The notes: generated by a model not told the origin, from the sequence alone. DNA of 64,000 nt from an uncultured Phycisphaerales bacterium (GCA_963755915.1 CAVWLP010000002.1:1088001-1152000); one strand, 5' to 3'; numbered from the stretch's first letter, positions 1 through 64,000 are shown. Numbers and translations: made by a program.

Positions 1-970
1 AATCGACCGTATAGGAAACTGGCGAGCATCGCATGCGTTTCTGATGGATATCGCGAACCGGCAGGTCGTGCAGAGCGCAAACGTAATCGACAAGCAAGCG
101 ATCACCGCCCAGCGCCTCAAGCGACTGGAATCAATAGAACTGAAATTGAGGCAGACGAAAATGCGCCTCACCCAAATGCAGGACATCGGAGGCTGCCGGG
201 CCGTGGTTCACAGGGCGCAAAGGGCTCGCGACCTTGCACCGCTGATAGCGACCGCACTTCCGGTTGCCGCGCCGGATCAATTCTCTGTTGTGAGGACGAC
301 AGATTATTTGACTACTCCCAAGCCGGATGGATACCGGGGCATTCACATTGTTGTGGAGTACGACGGCGTTGATGAGGACTATAAAAAATTAAAAGTCGAA
401 ATTCAGGTCAGAAGCAGGCTGCAACACGTCTGGGCAACCTCAGTGGAGATATGCCAATTCTTCACCCAACAACGATTCAAGACGGCCAAAAAAACCGCCG
501 ACGAAAAATGGCTGCGATATTTCGCTCTGGCCTCGTCCTATATGGCACTGCTTGAAAGGCTGCCGACGGTTCCGAATACGCCGGAGGTATTCGAGGACAT
601 CATGGCAGAGATGAAGGCCATAGATTCCGAGACGGGAATCGTCGCGGCTCTTGGGAATTGGAGTCAGCTTGTGCAACCGGGCTTTACCGTTCCGGACGCG
701 TACTTCTACGTTCTGGACCTGAACGGCAAGGATCGCACGATGCGGCTGGAGTCATTTCGGAAAGACGAGCTGAAGCAAGCCGAGGATAAATATCTGGAAC
801 TTGAAAAACACACCGAAGGCAATTTAAGCCGTCAGATTGTTCTTGTTTCCGTTGAATCCATCGACTCTCTGAGGGGCGCGTACCCGAACTATTTTTTCGA
901 CGCAATCCAATTCACGTCTGCCGTTTCCGCATTTAAGACCCCGCGCCTTGTTTCTTCGTACTACGCGTAG
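1..970 (+). CDS. capRel: Fused CapRel-like toxSAS (RelA/SpoT synthetase toxin plus C-terminal antitoxin/sensor domain), 5'-partial
   Basis: The frame is open from position 2 (IDRIGNWRASHAFLMD...). It has RelA_SpoT motifs AQRLKR..SI..KL, MQDIGGCR, DY...PK.DGYRGIH and EIQVRSRLQHVWAT. The C-terminal IVLVS...L..AYPNYFFD matches the YxxY autoinhibitory motif of fused CapRels. Confidence 0.85.
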   Translation, partial: IDRIGNWRASHAFLMDIANRQVVQSANVIDKQAITAQRLKRLESIELKLRQTKMRLTQMQDIGGCRAVVHRAQRARDLAPLIATALPVAAPDQFSVVRTTDYLTTPKPDGYRGIHIVVEYDGVDEDYKKLKVEIQVRSRLQHVWATSVEICQFFTQQRFKTAKKTADEKWLRYFALASSYMALLERLPTVPNTPEVFEDIMAEMKAIDSETGIVAALGNWSQLVQPGFTVPDAYFYVLDLNGKDRTMRLESFRKDELKQAEDKYLELEKHTEGNLSRQIVLVSVESIDSLRGAYPNYFFDAIQFTSAVSAFKTPRLVSSYYA

Positions 971-1130
971 CCGCTGAGCGTTTCCGCCGCCTTTCGTCCG
1001 CAAGGGCTTTATCAATTTTGGCTTTTGGGACCGCCATTATCCGCCGCGTGAAGTCTTCCATTTTGTGAAACGCAGCTTCGGGGTCGGCAACGCGGATATC
1101 GGGGATTTCTTGGGGTTTTGGTTTGGGCAT
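933..1130 (-). CDS. Small basic hypothetical protein of the type often seen downstream of IS1595 transposases
   Basis: 65 aa (…FHKMEDFTRRIMAVPKAKIDKAL…). It is co-oriented with the transposase and has an SD-like GAAGGA before the ATG. Confidence 0.55.
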   Translation of the reverse strand: MPKPKPQEIPDIRVADPEAAFHKMEDFTRRIMAVPKAKIDKALADERRRKRSAATRSTKKQGAGS

Positions 1131-1217
1131 TCCTTCATTGTATCACGAAAGGGAACCGGATTTTGAAAAACGCACGCAACACAAATGGCTGTGACCTAAA
1201 CACCGGCCCGCGCCCCC

Positions 1218-1637
1218 TTACGCCTCGAATTCAGATGAATCTTCAATGTGAAGTATTCGCTCTGCCAGAAGATTCCCGGAAGGCTCGGTTACGGATACGG
1301 GAAATTCTCCGGCACCCGGAAAGCTCACCGATGAGAAAGACGCTACGTACGTCTGGAGCCCCGACGGATAGTGTCCGCCGGGGGTCACCGTAGATTTATA
1401 AAAATGGCTTCCGGCTTGCATCGACACTATCAGTTGCATGGGTTCAAAGAGGTTCTCTAGTTCAATTAGAATGTCGATGCGGGGATATGTCGCCGGGAAC
1501 TTCGGAAAATTGAGGACGCTGAAGACCGCTCGCAGCGAATAGAAGTCGAACCTACCATCCCTTACCGCCTCTTTGCACATGACCATAGCCGCTACGCGAG
1601 GTCGATCTTTACTCATTGGTTCACCCTTGCGAATCAT
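1218..1637 (-). CDS. Hypothetical protein, DUF6941-like beta-rich fold
   Basis: The pattern P.V.AMVMC..AVRD....YSL..VF..L....FPA.YP resembles DUF6941. It abuts the transposase stop codon. The start may be the second Met at 1616. Confidence 0.55.
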   Translation of the reverse strand: MIRKGEPMSKDRPRVAAMVMCKEAVRDGRFDFYSLRAVFSVLNFPKFPATYPRIDILIELENLFEPMQLIVSMQAGSHFYKSTVTPGGHYPSGLQTYVASFSSVSFPGAGEFPVSVTEPSGNLLAERILHIEDSSEFEA

Positions 1638-2663
1638 TCAATTTGGCAGATTTTCTTTTCCCGCGCCGCTCTCGCCGTTTCCGGTAACGGGAGCACCCTC
1701 CAATGCCCCGATGAGGGCCTTGTAGGTCAACCGTTTTCCGTGATAGCGGCTTGCGGCAATCCGGAAACGGTCTGCGTCTTCAACCTCACGATGATTGAAG
1801 CGGAATGCTTCGGAATCGACATATGCGGCAAGGTGGAACGGCTCGACGCTAACGTGTGTTCCCTTGATGCAGCGTTTGAACAGCGCCCAGAAGTTTTCCA
1901 GCCCGTTGGTGTGGACCACTTTGTCCTTTACGTATGCCTCAGTATGATCCACAAAATCATGGTTGAACGTACCGGCGATACTTACGTCGCGATAGTTTTT
2001 CAGGGCGTCGGTATAGAGGGTCGTTCCCGGCTCCACGTTCTTGTGAATGACAGTGAGGAGCGATTCCTTTTTGCGATCCGCCACGACCGCCGTCCGGACG
2101 GTGCTATGTTTCTTGCCATCGTGGCGGTTGAGCAAACCCATGACGTTTGTCATATGAGCGCCACCGCGATTTTTTCCGACCTTACGTTCGCGGACCTTCT
2201 TGTGCATGTTGGCCGCAAGGCCGCCGACCATCGTTTCGTCGGCCTCGACGATACCTTTCATTTTGGAATCGAACGATCCGACGTGGATGGCATGGCGAAC
2301 GCGATGGAGCATGAACCACGCGGATTTTTGGGTAATGCCGAGCGCCCGATGAATCTCGTAACTGCTGATTGAGTTCTTGGCGTTTACTTCGAGCCAAAAC
2401 GCCGCTGCCCATTTGTCCAAGCCAAGTGGAGAGTCTTCCATGACCGATCCTGTTTTCACGGTGAACTGGCGGCTATCGTGGTTTTTGGCACAAGAATACC
2501 GGCGATATTTCGGCATGTAGTGGACTTGCGTTGACCCGCATCGCGGACAGACCGGACCACTCGGCCATCGCATCTTGGCGAAGAAATCGTGGGCAACATC
2601 CAGATCGGAAAAGTGCTTAATGGCTTCTAAAAGCGTTTCCGGAAAGTGGTTTTCAGTGTTCAT
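1638..2663 (-). CDS. IS1595-family DDE transposase
   Basis: N-terminal Zn ribbon (RWPSGPVCPRCGS…C), HTH (ISSYEIHRALGITQKSAWFMLHRVR), and catalytic motifs VEADET, LYTD, HTNGLENFW and Y..E..FRFN.R. Confidence 0.95.
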   Translation of the reverse strand: MNTENHFPETLLEAIKHFSDLDVAHDFFAKMRWPSGPVCPRCGSTQVHYMPKYRRYSCAKNHDSRQFTVKTGSVMEDSPLGLDKWAAAFWLEVNAKNSISSYEIHRALGITQKSAWFMLHRVRHAIHVGSFDSKMKGIVEADETMVGGLAANMHKKVRERKVGKNRGGAHMTNVMGLLNRHDGKKHSTVRTAVVADRKKESLLTVIHKNVEPGTTLYTDALKNYRDVSIAGTFNHDFVDHTEAYVKDKVVHTNGLENFWALFKRCIKGTHVSVEPFHLAAYVDSEAFRFNHREVEDADRFRIAASRYHGKRLTYKALIGALEGAPVTGNGESGAGKENLPN

Positions 2664-2669
2664 GCCGGT

Positions 2670-2698
2670 ATCTTAGGGTCCGGACGTTGTTTTGTCAA
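2670..2698 (-). promoter_or_regulatory. Sigma70 promoter for the transposase (leaderless)
   Basis: TTGACA-17 nt-TAAGAT, then 6 nt to the ATG at 2663. Confidence 0.75.
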
Positions 2699-3008
2699 GT
2701 ATATTATTACCATATATAGAGCAACCCTAAAACACCATGAACCAACGACCCAACCACGCCCAATCCGCGCCGCACCGCGCCGCAATACCAGCGGCCGGGC
2801 CGCGCCAACCAACCAACAAAACCGCTAAACTCCCCCCGTCGCAATCCCCGAAAAATCACGTACACCCCCACCCCCGATTTTTAAAATTCCTCCAACCCGT
2901 CAACGGTAACAAAACCCCCCGCCACAGCGCCCAATCAAAGAGTTCGCCCCCACTAACTTCTTCTGAATTTCACTCCGCTATATACGTTGTCGCAATTAAG
3001 GAATCCCC

Positions 3009-3060
3009 GTGTAGCCGCCCCCGCTTGACTTCGGCGAGCTCAGTCGAGCCGCGGAGCGCG
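3009..3060. repeat. REP-like palindrome (GTAGCCGC…GCGGAGCGC) with a nested CTTCG…GCTCAG mini-repeat
   Basis: GTGTAGCCGCCCCCGCTT[GACTTCGGCGAGCTCAGTCGAGCC]GCGGAGCGCG. Similar sequences lacking the insert lie at 52180 and 63497. Confidence 0.5.
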
Positions 3061-3108
3061 TCTTCGCTCACCCCAAGATCCCCGCTCCTTGTCCAGGCCG
3101 CGATACCC

Positions 3109-4737
3109 TCACACCCGCGCCCGACTATGCTCTTCCAGCCGTTGCAGCAGCTCGCAAGCCTCTTCCTGATGTTCCCCCACGCTGCTCGTCCAGATCAGCG
3201 GCTCATTCCGCAGCACCGCCCGTTCGATCCGCCGGCAGGCGCTGATCACCGTGCTGTGATTCCGCTTCCCCATCCGCATCCCGATTTCCGGAAAGCTCAG
3301 CTTCGCCGTCTTACGCACCAGGAACATCGCCACGCTCCGCGCCAGGCTGATCGTCCTCTGCCGCCGGCCCGACATCAGGTCCTTGTTTTCCAGCCCGAAA
3401 TATTCGCAGACCGATTGAAGGATGTTGTCCGGCCGCACCGGCGCGACCATCTGCCGATCCAGGTCCCCCAGCGCCGCCTGAACCAGCGCCACATCCGGCA
3501 TCTGCCCCGTCACTTTCAAATACGCCGCGATCCGTGTGACCGCCCCTTCCAGCTCCCGAACGTTCTGCGTCACCCGCCGGGCGATCCACCCGATCACTTC
3601 TTCCCCCAGCGAGAGTTCGGCCCGATCCGAAAGGCTGCGCAGAATATCGCACCGCATCGCGAAGTTCGGCGGATCGATCCGGACCACCATCCCGCTCACG
3701 AACCGGTTGATCAGCGATTCCCCGAACGATTCGATCATCTTCGGATGGTTATCGCTCGCCATCACCACCTGCCGCCCCATCGCCTCGATCGCGTTGAACG
3801 TATGCAGGAATTCCTCCTGCGTCGCTTTCTTGCCGCCGAGGAAATGCACGTCGTCGATCACCAGCAGGTCCAGCTCGCGCATCTTCCGCCGGAAAACGTC
3901 GATCTTGCTCGTGCGCAGCGCCGTCAGAAATTCGTTGGTGAATTCCTCCCCGGTCAGATACGACCACCGCCGCGTTGGATGATGCGCTACGAACCGCTTG
4001 CAAAGCCCCTGCAGCAGATGCGTCTTCCCCAGCCCGCACCCGCCGTGGATGAACAGCGGGTTGTACTGAGCCCCGGGAAATTCCGCCACGTGCGTCGCCG
4101 CCGTGAAGGCAAGCTGATTGCTCTGCCCCACGACGAATGTTTCGATGTCATGCCGGAAGCGCGGCCGCCCCGTTTGCGCGGCAATGCCGCTCTCCACCGG
4201 CGGCGAAAATCGCTGCGGCGCTATCGCTGCCGCCGCGCCGAACCGCGGCTCGGGCCCCATCTCTCTTGCCACCAGCGCGGGCGACGAATCATCGGCGCCC
4301 GGCGCCAGACGCGCGCCCAGCTCCGGCGCCGCAATCGCGCGCACCACCGCTTTGGCGCTCTGATTCTGCTTCCCCCCATTCACCGGTTTCGCGGGGGCGC
4401 TGTCGCTGGTTTGAACTTCGAAAAGCTGCGGCACCACGCTGAAGCGAACCGCCAGCGAGCACCCCAGAACTTCATTGGCCGCTTCCTGGATCGGCCGGCT
4501 GAAGTGCGACCCGATCCATTCGCTGATGAAATCGTTCGGGACGGCAATCTCCAGCCCGTCCTGTTTCAGATCCAAACGCGTGGAATTATTGAACCAGACA
4601 TGAAATCGTTGTTGCCCGACTCTTTGTGCGATCGCGCTGGCCAACTTCGCCAGTTGCGGATCATGTGCGCTGATACAGCTCAAACCGACTCCTTCCCGTA
4701 AACCCGGCCCAATCGATGCAGCCCGCACAAACGTCAT
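3109..4737 (-). CDS. dnaA: Chromosomal replication initiator DnaA
   Basis: FVVGQSNQLAF, YNPLFIHGGCGLGKTHLL (Walker A), LLVIDDVHFL (Walker B), NVRELEGA, and domain IV SFPEIG..MGKRNHSTVISAC. The start codon is uncertain. Confidence 0.97.
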   Translation of the reverse strand: MTFVRAASIGPGLREGVGLSCISAHDPQLAKLASAIAQRVGQQRFHVWFNNSTRLDLKQDGLEIAVPNDFISEWIGSHFSRPIQEAANEVLGCSLAVRFSVVPQLFEVQTSDSAPAKPVNGGKQNQSAKAVVRAIAAPELGARLAPGADDSSPALVAREMGPEPRFGAAAAIAPQRFSPPVESGIAAQTGRPRFRHDIETFVVGQSNQLAFTAATHVAEFPGAQYNPLFIHGGCGLGKTHLLQGLCKRFVAHHPTRRWSYLTGEEFTNEFLTALRTSKIDVFRRKMRELDLLVIDDVHFLGGKKATQEEFLHTFNAIEAMGRQVVMASDNHPKMIESFGESLINRFVSGMVVRIDPPNFAMRCDILRSLSDRAELSLGEEVIGWIARRVTQNVRELEGAVTRIAAYLKVTGQMPDVALVQAALGDLDRQMVAPVRPDNILQSVCEYFGLENKDLMSGRRQRTISLARSVAMFLVRKTAKLSFPEIGMRMGKRNHSTVISACRRIERAVLRNEPLIWTSSVGEHQEEACELLQRLEEHSRARV

Positions 4738-4951
4738 AAAGTGCCCGGCGGGCGCAGCATCACCCATCTCCTTTGCCGGCATCCTGCCTGACAGGGCGAA
4801 AACGCAATACTAATCATCCGTGAATTGAACGAGAAAATAAGCTACGCGAACCCTGCTGGCAAGATAATCTTTGCTGGTTTTTCCATGCACAGCGCCGAAA
4901 CCAGCGGTAGGACCTGTACCGTTTGACGTTAAAAAAACTTCTATCAACTTC

Positions 4952-4992
4952 CTTTCCACATTTTTATCGGACCGTGAAAAACTTGTGGAAAA
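4952..4992. promoter_or_regulatory. Pair of inverted DnaA boxes upstream of dnaA
   Basis: CTTTCCACA (4952-4960) has one mismatch to TTWTNCACA. TGTGGAAAA (4984-4992) reads TTTTCCACA on the minus strand, a perfect match. Both lie in an AT-rich stretch. Confidence 0.6.
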
Positions 4993-5059
4993 AAGCGCCG
5001 GGGAAGGAAATTTCGTGCCCCATCGGCCTCCCCCCCTCGACCCGTTTTGTCGGCCCGTT

Positions 5060-6022
5060 TCAGATGCCGACCCGCAGGTCGCGGATCATCGCCCAGCGGG
5101 TCGCGACCTGCTGCATCCCGAAACGATAATACAACCGCAGCGCCGGATTATTGCGCGAATCCACCGCCAGCGACAGCCTCCGCCGCTGATCGTTGTGGAT
5201 CATGTGCATGGCATGCTGCATCAAGACGATCCCCAGCCCGCGATGCCGCGCCTCTGGGGCGAGCCCAAGGTAAACCAGTTCCATCGCGTCGGATTTTGGA
5301 ATTCGGCTCAAAAGCACCACGCCCAGCGGCCGCGTTCCATCAGCCAAAACCTGCCAGAAATGCGGCTCAAAATGACCGGTAGCCCGGTGGCCCACAATGA
5401 CATCCTCGATATCCCGCAATCCGCTCAGCAAGGGGCAATCGAGGCTTTCGATATACGTCTTCTGAATCGCCTGGGCGAAAAGAGCGTGCGTGGATTCCGA
5501 ATATTCCACCCATCGCATCGATGGCTCAATTTCCGGGGCCTTTGCATTTCGCGGAACCGAGCCCTGCAGATAGATCAACTCCGCGATTTCCTGGAACCCC
5601 AATGCCACAAAGAATCGGCGGGCATATTCATGCTGGGGTTCCATCAGAACCTGCGAGAGATGTACCCCCTGCCGCGCGTAATGCGAGCAGATTTCTCCCA
5701 CCAGACGCGAGGCCGCCGGCTCAGTCGAAGCATCAACCTGCGCGGATGTAAGCAGAAGCAGCGTTCGCCCGGGATTGACGATCGGCAGCACCGCCCAGGC
5801 GATCACGCCGGGCCGATGGGCAATCCACGTCGAGGCTACGTCGATATGTCGCTCAGACGCCGAGGTGATGAAATCGGTAACCTGCGCCGGTGGCGCCGGG
5901 CGGTGGGGGCCCCCCAGAACCAGCGCGATCGCCGGGCGAAGCTCATGCGACTGGACCGGCCGACAAACCAGCGATTCGTCCCCTTTCAGGGCCGCAAACG
6001 TCGAATTTGACATCACCGCCAT
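5060..6022 (-). CDS. Tandem GNAT-family N-acetyltransferase (MshD-like)
   Basis: C-terminal ELVYLGLAPEARHRGLG…LAVDSRNNPALRLYYRFG, with a degenerate N-terminal GNAT (FFVALGF). Confidence 0.85.
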   Translation of the reverse strand: MAVMSNSTFAALKGDESLVCRPVQSHELRPAIALVLGGPHRPAPPAQVTDFITSASERHIDVASTWIAHRPGVIAWAVLPIVNPGRTLLLLTSAQVDASTEPAASRLVGEICSHYARQGVHLSQVLMEPQHEYARRFFVALGFQEIAELIYLQGSVPRNAKAPEIEPSMRWVEYSESTHALFAQAIQKTYIESLDCPLLSGLRDIEDVIVGHRATGHFEPHFWQVLADGTRPLGVVLLSRIPKSDAMELVYLGLAPEARHRGLGIVLMQHAMHMIHNDQRRRLSLAVDSRNNPALRLYYRFGMQQVATRWAMIRDLRVGI

Positions 6023-6121
6023 CGAACGTAAGAATAACCACAGCCGCGTGGAAGGGCCAATCCTCCCCACGCAAAAGCTCGTATCCCGCCCCTGATTTCA
6101 TCTGGTTGCGAGGATTTCATC

Positions 6122-6739
6122 ATGCATCGTGGTATATTTTTAGCACTGGCTGGTCTTTCGCTCGTCGCCGCGGCAGCCTTGCCGCTGTGCGCCGACTACC
6201 CCCAGCCCAGCCCCTACCCAATCTCATGGGAATTGACCAGCGACTTTTCCGCCCCCAAGCGGATCGTCGTCCAGGGTCCCGGCGATGTAAATCCAAACGC
6301 CTATTGGTATATCACCTATCACGTTTCCAATAACACCGATCAGGATACCGTCCTCTTCTACCCCAACTTTCAGATGCTGATGGAGGACGGGCAGATCATC
6401 CACAGCGACATCGGCGTCGCACCCGCCGTCTTCGATGCCATCAAGAAAAAAGAGGGCCTGAAATTCCTTCAAAGCGACGACCTCATCGGTGGCGACCTCC
6501 GGCAGGGCGAAGATCAGTCCAAAGACGGCGTCGCCATCTGGCCCGAGCCCCGGCTGCGAATGGGAACCTTCACCATCTTCATCGCCGGGTACTGGGGCGA
6601 AGCCGCCACAGTGACCGTCAATGGCAAAGACATCACCCTTCATAAAACCATGCAGATAACCTATTCGTCAGACTCCGATGAGCAGCACCCGGGCGGCGGA
6701 GATCTCGTTGAAAAGAGCCGGCAGTTCGTAATGAGGTAA
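6122..6739 (+). CDS. Secreted hypothetical protein
   Basis: N-terminal signal peptide and host-like codon usage. It ends 5 nt before rpmA. Confidence 0.8.
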
Positions 6740-6744
6740 ATTTC

Positions 6745-7002
6745 ATGGCACATAAAAAAGGTCAAGGTTCCACCCGAAACGGACGCGACAGCAATGCCCA
6801 GTATCTGGGCGTAAAGGCGTATGGCGGGCAGTTTATCTCCGCCGGGTCGATCATCGTCCGCCAGCGCGGGACGAAGTTCATGCCCGGATTTAACGTGGCG
6901 ATCGGCACCGACGATACGCTGTTTGCACTCAAGGATGGAAAGGTGGAGTTTCAGGGCAGGAAGGTTCATGTGCGCCAGGCGGAGGGAGCGGCGACGGCGT
7001 GA
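6745..7002 (+). CDS. rpmA: 50S ribosomal protein L27
   Basis: [24 protein letters not shown]…[10 protein letters not shown]…DDTLFAL. Confidence 0.98.
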
Positions 7003-7020
7003 GCAGATTGATGGGCTTGT

Positions 7021-7245
7021 ATGGAAGCGGTTCATCTCAAAATTCAGGGTCATATTGACGCAGATGGGCACCTTCGGCTCGATTTACCAACGGGCCTGCC
7101 CACCGGCGAAGCGGAAATTGCAGTGACGATCGCTCCCAGAAATGGAAAAGAGGGGGGCGGGTATGATTTTTCGCAACTCGCGGGCCGGCTGAAGTGGGTG
7201 GGAAACGCCGTTGAAGAGCAGCGCGGGATGCGCAATGAGTGGTGA
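7021..7245 (+). CDS. Putative antitoxin (VapB-like)
   Basis: 74 aa, overlaps the PIN gene, and ends with D/N-A-V-EEQR.MR.EW as is typical of PIN-associated antitoxins. Confidence 0.7.
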   Translation: MEAVHLKIQGHIDADGHLRLDLPTGLPTGEAEIAVTIAPRNGKEGGGYDFSQLAGRLKWVGNAVEEQRGMRNEW

Positions 7246-7612
7246 TCGGCTGCTGTTCGATACCAACGCAATCGTCGCTCTACTCGGCGGCAATCAACAG
7301 GTAGTTCAACTCACACGCAACGCACAGTGGATCGGAATTTCGATTATCAGTGAGATCGAATTCCTTTGTTTTGGCGGTTTGACTCAAGCGGACTGCGACC
7401 TGTTCGGGCAGTTTCGCGAAAAAGTGGATGTTGTGGGCCTTAGTCGGGGCGAAGCAGGTTTAATTGATCGTGTGATCGATATTCGCCGGCGATTCGGCGT
7501 AAAATTGCCGGATGCGATCATTGCCGCGACGGCGTTGGTCCGTTCAGCGCGATTGGTGACGGCCGATCGACAACTCGCGAATATAAAAGACGTGTCCATC
7601 GCGTCGTTTTAG
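7235..7612 (+). CDS. vapC: PIN-domain toxin VapC
   Basis: LLFDTNAIV, ISIISEIE, KLPDAIIAATA, LVTAD. Confidence 0.9.
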   Translation: MSGDRLLFDTNAIVALLGGNQQVVQLTRNAQWIGISIISEIEFLCFGGLTQADCDLFGQFREKVDVVGLSRGEAGLIDRVIDIRRRFGVKLPDAIIAATALVRSARLVTADRQLANIKDVSIASF

Positions 7613-7621
7613 CGGTCATGA

Positions 7622-9249
<1,628 letters not shown>

Positions 9250-9276
9250 TGAAGGCAACCAGAATCGGCGCGGTGG

Positions 9277-10398
9277 TCAGTTTGCCTTCATGAACGCGGT
9301 GAGGACTTCTTCATCGACGGGGGTCACCGCGACGTCCTTGATATGGATCGGGTCGCCCGGCTCGTCGGTCGGTTTTGATTCATAAGCGACCTTGCAGACA
9401 TATACCTCGAGCGTTCCCGCGTTTTTTTCCGTCCGCCGGCGCCAAAATTCGGCTTCGTTATCGATGAGATAACGGCCCAGGGCCTCCGTGCCGCTTCCAG
9501 ACAGGCCCAGGATGGCAAGGGTGCACCCCTTCTTGATGCGGCGGTGGGTTGAGACGATGACCAGGCCGCACTCCTGCCTTTTGTCGATCCAGGGGACGCA
9601 GGCCCATTTTCCGTCCGGCGCGAGATAGTGGATGCCGGGCACGAATTTTCCCTCGTCGCCCGGGGGCTTGGTCAGACCACCGAAGCAACTTTCGACGGGG
9701 CGGAGAGGGTTTTGGTAGGCCAGGTAAAATGGGACACATATTCGCTTTCGCTCGTTGACGAAGGGAGTGCAGCCGAAGAGGTCAGCAACGAGCATTTCAA
9801 CCAGCCGGTTAATTCGCTGCGAGCCGATGAAGACCCGGCTGGATTTTTTCAGTTCATCGCTGCTCTGGGCGTATCTCTCCTGAGCGATTTTGTAATCGCG
9901 TTTTAAGCTCTTTTTGATGCTCGACTTATCTTTGGTTCGGGGAGACGACCCCTCGTCCACTTCGAAGGGAAGATAGCGGTTATCGAACGAGAGTTTCTGC
10001 GAACCCCTGATACCCGGTGTGGAGAGCCATCGGATCAGGTTGGACGCCACCGAAGCATCCCGGCGCGAGATCCACGGGATGCAGGCGTTGCCCAGCGACT
10101 GGCGATATTCACCGAGGTAGATGGTTACCGCCCCGGCTTCCGCCACTTTGTCGCGCAGCCCGCTGGCGCCCGTGCCGAAGAGGCCCTGGGGAAGCGTTTC
10201 GGGCGGCACGCTGTTACACACCAGCCAGTCGCAGACGCTGCCCAGCACTTCCAGTGAGGGGTTGCTGTGCTGGTTGTTATATAGCTTGCGTATGGTGTGG
10301 CGGTGAAGTTTCAGGTCGGCGGCGATTTTTTGGATGACGCCGTGATCGTCGAGTTTGTAGTGCTCGAGCAACTCCTGGAGCTTGATTTGAATGTGCAT
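9277..10398 (-). CDS. XRE-type HTH regulator with an uncharacterised C-terminal domain
   Basis: N-terminal IAADLKLHRHTIRKLYNN…PSLEVLGSVCDWL. The C-terminal alpha/beta domain has VFIGSQRIN and LGLSGSGT motifs. Confidence 0.8.
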   Translation of the reverse strand: MHIQIKLQELLEHYKLDDHGVIQKIAADLKLHRHTIRKLYNNQHSNPSLEVLGSVCDWLVCNSVPPETLPQGLFGTGASGLRDKVAEAGAVTIYLGEYRQSLGNACIPWISRRDASVASNLIRWLSTPGIRGSQKLSFDNRYLPFEVDEGSSPRTKDKSSIKKSLKRDYKIAQERYAQSSDELKKSSRVFIGSQRINRLVEMLVADLFGCTPFVNERKRICVPFYLAYQNPLRPVESCFGGLTKPPGDEGKFVPGIHYLAPDGKWACVPWIDKRQECGLVIVSTHRRIKKGCTLAILGLSGSGTEALGRYLIDNEAEFWRRRTEKNAGTLEVYVCKVAYESKPTDEPGDPIHIKDVAVTPVDEEVLTAFMKAN

Positions 10399-10978
10399 TT
10401 TCTTTCTCCCGGAAAAATTCTTTTCGTTTTTTTTCGATGGTGTCGAGCCGGTCTCAGTATAGGCCTCGCGCCGATTGGAGCACAATCGCGGGACGATTTT
10501 TCCCCATCGGCGGCCTCCTCCGGGGCGCGCATGCCCCCGGAAGTGCAGAAAAGGCCTTTCTTCAAATGTATACGCTTTGCGCCCGCGGATGGTGATTTGT
10601 GCCGCTTAAGCTACGTTGCGCCCGGAAAAAAACTTAAAAAACCTATTGACTTCGCACGCCGCTAATATTTATTCTTCCCGGCCCTTTTGCTCCGTAATGG
10701 ATCACGGTGCAATTTGTAATGCGGTAACCAGGCAGCAACGGAGTGCACGAGCAACTCTTTTGCGTGCTCGGACCCGCCTCGTGTTCACATCCAAAGACAC
10801 GAGAGGTTCGAAAAGGCGTACGTCCAGGGCACATTATACATGTTTCACGGAATTCCGTGGCGGGAAATGAGGTTTTCGGCGGCAGATTTTTGCCGCCGGC
10901 GCATGATCCGCACCCTGGGCACATCCCGTAGACCCGGCGGAGGTATGAAGCGTCCGCTGCGAACACGGAAGGGAGAAA

Positions 10979-11760
10979 GTGATGTCCACGTCCAGCTTTT
11001 CCGACTTCGATTCATCGAACCATCCGCAGGGAGGCCCGCGTAAAAAGGGGGATCTGCGACGCCTGAAAAAGAAAATCGACAAGGCGATCCTGACCCACGA
11101 AAAATGGATCGAGGATCTCGAAGACATCGGGTGGAAATTGAAACTGATGGAGGATCAAGGCGCGTCGGAACCGCCCACAAACGGGCCAACCACCGCAGCC
11201 TCGGATCATCCGAATGATCCTCGGCCGATCATTTCTCGGATTTCGATAGATTTTCTGGAGAACGGCAAGGCGCGGGTAAAAATCGACGATCATCGGCCTT
11301 TTGAAGCCCCCAAGTATGAGGCGCAACTCCTTTGTGAGCTTGTAAAAAACGACAGTCTGGACCCGCAGGATCGCGCCTGAGAGACGGCCTGGTGGATTTG
11401 AAGTCGCTGAAAGCACATTTACTCCCTGCGGCGCGAAGCGGCGACCAGGAGTGCAGCGAACGTGCGATGATCCAGAGAATCTGCCGGTTGCGAACGATTC
11501 TCTTGAAGGCGGGCTTTGATGGTCGATTGATCGAGCGGCAGGCCCGATCTTACCGGCTGCGGCTTCGCCGCCAGCCACCCATGCTTTTCGCCCAGATCGG
11601 CCAGCCGCCGATCGAAGGGGCGCAACCGGCGCTGCCGGGGTCCCAAGCCCGGTTCATTGAAAGCCCGGCAAGCCGGCGCGCCAGGGCCGGGCGCCTGGTC
11701 TTTGCGGATTTGGGCATTTTTCTCCGCTTTTTCGTCAGCCGGACATATCCTTTCGGCTGA
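10979..11760 (+). CDS. Hypothetical protein with a C-terminal winged-helix (OmpR-effector-like) region, split by a frameshift at ~11375-11390
   Basis: ORF 10979-11380 (…EAQLLCELV) continues into 11392-11760 (…IQRICRLRTILLKAG…LIER…SYRLRL). The joined sequence fits a wHTH pattern. Confidence 0.5.
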
Positions 11761-11764
11761 CGAA
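11731..11764. promoter_or_regulatory. Perfect 11-bp inverted repeat immediately before the ECF sigma start
   Basis: TTCGTCAGCCG-N12-CGGCTGACGAA, with the ATG at 11768. Confidence 0.55.
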
Positions 11765-11767
11765 GTA

Positions 11768-13000
11768 ATGCCTATCGGCGATGACCAGCTTCTGCGGGAG
11801 TATGCGCTCACACGCTCGGAAACCGCATTTGCGGAGCTGGCCGCGCGTCATCTCAATTGGGTGCACTCGGCGGCGGCGAGAATGCTCGGCGACTCGCACG
11901 AGGCCCAGGACGTCACCCAGGCCGTTTTTCTGCTGCTCGCCCAGCAGCCGCGCAAGGCCATCGATAAGCCGCTGGCAAGCTGGCTGTTTCAGGTCCTGCG
12001 CTACAACGTGGCCAACGCCCGCCGCGCCCAGGGACGCCGAAAGAAGCATGAGCAGGAGGCCGCAATCATGGGGCCGTTATCTTTCGATCAGGGGGAGGAG
12101 CGGCTTTGGGAACACTTGGCCCCACAGCTCGATGAGCTGATTGCCCGCCTCCGATCGGGGCAGCGAGAGGCACTTCTGATGCGTTTCTATCAAGGCAAGT
12201 CGATGGCGGAAATTGGGGAGTCTCTAAAAATTACGGAAGATGCCGCAAGAAAACGCGTTTCCGGCGCGGTGGACCAGCTCCGAAAGATGTTCCGCGTCCA
12301 GGGCACTGCGGCACCGGCGGCGGCGCTCAGCGCGGTCCTCCTGGCCCAAACCACCAAAACCGCCCCGGCAGCGCTGGGGGCCGCGGTTGCCCAGCTTAGC
12401 ACCTCGCCCCCCGCTTCGATCATCAGCCTCGCGAACATGGTGCGGCGGATGATGCTTCTCAGCAAAATAAAAATCACGGGGCTTATCGTGCTCCTGGCCG
12501 CCCTGATTCCCGCGGCCGCGACGGTTTCCCTCGATTTGGCCATGAAAACGCCCAGCGAGAGTGCATCGCCCCCGCCCTCAATTCCCGCGTCAATCCCCCC
12601 GGTGGCTGCTCCAACAGGTCTGGAAGTTCCATTCCAGCTCGGCTACACGGAGTTTCTTCAGGGCGATGCGATAACCATCACCAGCGTGCGCGGCACCAAC
12701 AGCGCAATCGCTCCGGGAAATATCTACACCGTTACGGGAACCTATGAGCTGAATTCCCAACCACGGGCGATGGTGGCGATCTATACCTCCTCGTTTCCAG
12801 GCCAAAGCCCGGTAAGCTCCGGACCCTTTGGGAATAACAGTGTCACGATCAATGCGGGAAAAGGAACATTCTCGCTGGAATTGCTCATGCGAACCGACGG
12901 ATATCCGCATGTGAGTTTTTATCCGGCGGGTGGAGGATCATCATTCGGGGGCACGTACTTCGGAACCGGAAAATATCTTTATGCCCCAACGGCTCATTAG
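11768..13000 (+). CDS. ECF sigma-70 factor with C-terminal extension (TM helix, Pro linker, extracytoplasmic beta domain)
   Basis: DDQLLREY…AFAELAARH, AQDVTQAVFLLLA, sigma4 REALLMRFYQGKSMAEIG..L.ITEDAARKRV, and TM segment IKITGLIVLLAALIPAAATV. Confidence 0.92.
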   Translation: MPIGDDQLLREYALTRSETAFAELAARHLNWVHSAAARMLGDSHEAQDVTQAVFLLLAQQPRKAIDKPLASWLFQVLRYNVANARRAQGRRKKHEQEAAIMGPLSFDQGEERLWEHLAPQLDELIARLRSGQREALLMRFYQGKSMAEIGESLKITEDAARKRVSGAVDQLRKMFRVQGTAAPAAALSAVLLAQTTKTAPAALGAAVAQLSTSPPASIISLANMVRRMMLLSKIKITGLIVLLAALIPAAATVSLDLAMKTPSESASPPPSIPASIPPVAAPTGLEVPFQLGYTEFLQGDAITITSVRGTNSAIAPGNIYTVTGTYELNSQPRAMVAIYTSSFPGQSPVSSGPFGNNSVTINAGKGTFSLELLMRTDGYPHVSFYPAGGGSSFGGTYFGTGKYLYAPTAH

Positions 13001-13012
13001 CGGAGGTAAACG

Positions 13013-14421
13013 ATGTCACAGCTCAATGTGCGATTCGGAATCTGCCTGGCGCTTCTCATTTTGTGCGCCTCGCTGGCCAGGGCGGATGACGCGGCGTTTC
13101 CCTATCTCGTAAATGCCGCCGAAGGCGCAGGCGTCTTCCGCAGCGGCGATCAGATCGCCCTCACCTCGGTGCGCGGCACCTCCGCCCAGTTTGCCGCCGG
13201 CAACACGTACGAAATTCAGGGCAAATACCGCCTGCTGTCCAATCAGCAGGCGACCCTGAGCGCCGACGTCGTCGCCCCCAACGGCAATGCTCCGACGCTA
13301 ACCGCCCAGCAGTCGATCAACCTGAACCAGGGCTCGGGCGATTTCACGCTCGTTCTTCCCTATGCTTTTGACGGCCGGCCCCGAATTCGCCTCACGACCG
13401 CCGACGCCGGCTCCGACGCCATCGGCTCTGTCCAGCTCATCGCCGGCAAATTCCCCTACTCCATCGATTTCAAGGGCGATGCGCCCCAGTTCAACCCCGG
13501 CGATAATCTCGCCATCTCCGAAATCCGCTGCTCGACCCCGACCATCCGGCCTGGAAGCGTGCTTCAAATCACCGGCATGTTCAATCTCGCTTCCGCCGAC
13601 CAGGCCCGGCTCGCCCCCGTCCTTTCCGACTTCCCCCCGCAAAACCCGCAGAGTCCCGATCAGTTTGTGAATATCCAGCGGGGCCGGGGCAGCTTCGTCC
13701 TGGTTCTGCCTGTCTCCTCCCTCGGCAAACTGCATCTGCTCATTTGGCCCAGCGGCGGCGGCGAAGTGATCGGCAGCCTGACGCTGCGGCTGGGCCGATC
13801 CAAGCTCGGGGCACCCGCCCATCCCACGCCCGCGGCGGCGATCGAATCCCCAAGCTCCAATGTCATCAACCTGAACATGGGCACGAACGTCAGTATCGAC
13901 AGCAACGGATGGGTGCAGGTCCCAAGCGGGCCGCCGCTTCCCAATTTCAATTACAAGGTTCCGTTTCAACTCGGCTGGAGTTATTTCCCCCCGGGCGACG
14001 GCATTAAAATCGCCCAGGTATTTGGCACCAAGCCGACGATCCAGATCGGTGGCATGTACCTCATCCGTGGCACTTACACCCTGAAATCCGCTTCGCAGGC
14101 CCTGCTCGCTACGTGGGTGACAGTTGATAATTATTCCAAATCATGGGCGCGAGTGCCATTCCCCAGCAGTGCTACACCGTGAACGCGGGTACGGCCAATT
14201 ACATCCTCGTCCTCCCCGTGAACCAGCCCGGCTGGCCGCATGTCGCCTTTTACCCCGCGCCCGGCGGCGGCGAGGTTTTCGGCACCCAGTATTTCGGCAC
14301 GGGAGACACCGTGATGCAGTCCCCCGACCCGAACAATCCGCCGGAAGACATCTGCGTGAACAACACGATCTCAATCACGCAAACCATGTCCGCCAGCCCC
14401 ATACCGCCGGCGCGGCATTAG
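13013..14421 (+). CDS. Secreted protein with three copies of a beta-rich domain (frameshift ~14145)
   Basis: Signal peptide ending ARA-D. Three repeats of F..GD.I.I..V.G….G..Y.I.G.Y.L.S…A.L. The third repeat is completed in ORF 14143-14421. Confidence 0.8.
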
Positions 14422-15119
14422 TCGGAAAGCGCGAACACCCGGAATTCGCGGATCTGCATGTGGTTCTTCGTCGTGCGGAAGGCGAACCAGCCGGAGGTGT
14501 AAGGCTGCGAATCGTTGAAATCGAAGATGAGCTTTCCATCGTGGTAATATTGGATGGTTGAGCCGTCCGCGATGAGCTGAATGAGCTGCGTCTTGTTCGG
14601 CTGAATCATGTCGGATGGATCGCGCAGGTCAAATCGCGGCAAAAGGGGGCGCTGGACGGGGTCGCCGATGTAGCGGCGAAAACGCGTGGTCGTGTTGCCG
14701 TTGCCGCCGAGACCGACGTAGTAGGTGAGGAGCTGGTTGTAATCCGCAAATTTTCCCGATCGATGCACGGCGAAAATGCTTTGCGGGTTTCGCGAATCGC
14801 GGGCCATCCAGAAGCAGTTGAGATCGCTGACGCGATCATTGGGCCCGCCGGCGGAGATCACCGTGGCTTCGTACTGAATCATCAGCGGGCCGTGGAGAAG
14901 GGACTTGAACCAGACGCTTGCCCCGGCGGGAACGTCGATCTCCATTTTGCCGTTTTGTTCCGTGACGCTGCCGCCGTTTTCCAGTTCGGGGAGCCACTGG
15001 CCGGAGGGGCTGTTGAAATCGTCGCTATAGAGAAGATTGCCCCGGTGGAATTGGGCGGAGGGCGCCGCGCAGGTGCAGCCAAGCAGTGCCGTCATCAGAA
15101 CGAGCCCGAGAATCCGCAT
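14418..15119 (-). CDS. DUF6250 domain protein (ConA-like fold), exported
   Basis: LYSDDF, DRVSDLNCFWMA.D, YYVGLGGNGNTTTRFRRY, PYTSGWFAFRT. Confidence 0.8.
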   Translation of the reverse strand: MRILGLVLMTALLGCTCAAPSAQFHRGNLLYSDDFNSPSGQWLPELENGGSVTEQNGKMEIDVPAGASVWFKSLLHGPLMIQYEATVISAGGPNDRVSDLNCFWMARDSRNPQSIFAVHRSGKFADYNQLLTYYVGLGGNGNTTTRFRRYIGDPVQRPLLPRFDLRDPSDMIQPNKTQLIQLIADGSTIQYYHDGKLIFDFNDSQPYTSGWFAFRTTKNHMQIREFRVFALSD

Positions 15120-15129
15120 CTAACGTCTT

Positions 15130-16008
15130 TTACTGCCCATCGGAATCTGTTTCCAATTGCTTGAGCACCTGGTCAAACCGCTGCCAACCGCTGGCGCCCA
15201 GGCCGCCCTGGGCTTTGTTCCAATAGCCGTTCAGCAACTGCCAGGTCGCGCTGCTGCGGGTGCTGCAAACATGGCCGTCGGGATAGAGCATGTTAAACAC
15301 CGGCGTACCGGGGTGGCTCGGATCGGTGTGGGCGGTCCACTGGATGCTCTTGAGCTGCTCGACCGCGAGGACAGGCCGGCGGCCGGTGAAATCGGTATAT
15401 CCGGTTTCGGTGGGGTAAACATTGGTCGGTACGGTCCCGCGAATGTCCACAAGCTTGTGGTAGAGCACATCGGGATACAGAATCGCGGGGTTGGTCAGAT
15501 CGGTATGGTGCGGATTGAACATGTATGACACGTAGTAATCGTCGTTTGGGTTGGAAAGAAATGGCTGGGGGTAGGCGGTGAAATTGAAGCCGTTGTCGCG
15601 CTGGGCGGGGCAATAAAAAACCCTGGGGTCCCGGATGTAACTTTGGGAGTAGAGGAGCCCGATGGCATAGGTGGGATGGACAATGGTGGTCCCGTCTATT
15701 GTGGCCACGCCGCCTGGGATGGGGGGGCCACTGTGATCCCAGACATAGAAAGTGTCGCCGTAGTAGCCGTAGTTGGCACTCGCGGAGAGGGGTTGGTCGC
15801 CGTCGAGTCGGATGGGAAGATATCCGGCGTAATCGTTGGAATAGTTGATGGTGGCGGTTCCGATTTGCCGCATATTGCTGGCGCACTGGACTAAGATCGC
15901 CTGCTGGCGGGCGCGGGTGAGGGCGGGGAGCAAAATTCCGACCAAAACGGCGATAATTCCAATAACGACCAAGAGCTCGACCAATGTGAACCCACGATGG
16001 TTTTTCAT
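15130..16008 (-). CDS. DUF1559-type pseudopilin (prepilin N-terminal cleavage/methylation domain, H-X9-DG-like motif)
   Basis: [30 protein letters not shown]…[21 protein letters not shown]. Confidence 0.92.
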
Positions 16009-16183
16009 TTTACGTGACTCCTTCGGAGCAAAGCGGCTTTGGTCCCTGTAAATGGGAACCCGATTGCGTACTGATTGAAGTTTCGAGAACCCCGAAAAAC
16101 AGCGGCTCAAACCGCGTTTCGTGACAGTCGCCCGCAACAACAAAAGCAGCGATATCTGAAGCGAAAGCTATACATCTCTAATT

Positions 16184-16240
16184 ACGGTAGGATTTGTAGG
16201 AATAGCCGTCAATCGGATTTTAAAAGTTGTCCAACCAATT
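16184..16240 (-). promoter_or_regulatory. Sigma70 promoter plus FadR/GntR-type operator upstream of the DUF1559 gene
   Basis: TTGACG-17-TACCGT (16212-16184). AATTGGTTGGACAACTT (16240-16224) resembles AATTGGTnnnACCAATT. Confidence 0.5.
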
Positions 16241-16261
16241 GTGCGCCAGAGGCTTATATAT

Positions 16262-18198
16262 TTATGCGGCGACGCTGACGCCGCTGGGGGTCTCGAACAG
16301 ATCGAGGGCGGGGCATGGGCCGTTCATACACCATTGGTCGCGACGAATGATCGAATGAACCGGGGAAATGTTGGTGAGAATCGCCGCGTCGAATTGGAGT
16401 TCTCGGGCGGCCGAGTCATCAATGACGGGGATACCTTGATACCTTCGTCCGGGTTTGGCCAGATTGGCGTCGGCGACGGCGACGATTTGCAGATTCAAAG
16501 CCCGGGCGGCACGCCAGAAGGCATAAATATTTTTGCCGACATCCACAAGGAGAACGCGGTGAAGGTTTCGATCGCGGGCGACGGTCGCCATGCGACATTG
16601 GATTTCGTCGATCATCGCAAACTTCTCAAACGCGCCCTGTGAGATCTCGCGGCGCTTGCCGGGGAGGAGGGATTTGGCGATTCCTTCAACGAGCCCTTGC
16701 CAGAATGCAAAGCGGTGTGGCCAGGGTTTGGTTTGCGCCATCCAGTGATATCGGCGCATCCAGTCGACGGCATAGGCCCGCCGATATTCGCGCGGAAACC
16801 GGCGGGAGACGACCAGGAAATTGTTCCGGGCGTCAAGGCGCGTGGTGCGCGTGGGCTGGCGGGCGCTGGGGGTTTTCAGGTGGGTGACGCGAAGGTCTTC
16901 GAACCGCCCGATGTTCCACCCGGCGTCGAGAAGGCGAAGGGAAAGGTCGTATTCCTCGGCCTGCATGAAAAAATCGTCGGGCAGGCCGCCAGTTTGGATA
17001 AGCGCCTCGCGGCGGAAGCCCGTCCCGCAGCCGATGAATACGGCCGGAAACGCGCTGCATTCGCGCGAGCCATCCGGGAGATGCACGTTGAAGATGGCGG
17101 CGCCCAGCGAAGGATCGCCTCGGAAATGATCGATCATTTTTCCGATCGACGCGGCGTCGGGATAGGAGTCGTCGTCGAGGAAGACGACGTACTGCCCGGT
17201 GGTCATCGCGAGGGCAAGATTTTTGCGCACGCGCCGAGATTCTTCGGGAGGCGTTTGAGCGTTACTTCGGGATATTCATGCTGGACGATTTCGGCGGTTC
17301 CATCCGTGCTGGCGTTATCGACGACGATCGTTTCGGTCGTGAACTGCTGGCTTTGGATGTTTCGTAGCTTGTCGAGCGTATTGAGCAGCGCGGTTTTCCG
17401 ATTGTAGCTTGAGATGAGAAACGAGACCTTCGGCGGCTGTAGCCGCAGGCCATTCAGCGTGCAGGGGCGATTGGGTTCGAAATCATTTCGGAGATGGTTT
17501 TTTTCGGGAAGATTCCACTTTGCAAAGAGCTTTGCGTTGTCTTCCCGGCCGCGGGCGGTGTCCTCGGCCCGGCGATCGTCTTCGTGCTGGTCGTGATCGA
17601 TAAAGCACCCGTGGGCAGGCTCGATTCGCAGGCCGGCATTCCAGGCCTTCAGGGAAAGGTCGGGGTCGGCGGCGTAAAAGTAGAATCGCTCGTCGAAATA
17701 CCCCAGCTTTTCGTAAGTTTCGCGCCGGCCGATCGGGAAATTGGCGTACAGTGTTCCGCGCACGTGGCAGAGGCGAAAGACCCGCCCGTCGTGCGTCGTT
17801 TCGCAGGCGACGTTTCGCTCGCCCGCGAAGCGATGGAACATGGCCAGGAATGCCACGTCCGGCGAAACGGAATCGATCTGCCGAACGGCTTCGTCAAGCG
17901 TCCCGGGCAGCGGCCGCGCATCGTCGTTCAGCCAGATCATGTTACGCCCGGTGGCGGCGCGGAAGCCTTTGTTCGCGGCGCGAACGAACCCTTCCCGCCG
18001 CGTTTCGCGGATGACGATGAGTTGGCCGCCGAAGAGCCTGCCAAATTCATCCAGCACCTGCGGCGTGCCGTCTGTGCTCGCCCCGTCGACGACGATAATT
18101 TCCATCTCGCAGCACACGTCCTCATGCAAACGCTGGAGAAGGTCCCGAAGCATTTCGCAGCGGTTGCAGGTGGGGATGACGATGGAGAGGTCTGTCAT
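16262..18198 (-). CDS. Double GT2 glycosyltransferase with a C-terminal Rossmann-like domain (frameshift ~17225)
   Basis: LSIVIPTCNR…IIVVDGASTDGT…WLNDD; second domain VSFLISSYNR…IVVDNASTDGT…VFLDDDS…EEYDL. Confidence 0.88.
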
Positions 18199-18199
18199 T

Positions 18200-19333
18200 T
18201 CACGCCGCCTTTTTGGCCGCGAAGCAGCGCACCGCGTAGCCGTAGGCACGGGTAATCGTCTTGAGAAAGTTGTCCGGCGTAAGTTGCCGGACGCGATATC
18301 TGCCCCGGCTGACAAGCGTTTGCCGCAGGCGATCGTCCTCCGCCAGATGGCGCATCGCCCGGGCCATCTCCGGAACGCTGGTCGGGTCGAAGAGAAGCCC
18401 GGCGTTGCCGACCTGCTCCGCCAGGCTCGTCGCGATGGAGCTCGCAACCGGGCAGTCGCAGGCCATCGCTTCCATGATGGGGATGCTCCAGGCTTCGTAT
18501 TCGCTCGGGAAAACCAGTGCCGTAGCCAGGTGATACAGGGCGATAAGGTCTTCCGTGCTGACGCGGCCGAGATGGCGCACGCCGGGAGCGAGCTCGAGCG
18601 ATTCCGAGCCGCCTCCGGTGAGGACCAGCTGCGCCCCGGGAATCCCTGCCAGCGTGAACGCTTCGATCAGCCGGCGATGATTCTTATGCGGCCAAACCGC
18701 GGCGGGATAGAGGAAAAAAGTCGGCGGGAGCTCAAATCGCCCACGGATTTCCTCCAAATTATTCGGCCACCCGAAAAAGGCAGACTCGAAAATATCCGGG
18801 GTCACAAAAATCTTTGACGCCTCAACGTCGAGCTGTTCGCACAAGTCGTCGCGGATGAAATTGCTGCCGGCGATCAGTGCATCCGCCCGCCGGCCGGACG
18901 CAACCCACCATTTTTCCCGGCCGGCAATTTCTTCCGCCGAGAAATATTGCGGGAAGCGGCGATGCTGGAGATCGTGAAGATTCAGCACCACCGGCAGGTC
19001 CAGATCGATCGGATTGATCGTGTTACCGGGGAAATGAACCACATCGACGCCGCGGCAATGCAGCGCCTCGGCCTTCCGCCGCTGAAAATCGCCCAGGGCG
19101 GTTTGATCGCCGGATGGTGACCACGCGCCAATCGGCCTCTCGATCAGCACCAATTCGGTCTTCGCATCGCCAAATCGCTCGAAAACCGAGCGGTTTTCCG
19201 CGCGGACGAGAAGAATCAGCTTCTCCGCCGGAGATTGCGGCAGCTTCAGCGCCTCAACCAACCCCAGTGTGTAATTTTCGATTCCCCCAACCTTGCCGGG
19301 CAGAATGCAGTGCGTATCGACGGCGATGATCAT
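18200..19333 (-). CDS. GT4 (family 1) glycosyltransferase
   Basis: GGIENY, LHDLQH, LYPAAVWPHKN, LVFPSEYEAWSIPIMEAMAC. Confidence 0.9.
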   Translation of the reverse strand: MIIAVDTHCILPGKVGGIENYTLGLVEALKLPQSPAEKLILLVRAENRSVFERFGDAKTELVLIERPIGAWSPSGDQTALGDFQRRKAEALHCRGVDVVHFPGNTINPIDLDLPVVLNLHDLQHRRFPQYFSAEEIAGREKWWVASGRRADALIAGSNFIRDDLCEQLDVEASKIFVTPDIFESAFFGWPNNLEEIRGRFELPPTFFLYPAAVWPHKNHRRLIEAFTLAGIPGAQLVLTGGGSESLELAPGVRHLGRVSTEDLIALYHLATALVFPSEYEAWSIPIMEAMACDCPVASSIATSLAEQVGNAGLLFDPTSVPEMARAMRHLAEDDRLRQTLVSRGRYRVRQLTPDNFLKTITRAYGYAVRCFAAKKAA

Positions 19334-19343
19334 GGCAAAGCTC

Positions 19344-20463
19344 TTAAGCCGCGGAGCGCGCCTGCTGCTGCGCCGCGTCCGCAAGTTCGTCGATCACCCG
19401 CTGCTGCTGCGCGGAGGTCATTCCAAAGAAGATCGGCAGGTCCAAAACCTGCGCAAGCCTCTTCGGCGATGGTACACGGGTCCGCGTCGAACTGCTGCAT
19501 GATCGGCTGCGAATAAAGCGGAATCGGATAGCACACGCGCGTTTCGATCCCGCGCTCTTTCAGCCGGGCCGCGACGTAATCGCGATCATTCAGCAGGATC
19601 GGAATCAGAAAATAGCTGCTGACTCCCCCCGGAATGCCCGGGGGCATGGCCAGGCCGATCTGGCGCAGGCTCACTTCATATCGCGCCACCAGTTGGCATC
19701 GCTGCTCCAAGATCGAATCAATCTTACGAAGCTGCGCGATTCCGATGGCAGCCTGGAGCTCTGTCATGCGCGAATTATTGCCAAGCTCGATGTGATAATA
19801 CTTCCGCTTCGGGTCTTCGCCCTGCGAGCGGATCATTCTCATGCGCCGGGCCAGAGCTTCGTCATCCGTGAAAACCATCCCCCCTTCGACGGTCGTCAGG
19901 GTTTTCGCAGCGTGAAAGCTGGCGGTGGAAACCTGCCCATAAGAAAGCGACGGCCGCCCGCGGAACTGAGTGCCGAAGCTTTGCGCGCCGTCGAGAATCA
20001 AGGGGATTTTGTGCCGCTGTGTGAGGCGTTCCAATTCCGTGAAATCGCACGGAAAACCGCCGTAATCCGTGCAGATGATTCCCGCCGTGCGCGGCGTGAT
20101 CGCCGCCGCGGCCATCATCGGGTCGAGCCCAAGGTTCCGTCGGTCGATATCGCAGAAAACCGGCGTCGCCCCCTGCATCGCGACCGAAGAGGCCGTGGCA
20201 ATGTACGAAAACGCCGGGACGATCACCTCGTCTCCCCGCCCAATGCGAAGGCTCTTCAGCGCCACGTCGAGCGCCGAAGTGCCGTTGGTGACGGCGACCG
20301 CGAATTTCCTGCCGGCACGGATCGCCATCGCCTCTTCAAACTGGGCGACGCGCGGCCCGCTGCTCAGCCAGCCGCTGGCCATGCAGGCGATCACTTCCTT
20401 CATTTCTTCATCGTCGATCGCCGGCCGCGCCCAGGGGATGGGCTCGGGGTTGGTTTCCATCAT
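19344..20463 (-). CDS. DegT/DnrJ/EryC1/StrS aminotransferase (frameshift ~19450)
   Basis: SGWLSSGP.V..FE, NGTSAL, ILDGAQSFG, SFHAAKTLTTVEGG. The corrected C-terminus is VLDLPIFFGMT…ARSAA*. Confidence 0.9.
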
Positions 20464-22585
20464 GCCGCCGCTTTCTGCCGGACGCGTCCGGCCAAATCGT
20501 CGGCGATAAACTTCAGCAGTCTTTTGGTCGTTGCCAGATAGGTGAATCGTTCCAGAACGACTTCGCGCATGGATTCGGCGAGGCGCAGTGCAAAGCGCCG
20601 TCAGCCAAAAATCGCTGCAATTTCTGCGCAAATTCCCCCGCGCTCTCGAACGAAACCGCGTCGTAATCCCCTCCCCAAACCATCGCAGCCGAGCGGATGT
20701 AGCCGCACTGGGCGCTGGATTGCAGCGTCTCCAGCAGCGACGGCTTAAGCGTGAACGGATCGAGCCGAAGCGACTCTGCCGTGTGCGCCAGCTCGGCGGT
20801 TATTTCCGGATCCGTGCATTTCCTTAATTGCGAATCGGACGAGATATCGTTGGACACGCACCAGTTCCAGATCATTTCAAAGTGGCGTTCCAGCAGATCG
20901 CCCGGGCAACGCCGGATCATAAAGAACCCCCCGCAGGCCAGGCCTTCCATCAGGCGCTGATGCACGGCGCCGTGCGGGCTGGCGTGCAGGGAAACCAGAC
21001 TGGCGCGATAAATCGCCGAAAGCTGGCTGTTGTTGTCCGCCACGCCGCGGGCATAACGCGCCAGCGTGGGATGGTTCTCCCATCCGCGGCCATAAAGTCG
21101 CAAATCTGCCCCCGAATCCGCCACCCACTTGAGGGTTTGATGCCGAAAGAGCGCGTTGTTGATCCGCTGGCTGAAAATGTCCATCAGCTTGGGGATTTCG
21201 CTCCCGGGAACCGAGAGCTTCGTATCCACGAGAGCCTGGTCGATCATCTGCCGGATGTCCGTCGGCTCGGTGATGAATTTCCCCGCCTGGTAAACAGCGC
21301 GCAACTGCTCGAACACGCGGGAAAGCAGCGGGCCGGCCGCAGCGCAGCGCTCGATCTCGGCCTTGAGAAGCGTCTCCGCGGTCGCCGAGGCATGGCTCAC
21401 AAAAGAGACATCGCACTTATATTTCGCCAGGTCTTCCGACGAGAGCCGTTCGCGCACGAACCGCCGCTCGTCGCACCCCACGACGGCCGGCATATATCGA
21501 TCGGCCGGGTAGCCGTATTCATAGAGCATCTTCATCCGCGCGAACCCCAGAACATAATCCAGCGGCCCCTGCGCAGCCCCCGCCTCGGGCCGGAACATAT
21601 TCGGCAGCGCATCCTGCACCCACATCACGGTCGGCACCTGCGGCGGAATCCCTGACAGTTCCGACCGGTAATGATCGATGACGACAACCAAATCCGGCTG
21701 GAATTCCGCACACGCCGCCGCGATTCCAAGCCCATTGCAGATTTCGTGGTCATGGTCCTCGATGAATAGCCGCGTGCGATGCCCCAGCCGCGAAAAAGCG
21801 GCCAGCCAGTCGCGCATCGAATGCTGAAGGAAGGTCGTAAACCGCGAAGTCACGCCCAGCACTTTCAGCGGCAGACCGGATGAGAGCATCGCCGAAATCG
21901 ATTCGGCCGTTGTGCCGGAATAAGAGAGCCGGAATTGCTCCTGGTGCCCGCGGAAGATTTCGTTGGATTGAGCGCCGGCTTCGGTGAGAACCTGGTCGAG
22001 CGTTGGCTCGCCGCTCCAGAGCGTTGGATCGACCCGCACGGAGATCTTCGGCCAGGGCGTCCCAGTGTCGGTCACGAGGCTCTGACGGAAATGGTCGAAA
22101 GCATCAGGCCCAACGCTGAGCCGAACGCGTCCGTCAGCCAAAAGATCGCGCCAATCGTGAATGTGCAGCATGACCCAGAGCCGCTCGATGTCGCCAATCA
22201 GGAAAAACAGCGGGGGCCGATGCCCGGGCGCGGCAGGGGTCTGGCAGGGCAGCCGATAGATCCCGTTCCACAGCCACCCCATGTCCTCGCCGACGATCAG
22301 GACCGGCTGACTGCAGACCCCCGCCGGATAAAGTTTTCGGATCACATCCCGCGCGGCCGCCGGGGAAAGTGTGTGTGGCAGGGGGGTGGCGCCCAAACCG
22401 TTGCCTGTCCCCAGTTGAATCGATTCCCCGCTGGGCATGATCTGATACGGCTGCCGGGAGTCTAAATCGCTAAGTTGTTGTGCCAACTGTGGATATCGCG
22501 ATTCCATCGCGTCCAGGTTAGCCGTCAATCGAGATTTGAGGAGCTTGAGAGGGGTCCAGAGACTTGTGGGCGCAGAGCCATCCAT
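20460..22585 (-). CDS. Maf-like N-terminus plus CgeB/Glyco_trans_1_2-type glycosyltransferase (frameshift near the C-terminus)
   Basis: NLDAM..RYPQLA, CDVSFVSH, LRLYGRGW, HQRLMEGLACGGF. The corrected end is DLAGRVRQKAAA*. Confidence 0.75.
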
Positions 22586-22687
22586 GGCGATATGAAACCG
22601 TTCATCGGCGGTATCAGTCTCAAAACTTTAATAATTATCGGGCGTGCGAAAAATATTTTCACCCCCTCCCCGATCACCCCCACCCGA

Positions 22688-23620
22688 TCACCCCGGCACG
22701 AGCTGCATCTGATCGCGCATCTGGCGGAACTTGGCGAGCAGGCTGGTTCGCCTCGCGTCGAGATCGAGCAGCGCCTGGACGAATCGCCCGCCAGTTGTCC
22801 CGCAAAGGGCCGCCGATTGTTCCTCGGCATCGAATTGCCGCAGCGGCGCCGCGCTGGCGACCACCGACATGTCATAAAACGGGAACATCGCCGGGACGAA
22901 CTCGATATTCCCCACGCCGATATTGCGGAAAAGCGACCGCATCGACGATTTGCTGAACAGATGCAGATGCTCATTACGATCCAGCATCATGCTGAACTTA
23001 TGCCCCGTTTCGCTGATCTGCTGGAGGGTCATCCCTTCGGGATAAGCCGGGGTTTGAAGGAGCATGATGCCGTCGGATTTGAGTAATTCGAAACATTTTT
23101 CAAGGGTTTCTGTCGGGTTTGGCAGGTGCTCCAGGACGTCCATCATTACGATGGCGTCGAGAGATCTCGCCGGCAGGTTCTGGTCCTCCACCGGGCCGGT
23201 GAGCACATCGATTCCAAAGGTTTTCTTGGCAAATTTCACGATCGAAGGGCTCAATTCCAGCCCCGTCGCGTCAAAGCCCGCCTGTCGGAGCATCGCCACA
23301 AAGCCCCCGTGACCGCAGCCAATCTCCAGAACCTTCGCCGGCGGAAGCTTGAAGGGAAGGATCGAAGCCATCCAGTGGACGCACCGCTCTGAAAGGTCGC
23401 TCCGGGACCGCGAAACGATGTCCGGGCACCCCAGGTCGATTGTCTGGTGGCCGAACCAGTAATTTTTGCCGTAATAGTCTGCCGAATCGTCGGTTACGCG
23501 CGTGATCGGCTGGGCCGGATCGAACTGGGCGACCAGCGTCTGGCACTGATCGCAGCGCAGATACCCCTGCCCCCATTGCGAAAGGTCGCTATTGCCGCAC
23601 CAGCAATGCACCGCAGTCAT
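22688..23620 (-). CDS. Class I SAM-dependent methyltransferase with an N-terminal Zn-binding motif
   Basis: CWCG…RCDQC, VLEIGCGHG, DVLEHLPNP. Confidence 0.9.
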   Translation of the reverse strand: MTAVHCWCGNSDLSQWGQGYLRCDQCQTLVAQFDPAQPITRVTDDSADYYGKNYWFGHQTIDLGCPDIVSRSRSDLSERCVHWMASILPFKLPPAKVLEIGCGHGGFVAMLRQAGFDATGLELSPSIVKFAKKTFGIDVLTGPVEDQNLPARSLDAIVMMDVLEHLPNPTETLEKCFELLKSDGIMLLQTPAYPEGMTLQQISETGHKFSMMLDRNEHLHLFSKSSMRSLFRNIGVGNIEFVPAMFPFYDMSVVASAAPLRQFDAEEQSAALCGTTGGRFVQALLDLDARRTSLLAKFRQMRDQMQLVPG

Positions 23621-23687
23621 ATCGACTCGCCGGCAGGTTCCAATAAACTTTTAACCAGTCCTGTTTTGACAAGCCGATGGGGATTCA

Positions 23688-24512
23688 GTGGCCAGCGACG
23701 TCTTGAGCACGATTTCCTCATCCCACGGATTGCGGCAATACGACCATTCCGCTTTCTATCCCACGGTTCGGGCCGGGGATGTATTTCTGTGCGCCTATCC
23801 CAAGTCCGGCACGACCTGGCTGGCGTTTCTGCTCGCGCACATTCTCCAGAAAGACCGCGGCCAAACGATCAATCTGAAATCGGTCGACGGCTACGTTCCG
23901 GACGTAAATCTCGCCTATACGAAGCGCGGTTCGCTGGCTCAGTACGACCGGCACGCAGACCCGCGTTTCTTCCGCTGCCATGCGACCTATGATCCGAACC
24001 TTCAGTGGGTGATTTACGTGCTGCGCGACCCGCGGGACGTGCTGCTGTCTTATTGGCACTACAAGAAATTCCTGAGCCGCGATTTTTCGCTTTCCCTGAC
24101 GGATTATTTGCAAAGCGACGATCACTGGCCCTGCCGGTGGGACGAGCATGTAGCGAGCTGGCTGTCTCCCCCGATGCAATCAAATCGCCATCCGAATCTT
24201 CTGGTCGTGAAATATGAGCAGTTGCACGCCCAGACCCGCGAAGTGCTGCGCGAAGTCCTCGAATTCGCCGGATCGAAATTCAGCGACGATCAGATCGACT
24301 ATGCCGTCGCGCAGTGCACCTTCGACCGCATGCAGGCGGCCGAGCGCCGCTTTGGCGTTCATGGCAAAAATGGCGATCAATCCGAATCGTTCGTCCGAAA
24401 AGGCAAAACCGGCTCCTGGCGGGAAGAAATGAGCGAGCTGGATGTGCAGATAATCACCGAAAAATATGGGGCGGTGATGGGGCAGGTTGGATATTCGCCG
24501 AGCGGCGAGTAA
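23688..24512 (+). CDS. Sulfotransferase
   Basis: PAPS motifs AYPKSGTTW and RDPRDV..S; C-terminal FVRKGKTGSW. Confidence 0.92.
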   Translation: MASDVLSTISSSHGLRQYDHSAFYPTVRAGDVFLCAYPKSGTTWLAFLLAHILQKDRGQTINLKSVDGYVPDVNLAYTKRGSLAQYDRHADPRFFRCHATYDPNLQWVIYVLRDPRDVLLSYWHYKKFLSRDFSLSLTDYLQSDDHWPCRWDEHVASWLSPPMQSNRHPNLLVVKYEQLHAQTREVLREVLEFAGSKFSDDQIDYAVAQCTFDRMQAAERRFGVHGKNGDQSESFVRKGKTGSWREEMSELDVQIITEKYGAVMGQVGYSPSGE

Positions 24513-24530
24513 AAAACGAGTCAGAATATA

Positions 24531-24582
24531 AAAAAAGGGGTCAGGTTCTGCTCGCTAATGAGCTGAACCTGACCCCTTTTTT
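24531..24582. repeat. Palindromic repeat / bidirectional terminator
   Basis: AAAAAAGGGGTCAGGTTC…GAACCTGACCCCTTTTTT. Confidence 0.75.
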
Positions 24583-24617
24583 GCCAGAATTACGCCATTC
24601 GGAGCCGCGCAGGGCTT

Positions 24618-26331
24618 ATGGGTATCGTCCAAATAGAAGCCATTGAAGCAAACGCCGGCGTCGGCGCCCAAAAACGCGGGCGCGAGCTTTCGATTTGCTC
24701 CTCGTGCTGGCCGTCGGGCTTTTTGTGAATTGCGTCTACCTGGGAAGCGGCCCGCTCGCGGGCACGGAGGCGCATTGCGCGCTTGTCGGACATCAGATGG
24801 CAATGGGGGGAAGTTGGCTTCTCCCGAAATTGTACGATCAGGTCTATCTCGCCAAGCCGCCCCTCGATTACTGGATCCTGGCCACGCTCGAAAAACTGAC
24901 CGGAATGGCCAACGAACGGATCTGGAGGCTGCCCTCGGCGATCGCCGGAAGCCTCATGGCGGTTTTCCTCTGCTGGATCGGCGGTCGTTGGTTCGGACGA
25001 TTGGGTGGACTCGCCGCCGGAATCAGTTGTTGCGGCCTGGTCACATTGTGGGGGCAAAATCACACCGCCGAAATTGATGCGCTCCATTGCCTCGCCTGCG
25101 TTGTCACCACCTGTCTGATCATTGATCTGGGATTCTTCGCCCAGCGCCGCCGCGCCCTCATCGCATTGGCTGCCGGATTGGCATTCGGAGCCGCCCTGCT
25201 GATCAAGGGGCCGGTCGGATTGACGGGGATCAGCGCCGCCCTCATCGGACCGGCGATTTTCAATCGCACCGGCAGGGCCCTCAAACAGCCCTGGCCGTGG
25301 ATTTCGTTTGCGATCGGAGGCGGCTTATTCGGTGTTTATGTCCTGGCCGCCCTGCGGGAGTTTCGTATCCTCGGATTGCCGCTGGAGACGTCGGGCGTGA
25401 ATGAAGTCATGGTCCACCTCTGGAATGAGCCGGACCGCATCACCTTTCTGATTCCCACGCTGCTTTTGCCGGTGGTCTTGTTCGTCTACGCGATGCCGGT
25501 TTCATTTTTCTTTCCCTTGGCATTCTATGGCCCGCTCTGGAATGCCCCCACAAATTCGCAGGACAAATTTTCCGACCGCCGCCGGCAACTGCTGGCGCCG
25601 TGGTGGGCACGATGGCGGTCGCCTGCGTGATCTCGATGCTTTGTGGATTCAGCTATCCGCGCTATAGCTTTACCTGGCTGCCGTTGATTTGCCTGGTGAC
25701 CGGCGCCGTGATTGAGGCTTGGGCGCTGGATATTTATCCCCGCAAAATCACCGATTGGCTCCACGTCATGCTGGTGGCCGCGGGCATTGGGTTCACCGGG
25801 ATCATGGTGGTGCTGACCGTCCTTTGCATCAAAGAACACGCGGGCGGCACGGCAGTATTGTTCAGTTCCGTCGCCCTGGGATTGATCTTAAATGTCCTGA
25901 TCATTCGATGGACGCTGCAAAGTCATCCCTCCTGGGTCGTGGGCGGACTGATCGCCCTGCTGCTGCTGACGGGTCCGCTTTTTGGCATAAGGGAAGCCGC
26001 CGACCGCTGGCGTCGATCGGCGGCGCAGTTCGCCGCTATCGTCCGCTCCCGCGTTCCCGCCGGCCAAACCGTGACCACCGGGCATCTGCTGCTCGATCAG
26101 CCGGAGATTTTTTATTATTCGCACGTCAATGTGGAATCGCACCCCTTGACGATGTGGATCCCGCGCGAATTTCCCACCAGCCGGTGGATGCTGCTGGAAA
26201 CATTGGAATATGACTACTGGCAAACGAAAATGCCGGGACGGCTGACCGATGTTCAACCCCTGCAGAACCGCGGGATTTCAGCGGTATTGGCGTGGTATGA
26301 GGCAAAACCCGATCCTGGCGGGAAGAAATGA
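24618..26331 (+). CDS. ArnT/GT83-like membrane glycosyltransferase (frameshifts ~24690 and ~25600)
   Basis: TEA…QM..GGSWLLPKL….YLAKPPL.YW, RLPSA, LIKGPVG, and multiple TM helices. Confidence 0.82.
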
Positions 26332-26404
26332 GCGAGCTGGATGTGCGGATCTTCACCGAAAAGTATGGGGCCGCGATGGGACGGGTCGGATATTTGCCTA
26401 GCGG
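26300..26404 (+). repeat. Diverged direct copy of the sulfotransferase 3' end (24401-24505)
   Basis: Ungapped hand alignment gives 92/105 identical. Confidence 0.9.
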
Positions 26405-26515
26405 GGGACTTGAGTACAAAAGATGATACACCCCGGGGCATTACGCGAAAAACACTTTCTGGCCCAAAGGCCGAGATGGCAGCCTGAATCATTCGCCAAT
26501 AAATCGGCGAGCGTC

Positions 26516-26740
26516 CTAGTTCGGCGTTTCCCCTTTTTCCGAGTCGATGAGGTCAGACAACATCCTTTCCAGCTCGGCAGTTAGCCTTCCGAACCTTGAA
26601 GCGCCGACCGCGAAAGGGTAACGAGGGTCGCGGCAGGACATTGTGACGCCCACTTTCGCCCCTTTCTTGCCTCCCCGGAAAACATAAAACGGCACGAGTA
26701 ACGACGATTTTCCCACTACAGTGACCCGGTTCTTTGGCAA
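26516..26740 (-). CDS. Small hypothetical protein
   Basis: Co-oriented, 9 nt downstream of 26750-27265, with SD-like AAGGTGA. Confidence 0.35.
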   Translation of the reverse strand: MPKNRVTVVGKSSLLVPFYVFRGGKKGAKVGVTMSCRDPRYPFAVGASRFGRLTAELERMLSDLIDSEKGETPN

Positions 26741-26749
26741 ACGATCACC

Positions 26750-27265
26750 TTACCTTTTCGTAGAGATTTGCTGCTCCATTTTAACCATCCCGGCTCGGAA
26801 TGCGTCGGCGTTTGAAGTTCCTAGCAAATCGCTTAACAGACCCGTACTGGACAATCCACTATTCGATGTCGAAAGACATCCTGAGATGAGGCGCATAGTC
26901 GAACTATCCGGGAAGTCTAGCGGAATCTCTTGGGTGCGACCCGCATGGCTGGCGTGGTCAATCAGAAAAACGCAATTTATCCCTCCCGTTGAAGACGCGA
27001 CAAAGCAGAGCGGGTGCTGATCCATTTGATCATTGTCCTTGCGATACAGGTTCAGGAGTGCGTATGTCGTGTCGTTGTCACCAGTCGAGGTCATAAGCAA
27101 CCCAGCAACGCATTTCTCTCTTAGCCGTCCTGGAATGACTTCTGGCAAGTCACCTTGGCTCAGGAAAACGTAGCCGGGAGATTGCTGGACGCTATTAATC
27201 ATCCCCACAAGCTGCGCAGCTTGGGTTGACGTTGGCGTCAATGGGTTAATGGTAGGCATGGCCAC
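26750..27265 (-). CDS. Hypothetical protein
   Basis: 171-aa ORF in a visibly lower-GC segment, 15 nt after the upstream gene. Confidence 0.6.
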   Translation of the reverse strand: MAMPTINPLTPTSTQAAQLVGMINSVQQSPGYVFLSQGDLPEVIPGRLREKCVAGLLMTSTGDNDTTYALLNLYRKDNDQMDQHPLCFVASSTGGINCVFLIDHASHAGRTQEIPLDFPDSSTMRLISGCLSTSNSGLSSTGLLSDLLGTSNADAFRAGMVKMEQQISTKR

Positions 27266-27280
27266 TAATTAGGGAATAAG

Positions 27281-28315
27281 TTATATCCCCTTATCCGTTT
27301 TCCCTGTTATCCGTTTCGATGATGCATCAGGTTCCTCCCGCACCTCGTCCTTACCCTGCGCTTCCGCTTCGGCCACTTTTTTTATGAATCGTGCCACTCT
27401 CTCTGGTGATATCCATCCGCATCGCTCACAAAAAGCTACATAAGGCGGATCGATACCGAGATCGTCCCGATATTCCGTGGAAATGCGGTAAGAACTGCAC
27501 TTCGGGCATCGATCCGGCGCTCCCGACTCAAATCGTTCGATTGCGTGCCAATACGAGCTAAGCACGCTCTGGACGGCGTCGAGCGCTATTTGTCCATCCT
27601 GTCGAACGGCGCCCTTAGCATGAGTTAGCCAATTAACGAGTTGCCATGCCGACTTCGCCAGCATTTTTAGGTGTGCTCTCACCTCGGTAGAGCTTGGGCC
27701 TCGTGCAACGTGATTTGCGATGATCTCTGACCAATGAACGACGTCGGCTCTTTTCGGAGTTTCAGTCCCGGCGGGCACCATGTGGGCTGCACCTATTTCT
27801 GCGACGAATTCAACTAGGCATTCTCGAAGCCGCATTCCAACGGATTGAATTTCTTCCGCTTCGTCCGCAGCCTCGAGCGCATTGGCGGCGCCTTCCCAAC
27901 GCGTTAGTGCGGCGATCAATCGCCGCCTTTGGGAATCGTTTCTGGAGGTGGGATCTCGCGAAAGCATTCGCTCCATCAATCCGAGGTGGAAAGTCAACGT
28001 GTAATCGAGGCTGGGGAACAACTCTTGTGAATAGAGATTGGTGGGGTTCGTAATAACCCACCAGCGATGTTTATTCGTTCGCACGTCCCAAACGCCTACT
28101 TTGCGGCCCATCACGCTTTCTGATTTTATCTTCTCAAGGTGGACGATTTTTTCATCAGGAGCCTCACACTCAACGTACTGCCGCACCGAACGTCGCTCAT
28201 GCGGCGGCTGCCCGAATGTGAGTTGCGGTAGAAGTGTCTCAGCCACGGGCGGAGGAATGACGCATTCCTCACGATCGATGCCGAGCTTTTTTGGCCTTGG
28301 TCGTCGTGATGCCAC
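27281..28315 (-). CDS. Hypothetical protein with a HEPN/Abi-like helical region and a C-terminal Zn ribbon
   Basis: VWDVRT…RWWVITNPTNLYSQ, QSVGMRLRECL, AWQLVNWLTH, CPKC…CERC. SD AAGGA before a GTG start. Confidence 0.75.
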   Translation of the reverse strand: MASRRPRPKKLGIDREECVIPPPVAETLLPQLTFGQPPHERRSVRQYVECEAPDEKIVHLEKIKSESVMGRKVGVWDVRTNKHRWWVITNPTNLYSQELFPSLDYTLTFHLGLMERMLSRDPTSRNDSQRRRLIAALTRWEGAANALEAADEAEEIQSVGMRLRECLVEFVAEIGAAHMVPAGTETPKRADVVHWSEIIANHVARGPSSTEVRAHLKMLAKSAWQLVNWLTHAKGAVRQDGQIALDAVQSVLSSYWHAIERFESGAPDRCPKCSSYRISTEYRDDLGIDPPYVAFCERCGWISPERVARFIKKVAEAEAQGKDEVREEPDASSKRITGKTDKGI

Positions 28316-28562
28316 GATAGTCCTTTGCTTACACCGGTAGAGTGCTCATTGTGACCCATCCTATCCAAGACTGGGATTGGGGACATTCACGTATTTCCGG
28401 GAACTCACTAAACGGGATGAACCATCGATGTGCGACCCGAGCCATAACGCGGGTCTCCCCTCCCTCTCGCTCATTTCCCCCACCCCTCCGGCTCCCCGAG
28501 ATTCATGGCCGTTCGGACGGTGTTTTGCAGTTCCAAAACACATACACAACCGAAGTTCCGAG

Positions 28563-28598
28563 TGATATCAACGATACCAATGATATCATTGATATCAC
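28563..28598. repeat. Four tandem 9-bp units
   Basis: GATATCAAC GATACCAAT GATATCATT GATATCACG. Confidence 0.7.
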
Positions 28599-28685
28599 GA
28601 AAACTGGCTACCCATATTACCCAGCCCACCCAGTGCGTTGCGGACTGTAAAGTTTTGTACTCGATGGGCGTAAGGCAGAAAAATT

Positions 28686-30184
28686 TTAGGCGGGCTTATT
28701 CACCTGCTCCGCCAGCACCCACTTCATCACCTTCCCCGTCGGCGATCGCGGCAAATCCGGCGGGAAAATAAATTCCTTGGGAATCTTCCACTGCGCCAAC
28801 CCCCGATCCCGGCAGAAATCGCGAAGCGCCGCGGCAGAAGCCTCCTGCCCCGGCTTGACGATCACAAAAGCGACCACCATCTCCCCCCGCCCCTCGTCCT
28901 TCTTGCCCACCACCGCCGCCTCGGCCACCGAGGGATGCTGCACGAGGATCTCTTCCACCTCGCGGAGCGACCTTTTCCCCGGCGACGATGATCAGATCCT
29001 TTTTTCGCCCGGTGATGTAAAGGAATCCATCGGCGTCGACTTTCCCCAGGTCGCCGGTCTTGAAGAATTTGTCAGGCGTGAGCGCGGTCTCGGTCTCTTT
29101 GACCAGATTGTGATACCCCTTCATGATCATCGGTCCGCGCAGCCAGATTTCGCCGCTTTGATCGACGGAAAGCGCTTTGCCCTCTTCATCGGCGATTTTC
29201 ACTTCCACGCCGGGCAAGGGAATCCCCACGCTGCCCTCGCGATGTTTCTGCGGCGTGTTCAGGGAGACCACCGGACTGGTCTCGGTCAATCCGTACCCTT
29301 CGTAAAGGGTGACGTTGAACCGTTCCTGAAAGACCTGGCGAACCTGCGCCGGCAGCGGCTCGCCGCCGCTGATCATCGCGTAAATCGTCTTGAAGTCGTC
29401 GGCGACCGCGCTCTTCAGATGCGCGATTGCCGCCAGCATGCTCGGCACGCCGAACATGAGCGAGACGCCATGCTCGCGCACCGCATTGAGGGCAGCGACG
29501 GCGCTGAAGCGGGCCATGTAGATCACTTCCGCACCGAGCTGGATCGGCGCGAGCATCATCGCGGTCATTCCGAAGGAATGGAACAGCGGAATGACGCCGA
29601 GGAATTTGTGCTTCGTATTCCAGTTGCGCATGCTCGATGCAGGCGTCGACATCGCTCTGCAGGTTGCCGAAGGTGAGCATCACGCCCTTGGGCAGTCCGC
29701 TGGTGCCGCTGGTGTACATGAGGACGGCGATGTCGTCCGGCTTGGGATTCGGCAGGCGCGATTTGAGATCCGCCATCACTTTTTCCGGCGGCGGGCGCAG
29801 CGCGGCGGGGATTTTCGCCAGCTCGGCCAGATCGACGACCTTGATGGCGTCCGTCTTCACTTTTCGGCGCAATTGGGGGATGGTGACGACGGTATCGATC
29901 CCGCTGTCGGCGATCACATGGGCGATCTCATTGTCGCTGAGGAGAAAATTGATCGGGACCACGCACTTGCCAGCCAGCAGGGTTCCGTAGAAACTCGCGA
30001 CAAATCCCGCGCCCGCGGGGAGCATGAGTCCGACGTAGCCGCGCGTTGTGGTCCGGGCGAGATAGCCCGACAGTGCGCCGGCGGCGGCGGCCAGCTCGGA
30101 AAACGTGCGGGCGCCGCTTTCGTCACGCAGGGCAATCGTTTGGGGAGAACGGGCGGCGTGGTCCAGAAGCGGCTCGAATAGCAT
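28686..30184 (-). CDS. Long-chain fatty-acid--CoA ligase (AMP-binding), two frameshifts
   Basis: YTSGTSGLPKGV, SGGEPL, YEGYGLTETSP, FKTGDLG, GRKKDLI, PRSPTGKV. Confidence 0.9.
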
Positions 30185-30216
30185 AGAGCAGCTTAATATA
30201 TCTCGTGGAGGCAAGG

Positions 30217-31118
30217 ATGCGAAACGGTAAACCAGAAACCCGAAACCAGAAATCCGTCTTCGACCCTGAGGCTCAGACCCGAAGGGAATCAATGACGAAT
30301 GAACAAACCAGAAATGATGCTCGATTCGTCATTCGGGTTTCGGATTTGATTCGGATTTCTGGTTTCGGATTTCTGATTTGTCTCCTCGCCGCCTGCACCG
30401 GAAACGCCCAGTCGCGCCAATCGCTGGACGCGGCCAACCAATCGCTGAATGCGAGTCAGTACGACCAGGCGATTCGCGATACCGACTCGGTGCTGAGCAG
30501 TTCGGATTCCGCGGCTTATGCCGAGGCATGGTATATCCGCGGGTATGCGATCGAGAAGCGGCCGAAGCCGGACAATCCGGCGGCGCAGCGCGACCTGTCG
30601 CTGGCGGCGGATTCGTATAACCGCGGGCTGGCCAGCAACCCGCGCCCTCGCTTGCGGCCCGGCTGCATGCGCAGCTTGGGAACGTGGCGTATTACCAGCA
30701 GGATTACTCCACGGCCGTTCGCGAGATGACGGCGGCGTTTGACACGCTGGATAATTCTCAGCCGAAGGACCTGGTTCTCTATCGCATCGGCATCGGCCAG
30801 CAGCGGCTGGGACGATTTGAAGATGCCGATCGGACATTCACCCGGCTTCAGCAGATTTATCCCACGAGCCCCTACGCGGCCCGCGCCCGGGATCACCAGG
30901 GGGTTCGCGGGTTTTATGTGCAGCTTGGCGAATATTCGCAGCCCGCCGACATCAATCGAGCCGCGGGGGCGATTGGCGCCGCGGGGTCGGTGCCGCTGCA
31001 GACGAGCAGAGGCGGGCTGACCGTCATTCGAACTGCGGATGTGCCGTCGTTTGCACAGGCGGAGGAGCTGAGGTCGCGTTTGGCGGGGCAATATCCGGAT
31101 GCGCGGGTGATGCCGTGA
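30217..31118 (+). CDS. TPR + SPOR-like lipoprotein (frameshift ~30650; alternative start 30292)
   Basis: Lipobox LAAC, TPR helices (AEAWYIRG, LYRIGIGQQRLG), and C-terminal FYVQLGEY…A..LRSRL…YPDARV. Confidence 0.8.
30229..30379. repeat. Heptamer-based palindromic element inside the lipoprotein 5' end
   Basis: AAACCAG-AAACCCG-AAACCAG-AAATCCG (30229-30256) versus its inverted copy at 30352-30379 gives 26/28 matches. Confidence 0.85.
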
Positions 31119-31137
31119 AGCGAGAAGCTGTGATGAT

Positions 31138-31581
31138 TCACTGCTGCGTGGTGGCAGGATGGGCGTTCTTCCACCAGCTCTCCCACCCATTCACATCGTT
31201 GCCAAACGGCATTCCCGTGAACTGCTTCAACTGCTGCACAATCTGAATCCCCTGATCCAGATCCGCCTGCGGCAGGGCTTTGACCAGGTAGGGGACGGCA
31301 TCCGATTTTCCCAAAGCTCCGAGATAAACTGCGGCATTAATCCAGATTTGCGGGTTGTCGTTTTTGACCAGATTCTCGGCCTTATCGACGCCGGCGGGGT
31401 CAGAACGGTCTTTGAGAATCATCAGGGCGTAGGAGACGGTGTCGGGGTCGTTGGAGTCGAGGTGGCGGACATATTCGGCGCTTGAGACGTGGATGACTTT
31501 TGTCAAAAGAATTGCGATGACGATCGCGGAAACGACGATTGCGATGACAACGATCGGGCCGCGGCGGGAATCATTGGCCAT
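31138..31581 (-). CDS. Membrane-anchored HEAT-repeat protein
   Basis: N-terminal TM helix, [27 protein letters not shown]…W..WW. Confidence 0.8.
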
Positions 31582-34431
31582 AGTCGCTCGCGGGCGGGCA
31601 GGTGCAGATCAGGTGGCGGTCGCCAAAGGGGTTGTCAATGCGGCCGACGGCCGGCCAGAATTTGGATTGTTTCACCCAATCGAGCGGGAAGACGGCCCGC
31701 TGCCGGGAATAGGGATGGCGCCAGTCTTCGCGGGAGATTTCGGCGGTGGTATGCGGGGCGTTTTTCAGGGGGTTGTCTTCGCGGCTCATTTTGCCGGATT
31801 CGATTTCGGCGATCTCCTGGCGGATTGAAATCATCGCCTCGCAAAAGCGGTCGAGCTCGGGTTTGGATTCGCTTTCGGTGGGCTCGATCATGAGCGTTCC
31901 CGGCTCGGGCCAGGACATCGTGGGGGCGTGGAAGCCATAATCCATCAGCCGTTTGGCGATGTCTTCGACTTTCACGCCGCTGGTTGCTTCGAACTGCTTG
32001 CAGTCGATGATGAATTCGTGGGCGCATCGGCCGGATTTGCCCTTGAAGACGATCGGATAGTGGGCCTGCAATCGGGAGGCCATGTAATTGGCGTTGAGGA
32101 TGGCGATTTCCGTCGCGCGTTTAAGGCCGGCGTCGCCCATGAGGGCGATGTAGACAAAGGAGATGGCCAGGATGCTGGCGCTGCCGTAGGGGGCCTGCGA
32201 GATCGGGCCGATGGCGTGGCGGCCTTTTTCGGGCAGAAATTCGGCGAGATGCGCGGCGACGGCGATCGGCCCCATGCCGGGTCCTCCGCCGCCGTGGGGG
32301 ATGCAGAAGGTTTTGTGCAGGTTCAGATGGCAGACATCCGCGCCCATGTCGCCGGGCCGACAGAGGCCGACCAGGGCGTTCATGTTGGCCCCGTCCATGT
32401 ACACCTGTCCGCCGTTGTCGTGGACGATCCGGCAGATTTCCTTCACGGATTCCTCGAAGACGCCGTGCGTGGAGGGATAGGTGAGCATGATGGCGCCCAG
32501 CTGATTCGCGATGTTCCCGCGCTTTGTTCTTCAGATCTTCAAGATCGATGTTTCCGAGTTCATCGCAGGCGACGGGCACGACGTGCATTCCGGCTGCGAC
32601 GGCGCTGGCCGGGTTGGTGCCGTGGGCGGAGACGGGGATAAGGCAGATCGTTCGATTGCCCTGGGCCCGGCTTTCGTGATAGGCGCGAATCACCAGCAGT
32701 CCGGCATATTCGCCTTGCGAGCCGGCGTTGGGCTGAAGCGATACCGCTGAAAAGCCGGTGATTTTCGCCAGCCAGCCTTCGAGGGTGGAGAGCATCTGCG
32801 TATAACCCGCCGCCTGGTCGGCGGGGGCGAAGGGATGCATCCGGCCAAACTCGGGCCAGGTGACGGGGATCATTTCGCTGGTGGCGTTGAGCTTCATCGT
32901 GCATGAGCCCAGGGGAATCATCGACTGCGCCAGCGAGAGGTCGCGGCTCATCAGGCGGAAAATGTAGCGCAGCATTTCCGTTTCGCTCTTGTGCCGATGA
33001 AAGACCGGATGGGCGAGAAACGGGGTGGTGCGCGTCAGATGCGGCTGGAAAGGGCGGGGCTTCGGTGGCCAACTGGTCGATGTTCACGCGGAGCGTCGCG
33101 CCGCCGGAGAATGATTCGAGGATGGCCTGCACGTCCTGGCGGGTGGTGGTTTCGTCGAGGGAAATGCCGATGGAGCTGTCGCCGAAATCGCGGAGATTGA
33201 ACCCGGCGGTTTTGGCGGCTGAAAGAACCGAGGAGATCGGCAAGCCGTTCACGTGAACGCGAAGCGTATCGAAAACGGGATGGTCCATCGGCGAATGTCC
33301 GAGCTTTCGCAGCGCCGCGGCCAGGGCCGTCGTCAGTCCGTAAACGCGCCGGGCGATGGCGCGCAGGCCGCCCGGGCCGTGATAGACGGCGTACATCCCC
33401 GCGATTACCGCCAGGAGCACCTGGGCGGTGCAGATGTTGCTCGTGGCCTTGTCGCGGCGGATGTGCTGCTCGCGCGTCTGGATGGCAAGTCGCAGGGCGG
33501 GATTGCCCGCGGAATCTCTGGAGATTCCCACCATTCTGCCGGGCATTTTGCGGGCGAATTCGTTTTTCGTGGCGAGATAAGCCGCGTGCGGGCCGCCGAA
33601 ACCCATCGGGACGCCGAAGCGCTGGGTCGAGCCGACGGCGATGTCAGCGCCGAATTCGCCCGGGGGTTTCAGAAGCGTGAGGGCCAGAATATCAGCCGCC
33701 ATCACGACCAGGGCGCCGCCGGCGTGGGCCGAGGAGATTACCGCGGAATAGTCGATTACCGATCCATCGGTCGTGGGATATTGAAGGAGAATCCCGCAGA
33801 ACTTTCCGATTGGATAAATCCGTTTTGCCTGCCGGCCCAATCACGCATTCCATCCCGATGGCTTTGGCCCGCGATTTCACGACGGCAATGGTGCGGGGAT
33901 GGCAATCGTCGGCGACGAAAAACGCCGGCCGGTCTTCCTCCACGATGCGCCGGCACATCACCATCGCCTCGGCGGCGGCGGTTGCTTCATCGAGCAGCGA
34001 CGCGTTGGCCAGCGGCAGGCCGGTCAGATCGCTTACCATCGTTTGAAAATTCAGCAGCGCCTCCAAACGTCCCTGGGCGATCTCCGCCTGGTAGGGCGTG
34101 TACTGCGTATACCAGCCTGGATTTTCCAGGATATTCCGCAGGATCACCGGCGGCGTGATCGTGTCGCTATAACCCATCCCCAGGCAGGTTCGCAGGACGG
34201 TATTTTTCGCCGCGACTGTGCGCAGCTCTTCAATCAGCTCAAATTCGCCGCGCCGGGCCCGATGCCCAGCGGCTGGCGAAAACGGATGGATTGCGGAATC
34301 GTCTGATCCATCAGCTCATCAAGCGAGGAAACGCCGATGACCTGCAACATCTCGGCCACATCCTCGTCGCCCGGACCGATATGACGGCGGGAAAAGTCGT
34401 CGGTCCAAGTAATGTTTTTGTTTGATGTCAT
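31571..34431 (-). CDS. gcvP: Glycine dehydrogenase (P protein), several frameshifts
   Basis: [78 protein letters not shown]. Confidence 0.97.
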
Positions 34432-34538
34432 CTGCCGCGCGTAGGCTAGGAGCGTTGTGGGGGAGAATCAAGTCCGTCTGTGGCGTGATGACGTAACGAC
34501 TGGGCGGAGCAGTCACGTATGATTCCAAATCTGCAGTA

Positions 34539-34586
34539 GGCCCTCATCCCTACCCTCTCCCGGAGTACCGGGCGAGGGGGGAAGAG
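34539..34586. repeat. CCCTCACCC…CCCTCTCCC…GGGCGAGGG palindromic repeat, copy 1
   Basis: Near-identical copies at 49145 and 62061. Confidence 0.85.
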
Positions 34587-34621
34587 CGGGTCCACAACTC
34601 GTTGTAATGGCAATGAGGGAT

Positions 34622-34652
34622 GCCGTTAAAGTGCCGTTAAACGGCCGTTAAA
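34622..34652. repeat. Three GCCGTTAAA direct repeats with 11-bp period
   Basis: GCCGTTAAA-gt-GCCGTTAAA-cg-GCCGTTAAA. Confidence 0.8.
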
Positions 34653-34661
34653 TGAGAAAGC

Positions 34662-35046
34662 TCATTTCGCCACTTGCTTCAGATAATCATCCGCCGACAG
34701 CAGTTTCCCCATTTCCGCAGCCGCATTGGTTGCCTTCACCTTGATCATCCATGCCTTGCCCAGCGGATCGGAATTGACCAGTCCCGGATTCGCATTGAGC
34801 TCGTCGTTGACCGCGCGTAACGGTTCCGCTGACGCCGGTATAAAGATCGCTGGTGGCTTTGACGGATTCGATTTCGCCCCACGGCGATCCCGCGGTCACC
34901 TTCGTGCCGACGGTTGGGAGCTTTACATAGGTGATGTCCGTCAGCTCATCGGCCGCGTTTTGCGTGATGCCGATCGTCACAACGTCGCCGGCAAGCTGGT
35001 GCCATTCGTGCGTTTCCAGATATTTTCGGTCTTGGGGAACAGGCAT
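34662..35046 (-). CDS. gcvH: Glycine cleavage H protein (frameshift ~34815)
   Basis: KYLETHEW, IGIT..A, lipoyl motif EIESVKATSDLY, VNSDP.G.AWMIK. Confidence 0.95.
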
Positions 35047-35055
35047 GGTGAAACC

Positions 35056-36153
35056 TCACTTTGCTCTTTTGTAAAACGGCAGCGGTACGACCTTCGCCGC
35101 CGCGATGCTTCCGCGGAGATCGATCTCCACGGCCTCGCTTTCTCCCGCCTTGGCGGCATCGACGTACGCCATCGCGATGCTGCGGCCCAGCGTTGGCGAG
35201 AACGTGCCGCTGGTGACTTCACCGATCGATGCCGGGCCCGACTTTACGATCGATCCCTGGCGGGCGATGCGCGGGGTATTCAGTTCCAGGCCGACCAGTT
35301 TCTTCGCCGGTCCGTGCCCGGCAATCACGCGCAGCGGCTCGACGCCGATGAATTGCTTACCCAGATCGACCGCCCAACTCAAGCCCGCGGAGATGGGGTC
35401 GGTGCTTTCGGTGAGTTCGTGGCCGTAAAGCGGCATGCCGGCTTCCAGGCGCAGGGTGTCGCGCGCGCCAAGGCCGGCCGGTTTGATTGGCGCATCGGGT
35501 TTGCTCATTTCTCCGGACATCGAATTCACCATATTCTGAGCGGTTCCGCCGGACACAATGACCTCAACGCCATCCTCGCCGGTGTATCCGCTGCGGAAAA
35601 GCGTGAATCGGCTCATCATGTAGGTGCCGGTTTCAAAGCCGTAGCGCTTGATCGCTTTCACATCGATTTCCAGGGCCTCGCTGATCATGTCGATGACCGC
35701 CGGTCCCTGGACGGCAACCATGGCGGTAGATTCCGTTCGATCAGAAATCTCGGCTTCAAATCCTTTTTCATCACGAACCTTGGTGATGTGCCCCAGAATC
35801 TTTTCCCGGTTTGCCCCGTTACAGACAACCAGCCAGTTCCGCGGGTGCTTGCTGACGATCACATCATCCAGCACGCCACCGGCCGAATTGCAGACCAGGC
35901 TATAACGGCTCTGCCCGACGCGCATCTGGGCGACGTTGCGCGTCAGCACCAGCTCCAGCAGCGCCGCGGCGCCGGCGCCGCTAATCTGAATTCTCCCCAT
36001 GTGCGAAACGTCGAACAGCGATCCGCTCTGGCGCGTCTGGCGGTGCTCCTCGACGATTCCGCGGTAGAGGATGGGCATCTCCCAGCCGGCGTATTCGACC
36101 ATCTTGGCCCCGCAGGCGACGTGAAATTCATGAAGCGGCGATCGCTTGAGCAT
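35056..36153 (-). CDS. gcvT: Aminomethyltransferase (T protein)
   Basis: YAGWEMP, LFDVSHMG, RSGYTGEDG.E, GLGARDTLRLEAG.PLYG.E. Confidence 0.97.
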   Translation of the reverse strand: MLKRSPLHEFHVACGAKMVEYAGWEMPILYRGIVEEHRQTRQSGSLFDVSHMGRIQISGAGAAALLELVLTRNVAQMRVGQSRYSLVCNSAGGVLDDVIVSKHPRNWLVVCNGANREKILGHITKVRDEKGFEAEISDRTESTAMVAVQGPAVIDMISEALEIDVKAIKRYGFETGTYMMSRFTLFRSGYTGEDGVEVIVSGGTAQNMVNSMSGEMSKPDAPIKPAGLGARDTLRLEAGMPLYGHELTESTDPISAGLSWAVDLGKQFIGVEPLRVIAGHGPAKKLVGLELNTPRIARQGSIVKSGPASIGEVTSGTFSPTLGRSIAMAYVDAAKAGESEAVEIDLRGSIAAAKVVPLPFYKRAK

Positions 36154-36164
36154 TTGTGCGCGCC

Positions 36165-36194
36165 GAGCCTATGCACGGGACCAAACAGCGTCAA
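36165..36194 (-). promoter_or_regulatory. Sigma70 promoter of gcvT
   Basis: TTGACG-17-TAGGCT, about 12 nt upstream of the ATG. Confidence 0.5.
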
Positions 36195-36269
36195 GAATCT
36201 CGGCGCTCTTGTCGCTTATGAAATGGCCGAGGGATGCGGGGTGGCGGCGCTGCGTCGACGTTTTCTCAA

Positions 36270-38288
36270 CTACGAGATACAGCCCGCTTCGAAGTTAGCG
36301 CAGAACTGCGCGTAAGTCAGCGTCGCGATGCCCTGGCTGTTTTCCAGGGAGTCGCCCGAAAAGCCCCAGGGATTTCTCACGACGAAATACATCGTCCCAT
36401 CCGATTCATAAACGCTCACCAGCGAATAAGCGTGATCTCCCACAAGATTAGGCGGAGAGGCGGGAGTGCCCAGCGTGATGGCATCGCCATCCGCGAGGTC
36501 CGTCGAGAGCGTGCTATAGAGGATGGCCTGCGAAAGCGCCGTCGGAACGAATTCCTCTGAATTGAGCCCAAAATCGCCATATACTTCTCCCATCCATCCG
36601 CTGGCAATCGAAGCGTAAGTGTTGGCGCCTGTTCGGTAAAAACAGAAAGCCTTCTCCATGACCGCCCCCCAGATCGATCCATCGGAACCTGGATGGGCAT
36701 ACAAGAATCCGTCAAACGAACCGGTCGAGAACTGATTCGAGACGCGCACGTAAGTCGGTGTGCCCAGGCTCATGAACTGAACGACGTAAGTTCCGTCACC
36801 CATATCAACGGCAGATTGGACCAAAACATTCGGATCCTGTTGTGCGATAGCCGCCAGGGCGGCGATAAAAAAGCAGTCTCCACTTGCCCCTTGGTTTGCA
36901 TCTGCCGCAACCGGACCAGTCCCGAACAACGATGCGTTTACCGTCATTGTTGCTCCTGCATCGCTGGGATCAGCAAGTGCGGCGCCATACGCCTTGCTGA
37001 CGCCTCCCGCGAAGCTGGCTACGCTGTGGACGGAGCCGGTTCCGGAAAAGGCATCCGTTGAGTCGATCCATGCGGTTACGTCGGCTCCAGCGCTGTCAAT
37101 TGTTGTCGGCGCCGCGTCAATTGTTTCCAATGTAGCCGGCGAAACCACGGATGAGGCGACATTTATCGTGTCGGTTCCACCGCGGGTGTAAATGAACAGT
37201 CCACCGGCGGTTGCCGCATCCGTGAAATTTTCCCCATCGGCATTGATGGTAAAAATATCCGCATTTTCGGAAACCGTCACGGTATCGTCCGCACCGGTCG
37301 CGTTCACGACCAGCTCATCGCCATATCGCGTCGAAAGAGTAACCGTCGATTCATTGATGCTTCGACCGAAATTCGCGGTCATCGCGACGAAATTCGACCC
37401 ACTTACAACGCCGGAATAATTGAAGTTTCCCTCATCCCAGGCGCTGACCCCCTGACCAAAGTGAGAAGCGACGATCCCAAAATCCGTGCCGTTGACGACT
37501 CCGTCCAGGTTGGCGTCTCCCACTAGCGTGTATCTTATTTCGATCTCGCCCGCAGGCAGGCCTGCCGGATTTCCCGTGTCCGCCGAATCGGCATAGCCAA
37601 CGGCATAACTTTTATTCTCGGAGGCGGCGGATGAGATGATTCCAGCGCCGTTCCAGCTTCCTGCGTTAAATCCGCTTTTTACATAGCCGGCGATGATGGA
37701 TATGGGATCTGCGCCGCTTCCATAATCGATAAAAATGGAAGAGTAGCCAACATCGAGCGTACCGCCGTTTATCTGGAGTTGGCCGACGGTCTGCGGGGCG
37801 GTCACGACAACGTCGGCGCCGCCGCCGATCATCAGGTCGTAATCGGGATATTCGGCGGCAAAATCAGAGCTTAGTGTTACGGTTCCAGTGGTTACATCCA
37901 GGGTCGTGGTAGCGCCTGAGGAAGTAATGGTGTATTGAGCACCGGAGTTGGTGTAAAGACCGACTGGATTCGTATTGGATTGGGATGAAGTCGGAAAGTC
38001 AGTAGCTACATCACTTGTGTTGGTTAGATGCGCATGCAAAGGAGAGGCATGTGACATCAGCCTTCGAGTTTCCAGTGGTTCGCAATGGCACAGGACGCGT
38101 GATTTAAGGTAACCCCGTCTGACGTTATGAGGTGTTGTGGTTTTGATAAAAAAACCTTTCGCTTTAAAAGCCGCAGTGGGGGCCTGAAGCAACTCCAAAG
38201 CAATACAACGCGATTTAATTGCGCGATATCGGTGGCGCCCTGGTTCGAAATTCGCGGACCGAAACGACCCGACAGAGGCGGTCGTCAT
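36270..38288 (-). CDS. Extracellular C2 (calpain-like) cysteine protease with a LEPRxLL-type N-terminal motif and a dockerin-like domain (start uncertain)
   Basis: CEPLETRRLMS; GDANLDGVVNGTDF…GNFNYSGVV; catalytic NQGASGDCFF, HAYS and VRNPWG. Confidence 0.85.
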   Translation of the reverse strand: MTTASVGSFRSANFEPGRHRYRAIKSRCIALELLQAPTAAFKAKGFFIKTTTPHNVRRGYLKSRVLCHCEPLETRRLMSHASPLHAHLTNTSDVATDFPTSSQSNTNPVGLYTNSGAQYTITSSGATTTLDVTTGTVTLSSDFAAEYPDYDLMIGGGADVVVTAPQTVGQLQINGGTLDVGYSSIFIDYGSGADPISIIAGYVKSGFNAGSWNGAGIISSAASENKSYAVGYADSADTGNPAGLPAGEIEIRYTLVGDANLDGVVNGTDFGIVASHFGQGVSAWDEGNFNYSGVVSGSNFVAMTANFGRSINESTVTLSTRYGDELVVNATGADDTVTVSENADIFTINADGENFTDAATAGGLFIYTRGGTDTINVASSVVSPATLETIDAAPTTIDSAGADVTAWIDSTDAFSGTGSVHSVASFAGGVSKAYGAALADPSDAGATMTVNASLFGTGPVAADANQGASGDCFFIAALAAIAQQDPNVLVQSAVDMGDGTYVVQFMSLGTPTYVRVSNQFSTGSFDGFLYAHPGSDGSIWGAVMEKAFCFYRTGANTYASIASGWMGEVYGDFGLNSEEFVPTALSQAILYSTLSTDLADGDAITLGTPASPPNLVGDHAYSLVSVYESDGTMYFVVRNPWGFSGDSLENSQGIATLTYAQFCANFEAGCIS

Positions 38289-38606
38289 TCAAGATGTTCT
38301 AAGAGTCAACTGAGCTTTCCGGTTCGCTCTCCGCAACTTAATGGAGGGGGCTTCCGGTCCTTCCAACGCTGGGATGCGATCATAGCCGAATTGCAGTGCC
38401 GGAAAAGTGATTTTTGTGAATGTTTTTGCAATTTGTCCTTTTTTTTGCCTTCGCCAATGGGCGACACACGTTTTCGGCTGCTCGCCTCGTCGGTCCCGGA
38501 CGGCGGCGGAAGATCGCCTTGCAGCGGGTTCATCAGGTTTTAAAACATCCTTGACCCCACGGCTTCGATTTTTGGTTGAATTTGGCATACAATGCTGGGC
38601 TCTCTT

Positions 38607-41217
<2,611 letters not shown>

Positions 41218-41246
<29 letters not shown>

Positions 41247-41964
41247 CGAAGTGGGGCTGGTTCGATACTTGGTGCTGATTGCGATTTCGTCCCTGGGGAT
41301 GGGAGCGTGCTGGTGGGCAGCGGGGCCGTCGCTGGGGCTGTTCTTTGGTGGATTGCTTGTCGCGACATTTCTTACGCCTGCGGGAGTGCTTTGCGGGAAA
41401 GCCGCAGCGAGCGTTGGCGGATTCATCGCCGTCGTCGCGCCGGTTGTCGGGGTGTGGGTGCTGACTGCGACGAAAACCTCGAACACGCCGGCAGCATTGG
41501 GCGAGGCGGCTTGCGTGCTTCTCACTTATTCCATCGCTATCTCCGGGATCGCGCTGATCCTCGCGCGGGTGCGCGTGCCGGCAATTTTCGCGTCTGCCGC
41601 GGCGATCGTGCTGGGATTGGCGTGGCTCACCTGGCCGGTCTGGCTTTCGGCCCCTCTGGTTGGCCGCGGATATGATCGCGCCGTGCAGGATCTGGTGATG
41701 GCTCATCCGCCGCTCACCATCAATGGAATCCTCATTGGCGAACCCGCCTGGACGGAAAGATCAGTCGCGTATCACCTGACGGATCTCAACCAGGACGTGC
41801 CGATTCGGTTGCCCGATAATCCGGCGATTTGCGCAACCGCGCACGGAATCATCGGGATTTCGCTTTGGATTATCGCCTTCGCGTGGAAGGCGAAGAAGAG
41901 TGCCGCTGTTTTGAATTCATCGGCCACACCGCATACAGTAGTCCCCAATGTCCGAAACGAGTAA
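41218..41964 (+). CDS. Integral membrane hypothetical protein
   Basis: Multiple hydrophobic helices; operonic with gyrA. Confidence 0.75.
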
Positions 41965-42544
41965 TTCCAAGTTTTCAACGCCGATCGTCGGTCTGGCTGC
42001 CTGGCTGATTCCCGGCGCGGGATATGTTCTGATCGGTGATCGCAGCCGGGGGATCACGGCAGGGGTGACGATCATCCTGCTCTTTTTCGCGGGGATTGCG
42101 GTCGGGGGGATCCGCATCATGGACCCGCCGGGGTGGGGGCAATATGGATATATGACGCAGCTTGTGCTCAAGGGCGGGCTCAGTTCCGCGCAGACGGATG
42201 ACGACTACACGCGCGTCGATCCGACCAGCAAGGAGGAGGAAAACGACCCGACAACGGTTTCGGCGGGCAAGCCGGCAGGTTCGGCAATTTTTATCGAGCC
42301 AATCAACGAGCTGGGAGACAAGCCCTGGTATGTCGGGCAGATCCTGTGCGGCCCGCTGACGATGGCGATGTCGGCGGTTTCGGTAGCCGTGGCCCATCCG
42401 CCCGAAGGAGCCACCACGGCCATCGAAAGCGTGCCCTCATCGCATTCCCGCTCGTGGGAGATTGGGGAGCTCTACACCGCGGTGGCAGGAATGCTGAATC
42501 TACTGGTCATCATCGATTCCGCGCATCGCGCGAGTTTAAGGTGA
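41948..42544 (+). CDS. DUF6677-like membrane protein
   Basis: AWLIPGAGY…RG…LFFAGI; C-terminal G.LYT.VAGMLNLLVI.D. Confidence 0.75.
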   Translation: MSETSNSKFSTPIVGLAAWLIPGAGYVLIGDRSRGITAGVTIILLFFAGIAVGGIRIMDPPGWGQYGYMTQLVLKGGLSSAQTDDDYTRVDPTSKEEENDPTTVSAGKPAGSAIFIEPINELGDKPWYVGQILCGPLTMAMSAVSVAVAHPPEGATTAIESVPSSHSRSWEIGELYTAVAGMLNLLVIIDSAHRASLR

Positions 42545-42551
42545 TAGGCAT

Positions 42552-42800
42552 ATGAACATTCTCGCGACCACGGTTTCTTATCGTCCGTTCCTCGATCCAC
42601 TGCCGATCTGGGTGCGGCCCTGGTGCTGGCCGCTGCTGCTTCTGCCTCTGTGTCTTGCGGTGGCGATCGTTTACAAGTGCGTGCGTTGCCGGCGGACGTC
42701 GGAGGTGCCGCGCGAGGCGACGCAACTGTTTATTGAGATCGTTTTGGGAATGATCCTTACGGCGGCGGCGCTGGCGGGGCTTGCGGCGTTGATGGATTAG
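42552..42800 (+). CDS. Small membrane protein
   Basis: YRPFLDPLP…W.LLLLPL…IVYK, with two TM helices. Confidence 0.7.
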   Translation: MNILATTVSYRPFLDPLPIWVRPWCWPLLLLPLCLAVAIVYKCVRCRRTSEVPREATQLFIEIVLGMILTAAALAGLAALMD

Positions 42801-44115
42801 CCGCGGCGGATTCAGGCATCGGCAGCAGGGGCAAGGTAAAGAAATTAAGATTATTCGCGCGTAGATACTCGATTTTCGCCGGCAGATCGTCTGGCCGCGG
42901 ATGGGGATAGATCGGTCTTTCGACAGCGCCGTCGGCTTCGTCGAGGCTGGCACTGCGCTGGTAGTGGGCGATCCACATCAGTTTGTTCTGCTTGTTCTCG
43001 ACCATCGCGGATTTGTCGTCCGGATAGACGATCGCGCCGGCGTAGAGGGCCATGACCATCGCGGCGAGGACCGCGACACCGCGCGGGATTCGCGTGCGGA
43101 TCATGGGGATGGCGAGATAGGCGCCCACGAAGCCGGGCGTGATCAGCGGAATGTAACGCGAGGTCATCAGGCAATAGACGCTGACGGAGATGCGCCCCTC
43201 GACGGTGGCCAAAACGTAGAGGATCGAGAAGCCCAAGAGGCTGGCGATGATGATGGCCTTGGCGTCGGATTTGAGGGCCGCGGGAATCTGGGCGACGAGG
43301 ACGATGACGATCAGAATCGTCATGCCGCAGCCGAATATCTGGTTGAAGGGGATCGCGATGAAATTGAAGTAGTGCGAGAGGCCTATCGCGATGGCCAGGG
43401 GAAACTTGAGAATGTTCGGATCGAGCAACCGGAAAGAGGGGTTCGCGGGGTCGAGTTTGTAGTGGAGGAAAAAGAGAGCCAAAGATGCCAGGCAAACGAC
43501 GACCGCGCGGAAATTGCGGGTGATCGCGAAGGCGACTGGCGTAACCAGGCCCAGGAAAAAACCGAAGCCGGTGAAGATCGACAGGAAATTGATGCAGAGA
43601 ATCAGCCCCGTTCTTCCGGCGCCTTTTCGCAGGGTCCAGCCCAGGCAGTAGAGCATTAGCAGGAGCAGGGGGATCGCGGAGTGGGAGCTGTTGACGGTAA
43701 GCGACCAGATTTCGTACTGCCGGACGGTGAGGAAGAGGGAAGGCAGAACGATGAGGTCGTACCAGGCGAGGCCGCCGAATGCGCGGGCCTTCATGGCGAG
43801 GCAGGCGACCAGCGCGAGGATCAGAATTACGCCGATAGCGAAGGATTCGGCCCGCATGTTCCAGCGGGACAGCGGCGCGATGATGCTGGAGAGGAGCATG
43901 CCGACGCCTTCGCGATGGGGGCCGATCTGGGCGGTGAAGCGCTGCCAGTAGTTCCCGGTTCCTTCCAGCGTGAAGTAATAGTTGAAGTTGTCCCACCAGA
44001 GGATGTTGACCGAATACCGGTTGATTAGCAGGAAGAGGCGGACGACGAGGAAAATTGTATAGGCGATGCCGACCGCCCAGGCGAGGCAATGGAGAGATCG
44101 GGGCGGCGGCTTCAT
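42757..44115 (-). CDS. Polytopic membrane protein (GT-C/GtrII-like)
   Basis: YSVN..WWD, Q..PHR, SRY motif and about 10 TM helices. Confidence 0.7.
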   Translation of the reverse strand: MKPPPRSLHCLAWAVGIAYTIFLVVRLFLLINRYSVNILWWDNFNYYFTLEGTGNYWQRFTAQIGPHREGVGMLLSSIIAPLSRWNMRAESFAIGVILILALVACLAMKARAFGGLAWYDLIVLPSLFLTVRQYEIWSLTVNSSHSAIPLLLLMLYCLGWTLRKGAGRTGLILCINFLSIFTGFGFFLGLVTPVAFAITRNFRAVVVCLASLALFFLHYKLDPANPSFRLLDPNILKFPLAIAIGLSHYFNFIAIPFNQIFGCGMTILIVIVLVAQIPAALKSDAKAIIIASLLGFSILYVLATVEGRISVSVYCLMTSRYIPLITPGFVGAYLAIPMIRTRIPRGVAVLAAMVMALYAGAIVYPDDKSAMVENKQNKLMWIAHYQRSASLDEADGAVERPIYPHPRPDDLPAKIEYLRANNLNFFTLPLLPMPESAAANPSTPQAPPAPPP

Positions 44116-44131
44116 TGTCGGGCGGTAAGTG

Positions 44132-45820
44132 CTAGTCCATCGTTCGCCAGAGTTTCGTGGCGTGCAGTCCGAGAATCGAGCAGGAGCCAAGATAGGCTGC
44201 GCCGCCGACGGTCATCAGGATTGCCAACTGCTCGGCGCTGGCCAAATGGCCATTTCCCTGGGGATAAAAGCCGAGCTGACGCACGCCCCAGCAGGCGGCG
44301 GCCATGACGCCGCAAGCGATGAGCATTCGCACCGTGCTCCCGGCGATCCGCCCCAGGCCAAGGCCGCCGACACGGCGGTCGAGGATGAGCAGCATCACGA
44401 CCGCCTGGATGGCGAAGCTGGCCAGGGTGCCGGCGGCGATGCCGGCTTCGCCGAGCCGGGTGAAGGAGAGGGGAATTTCCACCGCCGTGTTCACCAAGAT
44501 GGTGATGATCGAGACAACCAGCGGGGTAACCGTATCGTGCAGTGCGTAGTAGGCGCGGTTGAGAATCTGCTGAAGGCTGAATGCCCAGATCGCGGCGGAA
44601 TAGAAGCAGACGGATGCGGCGACCCAATAGGTGTCGAGCGGCCGAAAGCTGCCGTGCTGGAAGAGGAGGCGCACGGTGGGGTAGCGCACGAGGATCAGCC
44701 CGAGGCTGGCCGGGAGGCTTTCGAAGAGGGTGAAAAGGATTCCCTGGCGGAGTACGCGATTGAATTTCTCGGAGTCTTTATCGTGTGCATCGGTGCTGAG
44801 GCTGGGGAAGATCGCAGTGGCGACGGCGGTGGCGAAAACGCCCAAGGGAAACTGGTAGAGCATTTGCGCCCAGTTCAGTCGGGCGGCGGCACCGATGACC
44901 AGCGGGTAGTTCCAGATATGACCGAAGAGCGAGAGCTTCTGAGCTGAATTGGTTCCCGCAGTGAGGAACAGGGTGATTCCCTTGTCGAGCAGGACGGAGA
45001 TCTGCAGGACGCTGGCGCTGAGAGCTACCGGAATTGAAAGCGTGATCAGGCGTTTGATCGCGGGGCTGCGGAATCCCGTAATCCAGAGAAACTGGAAGCC
45101 GATCTGGCGCAGGGCGGGAAGAAGCATGCTGATCTGCACCGCGCCGGCGATGAGGACGAAGAAGCAGAGCCAGTAAGCGAGGCGGGATTGGAGGTCTTCG
45201 CGGAGGTCGCCGGGATGCAGCCCGATCAGGTAAGCCCCGATCACGATGACGGCGATGTGGATCAGGTTCAGCGGAACCTGCGTGAGAGCGGGCAGGCCGA
45301 AGCGTTTGTGGGTCTGAAGGATTCCGCTGAGGAAGGCGGTGCCGCAGACGAGGATGACGTACGGCAGCATGATGGCGGTGAACTTGACGACGAGGAGATT
45401 GTCCGGCCGGAGATGCACGAATCGGACGGTGAACCACAGGGCAAGTTCGCCCGCGATGGTTAGGGCGACGAGGGTAAGGGCCAGAAGATTCACGGCCGAG
45501 GCCGCGAATCGGCGGGCTTCTTTGTCGTCGCCGTTCTTGAGGGCCTGGGCGTAGAGAGGGATGAAGGCTGCGGAAAGTGCACCTTCGCCGAGGAGTTTGC
45601 GGAAGAGATTGGGGATTGAAAAGGCGACGCTGAAGGCCTGGGCGACGACGGTCGCTCCGAAATAGTTGGCGACGACGCTTTCGCGGGCCATGCCGAGGAT
45701 TCGGCTCAGGAGCGTCAGGATGGAGATCAGCTTGGCGTGTGCGACGAAAGCAGCGGCGGATTTTTTGCGCGCCTCGGGCCGCTGGGGGGAAATGGAAAAG
45801 CGAATCGCCTGCTGGGACAT
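44132..45820 (-). CDS. murJ: Lipid II flippase MurJ
   Basis: TLLSRILGMARE, AF.IPNLFRKLLGEGALSAAFIP, QFPLGVF…FP.LS, YYALHDT.TP. Confidence 0.95.
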   Translation of the reverse strand: MSQQAIRFSISPQRPEARKKSAAAFVAHAKLISILTLLSRILGMARESVVANYFGATVVAQAFSVAFSIPNLFRKLLGEGALSAAFIPLYAQALKNGDDKEARRFAASAVNLLALTLVALTIAGELALWFTVRFVHLRPDNLLVVKFTAIMLPYVILVCGTAFLSGILQTHKRFGLPALTQVPLNLIHIAVIVIGAYLIGLHPGDLREDLQSRLAYWLCFFVLIAGAVQISMLLPALRQIGFQFLWITGFRSPAIKRLITLSIPVALSASVLQISVLLDKGITLFLTAGTNSAQKLSLFGHIWNYPLVIGAAARLNWAQMLYQFPLGVFATAVATAIFPSLSTDAHDKDSEKFNRVLRQGILFTLFESLPASLGLILVRYPTVRLLFQHGSFRPLDTYWVAASVCFYSAAIWAFSLQQILNRAYYALHDTVTPLVVSIITILVNTAVEIPLSFTRLGEAGIAAGTLASFAIQAVVMLLILDRRVGGLGLGRIAGSTVRMLIACGVMAAACWGVRQLGFYPQGNGHLASAEQLAILMTVGGAAYLGSCSILGLHATKLWRTMD

Positions 45821-45844
45821 CCGTGTCCTCGAGTGATCCGCGGG

Positions 45845-46882
45845 TCAGCGGATCAGTTTAATTTTGATGGCTCTGGCCGCGGCGGCCGGGTCTTGCGAAC
45901 CGGTGACCGAGGCGGCGACGGCGATGCGGGAAATCCCGGCTGCCAGGACCTTATCGACATTTTCGGGTCCGATTCCCGAGATGGCGAAGGCCGGCAGGTC
46001 GATCTCGCGTGCCGCCTGGGCAGCATACTCCAACCCGGCAATAAAGTCGCGGGGTTTGGTGGAGCTTGGAAAAGTCGGACCAACGCCGATGTAGTCGGCG
46101 CCGTCGGCGACGGCGCGGCGGGCGTGGTCGAGATTGTGGGTGCTGACGCCGATGATTTTTTCGTGGCCCAGGATTTTGCGGGCGGCAAGGGCGGGCATGT
46201 CGTCCTGGCCGAGGTGAACGCCGTCGGCGCCCGCGGCGAGGGCGATGTCGATGCGGTCGTTGATGATGCAGACAACCGATGCCTTGTGGCAGAGGTTAGC
46301 GAGCTGAGTGGCGCGGTCGAGGAGCTGGGCGCCGGGCATATCTTTTTCGCGAAGCTGGAGACAATCGGCGCCGCCTTCAATGGCGAGCTCGGCGGTGCGA
46401 AGCCAGGGCAGGCGGCAGAAGGATTCGGTGATCAGGACGTATAGCTTTACGGCGGCCATTCGCTCGCGCGGGCGAAGGGTCAGGGCGATGCGCTGTTCGA
46501 CGGCATACAGGCGGTAACGCAAGGATTCGACCTTCCCGGCATCCGCGGGGTTTTGGGTCTTCAGGTACTCCTCGATCGAGCGCAAGGCTTCGGAGGCGCG
46601 CTTTCCGGCGGCGGTCACAACATGCGCGAGGTCTGTTCGCGATTGCTCCTGCGGGGTGGTGATCGTTGTGCCTACGTCGCCGGCGATGTCGCGATGGATG
46701 ATGGCTTCGGGGAGGGTCGGAGCCAGAACCTCGGCCAGTTCGTGGCGGAGATTTTTTATTTCTCGCGAAAGCGCTTCATCATTGCGGATGAAGCGGGCGA
46801 AGTCTTCGAGGGTGCGCAGGGCCTCGCGGGCGCGGTTGGCGCTGGCGTCGAGCAGACGCAGAATCGCGGGGTCAGCGGGCAC
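45845..46882 (-). CDS. thiE: Thiamine-phosphate synthase with an N-terminal ThiD2-like domain
   Basis: RLLDASANRAREALRTLED, QLREK, INDRIDIA, GVHLGQDD, GPTFPSSTK. Confidence 0.95.
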   Translation of the reverse strand: MPADPAILRLLDASANRAREALRTLEDFARFIRNDEALSREIKNLRHELAEVLAPTLPEAIIHRDIAGDVGTTITTPQEQSRTDLAHVVTAAGKRASEALRSIEEYLKTQNPADAGKVESLRYRLYAVEQRIALTLRPRERMAAVKLYVLITESFCRLPWLRTAELAIEGGADCLQLREKDMPGAQLLDRATQLANLCHKASVVCIINDRIDIALAAGADGVHLGQDDMPALAARKILGHEKIIGVSTHNLDHARRAVADGADYIGVGPTFPSSTKPRDFIAGLEYAAQAAREIDLPAFAISGIGPENVDKVLAAGISRIAVAASVTGSQDPAAAARAIKIKLIR

Positions 46883-46921
46883 AATTGCGATTATAGACGC
46901 AGGCCGCTCTTCGCTGAAATT

Positions 46922-47512
46922 TCAGGCGGTCGGAACCAGGTCGCATGCCTCGGGGGGCATCCAGTGGTTGGGCTTGTCCTGCCATTTCACGTTGCAACCG
47001 AGCGGGTTGATCTGCTCGATGGGCGGCTTTTTGCCGGCGAGGATCGCGTCGACCGCATCCCGCAGCTCGTGGGTCTTGGCCAGGGCTTCCATCTTTGGGT
47101 TGTCGTCCATCCGGCCGGTGTAACGCAGCTTGCGCTGGGCGTCGAAGACGTAAAAGTGCGGGGTGCGAAGAGCGCCGTATTTCAGCGCGACTTCCTGCGA
47201 CTCATCGCGCAAGTAGGCGAAGGGGAATTTTTTCTCCTTGGCGCGGGTGACCATGTTGTCGAACGAATCGCCGGGGTGCTCCTTGGTTTCGTTGGAGTTG
47301 ATGGCGACCATCACGAGCCCTTTGGATTTATAATCGTTGGCGAAGCGGATCATGCGTTCTTCGCTGCCGACGACGTAGGGGCAGTGGTTGCAGGAGAAGA
47401 CGACGACGAGGAGCTTGGCGTCTTTGAAGTTTGCCAGGGTGTAGTTTTTGCCGTCGACGCCGGGGAGATTGAAGTCGGGGGCGGATTGGCCGATTGCGAG
47501 TGTGAATGCCAT
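46922..47512 (-). CDS. Thioredoxin-family (AhpC/TSA) protein
   Basis: [32 protein letters not shown]. Confidence 0.92.
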
Positions 47513-47641
47513 GAGAATGATCCTCCTTTGGGGTTAGGGTCTGGGGAATAATAGCGGGTGTTATGCGATGTCTCAAAATATTTTCAGGCGGTCCCGGCCG
47601 GAAATGCCGATTGCCAAATGAAGAATGAAGAGATTCGCGAG

Positions 47642-49009
47642 TCAGCGGGGCATGAGGATTCTGGCGGGCCATTGCATGGGGAGGTCGGGGACCAGAAACG
47701 CGTCTGGCTTTGAGAGAACCGCTTCGGCGGCGAGGTAGCCGCTACGGACGGCGCCTTCCATGGTGGCGGGCCAGCCGGTGCGGGTGAAGTCGCCGGCAAG
47801 ATATAGGTCTTGGATGCCATCTGCGGGTGGCGATTGGGAGGGGCGATATTGATCTGTGCCGGGGGCGGGGGAGAAGGTGGCGCGTTTTTCGATGATGATG
47901 GAGCCGCGGAGGAGGTTGGCGCTTGCGCTTCGGGGAAGGTTTGGCGGATTTGATTGGTGAAGAGATTGAGGAGTTCGTTTGTGTCGCGCTGGAGGTAATC
48001 GCGGGCGGCGCTGATGACGCCGTGGACGGCGCGGCCGTCGGAGTTGGGTTTGCGGAAGAGCCATTGGAGCTGGCCTGAGATTAAGGCTGCGTGGGGCGTC
48101 GAGATCACGGGGCGGTCGAACCAGAGGTGAGCGCCGAGGATGGGGACACTTTGGAGTTTTTCGAGATTGGCGAATCGGGAATCGCGCGCCGCGAGTTCTG
48201 GCGGGATCCATTTTTCCAGGGCGGGGTAATTGATTGCGAGGATGACCGCATCGGCGGGAAGGAATTCGCCGGCGAGTTCGATGCCGACGGCGCGATTGTT
48301 TTCGAAGCGGATGGAGGTCATGCGGGCGCCGAGGCGGACGTCTTTGCAGGGGAGCGTGCGATAGAGCTCGCCGAGGGGGCAGGCGGGGGTGCCCATTTTG
48401 TATGCGGCGTTGTTGGCGAGCATTCCTTCCTGGAAGACCTGGATGGCGTAAGAGGCGGCGGCGTCGCGGCAGTTTTCGTTCAGGGCGCTGACGAGGACGA
48501 GATTGTAAAATTTGTCGATCAGGGAATCGGGCTGGTTGTGCTGGGAGAGCCATTGGCCGAAGGAGATGTCGGACGAGCGCCGCGCGGCCGGCGGAGCCGA
48601 GGCGGAGCATGGCGAGCATCGCCTGGGAGAGGGCGATTCTTTCGCCGAAGGTGAGAGCGCCAAAAGATGCGCCGGCGAGGGCGAGATTGAAGGGGGCGGG
48701 GAAGGCGTTGAAGCCCCAGAGGCGGTGTTCACGGCCGCGGGGGTCGAAGAAGTGAAGCGTGTCCTGCCAGTGGATGAGATGTTCGACGCCGATGCGGCGG
48801 TAGAAGTCGATGAGGTTGGTGCAGCAGCCGAGGAGAACGTGCTGGCAGTTGTCGAGGATTTCGCCGGTTTTGGGGTCTTCGAAGGAGCCGGCGCGTCCGC
48901 CGAGGGTTTTGCGGGCTTCGATGAGGGTGACAGAGAGGCCGGCGGATTCGAGGGCAACGGCGGCGGCCATTCCCGCGAGTCCACCGCCGACGATGAGGAC
49001 GCGGTTCAC
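47642..49009 (-). CDS. hpnE: Hydroxysqualene dehydroxylase HpnE (frameshifts)
   Basis: IVGGGLAG, LGGRA.SF, DNCQHVLLGCC, LAGDFT.TGWPATMEGAVRSG. Confidence 0.9.
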   Translation of the reverse strand: MNRVLIVGGGLAGMAAAVALESAGLSVTLIEARKTLGGRAGSFEDPKTGEILDNCQHVLLGCCTNLIDFYRRIGVEHLIHWQDTLHFFDPRGREHRLWGFNAFPAPFNLALAGASFGALTFGERIALSQAMLAMLRLGSAGRAALVRHLLRPMALPAQPARFPDRQILQSRPRQRPERKLPRRRRLLRHPGLPGRNARQQRRIQNGHPRLPPRRALSHAPLQRRPPRRPHDLHPLRKQSRRRHRTRRRIPSRRCGHPRNQLPRPGKMDPARTRGARFPIRQSRKTPKCPHPRRSPLVRPPRDLDAPRSLNLRPAPMALPQTQLRRPRRPRRHQRRPRLPPARHKRTPQSLHQSNPPNLPRSASANLLRGSIIIEKRATFSPAPGTDQYRPSQSPPADGIQDLYLAGDFTRTGWPATMEGAVRSGYLAAEAVLSKPDAFLVPDLPMQWPARILMPR

Positions 49010-49047
49010 TTTGGCCTCCGCGAATCGGAATGAATAAATAAAGGATC

Positions 49048-49246
49048 ACCGCGAAGGCGCGAAGAGCGCGAAGGGGGGGAAGCGGAGAGAAGTGTGAAAG
49101 GTCAGCAGCGAAGGTGGGGGCTTCATTTTGCCTGATGTTTTCACGGCCCTCACCCCAGCCCTCTCCCGGAGTACCGGGCGAGGGGGAAAGGCAGTGGGTG
49201 CGACGGTGCGCCGAATATTCCTTCGCGCTCTTCGCGTCTTCGCGGT
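49048..49246. repeat. Composite repeat: 26-bp inverted arms made of 9-bp units, enclosing palindromic repeat copy 2 (49145-49191)
   Basis: ACCGCGAAGGCGCGAAGAGCGCGAAG and CTTCGCGCTCTTCGCGTCTTCGCGGT are 25/26 complementary. Confidence 0.85.
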
Positions 49247-49249
49247 AAG

Positions 49250-50147
49250 TCATTTGGATCGGGCGGCTCGCCAGGCGATGCGGAGTTTCGTAACCGTGGA
49301 GAGGGAGACGCGCTCGTGGAGGACGCGTGCGGGGTCGGCGGTCATTTTCAGAAGAATGCCGTGGTAGATCTGGGTCATCGCTCTGAGGGTGGGGCGGCAA
49401 TCCTGGGTAATCAGCGATTCGAGCGCGGCGGAGCGATCGTAGAAGCCGGCGGCGCGGGAGAGCTGGGACTGCATCATGGCGACGAAGCCTGGGGGCGTTT
49501 GGCCGTTGGTGAGGGATTTTGCGGTGATGTCGTGGGACTGGAGCTCGGCGTGCGGCAGATAAACCCGGCCGCGGCCGGTGTCTTCGCGGAGGTCGCGGAG
49601 GATGTTGGTGAGCTGAAACGCGATGCCGCGATCGATCGCGAGGGCCTCGGTCGCGGAGCCGCCCTGGAAGCCCCAGATATAGATGCTGGCGAGGCCGACC
49701 ACGCCGGCCACGCGATAGCAATATTCGCGGAGCTGATCGAAGGTTTCGAAGACGGGGGAATCGAGGTCCTGGCGCTGGCCGGCGATCACGTCGTGAAAGA
49801 GATGGTGCGGAACGGTGTAGGTGTGGACCATCTCGGTGAATGCGGGCCAGAGGAGATGGGCGTCGCGGCGTGGTTTGGCCGGCGAGGGCGGATTGGGTGG
49901 CTTCGCTCCAGGCATCGAGGGCTTCGGATCGCTGGGCGATGGTGTGGCCATCCTGGCCGTCGGCGATGTCGTCGACGAGGCGCATGTAGGCGTAGAGCGC
50001 GAACATGGCGGTGCGTTTTCGCTGGGGGAGAAGTTTTAATCCGTAATAGAAATTCCGGGCTTCGCGCTTGGTGAGGTCGGCGCAATATTCGCGGGATTGG
50101 GCGAGCGTGGCGTCGGCGCGGGAAGTGGCGGGAGCGGTAAGGCTCAT
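49250..50147 (-). CDS. hpnD: Presqualene diphosphate synthase HpnD (frameshift ~49870)
   Basis: ARNFYYG..LLP, LYAYMRLVDDIAD, YCYRVAGVVG, FQLTNILRD..ED..RGRVYLP. Confidence 0.88.
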
Positions 50148-51070
50148 GGGCGGCCTCCGGTAAAGAGGCGGCCGGCAAGGGCCGTGAGCGTTGAGAAAAT
50201 CAGCTTGCCCTTTTGCCACCTGGAAAGGGCGGGGCGGCTGGAAAGCGTGTCGTAATTCTGGCGGCGGATGGAGCTGAGCACGGCGCGGCCGCCCTTGCCG
50301 AAGAGGGAAATCTGCATTCGCACCGAGGGGCGAAGCAGAGGCAGCAGGGCGATGCCGCGGTCGAAGAGGTCGGCGGTGCGATCAACTTCGAAGCGAAGCA
50401 GGGCGCGGAAATTGTCGTCGCACTTACCGTCAACGATTTGCTGCTCGGTGACGTTGAAGCGCGCCATGGAATCGCGCGGGATGTAGATGCGGTCGCGGTC
50501 GAGGATATCGCGGCGAACGTCCTGCCAGAAGTTGGCGAGCTGGAGGGCGGTGCAGGTCTGGTCGGAAAGTTCCTGGCGCTGGGGGTCGTTGTAGCCACAG
50601 AGATAGAGGACGAGCCGGCCGACGGGATTGGCGCTGCGGCGGCAATAATCGAGGAGCTGGGGATAGTCGTCGTAGCGGGTGATGCGCTGGTCCTGCTGGA
50701 AGGCGTCGATGAGGTCGAGGAACGGCTGGGGGGACAGATGATGGCGGTCGATGGTTTGCCGCAGGGCGATGAAGACCGGGGTCTTGGTGGGGGTCTTTGT
50801 GGGGCCCGCGAAACAGTCAAGGGTTTGGGCGCGGAAATCGTCGAGGAGGCGGAGGGATTCTTCGCGGTCGCCGACTTCGTCGCCGAGATCGTCGGCGACG
50901 CGGCAGAAGGCGTAGACGTTGCTGAAATCCTGGCGGAGATGGCGCGGGAGGAGGAGGGAAACGACGGAAAAGTTTTCGTAATGGGTTTGCGCGAGCTTGC
51001 GCGTTTGATCCTGCGCGGCGGAGAGGTTTTCGGCGGCCGCGCCGGCCATGTGGATAGTTGATGCGCTCAC
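50144..51070 (-). CDS. hpnC: Squalene synthase HpnC
   Basis: HYENFSVVS.LLP, YAFCR.ADDLGDE, YCRRSANPVGRLVL, LQLANFWQDV. Confidence 0.93.
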   Translation of the reverse strand: MSASTIHMAGAAAENLSAAQDQTRKLAQTHYENFSVVSLLLPRHLRQDFSNVYAFCRVADDLGDEVGDREESLRLLDDFRAQTLDCFAGPTKTPTKTPVFIALRQTIDRHHLSPQPFLDLIDAFQQDQRITRYDDYPQLLDYCRRSANPVGRLVLYLCGYNDPQRQELSDQTCTALQLANFWQDVRRDILDRDRIYIPRDSMARFNVTEQQIVDGKCDDNFRALLRFEVDRTADLFDRGIALLPLLRPSVRMQISLFGKGGRAVLSSIRRQNYDTLSSRPALSRWQKGKLIFSTLTALAGRLFTGGRP

Positions 51071-51185
51071 GCGAGCGGCATTCTCACTGTTTTTGTCGAT
51101 TTTGCCAAGAGTTTATCCGCGGGCGACAGTGTTACGAGAGTTGGCCTGTTAACAATAGAGCCTCAATTTTTTGTATAAACGCAGT

Positions 51186-52172
51186 ATGGCGCTCAAAATC
51201 CTGTATATCGGCGGCAGCGGCGAAGTTTCTCCCGGATGCATCGAGGCGGGGCTGGAACTGGGGCAGGATATATCGGTCTACAACCGGGGGACGAGCGGCG
51301 TGGCGCTGCCGAAGGGGGCTAAGCATATTCGCGGGGATGCCGGCGATGAATCGGCGTATCTGGCGCTGGGGAAGCAGAAATGGGACGTGGTGTGCCAGTT
51401 TCGCAGCTTTGGGATGGACCAGTGCGAGCGCGATATCCGGGCGTTCGCGGGGAATGTAGGGCAGTTTGTGTTCATCTCGACGGCGATGGTTTATGAGCGG
51501 CCGCCGGGGAAGCTGCCGATTACCGAATCGGCGCTGCGGGGGAATCCTTATTCGCCGGATTATGCACAGAAGAAGATCGCGATCGAGGATCGGCTGATGG
51601 AGCTGCACCGCGCGAAAAAGATGGCGGTGACGATCGTGAGGCCGAGCCATACGATCCGCAGCCATTTTCCGGGGACGTTTATCAGCGGGGACGAGATTGC
51701 CTGGCGGCTATTGAGCGGCAAGCCGGTGGTGGTCCATGGGGATGGATCGAGCCTGTGGGCGCTGACGCGCTCGGAGGATTTCGGGTGGGCGTTTGCGAGA
51801 TTGCTCGGAAATGGGAAGGCGCTGGGGGAGGCGTATCACATTACGACGGACGTGGCGGTGCCGTGGGATGCGATCCACCGTGAGATCGCCGTGGCGCTGG
51901 GGGCGCCTGAGCCGAAGCTGGTGCATGTGGCCAGCGATGAGCTGGCGAAGTATGAGCCGAAGTGGGCGCAGAGCCTGCATGGGGATAAGACGGCGAGTTG
52001 CGTGTTTGATAACAGCAAGGTGAAGGAGGCGGTGGGGGGGTGGGAGTGCCGGTATGGGTTGGGGGAGACGCTGAGGATGTCGGCTGGGTGGGTGAAGAAG
52101 AGACTGCTGAATTTTTCGCCTGACGGGGAGTTGGGACGTTTGATCGACAAAATTGTCGAGAGGCATTCGTGA
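51186..52172 (+). CDS. NAD-dependent epimerase/dehydratase family protein
   Basis: ILYIGGSGEVS, FISTAMVY, YAQKK, IVRPSHT. Confidence 0.9.
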   Translation: MALKILYIGGSGEVSPGCIEAGLELGQDISVYNRGTSGVALPKGAKHIRGDAGDESAYLALGKQKWDVVCQFRSFGMDQCERDIRAFAGNVGQFVFISTAMVYERPPGKLPITESALRGNPYSPDYAQKKIAIEDRLMELHRAKKMAVTIVRPSHTIRSHFPGTFISGDEIAWRLLSGKPVVVHGDGSSLWALTRSEDFGWAFARLLGNGKALGEAYHITTDVAVPWDAIHREIAVALGAPEPKLVHVASDELAKYEPKWAQSLHGDKTASCVFDNSKVKEAVGGWECRYGLGETLRMSAGWVKKRLLNFSPDGELGRLIDKIVERHS

Positions 52173-52179
52173 GTTCGGC

Positions 52180-52206
52180 GCGCTTCCCTTCGGGTCGCGG
52201 CTAAAC
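52180..52206. repeat. REP-like hairpin ending GCTAAAC
   Basis: GCGCTTCCCTTCGGGTCGCGGCTAAAC; related to 63497-63523. Confidence 0.5.
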
Positions 52207-53533
52207 TTGCTTCATTTCAACCTGCTCATTCCGCGACAAATCCGCGAAGACTCTCTTGCTCATCGTCGCATGAACGATCGTGCGATCCGGGGTGAATTTG
52301 CGGTCGCGGATCTGGCAGTGACTTTCGATGAACGCCAGTAGTTTCCCGTTGGTGGATTCGATTTCGAGAACGGCGTCAATCTGCTGGGCGCCGACTTCCT
52401 TCTGAACGGCCACATGCAGGCGGTCAATTCCTTTTCCGGTTTTCGCGCTTAGTGGAATTGCGTTGGGATGAAGCGTGCGCCATTCGGGAAAATTCTCTTC
52501 GCCTTCGGGCGTGTCGATCTTGTTGAGCAGAAGCATTTCCGGTTTTTCCTGCACGCCGATTTCTTCCAGAACCTGGTGGACGGAATCAAATTGCTGCTGC
52601 GCGTGGGGATGGCCGACGTCCAGGACGTGCAGGAGAAGATCCGCGTGGACGGCTTCTTCAAGGGTGGCCTTGAAGCTGGCGACGAGGTTGTGGGGCAGAT
52701 CGCGGACGAAACCGACGGTGTCGCTGAGCAGCACCTGCACGCCGCGGTCGAGCTTCCAGGCGCGGGTTTTGGTGTCGAGCGTGGCGAAGAGCTTGTCATC
52801 CGCGTAAGTGCCGGCGGCGGTGAGGGTGTTGAACAGCGTGCTCTTGCCGGCGTTGGTGTAGCCGACGATGCAGATCGTGAAGTGCTCGCGCGTTCGCTCG
52901 GCCACCATTCGCGTTTTGCGCTGCTGGATTTTCTGGATGTCACCCTGGAGCCGGGAGATGCGTTTGCGGACGAGCCGGCGGTCGATTTCAAGCTGTTGTT
53001 CGCCAGGACCGCGGGTGCCGATGCCCGCCGGCGCGCTGCCGGCGATGCGCTCGAGGTGGCCCCACATGCGGGTCAGGCGCGGGTAGGTGTATTGCATCTG
53101 GGCCAATTCGACCTGGAGCTTGGCTTCGCTGGTCTGGGCGCGGGTGGCGAAAATATCGAGGATCAGCTCCGAGCGATCCAGGACCTTGATCCCCTCCATA
53201 GGCGGGCTGGCGGCTTCCTCGTTGATGATCTTTTCCAGGCCGCCGATCTGACCGGGGGAAAGATCGTTGTCGAAGACGATGACGTCGGCCTCCTTGGCGA
53301 TGGCGAGGGCGGCGATTTCTTTGACTTTGCCGGAGCCGACGTAGGTGCCGGCGTCGATTCGCTGCCGGCGCTGGGTGATGGTGCCGACGACGCTTCGCGC
53401 CGGCGGTTTTGGCGAGGGACGCCAGCTCGCCGAGCGGATCGCGCGGATCGGCTGTTGAATTGGGCAAAATAACCCCGACCAGGATAGCCTGCTCCTGGCG
53501 GACGGAGAGTTTGGTGCGTTTCAGTTCTGCCAT
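52201..53533 (-). CDS. hflX: GTPase HflX (frameshifts in the 5' part)
   Basis: [59 protein letters not shown]. Confidence 0.95.
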
Positions 53534-53680
53534 AACGGTCGGGCCGGTGGTAAATGCCGATTGCCGAGCGGGACATGCTAACCAAACCTTGACTGGCGTC
53601 CATGGGAATGGGCAGCTACAATTTGAGGCTGGATTTGGGCGTTGCGACTTGAGAGATTTTACTGAGGTTATTGACAGCGC

Positions 53681-54363
53681 ATGCAATCAAATTCACCGCC
53701 CATCTCGTCGCCGGGAATCGCTTCGGGGGCCTACGCGCTCAACGCCAACGTGCTGGTGCTGAACCGTTTTTACCAGGCGATTCGGGTGATCGAATGTTCG
53801 CCGGGCGTTTTCGCTGCTGTGCCGGGAGCTGGCGGAAGTCATCCACATCGAAACCGACAACGCGGGGCAGAGCCGGTGGCAGAATTTCAACTTTGACGAT
53901 TGGCGCGAGATCAGTCAGCTCAAGGCGGAATTTGAGCCGGAGGAGTACGACTGGATTCACACGGTTCGATTTCAGATCGCGGTGCCGCGGATCATCCGAC
54001 TGCTGGGGTACGAAAAGCTGCCGCGGCAGGATGTGAAATTCAACCGGCGCAACATCTACGCCCGCGACGGCAACCGCTGCCAGTACTGCGGCAAGCGGAT
54101 GCCGACAACCGAGCTGTCGCTGGACCACGTGGTCCCCAAGAGCCAGGGCGGGCGGAGCACATGGGAGAACATCGTCTGCTGCTGCGTGAAGATGCAACGT
54201 GAAAAAGGGCGGGCGGACGCCGGAGCAGGCGCACATGCATCTGATGGTGAAGCCTGTGAAGCCGAAGCGCAGCCCGGTGATCAACATCCGCCTGGCGGAT
54301 GCGCGGTATTCGAGCTGGAAGCAGTTCCTGGATACGGCGTATTGGACGGTGGAGCTGAAGTAG
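53681..54363 (+). CDS. HNH endonuclease (frameshifts)
   Basis: VLVLNRFY, VPRIIRL, RRNIYARD..RCQYCG, LDHVVPKSQGG.STWEN.V.CC..CN. Confidence 0.88.
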
Positions 54364-54470
54364 CGCTCGCAAGCGGGGAAATGCAATAGTTGAGAGTCGC
54401 AATAAAACTTTCCCGTTGAAGAATCTCCAGGTAAAATTCCGCGCCAACCAAAACATGACACGGAGGTCCC

Positions 54471-55503
54471 ATGTCAGACGCGGCGCGGCGTAAAGAGAAA
54501 AAGAGATTGAAGCGGGAAAAGAAGCGCGGAGCAACGGCGGGAAGTCCTTACAAACGCATTGCACAAATCGGGGCGGTTCATGCGTGCTATATCACGGAGG
54601 GGTGGCAGACGAGCGGCATGGCGTCAATTCATTTCCTGCGCGTCAATCCGCAGGGGGGATTTGCCATGGCGTGCTTTCTGATCGATTTCTGGTGCGCGGG
54701 ACTGAAGGACGCGTGGGGATTGCTGGATATGCATCAGGAGGACGTCGATTGGCACCTGGAGCAGGCGCAGGAGCGTACGGCGATTGAGCGGATCGATCCG
54801 GCGGCCGCACGGCAGCTCGTGGCGGGGGCGATTCGGTATGCCCGCCAAAACGGGTTCCGGCTGCCGGGGCATTACGACCGGTGGGTGAATCTGCTGGGAG
54901 AGGTCCCGGCGCCCGCGACGGCGGATTTGCGGCCTTTTGGCAGGGATGGCCGGCCTATGTGGGTGGGCACACGTGAGGATCTGCAAAGCCGGTTGATCGG
55001 GTGCTCGGTGGAAGATTTTCTCACCCGCGCGGATGCTGATTTCGTAAGTCCGCCGGGGTTTGAAGATTTCGAGGACTTTGATGAAGAAGATGACGAAGAA
55101 ATGGATGAGGACGAAATAGAGGATGCGTGGGCGGAGGCGGAAGAAAAGTATCTGGAGGTTGCGGACGAAATTTACGAGGATTCGCTGGCGTTTTGCGCGG
55201 TGTGGCGAGACACCGTCGCCGGACCTGTACGATGGAGCGAAATTGATTGCGATGTCGATACTGGCGCTTATCGGGAAAGGTGCAACGCTGCCTGATGAGC
55301 CGGATCAGATCATCAATCAGGCCGACATCATGATTGAGGAGATGTATGAGCCTGAGGACTTGGCGCCGTTAAAGGCAGCGGTTCAGCAGATTTTCCGAGT
55401 TATGCCAAACTCGATCGATCAGGCGGAACCGGGATTAAAGCCGGCGGGGGATGAATCACCATCCGGCATCGTCCCCATCCGCGGCGTGCCAGAGATACCA
55501 TGA
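54471..55503 (+). CDS. Hypothetical protein with an acidic tract (frameshift ~55200)
   Basis: FLIDFWCAGLKDA and A..YA…GF motifs; continues into ORF 55123-55503. Confidence 0.7.
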
Positions 55504-56106
55504 AGCGATGGTGCGATAGGGCCGCCATTTATCCGCCAGCTTTATGAACTGTTTTGCCTTGGGCATCCCCTTTAATCCATAAGCCTGTTTCGCCGCGCGC
55601 TGAAGTCCCAGGTCATCGACCGGCAAAACGTCGGGGCGGTTGAGGACGAAGATCAGGAACATCTCCGCTGTCCACCGGCCGATGCCTTTCACTGCGGTTA
55701 ATCTTTTGATGATCTCCTCATCATCGAGGCGCGAGAGGCGATGATTTGGGATGGCATTGCTGAGGAAATGTTGGGAGAGATCGATCAGGTAGGCCTTTTT
55801 CTGGCGCGAGAGGCCGGTTCCTTTGAGTTGGGCGTCGGCGCCGGTAGTGAGAAGATCGAAAACGCGCTGGGGCGTGGGCCGGCGGCGGGGGAAATGTTCG
55901 CGGAACCGCCCGAAGAGAACATTGGCGACGGTGCTGGATATCTGCTGGGAATAAATCGATTTGCAGAGCAGTACGAAGTGGTCGCGGCGGGGGCGCAGGG
56001 TGCAGGGGCCGATCGCGCTGATGATCCGGCGCATGGTAGGATCCTGCTGGAGATGGCGGCGGGCGGCGGCCCAGTCGGGGTCGGTCATATTCGGCCGGGT
56101 TTCCAT
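55456..56106 (-). CDS. alkA: DNA-3-methyladenine glycosylase (AlkA family)
   Basis: SIYSQQIS, GLSRQK, HhH motif VKGIGRWTAEMFLIF, PVDDLG, WRPYRT.A..YLW. Confidence 0.9.
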   Translation of the reverse strand: METRPNMTDPDWAAARRHLQQDPTMRRIISAIGPCTLRPRRDHFVLLCKSIYSQQISSTVANVLFGRFREHFPRRRPTPQRVFDLLTTGADAQLKGTGLSRQKKAYLIDLSQHFLSNAIPNHRLSRLDDEEIIKRLTAVKGIGRWTAEMFLIFVLNRPDVLPVDDLGLQRAAKQAYGLKGMPKAKQFIKLADKWRPYRTIASWYLWHAADGDDAGW

Positions 56107-56172
56107 TTAATGGACAGGGGCATGGGCAAACCCTTACAATTGCTTATCTGAACGGAACAATAAGGAGCCGGT

Positions 56173-56652
56173 ATGCGCCCCCCGCTGAAATTGAGTTCGA
56201 TCGATCAGGAGCATTTGCAGGAGTTATACAACGAGGCGGGGATCGCGCGGGATGAATTGCCCTATTCCCCGGCGTTTGATTCGATTTGTCAGGGATTTCA
56301 GGACCGTACCTTCAAAAATGCCCATCCCGAGCAGGTTTTCCTTGCGATCACGAAATATGTGCGCAGCGGGACCAACTCCGCCGGGGAGGCCGCGGCGCAT
56401 TTGCTAAACGACGAGCAGGTGAAGCAACTGAAGGGTCTGCTGCCCCGGCATACCAAAGGGGGAAAGCTGATCCCCTACAGCGATGAATTCGAGGCGGTGC
56501 AGAAGGAATTCAATAAACTCGCAGCGATGGAGTTGGCGGCGGGGGATTTCTGGAGGGCGGTGCTGCAATCGCATGGCCCCAAACGGCGTCCGCCGAAGCG
56601 CGCGAAGGTTACAGCGCCGCCGGTTGAAGATGACGACAGCGATATTGAATAG
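56173..56652 (+). CDS. Hypothetical protein made of two related helical units
   Basis: DELPYSPAFDSIC..F and LIPYSDEFEAV..EF repeats; SD AAGGAG. Confidence 0.8.
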   Translation: MRPPLKLSSIDQEHLQELYNEAGIARDELPYSPAFDSICQGFQDRTFKNAHPEQVFLAITKYVRSGTNSAGEAAAHLLNDEQVKQLKGLLPRHTKGGKLIPYSDEFEAVQKEFNKLAAMELAAGDFWRAVLQSHGPKRRPPKRAKVTAPPVEDDDSDIE

Positions 56653-56692
56653 CGTTTTAAGTCTTTCAATTTAAAGCAATTATAATTCGTTC

Positions 56693-56734
56693 TTGACCGT
56701 ATTGGTCTATTTATCTATAGATTAGTAGGAATTT
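56693..56734 (+). promoter_or_regulatory. Promoter with a putative Rrf2-family operator
   Basis: TTGACC -35 followed by AT-rich TATCTATAGATTAGTAGGAATT, resembling CymR/IscR-type sites. Confidence 0.45.
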
Positions 56735-56743
56735 TATCTCCCC

Positions 56744-59009
56744 ATGGCATCGCAGAATTGGAAAGAAAAGCTCGGAAGTCGTGTCCCCGCAGGGTGGGGG
56801 AAGAGATCGACCTGTTTGAGGCGCAGATCGCGCTTCGGAAGCAGGGGAAAATCGAAGACAAGGTTTTCGCCGAGACGCGCCTGCGGCGCGGGGCGTATGG
56901 GCAGCGGTATGACAATGGGCAGCGGCATGATGGGACCAAGACGCAGAAGCTGCCGTACAGCTCGCTGACCAAGGGGCCGGATACGTACTGGGAAGCGCCG
57001 GGGATGCAACGGATCAAGATTCCCTATGGGGGAATGAATCCGGAGCAGATGATCGTTCTGGCGGAGCTGGCGGAAGAATATGCCGACGCCATCTGCCATA
57101 TCACCACCCGGCAGGACATTCAGCTTCATTTTATAAGCATCGACGACACACCGGATATGTTCCGTAGGCTGGCGGCGGTGGGGATCACCACGCGGGAAGC
57201 CTGCGGAAATTCGGTGCGGAATGTGACGGCCTGCCCACTGGCGGGGGTTTGCAATACGGAGGCGTTTGACGTTACGCCTTATGCGAAGGCGCTGGCGTTT
57301 TATCTGCTGGGGCATCGGGACATCCAGGATTTCGGGCGGAAATTCAAAATCGCCCTTTCGGGTTGCGAGGATGAGGCATGCGCCTGGTTTCGCTGCACGA
57401 CCTGGGCGGGATCGCGGCGACGAAAATCATTGCCGGCAAGACGGTGCGCGGGTTCAAGCTTTATGTGGGCGGCGGGCTGGGGGCGGTGCCGCACCAGGCG
57501 AAATTGTTTGACGAATTCGTGCACGAGGAAGAGTTGCTGCCGCTCTCACGGGCGATTGGGCGCGTGTTTGCCCGGCTGGGGGAGAAGAAGAACCGCAACA
57601 AGGCTCGGTTGAAATTCCTGGTGCATAAGCTGGGGATCGACGAATTCCGCCGGCTGGTCATTGAAGAGCGCAAGACGATGCCGGACGATCCGACCTGGCG
57701 GGAGCATTTTGATCAGATTCCGAAATTTGAGGAGAAGCCGGCACTGGCGGCGGTGCAATTAAACGGCGCGCGGCGGCCGGAGGGATACGACCGGTGGGCG
57801 GCGACGAACCTCTATCAGCAGCGGCAGGCGGGGTATTACGTGGTGACCGTTACCTGCCCGCTGGGGGATTTGACGTCCGACCAGATGCGGGCGCTGGCGG
57901 ATATCTCGCGAAGATATGCCGGCGGTAACGCGCGGACGACCGTGGAGCAGAACATCGTTCTGCGATGGATTCCACATAACAAGACGATCGATCTGTACAA
58001 CGAACTGGCTGCGCTCGGCCTCAATGAGCCCGGCGCGGGAACGATCGTGGATGTCGTCGCTTGCCCGGGCACCGATACGTGCAAGCTCGGGATCGCCTCT
58101 TCGCGCGGATTGGCGGGAGAGCTGCGGCATCGGCTGGCAGCCAAGAGCGCGACGATGGATCGGGCGATTCAGAGTTTACGGATCAAAGTTTCGGGCTGCT
58201 TTAACTCTTGCGGGCAGCACCATGCGGCGGACATTGGGTTTTACGGGAACAGCCGGAATATTAATGGGTATACCGTGCCGCATTTCCAGGTGATGCTTGG
58301 GGGGCAGTGGTCGAAGAACGCCGGGAGCTATGCGCTGGCGATGGGATCGGTGCCTTCGCGGCGGGTGCCGGATCTGGTGGATCGATTGACGAGCCGATAT
58401 ATCAGCGAGCGAAATGGGGAGGAATCTTTCCAGGCCTTCTGCCAGCGGATTGGGAAGCAGGCGCTGAAGGGGATCGTGAACGAGTTCACGGCGGTTCCGC
58501 TGCACAAGGACGATCCGTCGTTTTACAGCGACTGGGGCGACCCGCGGGAATTCACGATCGGAGACATGGGCGTCGGCGAGTGTGCCGGCGAGATCGTTTC
58601 TCTGGCCCAGTTTGGATTCACGCAGGCGGAGGGTGAGGCGTTTGACGCCCAACTCCTGCTGGATGCGGGGAATTATCAGCAGGCGGATGAGAAGGCGTAC
58701 CAGGCGATGGTGACGGCAGCCAAGACGCTCGTGCAGCTTCAATGGCTCGACGTGCCGAATGAGGCGAACCTGATCGTGGAGGAGTTCCGCAAGCGCTTCG
58801 TGGAGCCGAAGATTTTCTGGGATACGTACCATCACGGGCAGTTTGCGAATTACCTGCTGAACCGGCACGAATCGCCGGACACGCGGTATACGAAGGAGAC
58901 GGCGCACAAACTGGTGGAAGAGGCGAATTTGTTTATCGACGCGGCGTATAAATGCCAGGCGAAGATTGAGGCGAGTGCCGCGAGCGCGGTTCAAGTTCCC
59001 ACGACCTGA
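56744..59009 (+). CDS. Ferredoxin-type sulfite/nitrite reductase with a C-terminal HEPN-like domain (two frameshifts)
   Basis: RLRRGAYGQR, HITTRQDIQ, ACGNSVRNVTACP, ACPGTDTCKLG, SGCFNSCGQH, and C-terminal AYQAM..AAK.L. Confidence 0.92.
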
Positions 59010-59015
59010 TAAACC

Positions 59016-59585
59016 ATGGAAGTCTATAAGATAGCTGTGAAGATTTTCGCGGCCGCGGACGATTTCGCGCCGGATCAGTTCGTGCCGATTTTTCAGCGGT
59101 GGATCCAGGAGCAATCTGTCGAGGGGCATCGGCTGATTGACGTGGCGGATTATGGGCATGTGGCCGCGGGGCCGGGGACAGTTCTCGTCAGTTCCGAAGC
59201 GAATTTTTACACCGATCGGGGGGAGAATCGGCTGGGGCTTTTGTATTCGCGGAAGCTGCCGATGGCGGGGACGTTTCAGGAGCGGCTGTGCGCGGCGGTG
59301 AGGGATACGCTGAAGGCCGCGGCGAAACTGGAAGCGGAGCCGGGGCTGAAGGGGAAGCTGAAATTCAAAACGGACGAGTTGGTGATTCGGCTGAACGATC
59401 GATTGCTGGCGCCGCCCAACGAGCAGACGGTGGCCGCGGCCAAGGGGGATATTGAGGCGGTGGCGAAGTCGGTGCTGGGGAACGGTGCGACCGTTGAATC
59501 TCGTGTGACGCCGCTGACGATGGTCGAATTTCGGATTCGCTCGAAAGAGAGCCTGCCGATTTCGGGGTTGCTGACGAAGGTTTAA
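59016..59585 (+). CDS. Conserved hypothetical protein co-transcribed with the reductase
   Basis: F.RWIQ, LIDVADY.HV..GPG.VLV, NDRLLAP. Confidence 0.8.
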   Translation: MEVYKIAVKIFAAADDFAPDQFVPIFQRWIQEQSVEGHRLIDVADYGHVAAGPGTVLVSSEANFYTDRGENRLGLLYSRKLPMAGTFQERLCAAVRDTLKAAAKLEAEPGLKGKLKFKTDELVIRLNDRLLAPPNEQTVAAAKGDIEAVAKSVLGNGATVESRVTPLTMVEFRIRSKESLPISGLLTKV

Positions 59586-60166
59586 TCGGGGGCAAGAGCT
59601 CGCTCCACGAGCTGTCTGGCATCGGGGGAAAGAGGTAGCTTCAGGGCGGCCTCATGGGCGAGGGGGGACATTTTCTTCCAGGTGCGGCGAAGGATGGTGA
59701 TGATTTTTTCCTCGTCGTGCTTGGGGGCAAAATCGGTGAAATAGTTTTCCAGAAAGACCAGGCAGGCGATGTCCTCGAGCATCTGTGTCTGTGGGTCGGT
59801 CTTCAGTTTTTCTTTTTTCAATAGCGAGCGGACGCGGGCGATGGTGGGCTCGTCGTAGCCGACGGAGCGGAGGATTTCAGCCGCGGTATCGGCGTGGAAG
59901 GTGTAGAGGGCGGTTCGCCACTGGTGGTATCCGGCGCGGGTTATGGGATAGGACGATCTGGGGATGGTCCAGCGGCGGATGTGCTGGGTGCGGGCGGCGA
60001 GATGGAGAGTCTCATCGGCATCCGGATAAAGGCGGGTAAGGCAATCGGTCATGCGGCGAGCGTAGAGAAGTTCGGCGGGGTGGCCGTCAGTTTGGTTTGG
60101 ATCCTGGGCGTTGGCCGCGTCGAAGGCGGCGATGGCGGCGGGGAATTTATCGGATCGATCAGGCAT
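59582..60166 (-). CDS. DUF4202 domain protein (HD-like)
   Basis: DAANAQDP, LAARTQHIRRW.IPR..YP..RAGY..WR, LEDIACLVFL, TWKKMS. Confidence 0.9.
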   Translation of the reverse strand: MPDRSDKFPAAIAAFDAANAQDPNQTDGHPAELLYARRMTDCLTRLYPDADETLHLAARTQHIRRWTIPRSSYPITRAGYHQWRTALYTFHADTAAEILRSVGYDEPTIARVRSLLKKEKLKTDPQTQMLEDIACLVFLENYFTDFAPKHDEEKIITILRRTWKKMSPLAHEAALKLPLSPDARQLVERALAPD

Positions 60167-60812
60167 CTGCGACTGGATTATAGGTTTGGGATTTGGCTTT
60201 GCGCTCGTGGAGAATGCTGAGGAAGCTAAAGATCGCGCCGAGAGCGCCGCCGACGTATCCGCCGAGGTGGATGCCGTAGACGGCCATGAAGCGGTGGGGA
60301 CGCCAGAGGTCTGCAGCGGCGAGGTTTTGGAAATCGGGGCTTAGGGAGTTGAGGAGAAATTTGGAGCCGGCGAGGCCGAGGATCAGTGAGGCGACGATGG
60401 CGATGACCAGGACGTGCCACAATCTGATGGCGAGGCGAGTATAGGTCAATTGCGGTCCGCGACGGCCGGGGTTGTTGGCGACGAGCATGACGGCGCCGAT
60501 AACGAGGGCGGCCCACCAACTGGCCTCGGCGCCGATGCGGGCGGCCTGTAGGCCCAGGGCTGCGGGGTCGGGCGGGGTTTGGGGGCCGAGGATGGGGCTG
60601 AGTTCTTTGCCGTAGTAGAAATATTCCCAGGAGATTCGGGAAGTGATCTGGTCGTTGAGCATTCCATATGCGCTGGCGACGGCGACGCAGAGGAGGAGGA
60701 AGAGGTATTCGCGCCAGCGGGTGGATTGGGGGCCTTTCTGGAGGTAATCCGCGATCGCGAGGGCGATGAGGATGGCGAGGCAGATGGAGATGCGCAGGGG
60801 GGAGGAGTTCAT
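60159..60812 (-). CDS. Membrane hypothetical protein
   Basis: YG..NDQIT.RIS.EYF…K, A.WW, F..V.GIH.G.Y.GG. Confidence 0.75.
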   Translation of the reverse strand: MNSSPLRISICLAILIALAIADYLQKGPQSTRWREYLFLLLCVAVASAYGMLNDQITSRISWEYFYYGKELSPILGPQTPPDPAALGLQAARIGAEASWWAALVIGAVMLVANNPGRRGPQLTYTRLAIRLWHVLVIAIVASLILGLAGSKFLLNSLSPDFQNLAAADLWRPHRFMAVYGIHLGGYVGGALGAIFSFLSILHERKAKSQTYNPVADA

Positions 60813-60821
60813 TCGTAAACT

Positions 60822-61227
60822 CTAGGGCGACCGGAAAACACCATCTTCCATGGGCTTTTTTGCGCATTGCGACTTGGTGGGTCCCGTTGATGTCCAAAGT
60901 TATGACGGTTGCTCTGCCGATCGGCGTTATTCCTGCGACGATAAAATCGTTCCAGGCAAAGTGCTGGTTCCAGTCGTCCTGGCGGGGATTAAACAGTCTA
61001 ACAAGCTGTTTGGTTTGGGGATCGATGCCGGCGATATTTGGACCCTTGCGGCGATTACAGTCGCCGCATGACAGTGCCAAGTTTTCCGGTACGTCGGTAC
61101 CGCCATGTTGCCTGGCGATAATATGATCAATGCTAAATTTAAGTTTGCTCAGGGATTGAGGCAGGCGGCAATACTCGCATCTATCAGAGGTGCGCCGGCG
61201 AACTTCCTGTTCGATCGCCAAGTTCAT
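60822..61227 (-). CDS. HNH endonuclease (putative toxin; frameshift ~60855)
   Basis: RCEYC, IDHIIARQHGG, NLALSC..CN..KGPN, LFNPR.D.W..HF.W, TPIGRAT. Confidence 0.88.
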
Positions 61228-61234
61228 GCGATCT

Positions 61235-61501
61235 TTATGCAGCGGAGTTGTGCTTCTTGAGCGAAGTGTGCGCCTTGGATTGCAAAACCGAAAGAAAGGC
61301 GTTCAGCGTTAAGAAATCGTCGATTTCATGCTCTTCATCTTTGGTCAGCGTGCCTTCCTGAGACTTTGCGGCAAGCTCGTCATAGCGAGCGTGTTCATCC
61401 GGAGTAAAATCAATCGAAAGTAAGTACTGAGCAAGTTCCTCCGAAAACCCGCCTTGCTGAGGGTCCATGATACGCTCAAGGATGTTCGCTCTCGTTGCCA
61501 C
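61235..61501 (-). CDS. Small helical protein upstream of the HNH gene (putative antitoxin)
   Basis: LA.YLL..DF…R..EL..K..EGTLT..E..E.D pattern. Confidence 0.75.
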   Translation of the reverse strand: MATRANILERIMDPQQGGFSEELAQYLLSIDFTPDEHARYDELAAKSQEGTLTKDEEHEIDDFLTLNAFLSVLQSKAHTSLKKHNSAA

Positions 61502-61554
61502 GATTTCATTCTACCATACGGCAAACTCTCGGCCAGATTTACAGCGGGAGAAAT

Positions 61555-61665
61555 TCACGCCATGACAATGTGGTCGCGTTTACAGGTGACGGCGCGGGTT
61601 GCCCCGCGGGTGTCGATGATCAGCCTGGCACGGTGGGCGATCATCTTCAAGTTGTTGCCGGTGTG
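61555..61665 (-). repeat. Diverged copy of the nucleotide-sugar dehydrogenase 3' end (62121-62231)
   Basis: Ungapped hand alignment gives 75/90 identical over the terminal 90 nt. It encodes …MIAHRARLIIDTRGATRAVTCKRDHIVMA*. Confidence 0.9.
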
Positions 61666-61985
61666 CCCGTTGAATGGGGGGCTCTGAAGAGGACGAAACA
61701 GCGGCCTCCGTTGTTAACCATGCTGACCTGAAGGATGGTTCCACGGTGGCTGAAAATCACCGGGAAATCGACCAGGCCGTGCTTGCTGTAGAGATCCATA
61801 TTGTCCGTACCGGCGACGGACTGCATGAGGTTCAGGATGTCGTTGGAGGTGAGTTTTGGGATTTCGAGCTTTCGCATGCGGTCTTCGATGCGCAGGACAG
61901 GCGATTGGCCTGCCAGAAGCCATCCCTCGATGGCGTTACTGTTGAGCATCGTTTCGTAGAATCGTTCGATTTGAAAGTCGGGCAT
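61647..61985 (-). CDS. PilT N-terminal-domain-only protein (truncated)
   Basis: L.AGQSPVLRI…RKL….LT..DI..L, G.VDF, V.FR. No ATPase domain follows. Confidence 0.6.
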   Translation of the reverse strand: MPDFQIERFYETMLNSNAIEGWLLAGQSPVLRIEDRMRKLEIPKLTSNDILNLMQSVAGTDNMDLYSKHGLVDFPVIFSHRGTILQVSMVNNGGRCFVLFRAPHSTGTPATT

Positions 61986-62060
61986 AGCAATTATGACGCT
62001 TCCAGGACGTGGATCTTCCACAGATCTCGACGCGTTGTCATCACTTTTGATTCTAGCATA

Positions 62061-62108
62061 GGCCCTCACCCCTACCCTCTCCCAGAGTACTGGGCGAGGG
62101 GGAAGGAG
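62061..62108. repeat. Palindromic repeat copy 3
   Basis: GGCCCTCACCCCTACCCTCTCCCAGAGTACTGGGCGAGGGGGAAG. Confidence 0.85.
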
Positions 62109-62120
62109 GGGAAATATTTC

Positions 62121-63431
62121 TCATGCCATCACGATGTGGTCGCGTTTGCCGGTGACGGTGCGGGTTGCGCCGCGGGTGTCAATGATCAATTTTGCGTGGT
62201 CGGCGATCATTTGCCAATCGTAGGCGGAGTGGTGGGTGGCGATGATGACGCAATCGTATTTCGCCAGAGATTCTGCGGTGAGCGGAACGCTGCGCATCTG
62301 GAGGTCGTAGTTGCGCATGCGGTGCGTGGCGGGGACGTGGGGGTCGTTGTATTCCACCGTCGCGCCCAGATGGCTTAGCTTTTCGATCAGCTCGAAGCTG
62401 GGGCTTTCGCGGACGTCGTCGATTTCGGGTTTGTAGGCCAGGCCGAGGATGAGAATGTTGGCGCCTTTGACGGATTTGCCGCGGTCGTTGAGGGCGAGGG
62501 TGGTGCGCTGGACGACGTAGTCGGGCATCTGGTGGTTTATTTCGCCGGCGAGCTCGATGAAGCGGGTGGGCATGCCGACTTCGTAGGCTTTCCAGGTGAG
62601 GTAGAAGGGGTCGATGGGGATGCAGTGGCCGCCGAGGCCGGGGCCGGGGTAGAAGGGCTGGAAGCCGAAGGGCTTGGTGCTGGCGGCGGCGATGACCTGC
62701 CAGATGTCGATGTTCATGGCGGTCAGGACCATCTTCATTTCGTTGACGAGTGCGATGTTGACGGCGCGGTAGATGTTTTCCAGGAGCTTGGCGGCTTCGG
62801 CGACTTCTGCGGAGGCTACCGATATGACGTGTTTGATTGCGTGCTGGTAGAGGGAAACGGCGAGATCGCAGGAGATTTCGTCGATACCGCCGACGAGCTT
62901 GGGGATGGTCTGGGTGGTGGTGTCTTTGCGGCCGGGGTCTTCGCGTTCGGGGGAGAAGGCGAGGAAAAAGTCGGAGCCGCAGTGGAGGCCGCGGGATTCG
63001 AGCTTGGGGAGGACGATCTGGCGGGTGGTGCCGGGATAGGTGGTGGATTCGAGGACGACGAGTTGGCCGGGGCGGAGGCGGCGGGCGATTTCGTCGGCGG
63101 TTTGTTCGATGTAGGTCAGGTCGGGCTCGCGATGGCTGCCGAGGGGCGTGGGGACGCAGATGATGATGGCATCGGCTTCGGGAAGGCGGGAGAACTCGAC
63201 GGTGGCGTCGAATCTGCCGGCGAGTTTCATTTCGCGAACTAAGCCTTCGCCGAGGTGCTTGAGGTAGTTTTCGCCGCGCTTGAGGGCGTCGATCTTGGCG
63301 GGGTCGATGTCGAAGCCGATGACGTGGAATCCGGCGCGGTGGAAGGCGGAGAGGAGGGGGAGTCCGACGTAGCCGAGTCCGATGATGCCGACGCGGGCGG
63401 ATTTGGTGGAGATTTTATCGGAGAGGTTCAT
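62121..63431 (-). CDS. Nucleotide-sugar (UDP-GlcNAc-type) 6-dehydrogenase
   Basis: GIIGLGYVGLPL, ICVPTP, LESTTYPGTT, SPERE, KLLEN.YR, GPGLGGHCIPIDP, DVRESP. Confidence 0.95.
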   Translation of the reverse strand: MNLSDKISTKSARVGIIGLGYVGLPLLSAFHRAGFHVIGFDIDPAKIDALKRGENYLKHLGEGLVREMKLAGRFDATVEFSRLPEADAIIICVPTPLGSHREPDLTYIEQTADEIARRLRPGQLVVLESTTYPGTTRQIVLPKLESRGLHCGSDFFLAFSPEREDPGRKDTTTQTIPKLVGGIDEISCDLAVSLYQHAIKHVISVASAEVAEAAKLLENIYRAVNIALVNEMKMVLTAMNIDIWQVIAAASTKPFGFQPFYPGPGLGGHCIPIDPFYLTWKAYEVGMPTRFIELAGEINHQMPDYVVQRTTLALNDRGKSVKGANILILGLAYKPEIDDVRESPSFELIEKLSHLGATVEYNDPHVPATHRMRNYDLQMRSVPLTAESLAKYDCVIIATHHSAYDWQMIADHAKLIIDTRGATRTVTGKRDHIVMA

Positions 63432-63496
63432 GGGGGATGTGGGTGGGGAATTATAATGGCTCGTGTTTCTCGGGCATAGGAAGGCGCCTCGCAGAA

Positions 63497-63523
63497 CGCG
63501 CCCCGCAAGCGGGGCCGCTAAAC
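63497..63523. repeat. REP-like hairpin
   Basis: CGCGCCCCGCAAGCGGGGCCGCTAAAC. Confidence 0.55.
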
Positions 63524-64000
63524 TTGGGGATGGGAGCATGATCCGGGGATCCGCGATACTGTTTGGACAGGCGGGAGGGTGTGTTGCGGAGGGGGATGTC
63601 CGAAAATGTCCGAAAGTGCCCGGGATTCGTGCGCGGTTATTTTTCTTCCCTGGGCTGGGTTTGATGATTTGGGCAAGGTCGCAGGAGAAAATGGATCGGG
63701 GATGAGGTGCATCTATATATAGGTCCAAAAGGTGTACGTTTTGTACCTATTTTGGGAAATCGGAGGATTTTATTGAAAAATTATTTGGGGTGGAGGGGCG
63801 AAGGGGATCGTCCTGATTATGCCGGTTTTGAATGTGAATTGACGAATTCATTGTCCGGATCATTCGGCAGTATCTGCTGAATTTTGTTTGGGCGTGCACC
63901 GTCCAAATGCTGATCAGATCTGGATTCTCAACCACCTCGCCGGTCGACCGCAACCGGTATACGCCCGGTTTCGCTTTTTTCAGTGCACTAGTATCGGGAG

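Follow-up and report, generated by a model that had tools for sequence, protein, structure and literature searches.

We found that the 64,000-nt stretch of DNA analysed here (the window), from an uncultured Phycisphaerales bacterium, begins inside a transporter insertion sequence (IS) of the IS1595 family, a single 2,860-bp element that covers window positions -148 to 2711 and was transposed as a unit. Its inverted repeats (IRs) enclose a transposase, an accessory ORF of 65 aa that is conserved in this IS lineage and, as passengers, a predicted DUF6941 gene and a fused CapRel-type toxSAS gene. The explanation that best accounts for the whole, and which we consider very probable, is that of a transporter IS carrying a CapRel-type single-chain phage-defence toxin-antitoxin. 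The features of the element and its surroundings are as follows; negative positions lie to the left of the window, in the leftward extension of the contig (locus L001).

-156..-149 (L001 1344-1351): left copy of the 8-bp target site duplication, ATATATAG, read from the sequence
1..970, plus strand: last 322 codons and stop codon of the fused CapRel-type toxSAS gene (ORF 2..970, open at the left edge; ORF call and Pfam)
933..1130, minus strand: 65-aa basic ORF with the motif F..RRI..VPK.EID (ORF call and tblastn)
1218..1637, minus strand: 139-aa ORF, by its relatives probably a divergent DUF6941 and the second passenger; its ATG directly follows the stop codon of the transposase gene (TGAATG)
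1638..2663, minus strand: IS1595-family DDE transposase, 341 aa, intact (Pfam and NCBIfam)
2670..2698, minus strand: predicted sigma-70-like promoter of the transposase (TTGACA, 17 nt, TAAGAT; 10/12 in a consensus scan)
2688..2711, no strand: right terminal IR of 24 bp, matching the left IR at 23/24 positions
2712..2719, no strand: right copy of the 8-bp target site duplication, ATATATAG, read from the sequence
3109-4782, minus strand: dnaA (Pfam Bac_DnaA, 1.4e-55, plus the N- and C-terminal domains)

The borders of the element are well defined. An earlier note on this DNA had predicted that extending the contig leftwards would reveal a matching IR and an 8-bp duplication, and both were there: an inverted match to the right end was detected 126-159 nt left of the window, the 24-bp left IR (GGCAATAATATACTTGACAAAACA, L001 1352-1375, window -148..-125) begins 148 nt outside it, and the duplication occurs at both ends. 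In a genome of the same genus (G001) the left and right flanks abut, overlapping by exactly 8 nt, with one ATATATAG; this empty site shows that the unit transposed together with its cargo. The element went into the gap where the 3' ends of a LysR-type gene and dnaA face each other; dnaA is the neighbour already named in the earlier note and now confirmed by Pfam. The dnaA DNA of the empty-site genome is ~95-96% identical, the insertion being younger than that split. A search of L001 with an 18-nt IR pattern (up to 4 mismatches) matched only the two outer ends, so that the region between 970 and 1637, where a second end had been thought missing, indeed contains none. No RNA run turned up among the sequencing runs containing this DNA. 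Four soil-metagenome DNA runs of one study contained fragments at ~2-6x, in short contigs; in these runs neither junction was bridged by a contig with 31 or more letters on each side, and no reported joint left out the IS.

The transposase matches the Pfam families DDE_Tnp_IS1595 (PF12762, 8.7e-34) and Zn_ribbon_IS1595 (PF12760, 3.5e-10) as well as NCBIfam transpos_IS1595 (NF033547, 1e-47), and it is the single match in its genome (a bin of 81% completeness and 8% contamination). Among plasmid-borne IS1595 transposases, even the nearest are <40% identical, and they are annotated only as 'IS1595 family transposase'. By its IR consensus, ISNwi1 is a candidate subgroup for the element; in the literature searched, this name led only to unrelated genome reports. 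The -35 hexamer of the predicted transposase promoter sits within the right IR, and the left IR carries an identical TTGACA facing the CapRel gene. Given this inward hexamer and the position of the CapRel GTG, 51 nt in from the left IS tip, the predicted promoter of the CapRel gene probably comes from the IS end. The left-end promoter fails the consensus scan, whose sole match within an IR is the transposase promoter.

The complete CapRel ORF codes for 355 aa, with its GTG start codon 97 nt left of the window (L001 1403, position 1087903 of the contig). CapRel homologues start with ATG at the aligned position; the homologue at locus L049 has the same GTG context. The earlier note had described a RelA/SpoT-domain ORF with an NWRASHA motif converging on a transposase, a DUF6941-like gene and a small basic ORF; the three minus-strand ORFs are present, the CapRel ORF reads IGNWRASHAF and GAYPNYFFDAIQF, and residues 37-146 of the fragment in the window match Pfam RelA_SpoT (PF04607) with an E value of 2.4e-15. 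Searched with phmmer against the PDB, the protein matched CapRel(SJ46) (7ztb/9erv, E 4.5e-33) from residues 8 to 339 against chain positions 15-364, the next-best matches being small alarmone synthetases over residues 69-190 only. The RelA/SpoT gene of phage SJ46 was also matched by tblastn (29.9% identity over 94% of the query), and the ORF matched the PADLOC profile PDC-S33 (E 2.2e-97, profile positions 3-341 of 349) and phrog_4773 (2.7e-73).

The predicted fold agrees with these matches. The AF2 model of the 355-aa protein (pLDDT 92.3, pTM 0.90) had 7ztb_B as its top Foldseek match (E 2.6e-22), and with VIA residues 5-347 of the model superposed on positions 12-372 of CapRel(SJ46) with Z 25.8 and an rmsd of 3.1 Å over 274 residues. 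The best small alarmone synthetase structure (these score Z ~14) reached 14.6 and covered only residues 34-220. When the full-length model was aligned with VIA, the C-terminal part was covered by no PDB entry besides CapRel(SJ46), and the match to the CapRel antitoxin domain on which the earlier reading depended is found in both sequence and fold. Assigned by its best characterised match to CapRel rather than to PhRel, FaRel or FaRel2, the cargo protein is an ordinary, if distant, CapRel that implies no new immune mechanism. By analogy with its nearest characterised relative, which is ~30% identical, its substrate would be tRNA rather than an adenine nucleotide.

Residues were mapped through the phmmer alignment onto those named by Zhang et al. 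2022 (PMC9712102). The ATP-coordinating arginine pair and the G-loop tyrosine of SJ46 (R79, R116 and Y155) correspond to R71, R99 and Y144, which are invariant in an alignment of 57 sequences of the family. A77, V338, L339, A351, Y352 and Y355 correspond to A69, V313, L314, A326, Y327 and Y330. With the exception of A69, every mapped residue is either invariant or conserved to at least 90% in the same alignment, and so is the YXXY motif, here A326-Y327-P328-N329-Y330. Seven of the eight autoinhibition-interface residues mutated in PMC9712102 are identical, A341 being S316 here. The least conserved stretch comprises residues 241-300, with a top-residue frequency of 0.44-0.50 versus 0.85-0.88 in the catalytic blocks, which fits the variable sensor domain that PMC9712102 describes for CapRel.

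By homology, the protein would be a toxin and its antitoxin in a single chain, and we infer its enzyme activity and phage trigger from this likeness. The N-terminal RelA/SpoT-type pyrophosphokinase would be kept shut by the C-terminal pseudo-zinc-finger domain, whose YPNY (YXXY) element would block the ATP site. Once a phage protein bound to the variable C-terminal region, the enzyme would open and pyrophosphorylate the 3' CCA ends of tRNA, halting translation and aborting the infection. The gene would be expressed from the inward TTGACA of the left IR, to the presumed benefit of both the host and the IS, and the variable region may sense planctomycete phages.

Of the other two ORFs, the 65-aa basic one overlaps the 3' end of the CapRel gene by its last 38 nt. 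It had no match in Pfam, PADLOC, NCBIfam or PHROG, but tblastn detected homologues at 8 of the 20 related IS loci, in most cases immediately following the transposase on its downstream side. An alignment of nine members showed 24-59% identity, and a profile search with the family retrieved 190 unnamed proteins of ~53-56 aa. Its recurrence led us to reject it as cargo, and by this conservation it is best described as an accessory gene of the IS lineage.

The 139-aa ORF has no match in PHROGs, PADLOC or NCBIfam, and its own score against Pfam DUF6941 (PF22091) is 16.2 bits (E 0.014, cut-off 27, profile positions 4-110 of 125). An exhaustive search of representatives, where a word-index search had found only the ORF itself, gave four short relatives with 25-48% identity; all four exceed the DUF6941 cut-off (28.9-51 bits), and 27 of its 30 feature matches in the ESM Atlas are DUF6941 clusters (score 0.93). 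The label 'DUF6941-like' in the earlier note is borne out by these relatives, and the ORF is, as judged from them, probably a divergent DUF6941 passenger. No homologue was found in the other 20 IS loci, and the 127-aa and 140-aa ORFs in the same position in L029 and L030 are not recognisably DUF6941. A defence role for this gene is conceivable from the company that it keeps; DUF6941 is mentioned in no paper of the literature searched.

Transposase relatives with 50-67% identity were found in elements of 2.1-3.8 kb, and the variable cargo that the earlier note expected of other IS1595 copies is evident among them: PD-Lambda-5 A+B, a GmrSD/NsnA-like gene, PDC-M24B, PIN modules and unknown genes. 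Of the 14 related elements in which an IR pair was found, 12 are flanked by perfect 8-bp duplications; of the other two, one has a 7/8 match and one is truncated at the end of its contig. The pattern allowing up to 7 mismatches of 23 failed in L085, where a shorter one located an IR pair at 346 and 2785; no IR pair was found for L025, L028, L037 and L042. CapRel homologues themselves lie within related elements in two other genomes, G004 (L032/L049) and G005 (L047), and that of G004 matches PDC-S33 with 4.3e-87. Nor did the gene turn up in conserved synteny without the IS: the site in G001 is empty, and in 41 related genomes the full-length homologues (3/3) are all inside IS1595-type elements, a partial and weak match of 153 residues being present in G022 (contig C180).

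Across species-representative genomes, CapRel lies inside related elements at six of the 80 best CapRel loci; elements of this kind that carry CapRel occur in Planctomycetota, Acidobacteriota and Nitrospirota. Five of the six have CapRel and transposase together between paired IRs with perfect 8-bp duplications, and the sixth has an IR pair. The distance from the CapRel start codon to the IS tip is 51 nt in four elements and 54 nt in a fifth. At the other 74 loci no IS1595-type transposase was found within 6 kb; hence, carriage by an IS is one lifestyle of the family and not the rule. Well-supported branches force at least three changes in both trees, the CapRel one being a quick tree with SH-aLRT. 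With the same or other immunity genes carried by related elements in soil bacteria, these small IS1595 transposons appear to shuttle defence genes. Judging by titles and the beginnings of abstracts, the literature searched holds no description of a toxSAS as IS1595 cargo.

It is hardly credible that the IS landed beside a resident CapRel gene and that the two are neighbours by chance, CapRel not being cargo. IS elements are often near defence genes, and the 74 loci just mentioned have no such transposase at hand. However, CapRel lies between both IRs, the 8-bp duplication flanks the full length of 2,860 bp, the IR pattern found no repeat directly downstream of the CapRel stop codon in L001, and seven other elements enclose CapRel in the same way; the uninterrupted site of G001, which has no CapRel, contradicts a chance meeting outright. 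That the gene is a silent relic, intact by chance and unexpressed or no longer functional, is very unlikely. Its GTG start, the lack of an obvious Shine-Dalgarno sequence or other recognisable ribosome-binding site, the weak -10 at the left end and the recorded gene call, which is only a 308-aa form from an internal ATG (P0002), would fit a relic, but the 355-codon frame is open, with the catalytic and autoinhibition residues conserved but for one, and the insertion is recent relative to the split from the genome with ~95-96% identical dnaA DNA. In homologous elements, moreover, the gene and the IS tip are equally far apart, and L049 shares the GTG context.

A CapRel-like enzyme with a role other than defence against phages is also improbable, if less so. 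Such an enzyme might synthesise (pp)pApp or ppGpp as a toxic alarmone, or it could serve the IS by slowing host growth during transposition or as a selfish stabilising module. Some toxSAS subfamilies make (pp)pApp instead of modifying tRNA, according to PMC11782079, and the tight and recurrent link to the IS end could reflect a function for the element. However, CapRel(SJ46), which PMC9712102 describes as a tRNA pyrophosphokinase triggered by phage, is the nearest characterised relative in both sequence and fold, and the corresponding slots of sister elements are occupied by recognised defence systems (PD-Lambda-5 A+B, GmrSD/NsnA-like, PDC-M24B). The sensor domain is the most variable part, as expected for a host-virus interface, and a fused, cis-autoinhibited architecture would be unfit for classical post-segregational killing, since toxin and antitoxin are one chain. 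A CapRel-type phage-defence gene carried as IS cargo is the reading that we prefer.

Fused CapRel has previously been described as prophage-borne, and here it is an IS passenger whose empty site is seen cleanly in a sister genome. The recurrence of the pairing in three phyla would make the smallest class of transposons a vehicle of phage defence, and a promoter within the IR suggests how the cargo is expressed. A catalogue of the genes between these recognisable repeats (GGnAAnAAnnTACTTGAC, with the 8-bp duplication) should turn up candidate defence genes in soil phyla that have been little studied, DUF6941 and several proteins without a family among them. It is even possible, although we would sooner doubt this than assert it, that the IS1595 lineage is a dedicated shuttle of immunity genes, with IRs that double as inward promoters, an accessory protein of its own (~55 aa) and cargo slots that are filled anew when elements recombine with one another. 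In that case, modules such as CapRel, PD-Lambda-5, GmrSD-like, PIN and restriction-modification would move between Planctomycetota, Acidobacteriota and Nitrospirota on units of 2-4 kb. Unannotated passengers would then be new defence genes, to be found via guilt by association with one IS family; candidates would be DUF6941 here and proteins of 316-325, 266-279 and 187-192 aa elsewhere.

Defence cargo is also borne by larger mobile elements, among them Tn7-like transposons, integron cassettes, prophages and satellites. As in these, the defence genes described here travel on mobile DNA and pass from one element to another; in contrast, the vehicle is a minimal IS of 2-4 kb with one transposase and one or two cargo slots, whose IR appears to double as a promoter. 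Closer to it are the IS1595-family 'transporter IS' with passenger genes that Siguier, Gagnevin and Chandler are said to have described in 2009, a work cited in PMC3129680. The element resembles them in its single DDE transposase with an N-terminal zinc ribbon, its short IRs beginning with GG, its 8-bp duplication and the presence inside the IRs of genes unrelated to transposition, and it differs in its conserved ~55-aa accessory ORF and in passengers that are anti-phage or toxin-antitoxin genes and vary among sister elements. The profile PDC-S33 is matched over its full length; the label stands for a computational candidate of PADLOC and is mentioned in no paper of the literature searched. 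The nearest characterised counterpart is CapRel(SJ46) of Salmonella phage SJ46 (PDB 7ZTB and 9ERV; PMC9712102). The two proteins (355 versus 373 aa) are collinear throughout and share the same fold, including the C-terminal domain; the arginine pair, the G-loop tyrosine and YXXY are kept, and the variable pseudo-ZFD region is the least conserved. They differ in sequence (~30% identity), in the serine that replaces A341 at the interface and in their carrier, a prophage for CapRel(SJ46) and, in the present case, a 2.9-kb IS in a chromosome of the soil planctomycete type.

The ORF carrying both motifs quoted in the earlier note was confirmed at the left edge of the window, with a RelA_SpoT domain, and is convergent with three ORFs of the opposite strand:

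2..970, + strand: CapRel-type ORF, open at the left window edge, RelA_SpoT domain (Pfam)
933-1130, - strand: 65-aa basic ORF
1218-1637, - strand: 139-aa ORF
1638-2663, - strand: IS1595 transposase, 341 aa, zinc ribbon and DDE domain
3109-4782, - strand: dnaA, Pfam DnaA N-terminal, ATPase and C-terminal domains

A matching terminal inverted repeat (IR) and a duplicated target had been predicted to the left of the window, and both were found. The window corresponds to G000:C2:1088001-1152000. With window 1-2800 as query, the source genome (G000) gave, apart from the query itself, a 34-nt stretch in inverted orientation that pairs with window 2688-2721 and lies 126-159 nt beyond the left window edge. 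In the locus extended leftwards (L001; window coordinate = L001 - 1500), the left IS end, GGCAATAATATACTTGACAAAACA, runs from L001 1352, and the right end, the complement of which is GGTAATAATATACTTGACAAAACA, terminates at window 2711. Left and right ends match at 23 of 24 positions, and ATATATAG lies directly outside both as an 8-bp duplication. The element is 2,860 bp long, and a pattern search within it found no internal IR-like sequence. In the closest same-genus genome (G001), whose dnaA DNA is ~95-96% identical, the end of the left flank and the start of the right flank share the same 8 nucleotides; in a three-way alignment this empty site reads ...CGGACCTATATATAGAGCAACCC..., with one ATATATAG only. 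The CapRel gene is therefore cargo of the IS rather than its neighbor. The transposase is present as a single copy in G000. Taken with the full-length match to CapRel(SJ46), the fused single-chain toxSAS toxin-antitoxin of Salmonella phage SJ46, the borders and the empty site support the reading of this region as an IS1595-borne CapRel-type cassette, the vehicle being an IS1595 transporter IS.

The CapRel-type frame encodes 355 aa when followed leftwards to its GTG start (L001 1403), which lies 51 nt in from the IS tip; homologs in sister elements have an ATG at the aligned position. From an internal ATG a gene caller had proposed a 308-aa form (P0002), but similarity to CapRel(SJ46) and to the rest of the family sets in as early as residue 3-8. 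The best phmmer match among PDB sequences was CapRel(SJ46) (7ztb, 9erv; E 4.5e-33), collinear over residues 8 to 339, followed by small alarmone synthetases (SAS) at E 1e-9 or worse, in which the catalytic core alone was covered. The SJ46 gene itself was matched by tblastn against phage records, and full-length matches were obtained to the PADLOC candidate system PDC-S33 (2.2e-97) and to phrog_4773 of PHROGs (2.7e-73). An AlphaFold2 model built with 57 homologs as input (pLDDT 92.3) ranked 7ztb_B first in Foldseek (E 2.6e-22), and VIA re-alignment of the 355-aa model on CapRel(SJ46) gave Z 25.8 and an rmsd of 3.1 A over 274 residues (model 5-347), versus Z 14.6 over 34-220 only for the best SAS structure. 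The family is large, with at least 3,750 proteins reaching E <= 0.001 when 8,000 candidates were scored; among these, no relative exceeds 49% identity. The cargo protein is a regular, though distant, fused CapRel, with activity, trigger, and substrate predicted from homology.

CapRel was detected in 4 of 41 related genomes at E <= 1e-10, and all three full-length copies lie inside such IS1595 elements. Among the best 80 CapRel loci in species-representative genomes, six have a same-lineage transposase within 6 kb (HMM E <= 1e-133), from two Tepidisphaeraceae, three Acidobacteriota, and one Nitrospira. Five of these have an IR pair and a perfect duplication enclosing both genes, and the sixth has the IR pair. 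At two other loci (L054 and L113), an IR-like end was found upstream of CapRel, with no transposase match within 6 kb. In a quick tree with SH-aLRT support, the ten IS-associated CapRel loci all fall among 27 bacterial rows, the rest being a 54-row clade of mostly archaea and candidate phyla; the window CapRel pairs with the copy from the related genome G004 (SH-aLRT 99). Neither the CapRel tree nor the transposase tree groups the IS-borne copies together, and well-supported branches require at least three changes in each; cargo turnover, by exchange or loss, therefore outpaces divergence of the transposase. Our literature search found no published account of the CapRel-IS1595 pairing, of its recurrence in three phyla, or of the wider defense-cargo pattern in this IS1595 lineage.

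The earlier note had also proposed comparing other IS1595 copies for variable cargo, and the cargo does differ among them. Transposase relatives occur in 16 of the 41 related genomes at E <= 1e-20, including G000 itself and the unpublished G014. Among the 20 loci fetched (50-67% identity), IR pairs sharing the core GGnAAnAAnnTACTTGAC were found in 14, and a looser threshold revealed a pair in two more. The 14 elements measure 2,058-3,824 bp, and their duplications are perfect over 8 bp in 12 cases, 7/8 in one, and cut by a contig end in another. All exceed the combined length of the transposase gene and the element ends, and so all carry passengers. Family assignments above threshold were as follows:

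L024 4453-8072 (G004:C44), 3,620-bp sister IS with perfect duplication CCATTTAG: complete PD-Lambda-5 (A 3.5e-120, B 4.5e-107)
L034: GmrSD_N/NsnA-like gene
L036: DUF1828/PDC-M24B gene
L035 and L040: PIN-domain genes, each with a 266-276-aa upstream partner
L032: second CapRel, 355 aa (PDC-S33, 4.3e-87)

Sub-threshold hints pointed to DUF3800, HEPN, and Mrr, and many passengers had no family. Three cargo proteins that lack an above-threshold family recur and are candidates for uncharacterized defense or toxin-antitoxin functions: a 316-325-aa protein (L027 3495-4445, L031 3456-4433), the 266-279-aa PIN-gene partner (L035 2116-2946, L040 3640-4440, L039 3669-4508), and a 180-192-aa protein for which HEPN was a sub-threshold hint (L026 5955-6518, L030 6210-6785, L032 5872-6450, L036 7192-7734).

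L047 (G005:C125, a 4,259-bp contig with masked bases) opens within the IR and breaks off within the transposase. Its passengers number three: CapRel, a C-5 cytosine methyltransferase (1.6e-59), and a 368-aa ORF that matched no family and may be the restriction partner of the methyltransferase. After them come the small accessory ORF and the transposase, so that the IS holds a three-gene defense islet. A degenerate third IR copy lies just upstream of the transposase in L032 (4432-4454) and L031 (4429-4451), and in L027 by architecture; this copy and the outer IR bracket an extra gene (CapRel or the 316-325-aa protein), and the duplication borders the element's outer ends. These look like nested or fused elements now moving as one. 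The CapRel-carrying IS at L080 5856-9067 also has an HNH-like ORF (HNH_5, 23.9 bits, below cut-off) and interrupts a host repeat-protein gene, halves of which remain on both sides.

By tblastn, 8 of the 20 related loci have a homolog of the 65-aa ORF, which mostly follows the transposase immediately; more were spotted by eye in related elements. Nine aligned copies share the core F..RRI..VPK.EID, and a profile search retrieved 190 unnamed proteins of ~53-56 aa. This ORF belongs to the IS and not to the cargo; our guess is a small DNA-binding or regulatory helper. The 139-aa ORF had no tblastn homolog in the other 20 IS loci and four short relatives among 1.8 billion representatives, all four above the DUF6941 cut-off; the literature searched yielded no mention of DUF6941. 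Its last ~29 residues are matched in 28 separate stretches of P0244, a 3,251-aa protein that is either a repeat protein or a translation artifact. The start of the 139-aa ORF directly abuts the transposase stop codon (TGAATG), so the two are probably co-transcribed.

The transposase promoter found by scanning (TTGACA, 17 nt, TAAGAT; 10/12) places its -35 within the right IR and leaves 6 nt between its end and the ATG. The left IR has the same TTGACA facing inward, with a weak -10 that did not pass the consensus scan. The distance from IS tip to CapRel start codon is 51 nt in the window, L049, L053, and L051, 54 nt in L065, 67 nt in L054, about 91 nt in L047, 145 nt in L080, and 357 nt in L085. 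We infer that the IR would supply a promoter to whichever gene occupies the adjoining cargo slot, and CapRel expression from the element is predicted.

Duplications start with C and end with G in 11 of 18 related elements (e.g., CTATTTAG, CAAATTAG, CAAACTAG), which suggests a loose C-6N-G preference, mostly A/T-rich; ATATATAG does not fit it at the first base. The 41 nt directly left of the IS (L001 1311-1351; window -189..-149) end in ATATATAG and show in soil-metagenome contigs a depth spike of 23-56 versus ~2-6 elsewhere, and loose ends occur to either side; the stretch therefore looks like a dispersed repeat, which may be a preferred target. Two short repeated elements in the IS-dnaA spacer (window 2832-2996 and 3004-3065) have dozens of copies (75-100% identity) in G000, G001, and other genomes of the genus. 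Beside the insertion and left of the window, a LysR-type regulator (L001 360-1285; G000:C2:1086860-1087785) is split over two frames, HTH_1 and the first half of LysR_substrate in one and the second half in another, explained either by a frameshift that made it a pseudogene or by an indel in the assembly; at the DNA level the homolog in G001 aligns unbroken.

Residues were compared with CapRel(SJ46) through the phmmer alignment to 7ztb, using reference positions from Zhang et al. 2022 (PMC9712102). As described there, R79 and R116 are the ATP-coordinating arginines, Y155 is the G-loop tyrosine, and Y352 and Y355 form the YXXY plug; these are kept in the window protein as R71, R99, Y144, Y327, and Y330. 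In the same paper, mutating any of eight interface positions of SJ46 is reported to cause constitutive toxicity; seven are identical here, A341 being replaced by Ser. With the exception of A69, the mapped catalytic and interface residues are invariant or nearly so in a 57-sequence alignment. The least conserved stretch of the family, residues 241-300, corresponds to the region that, according to that paper, confers phage specificity on SJ46.
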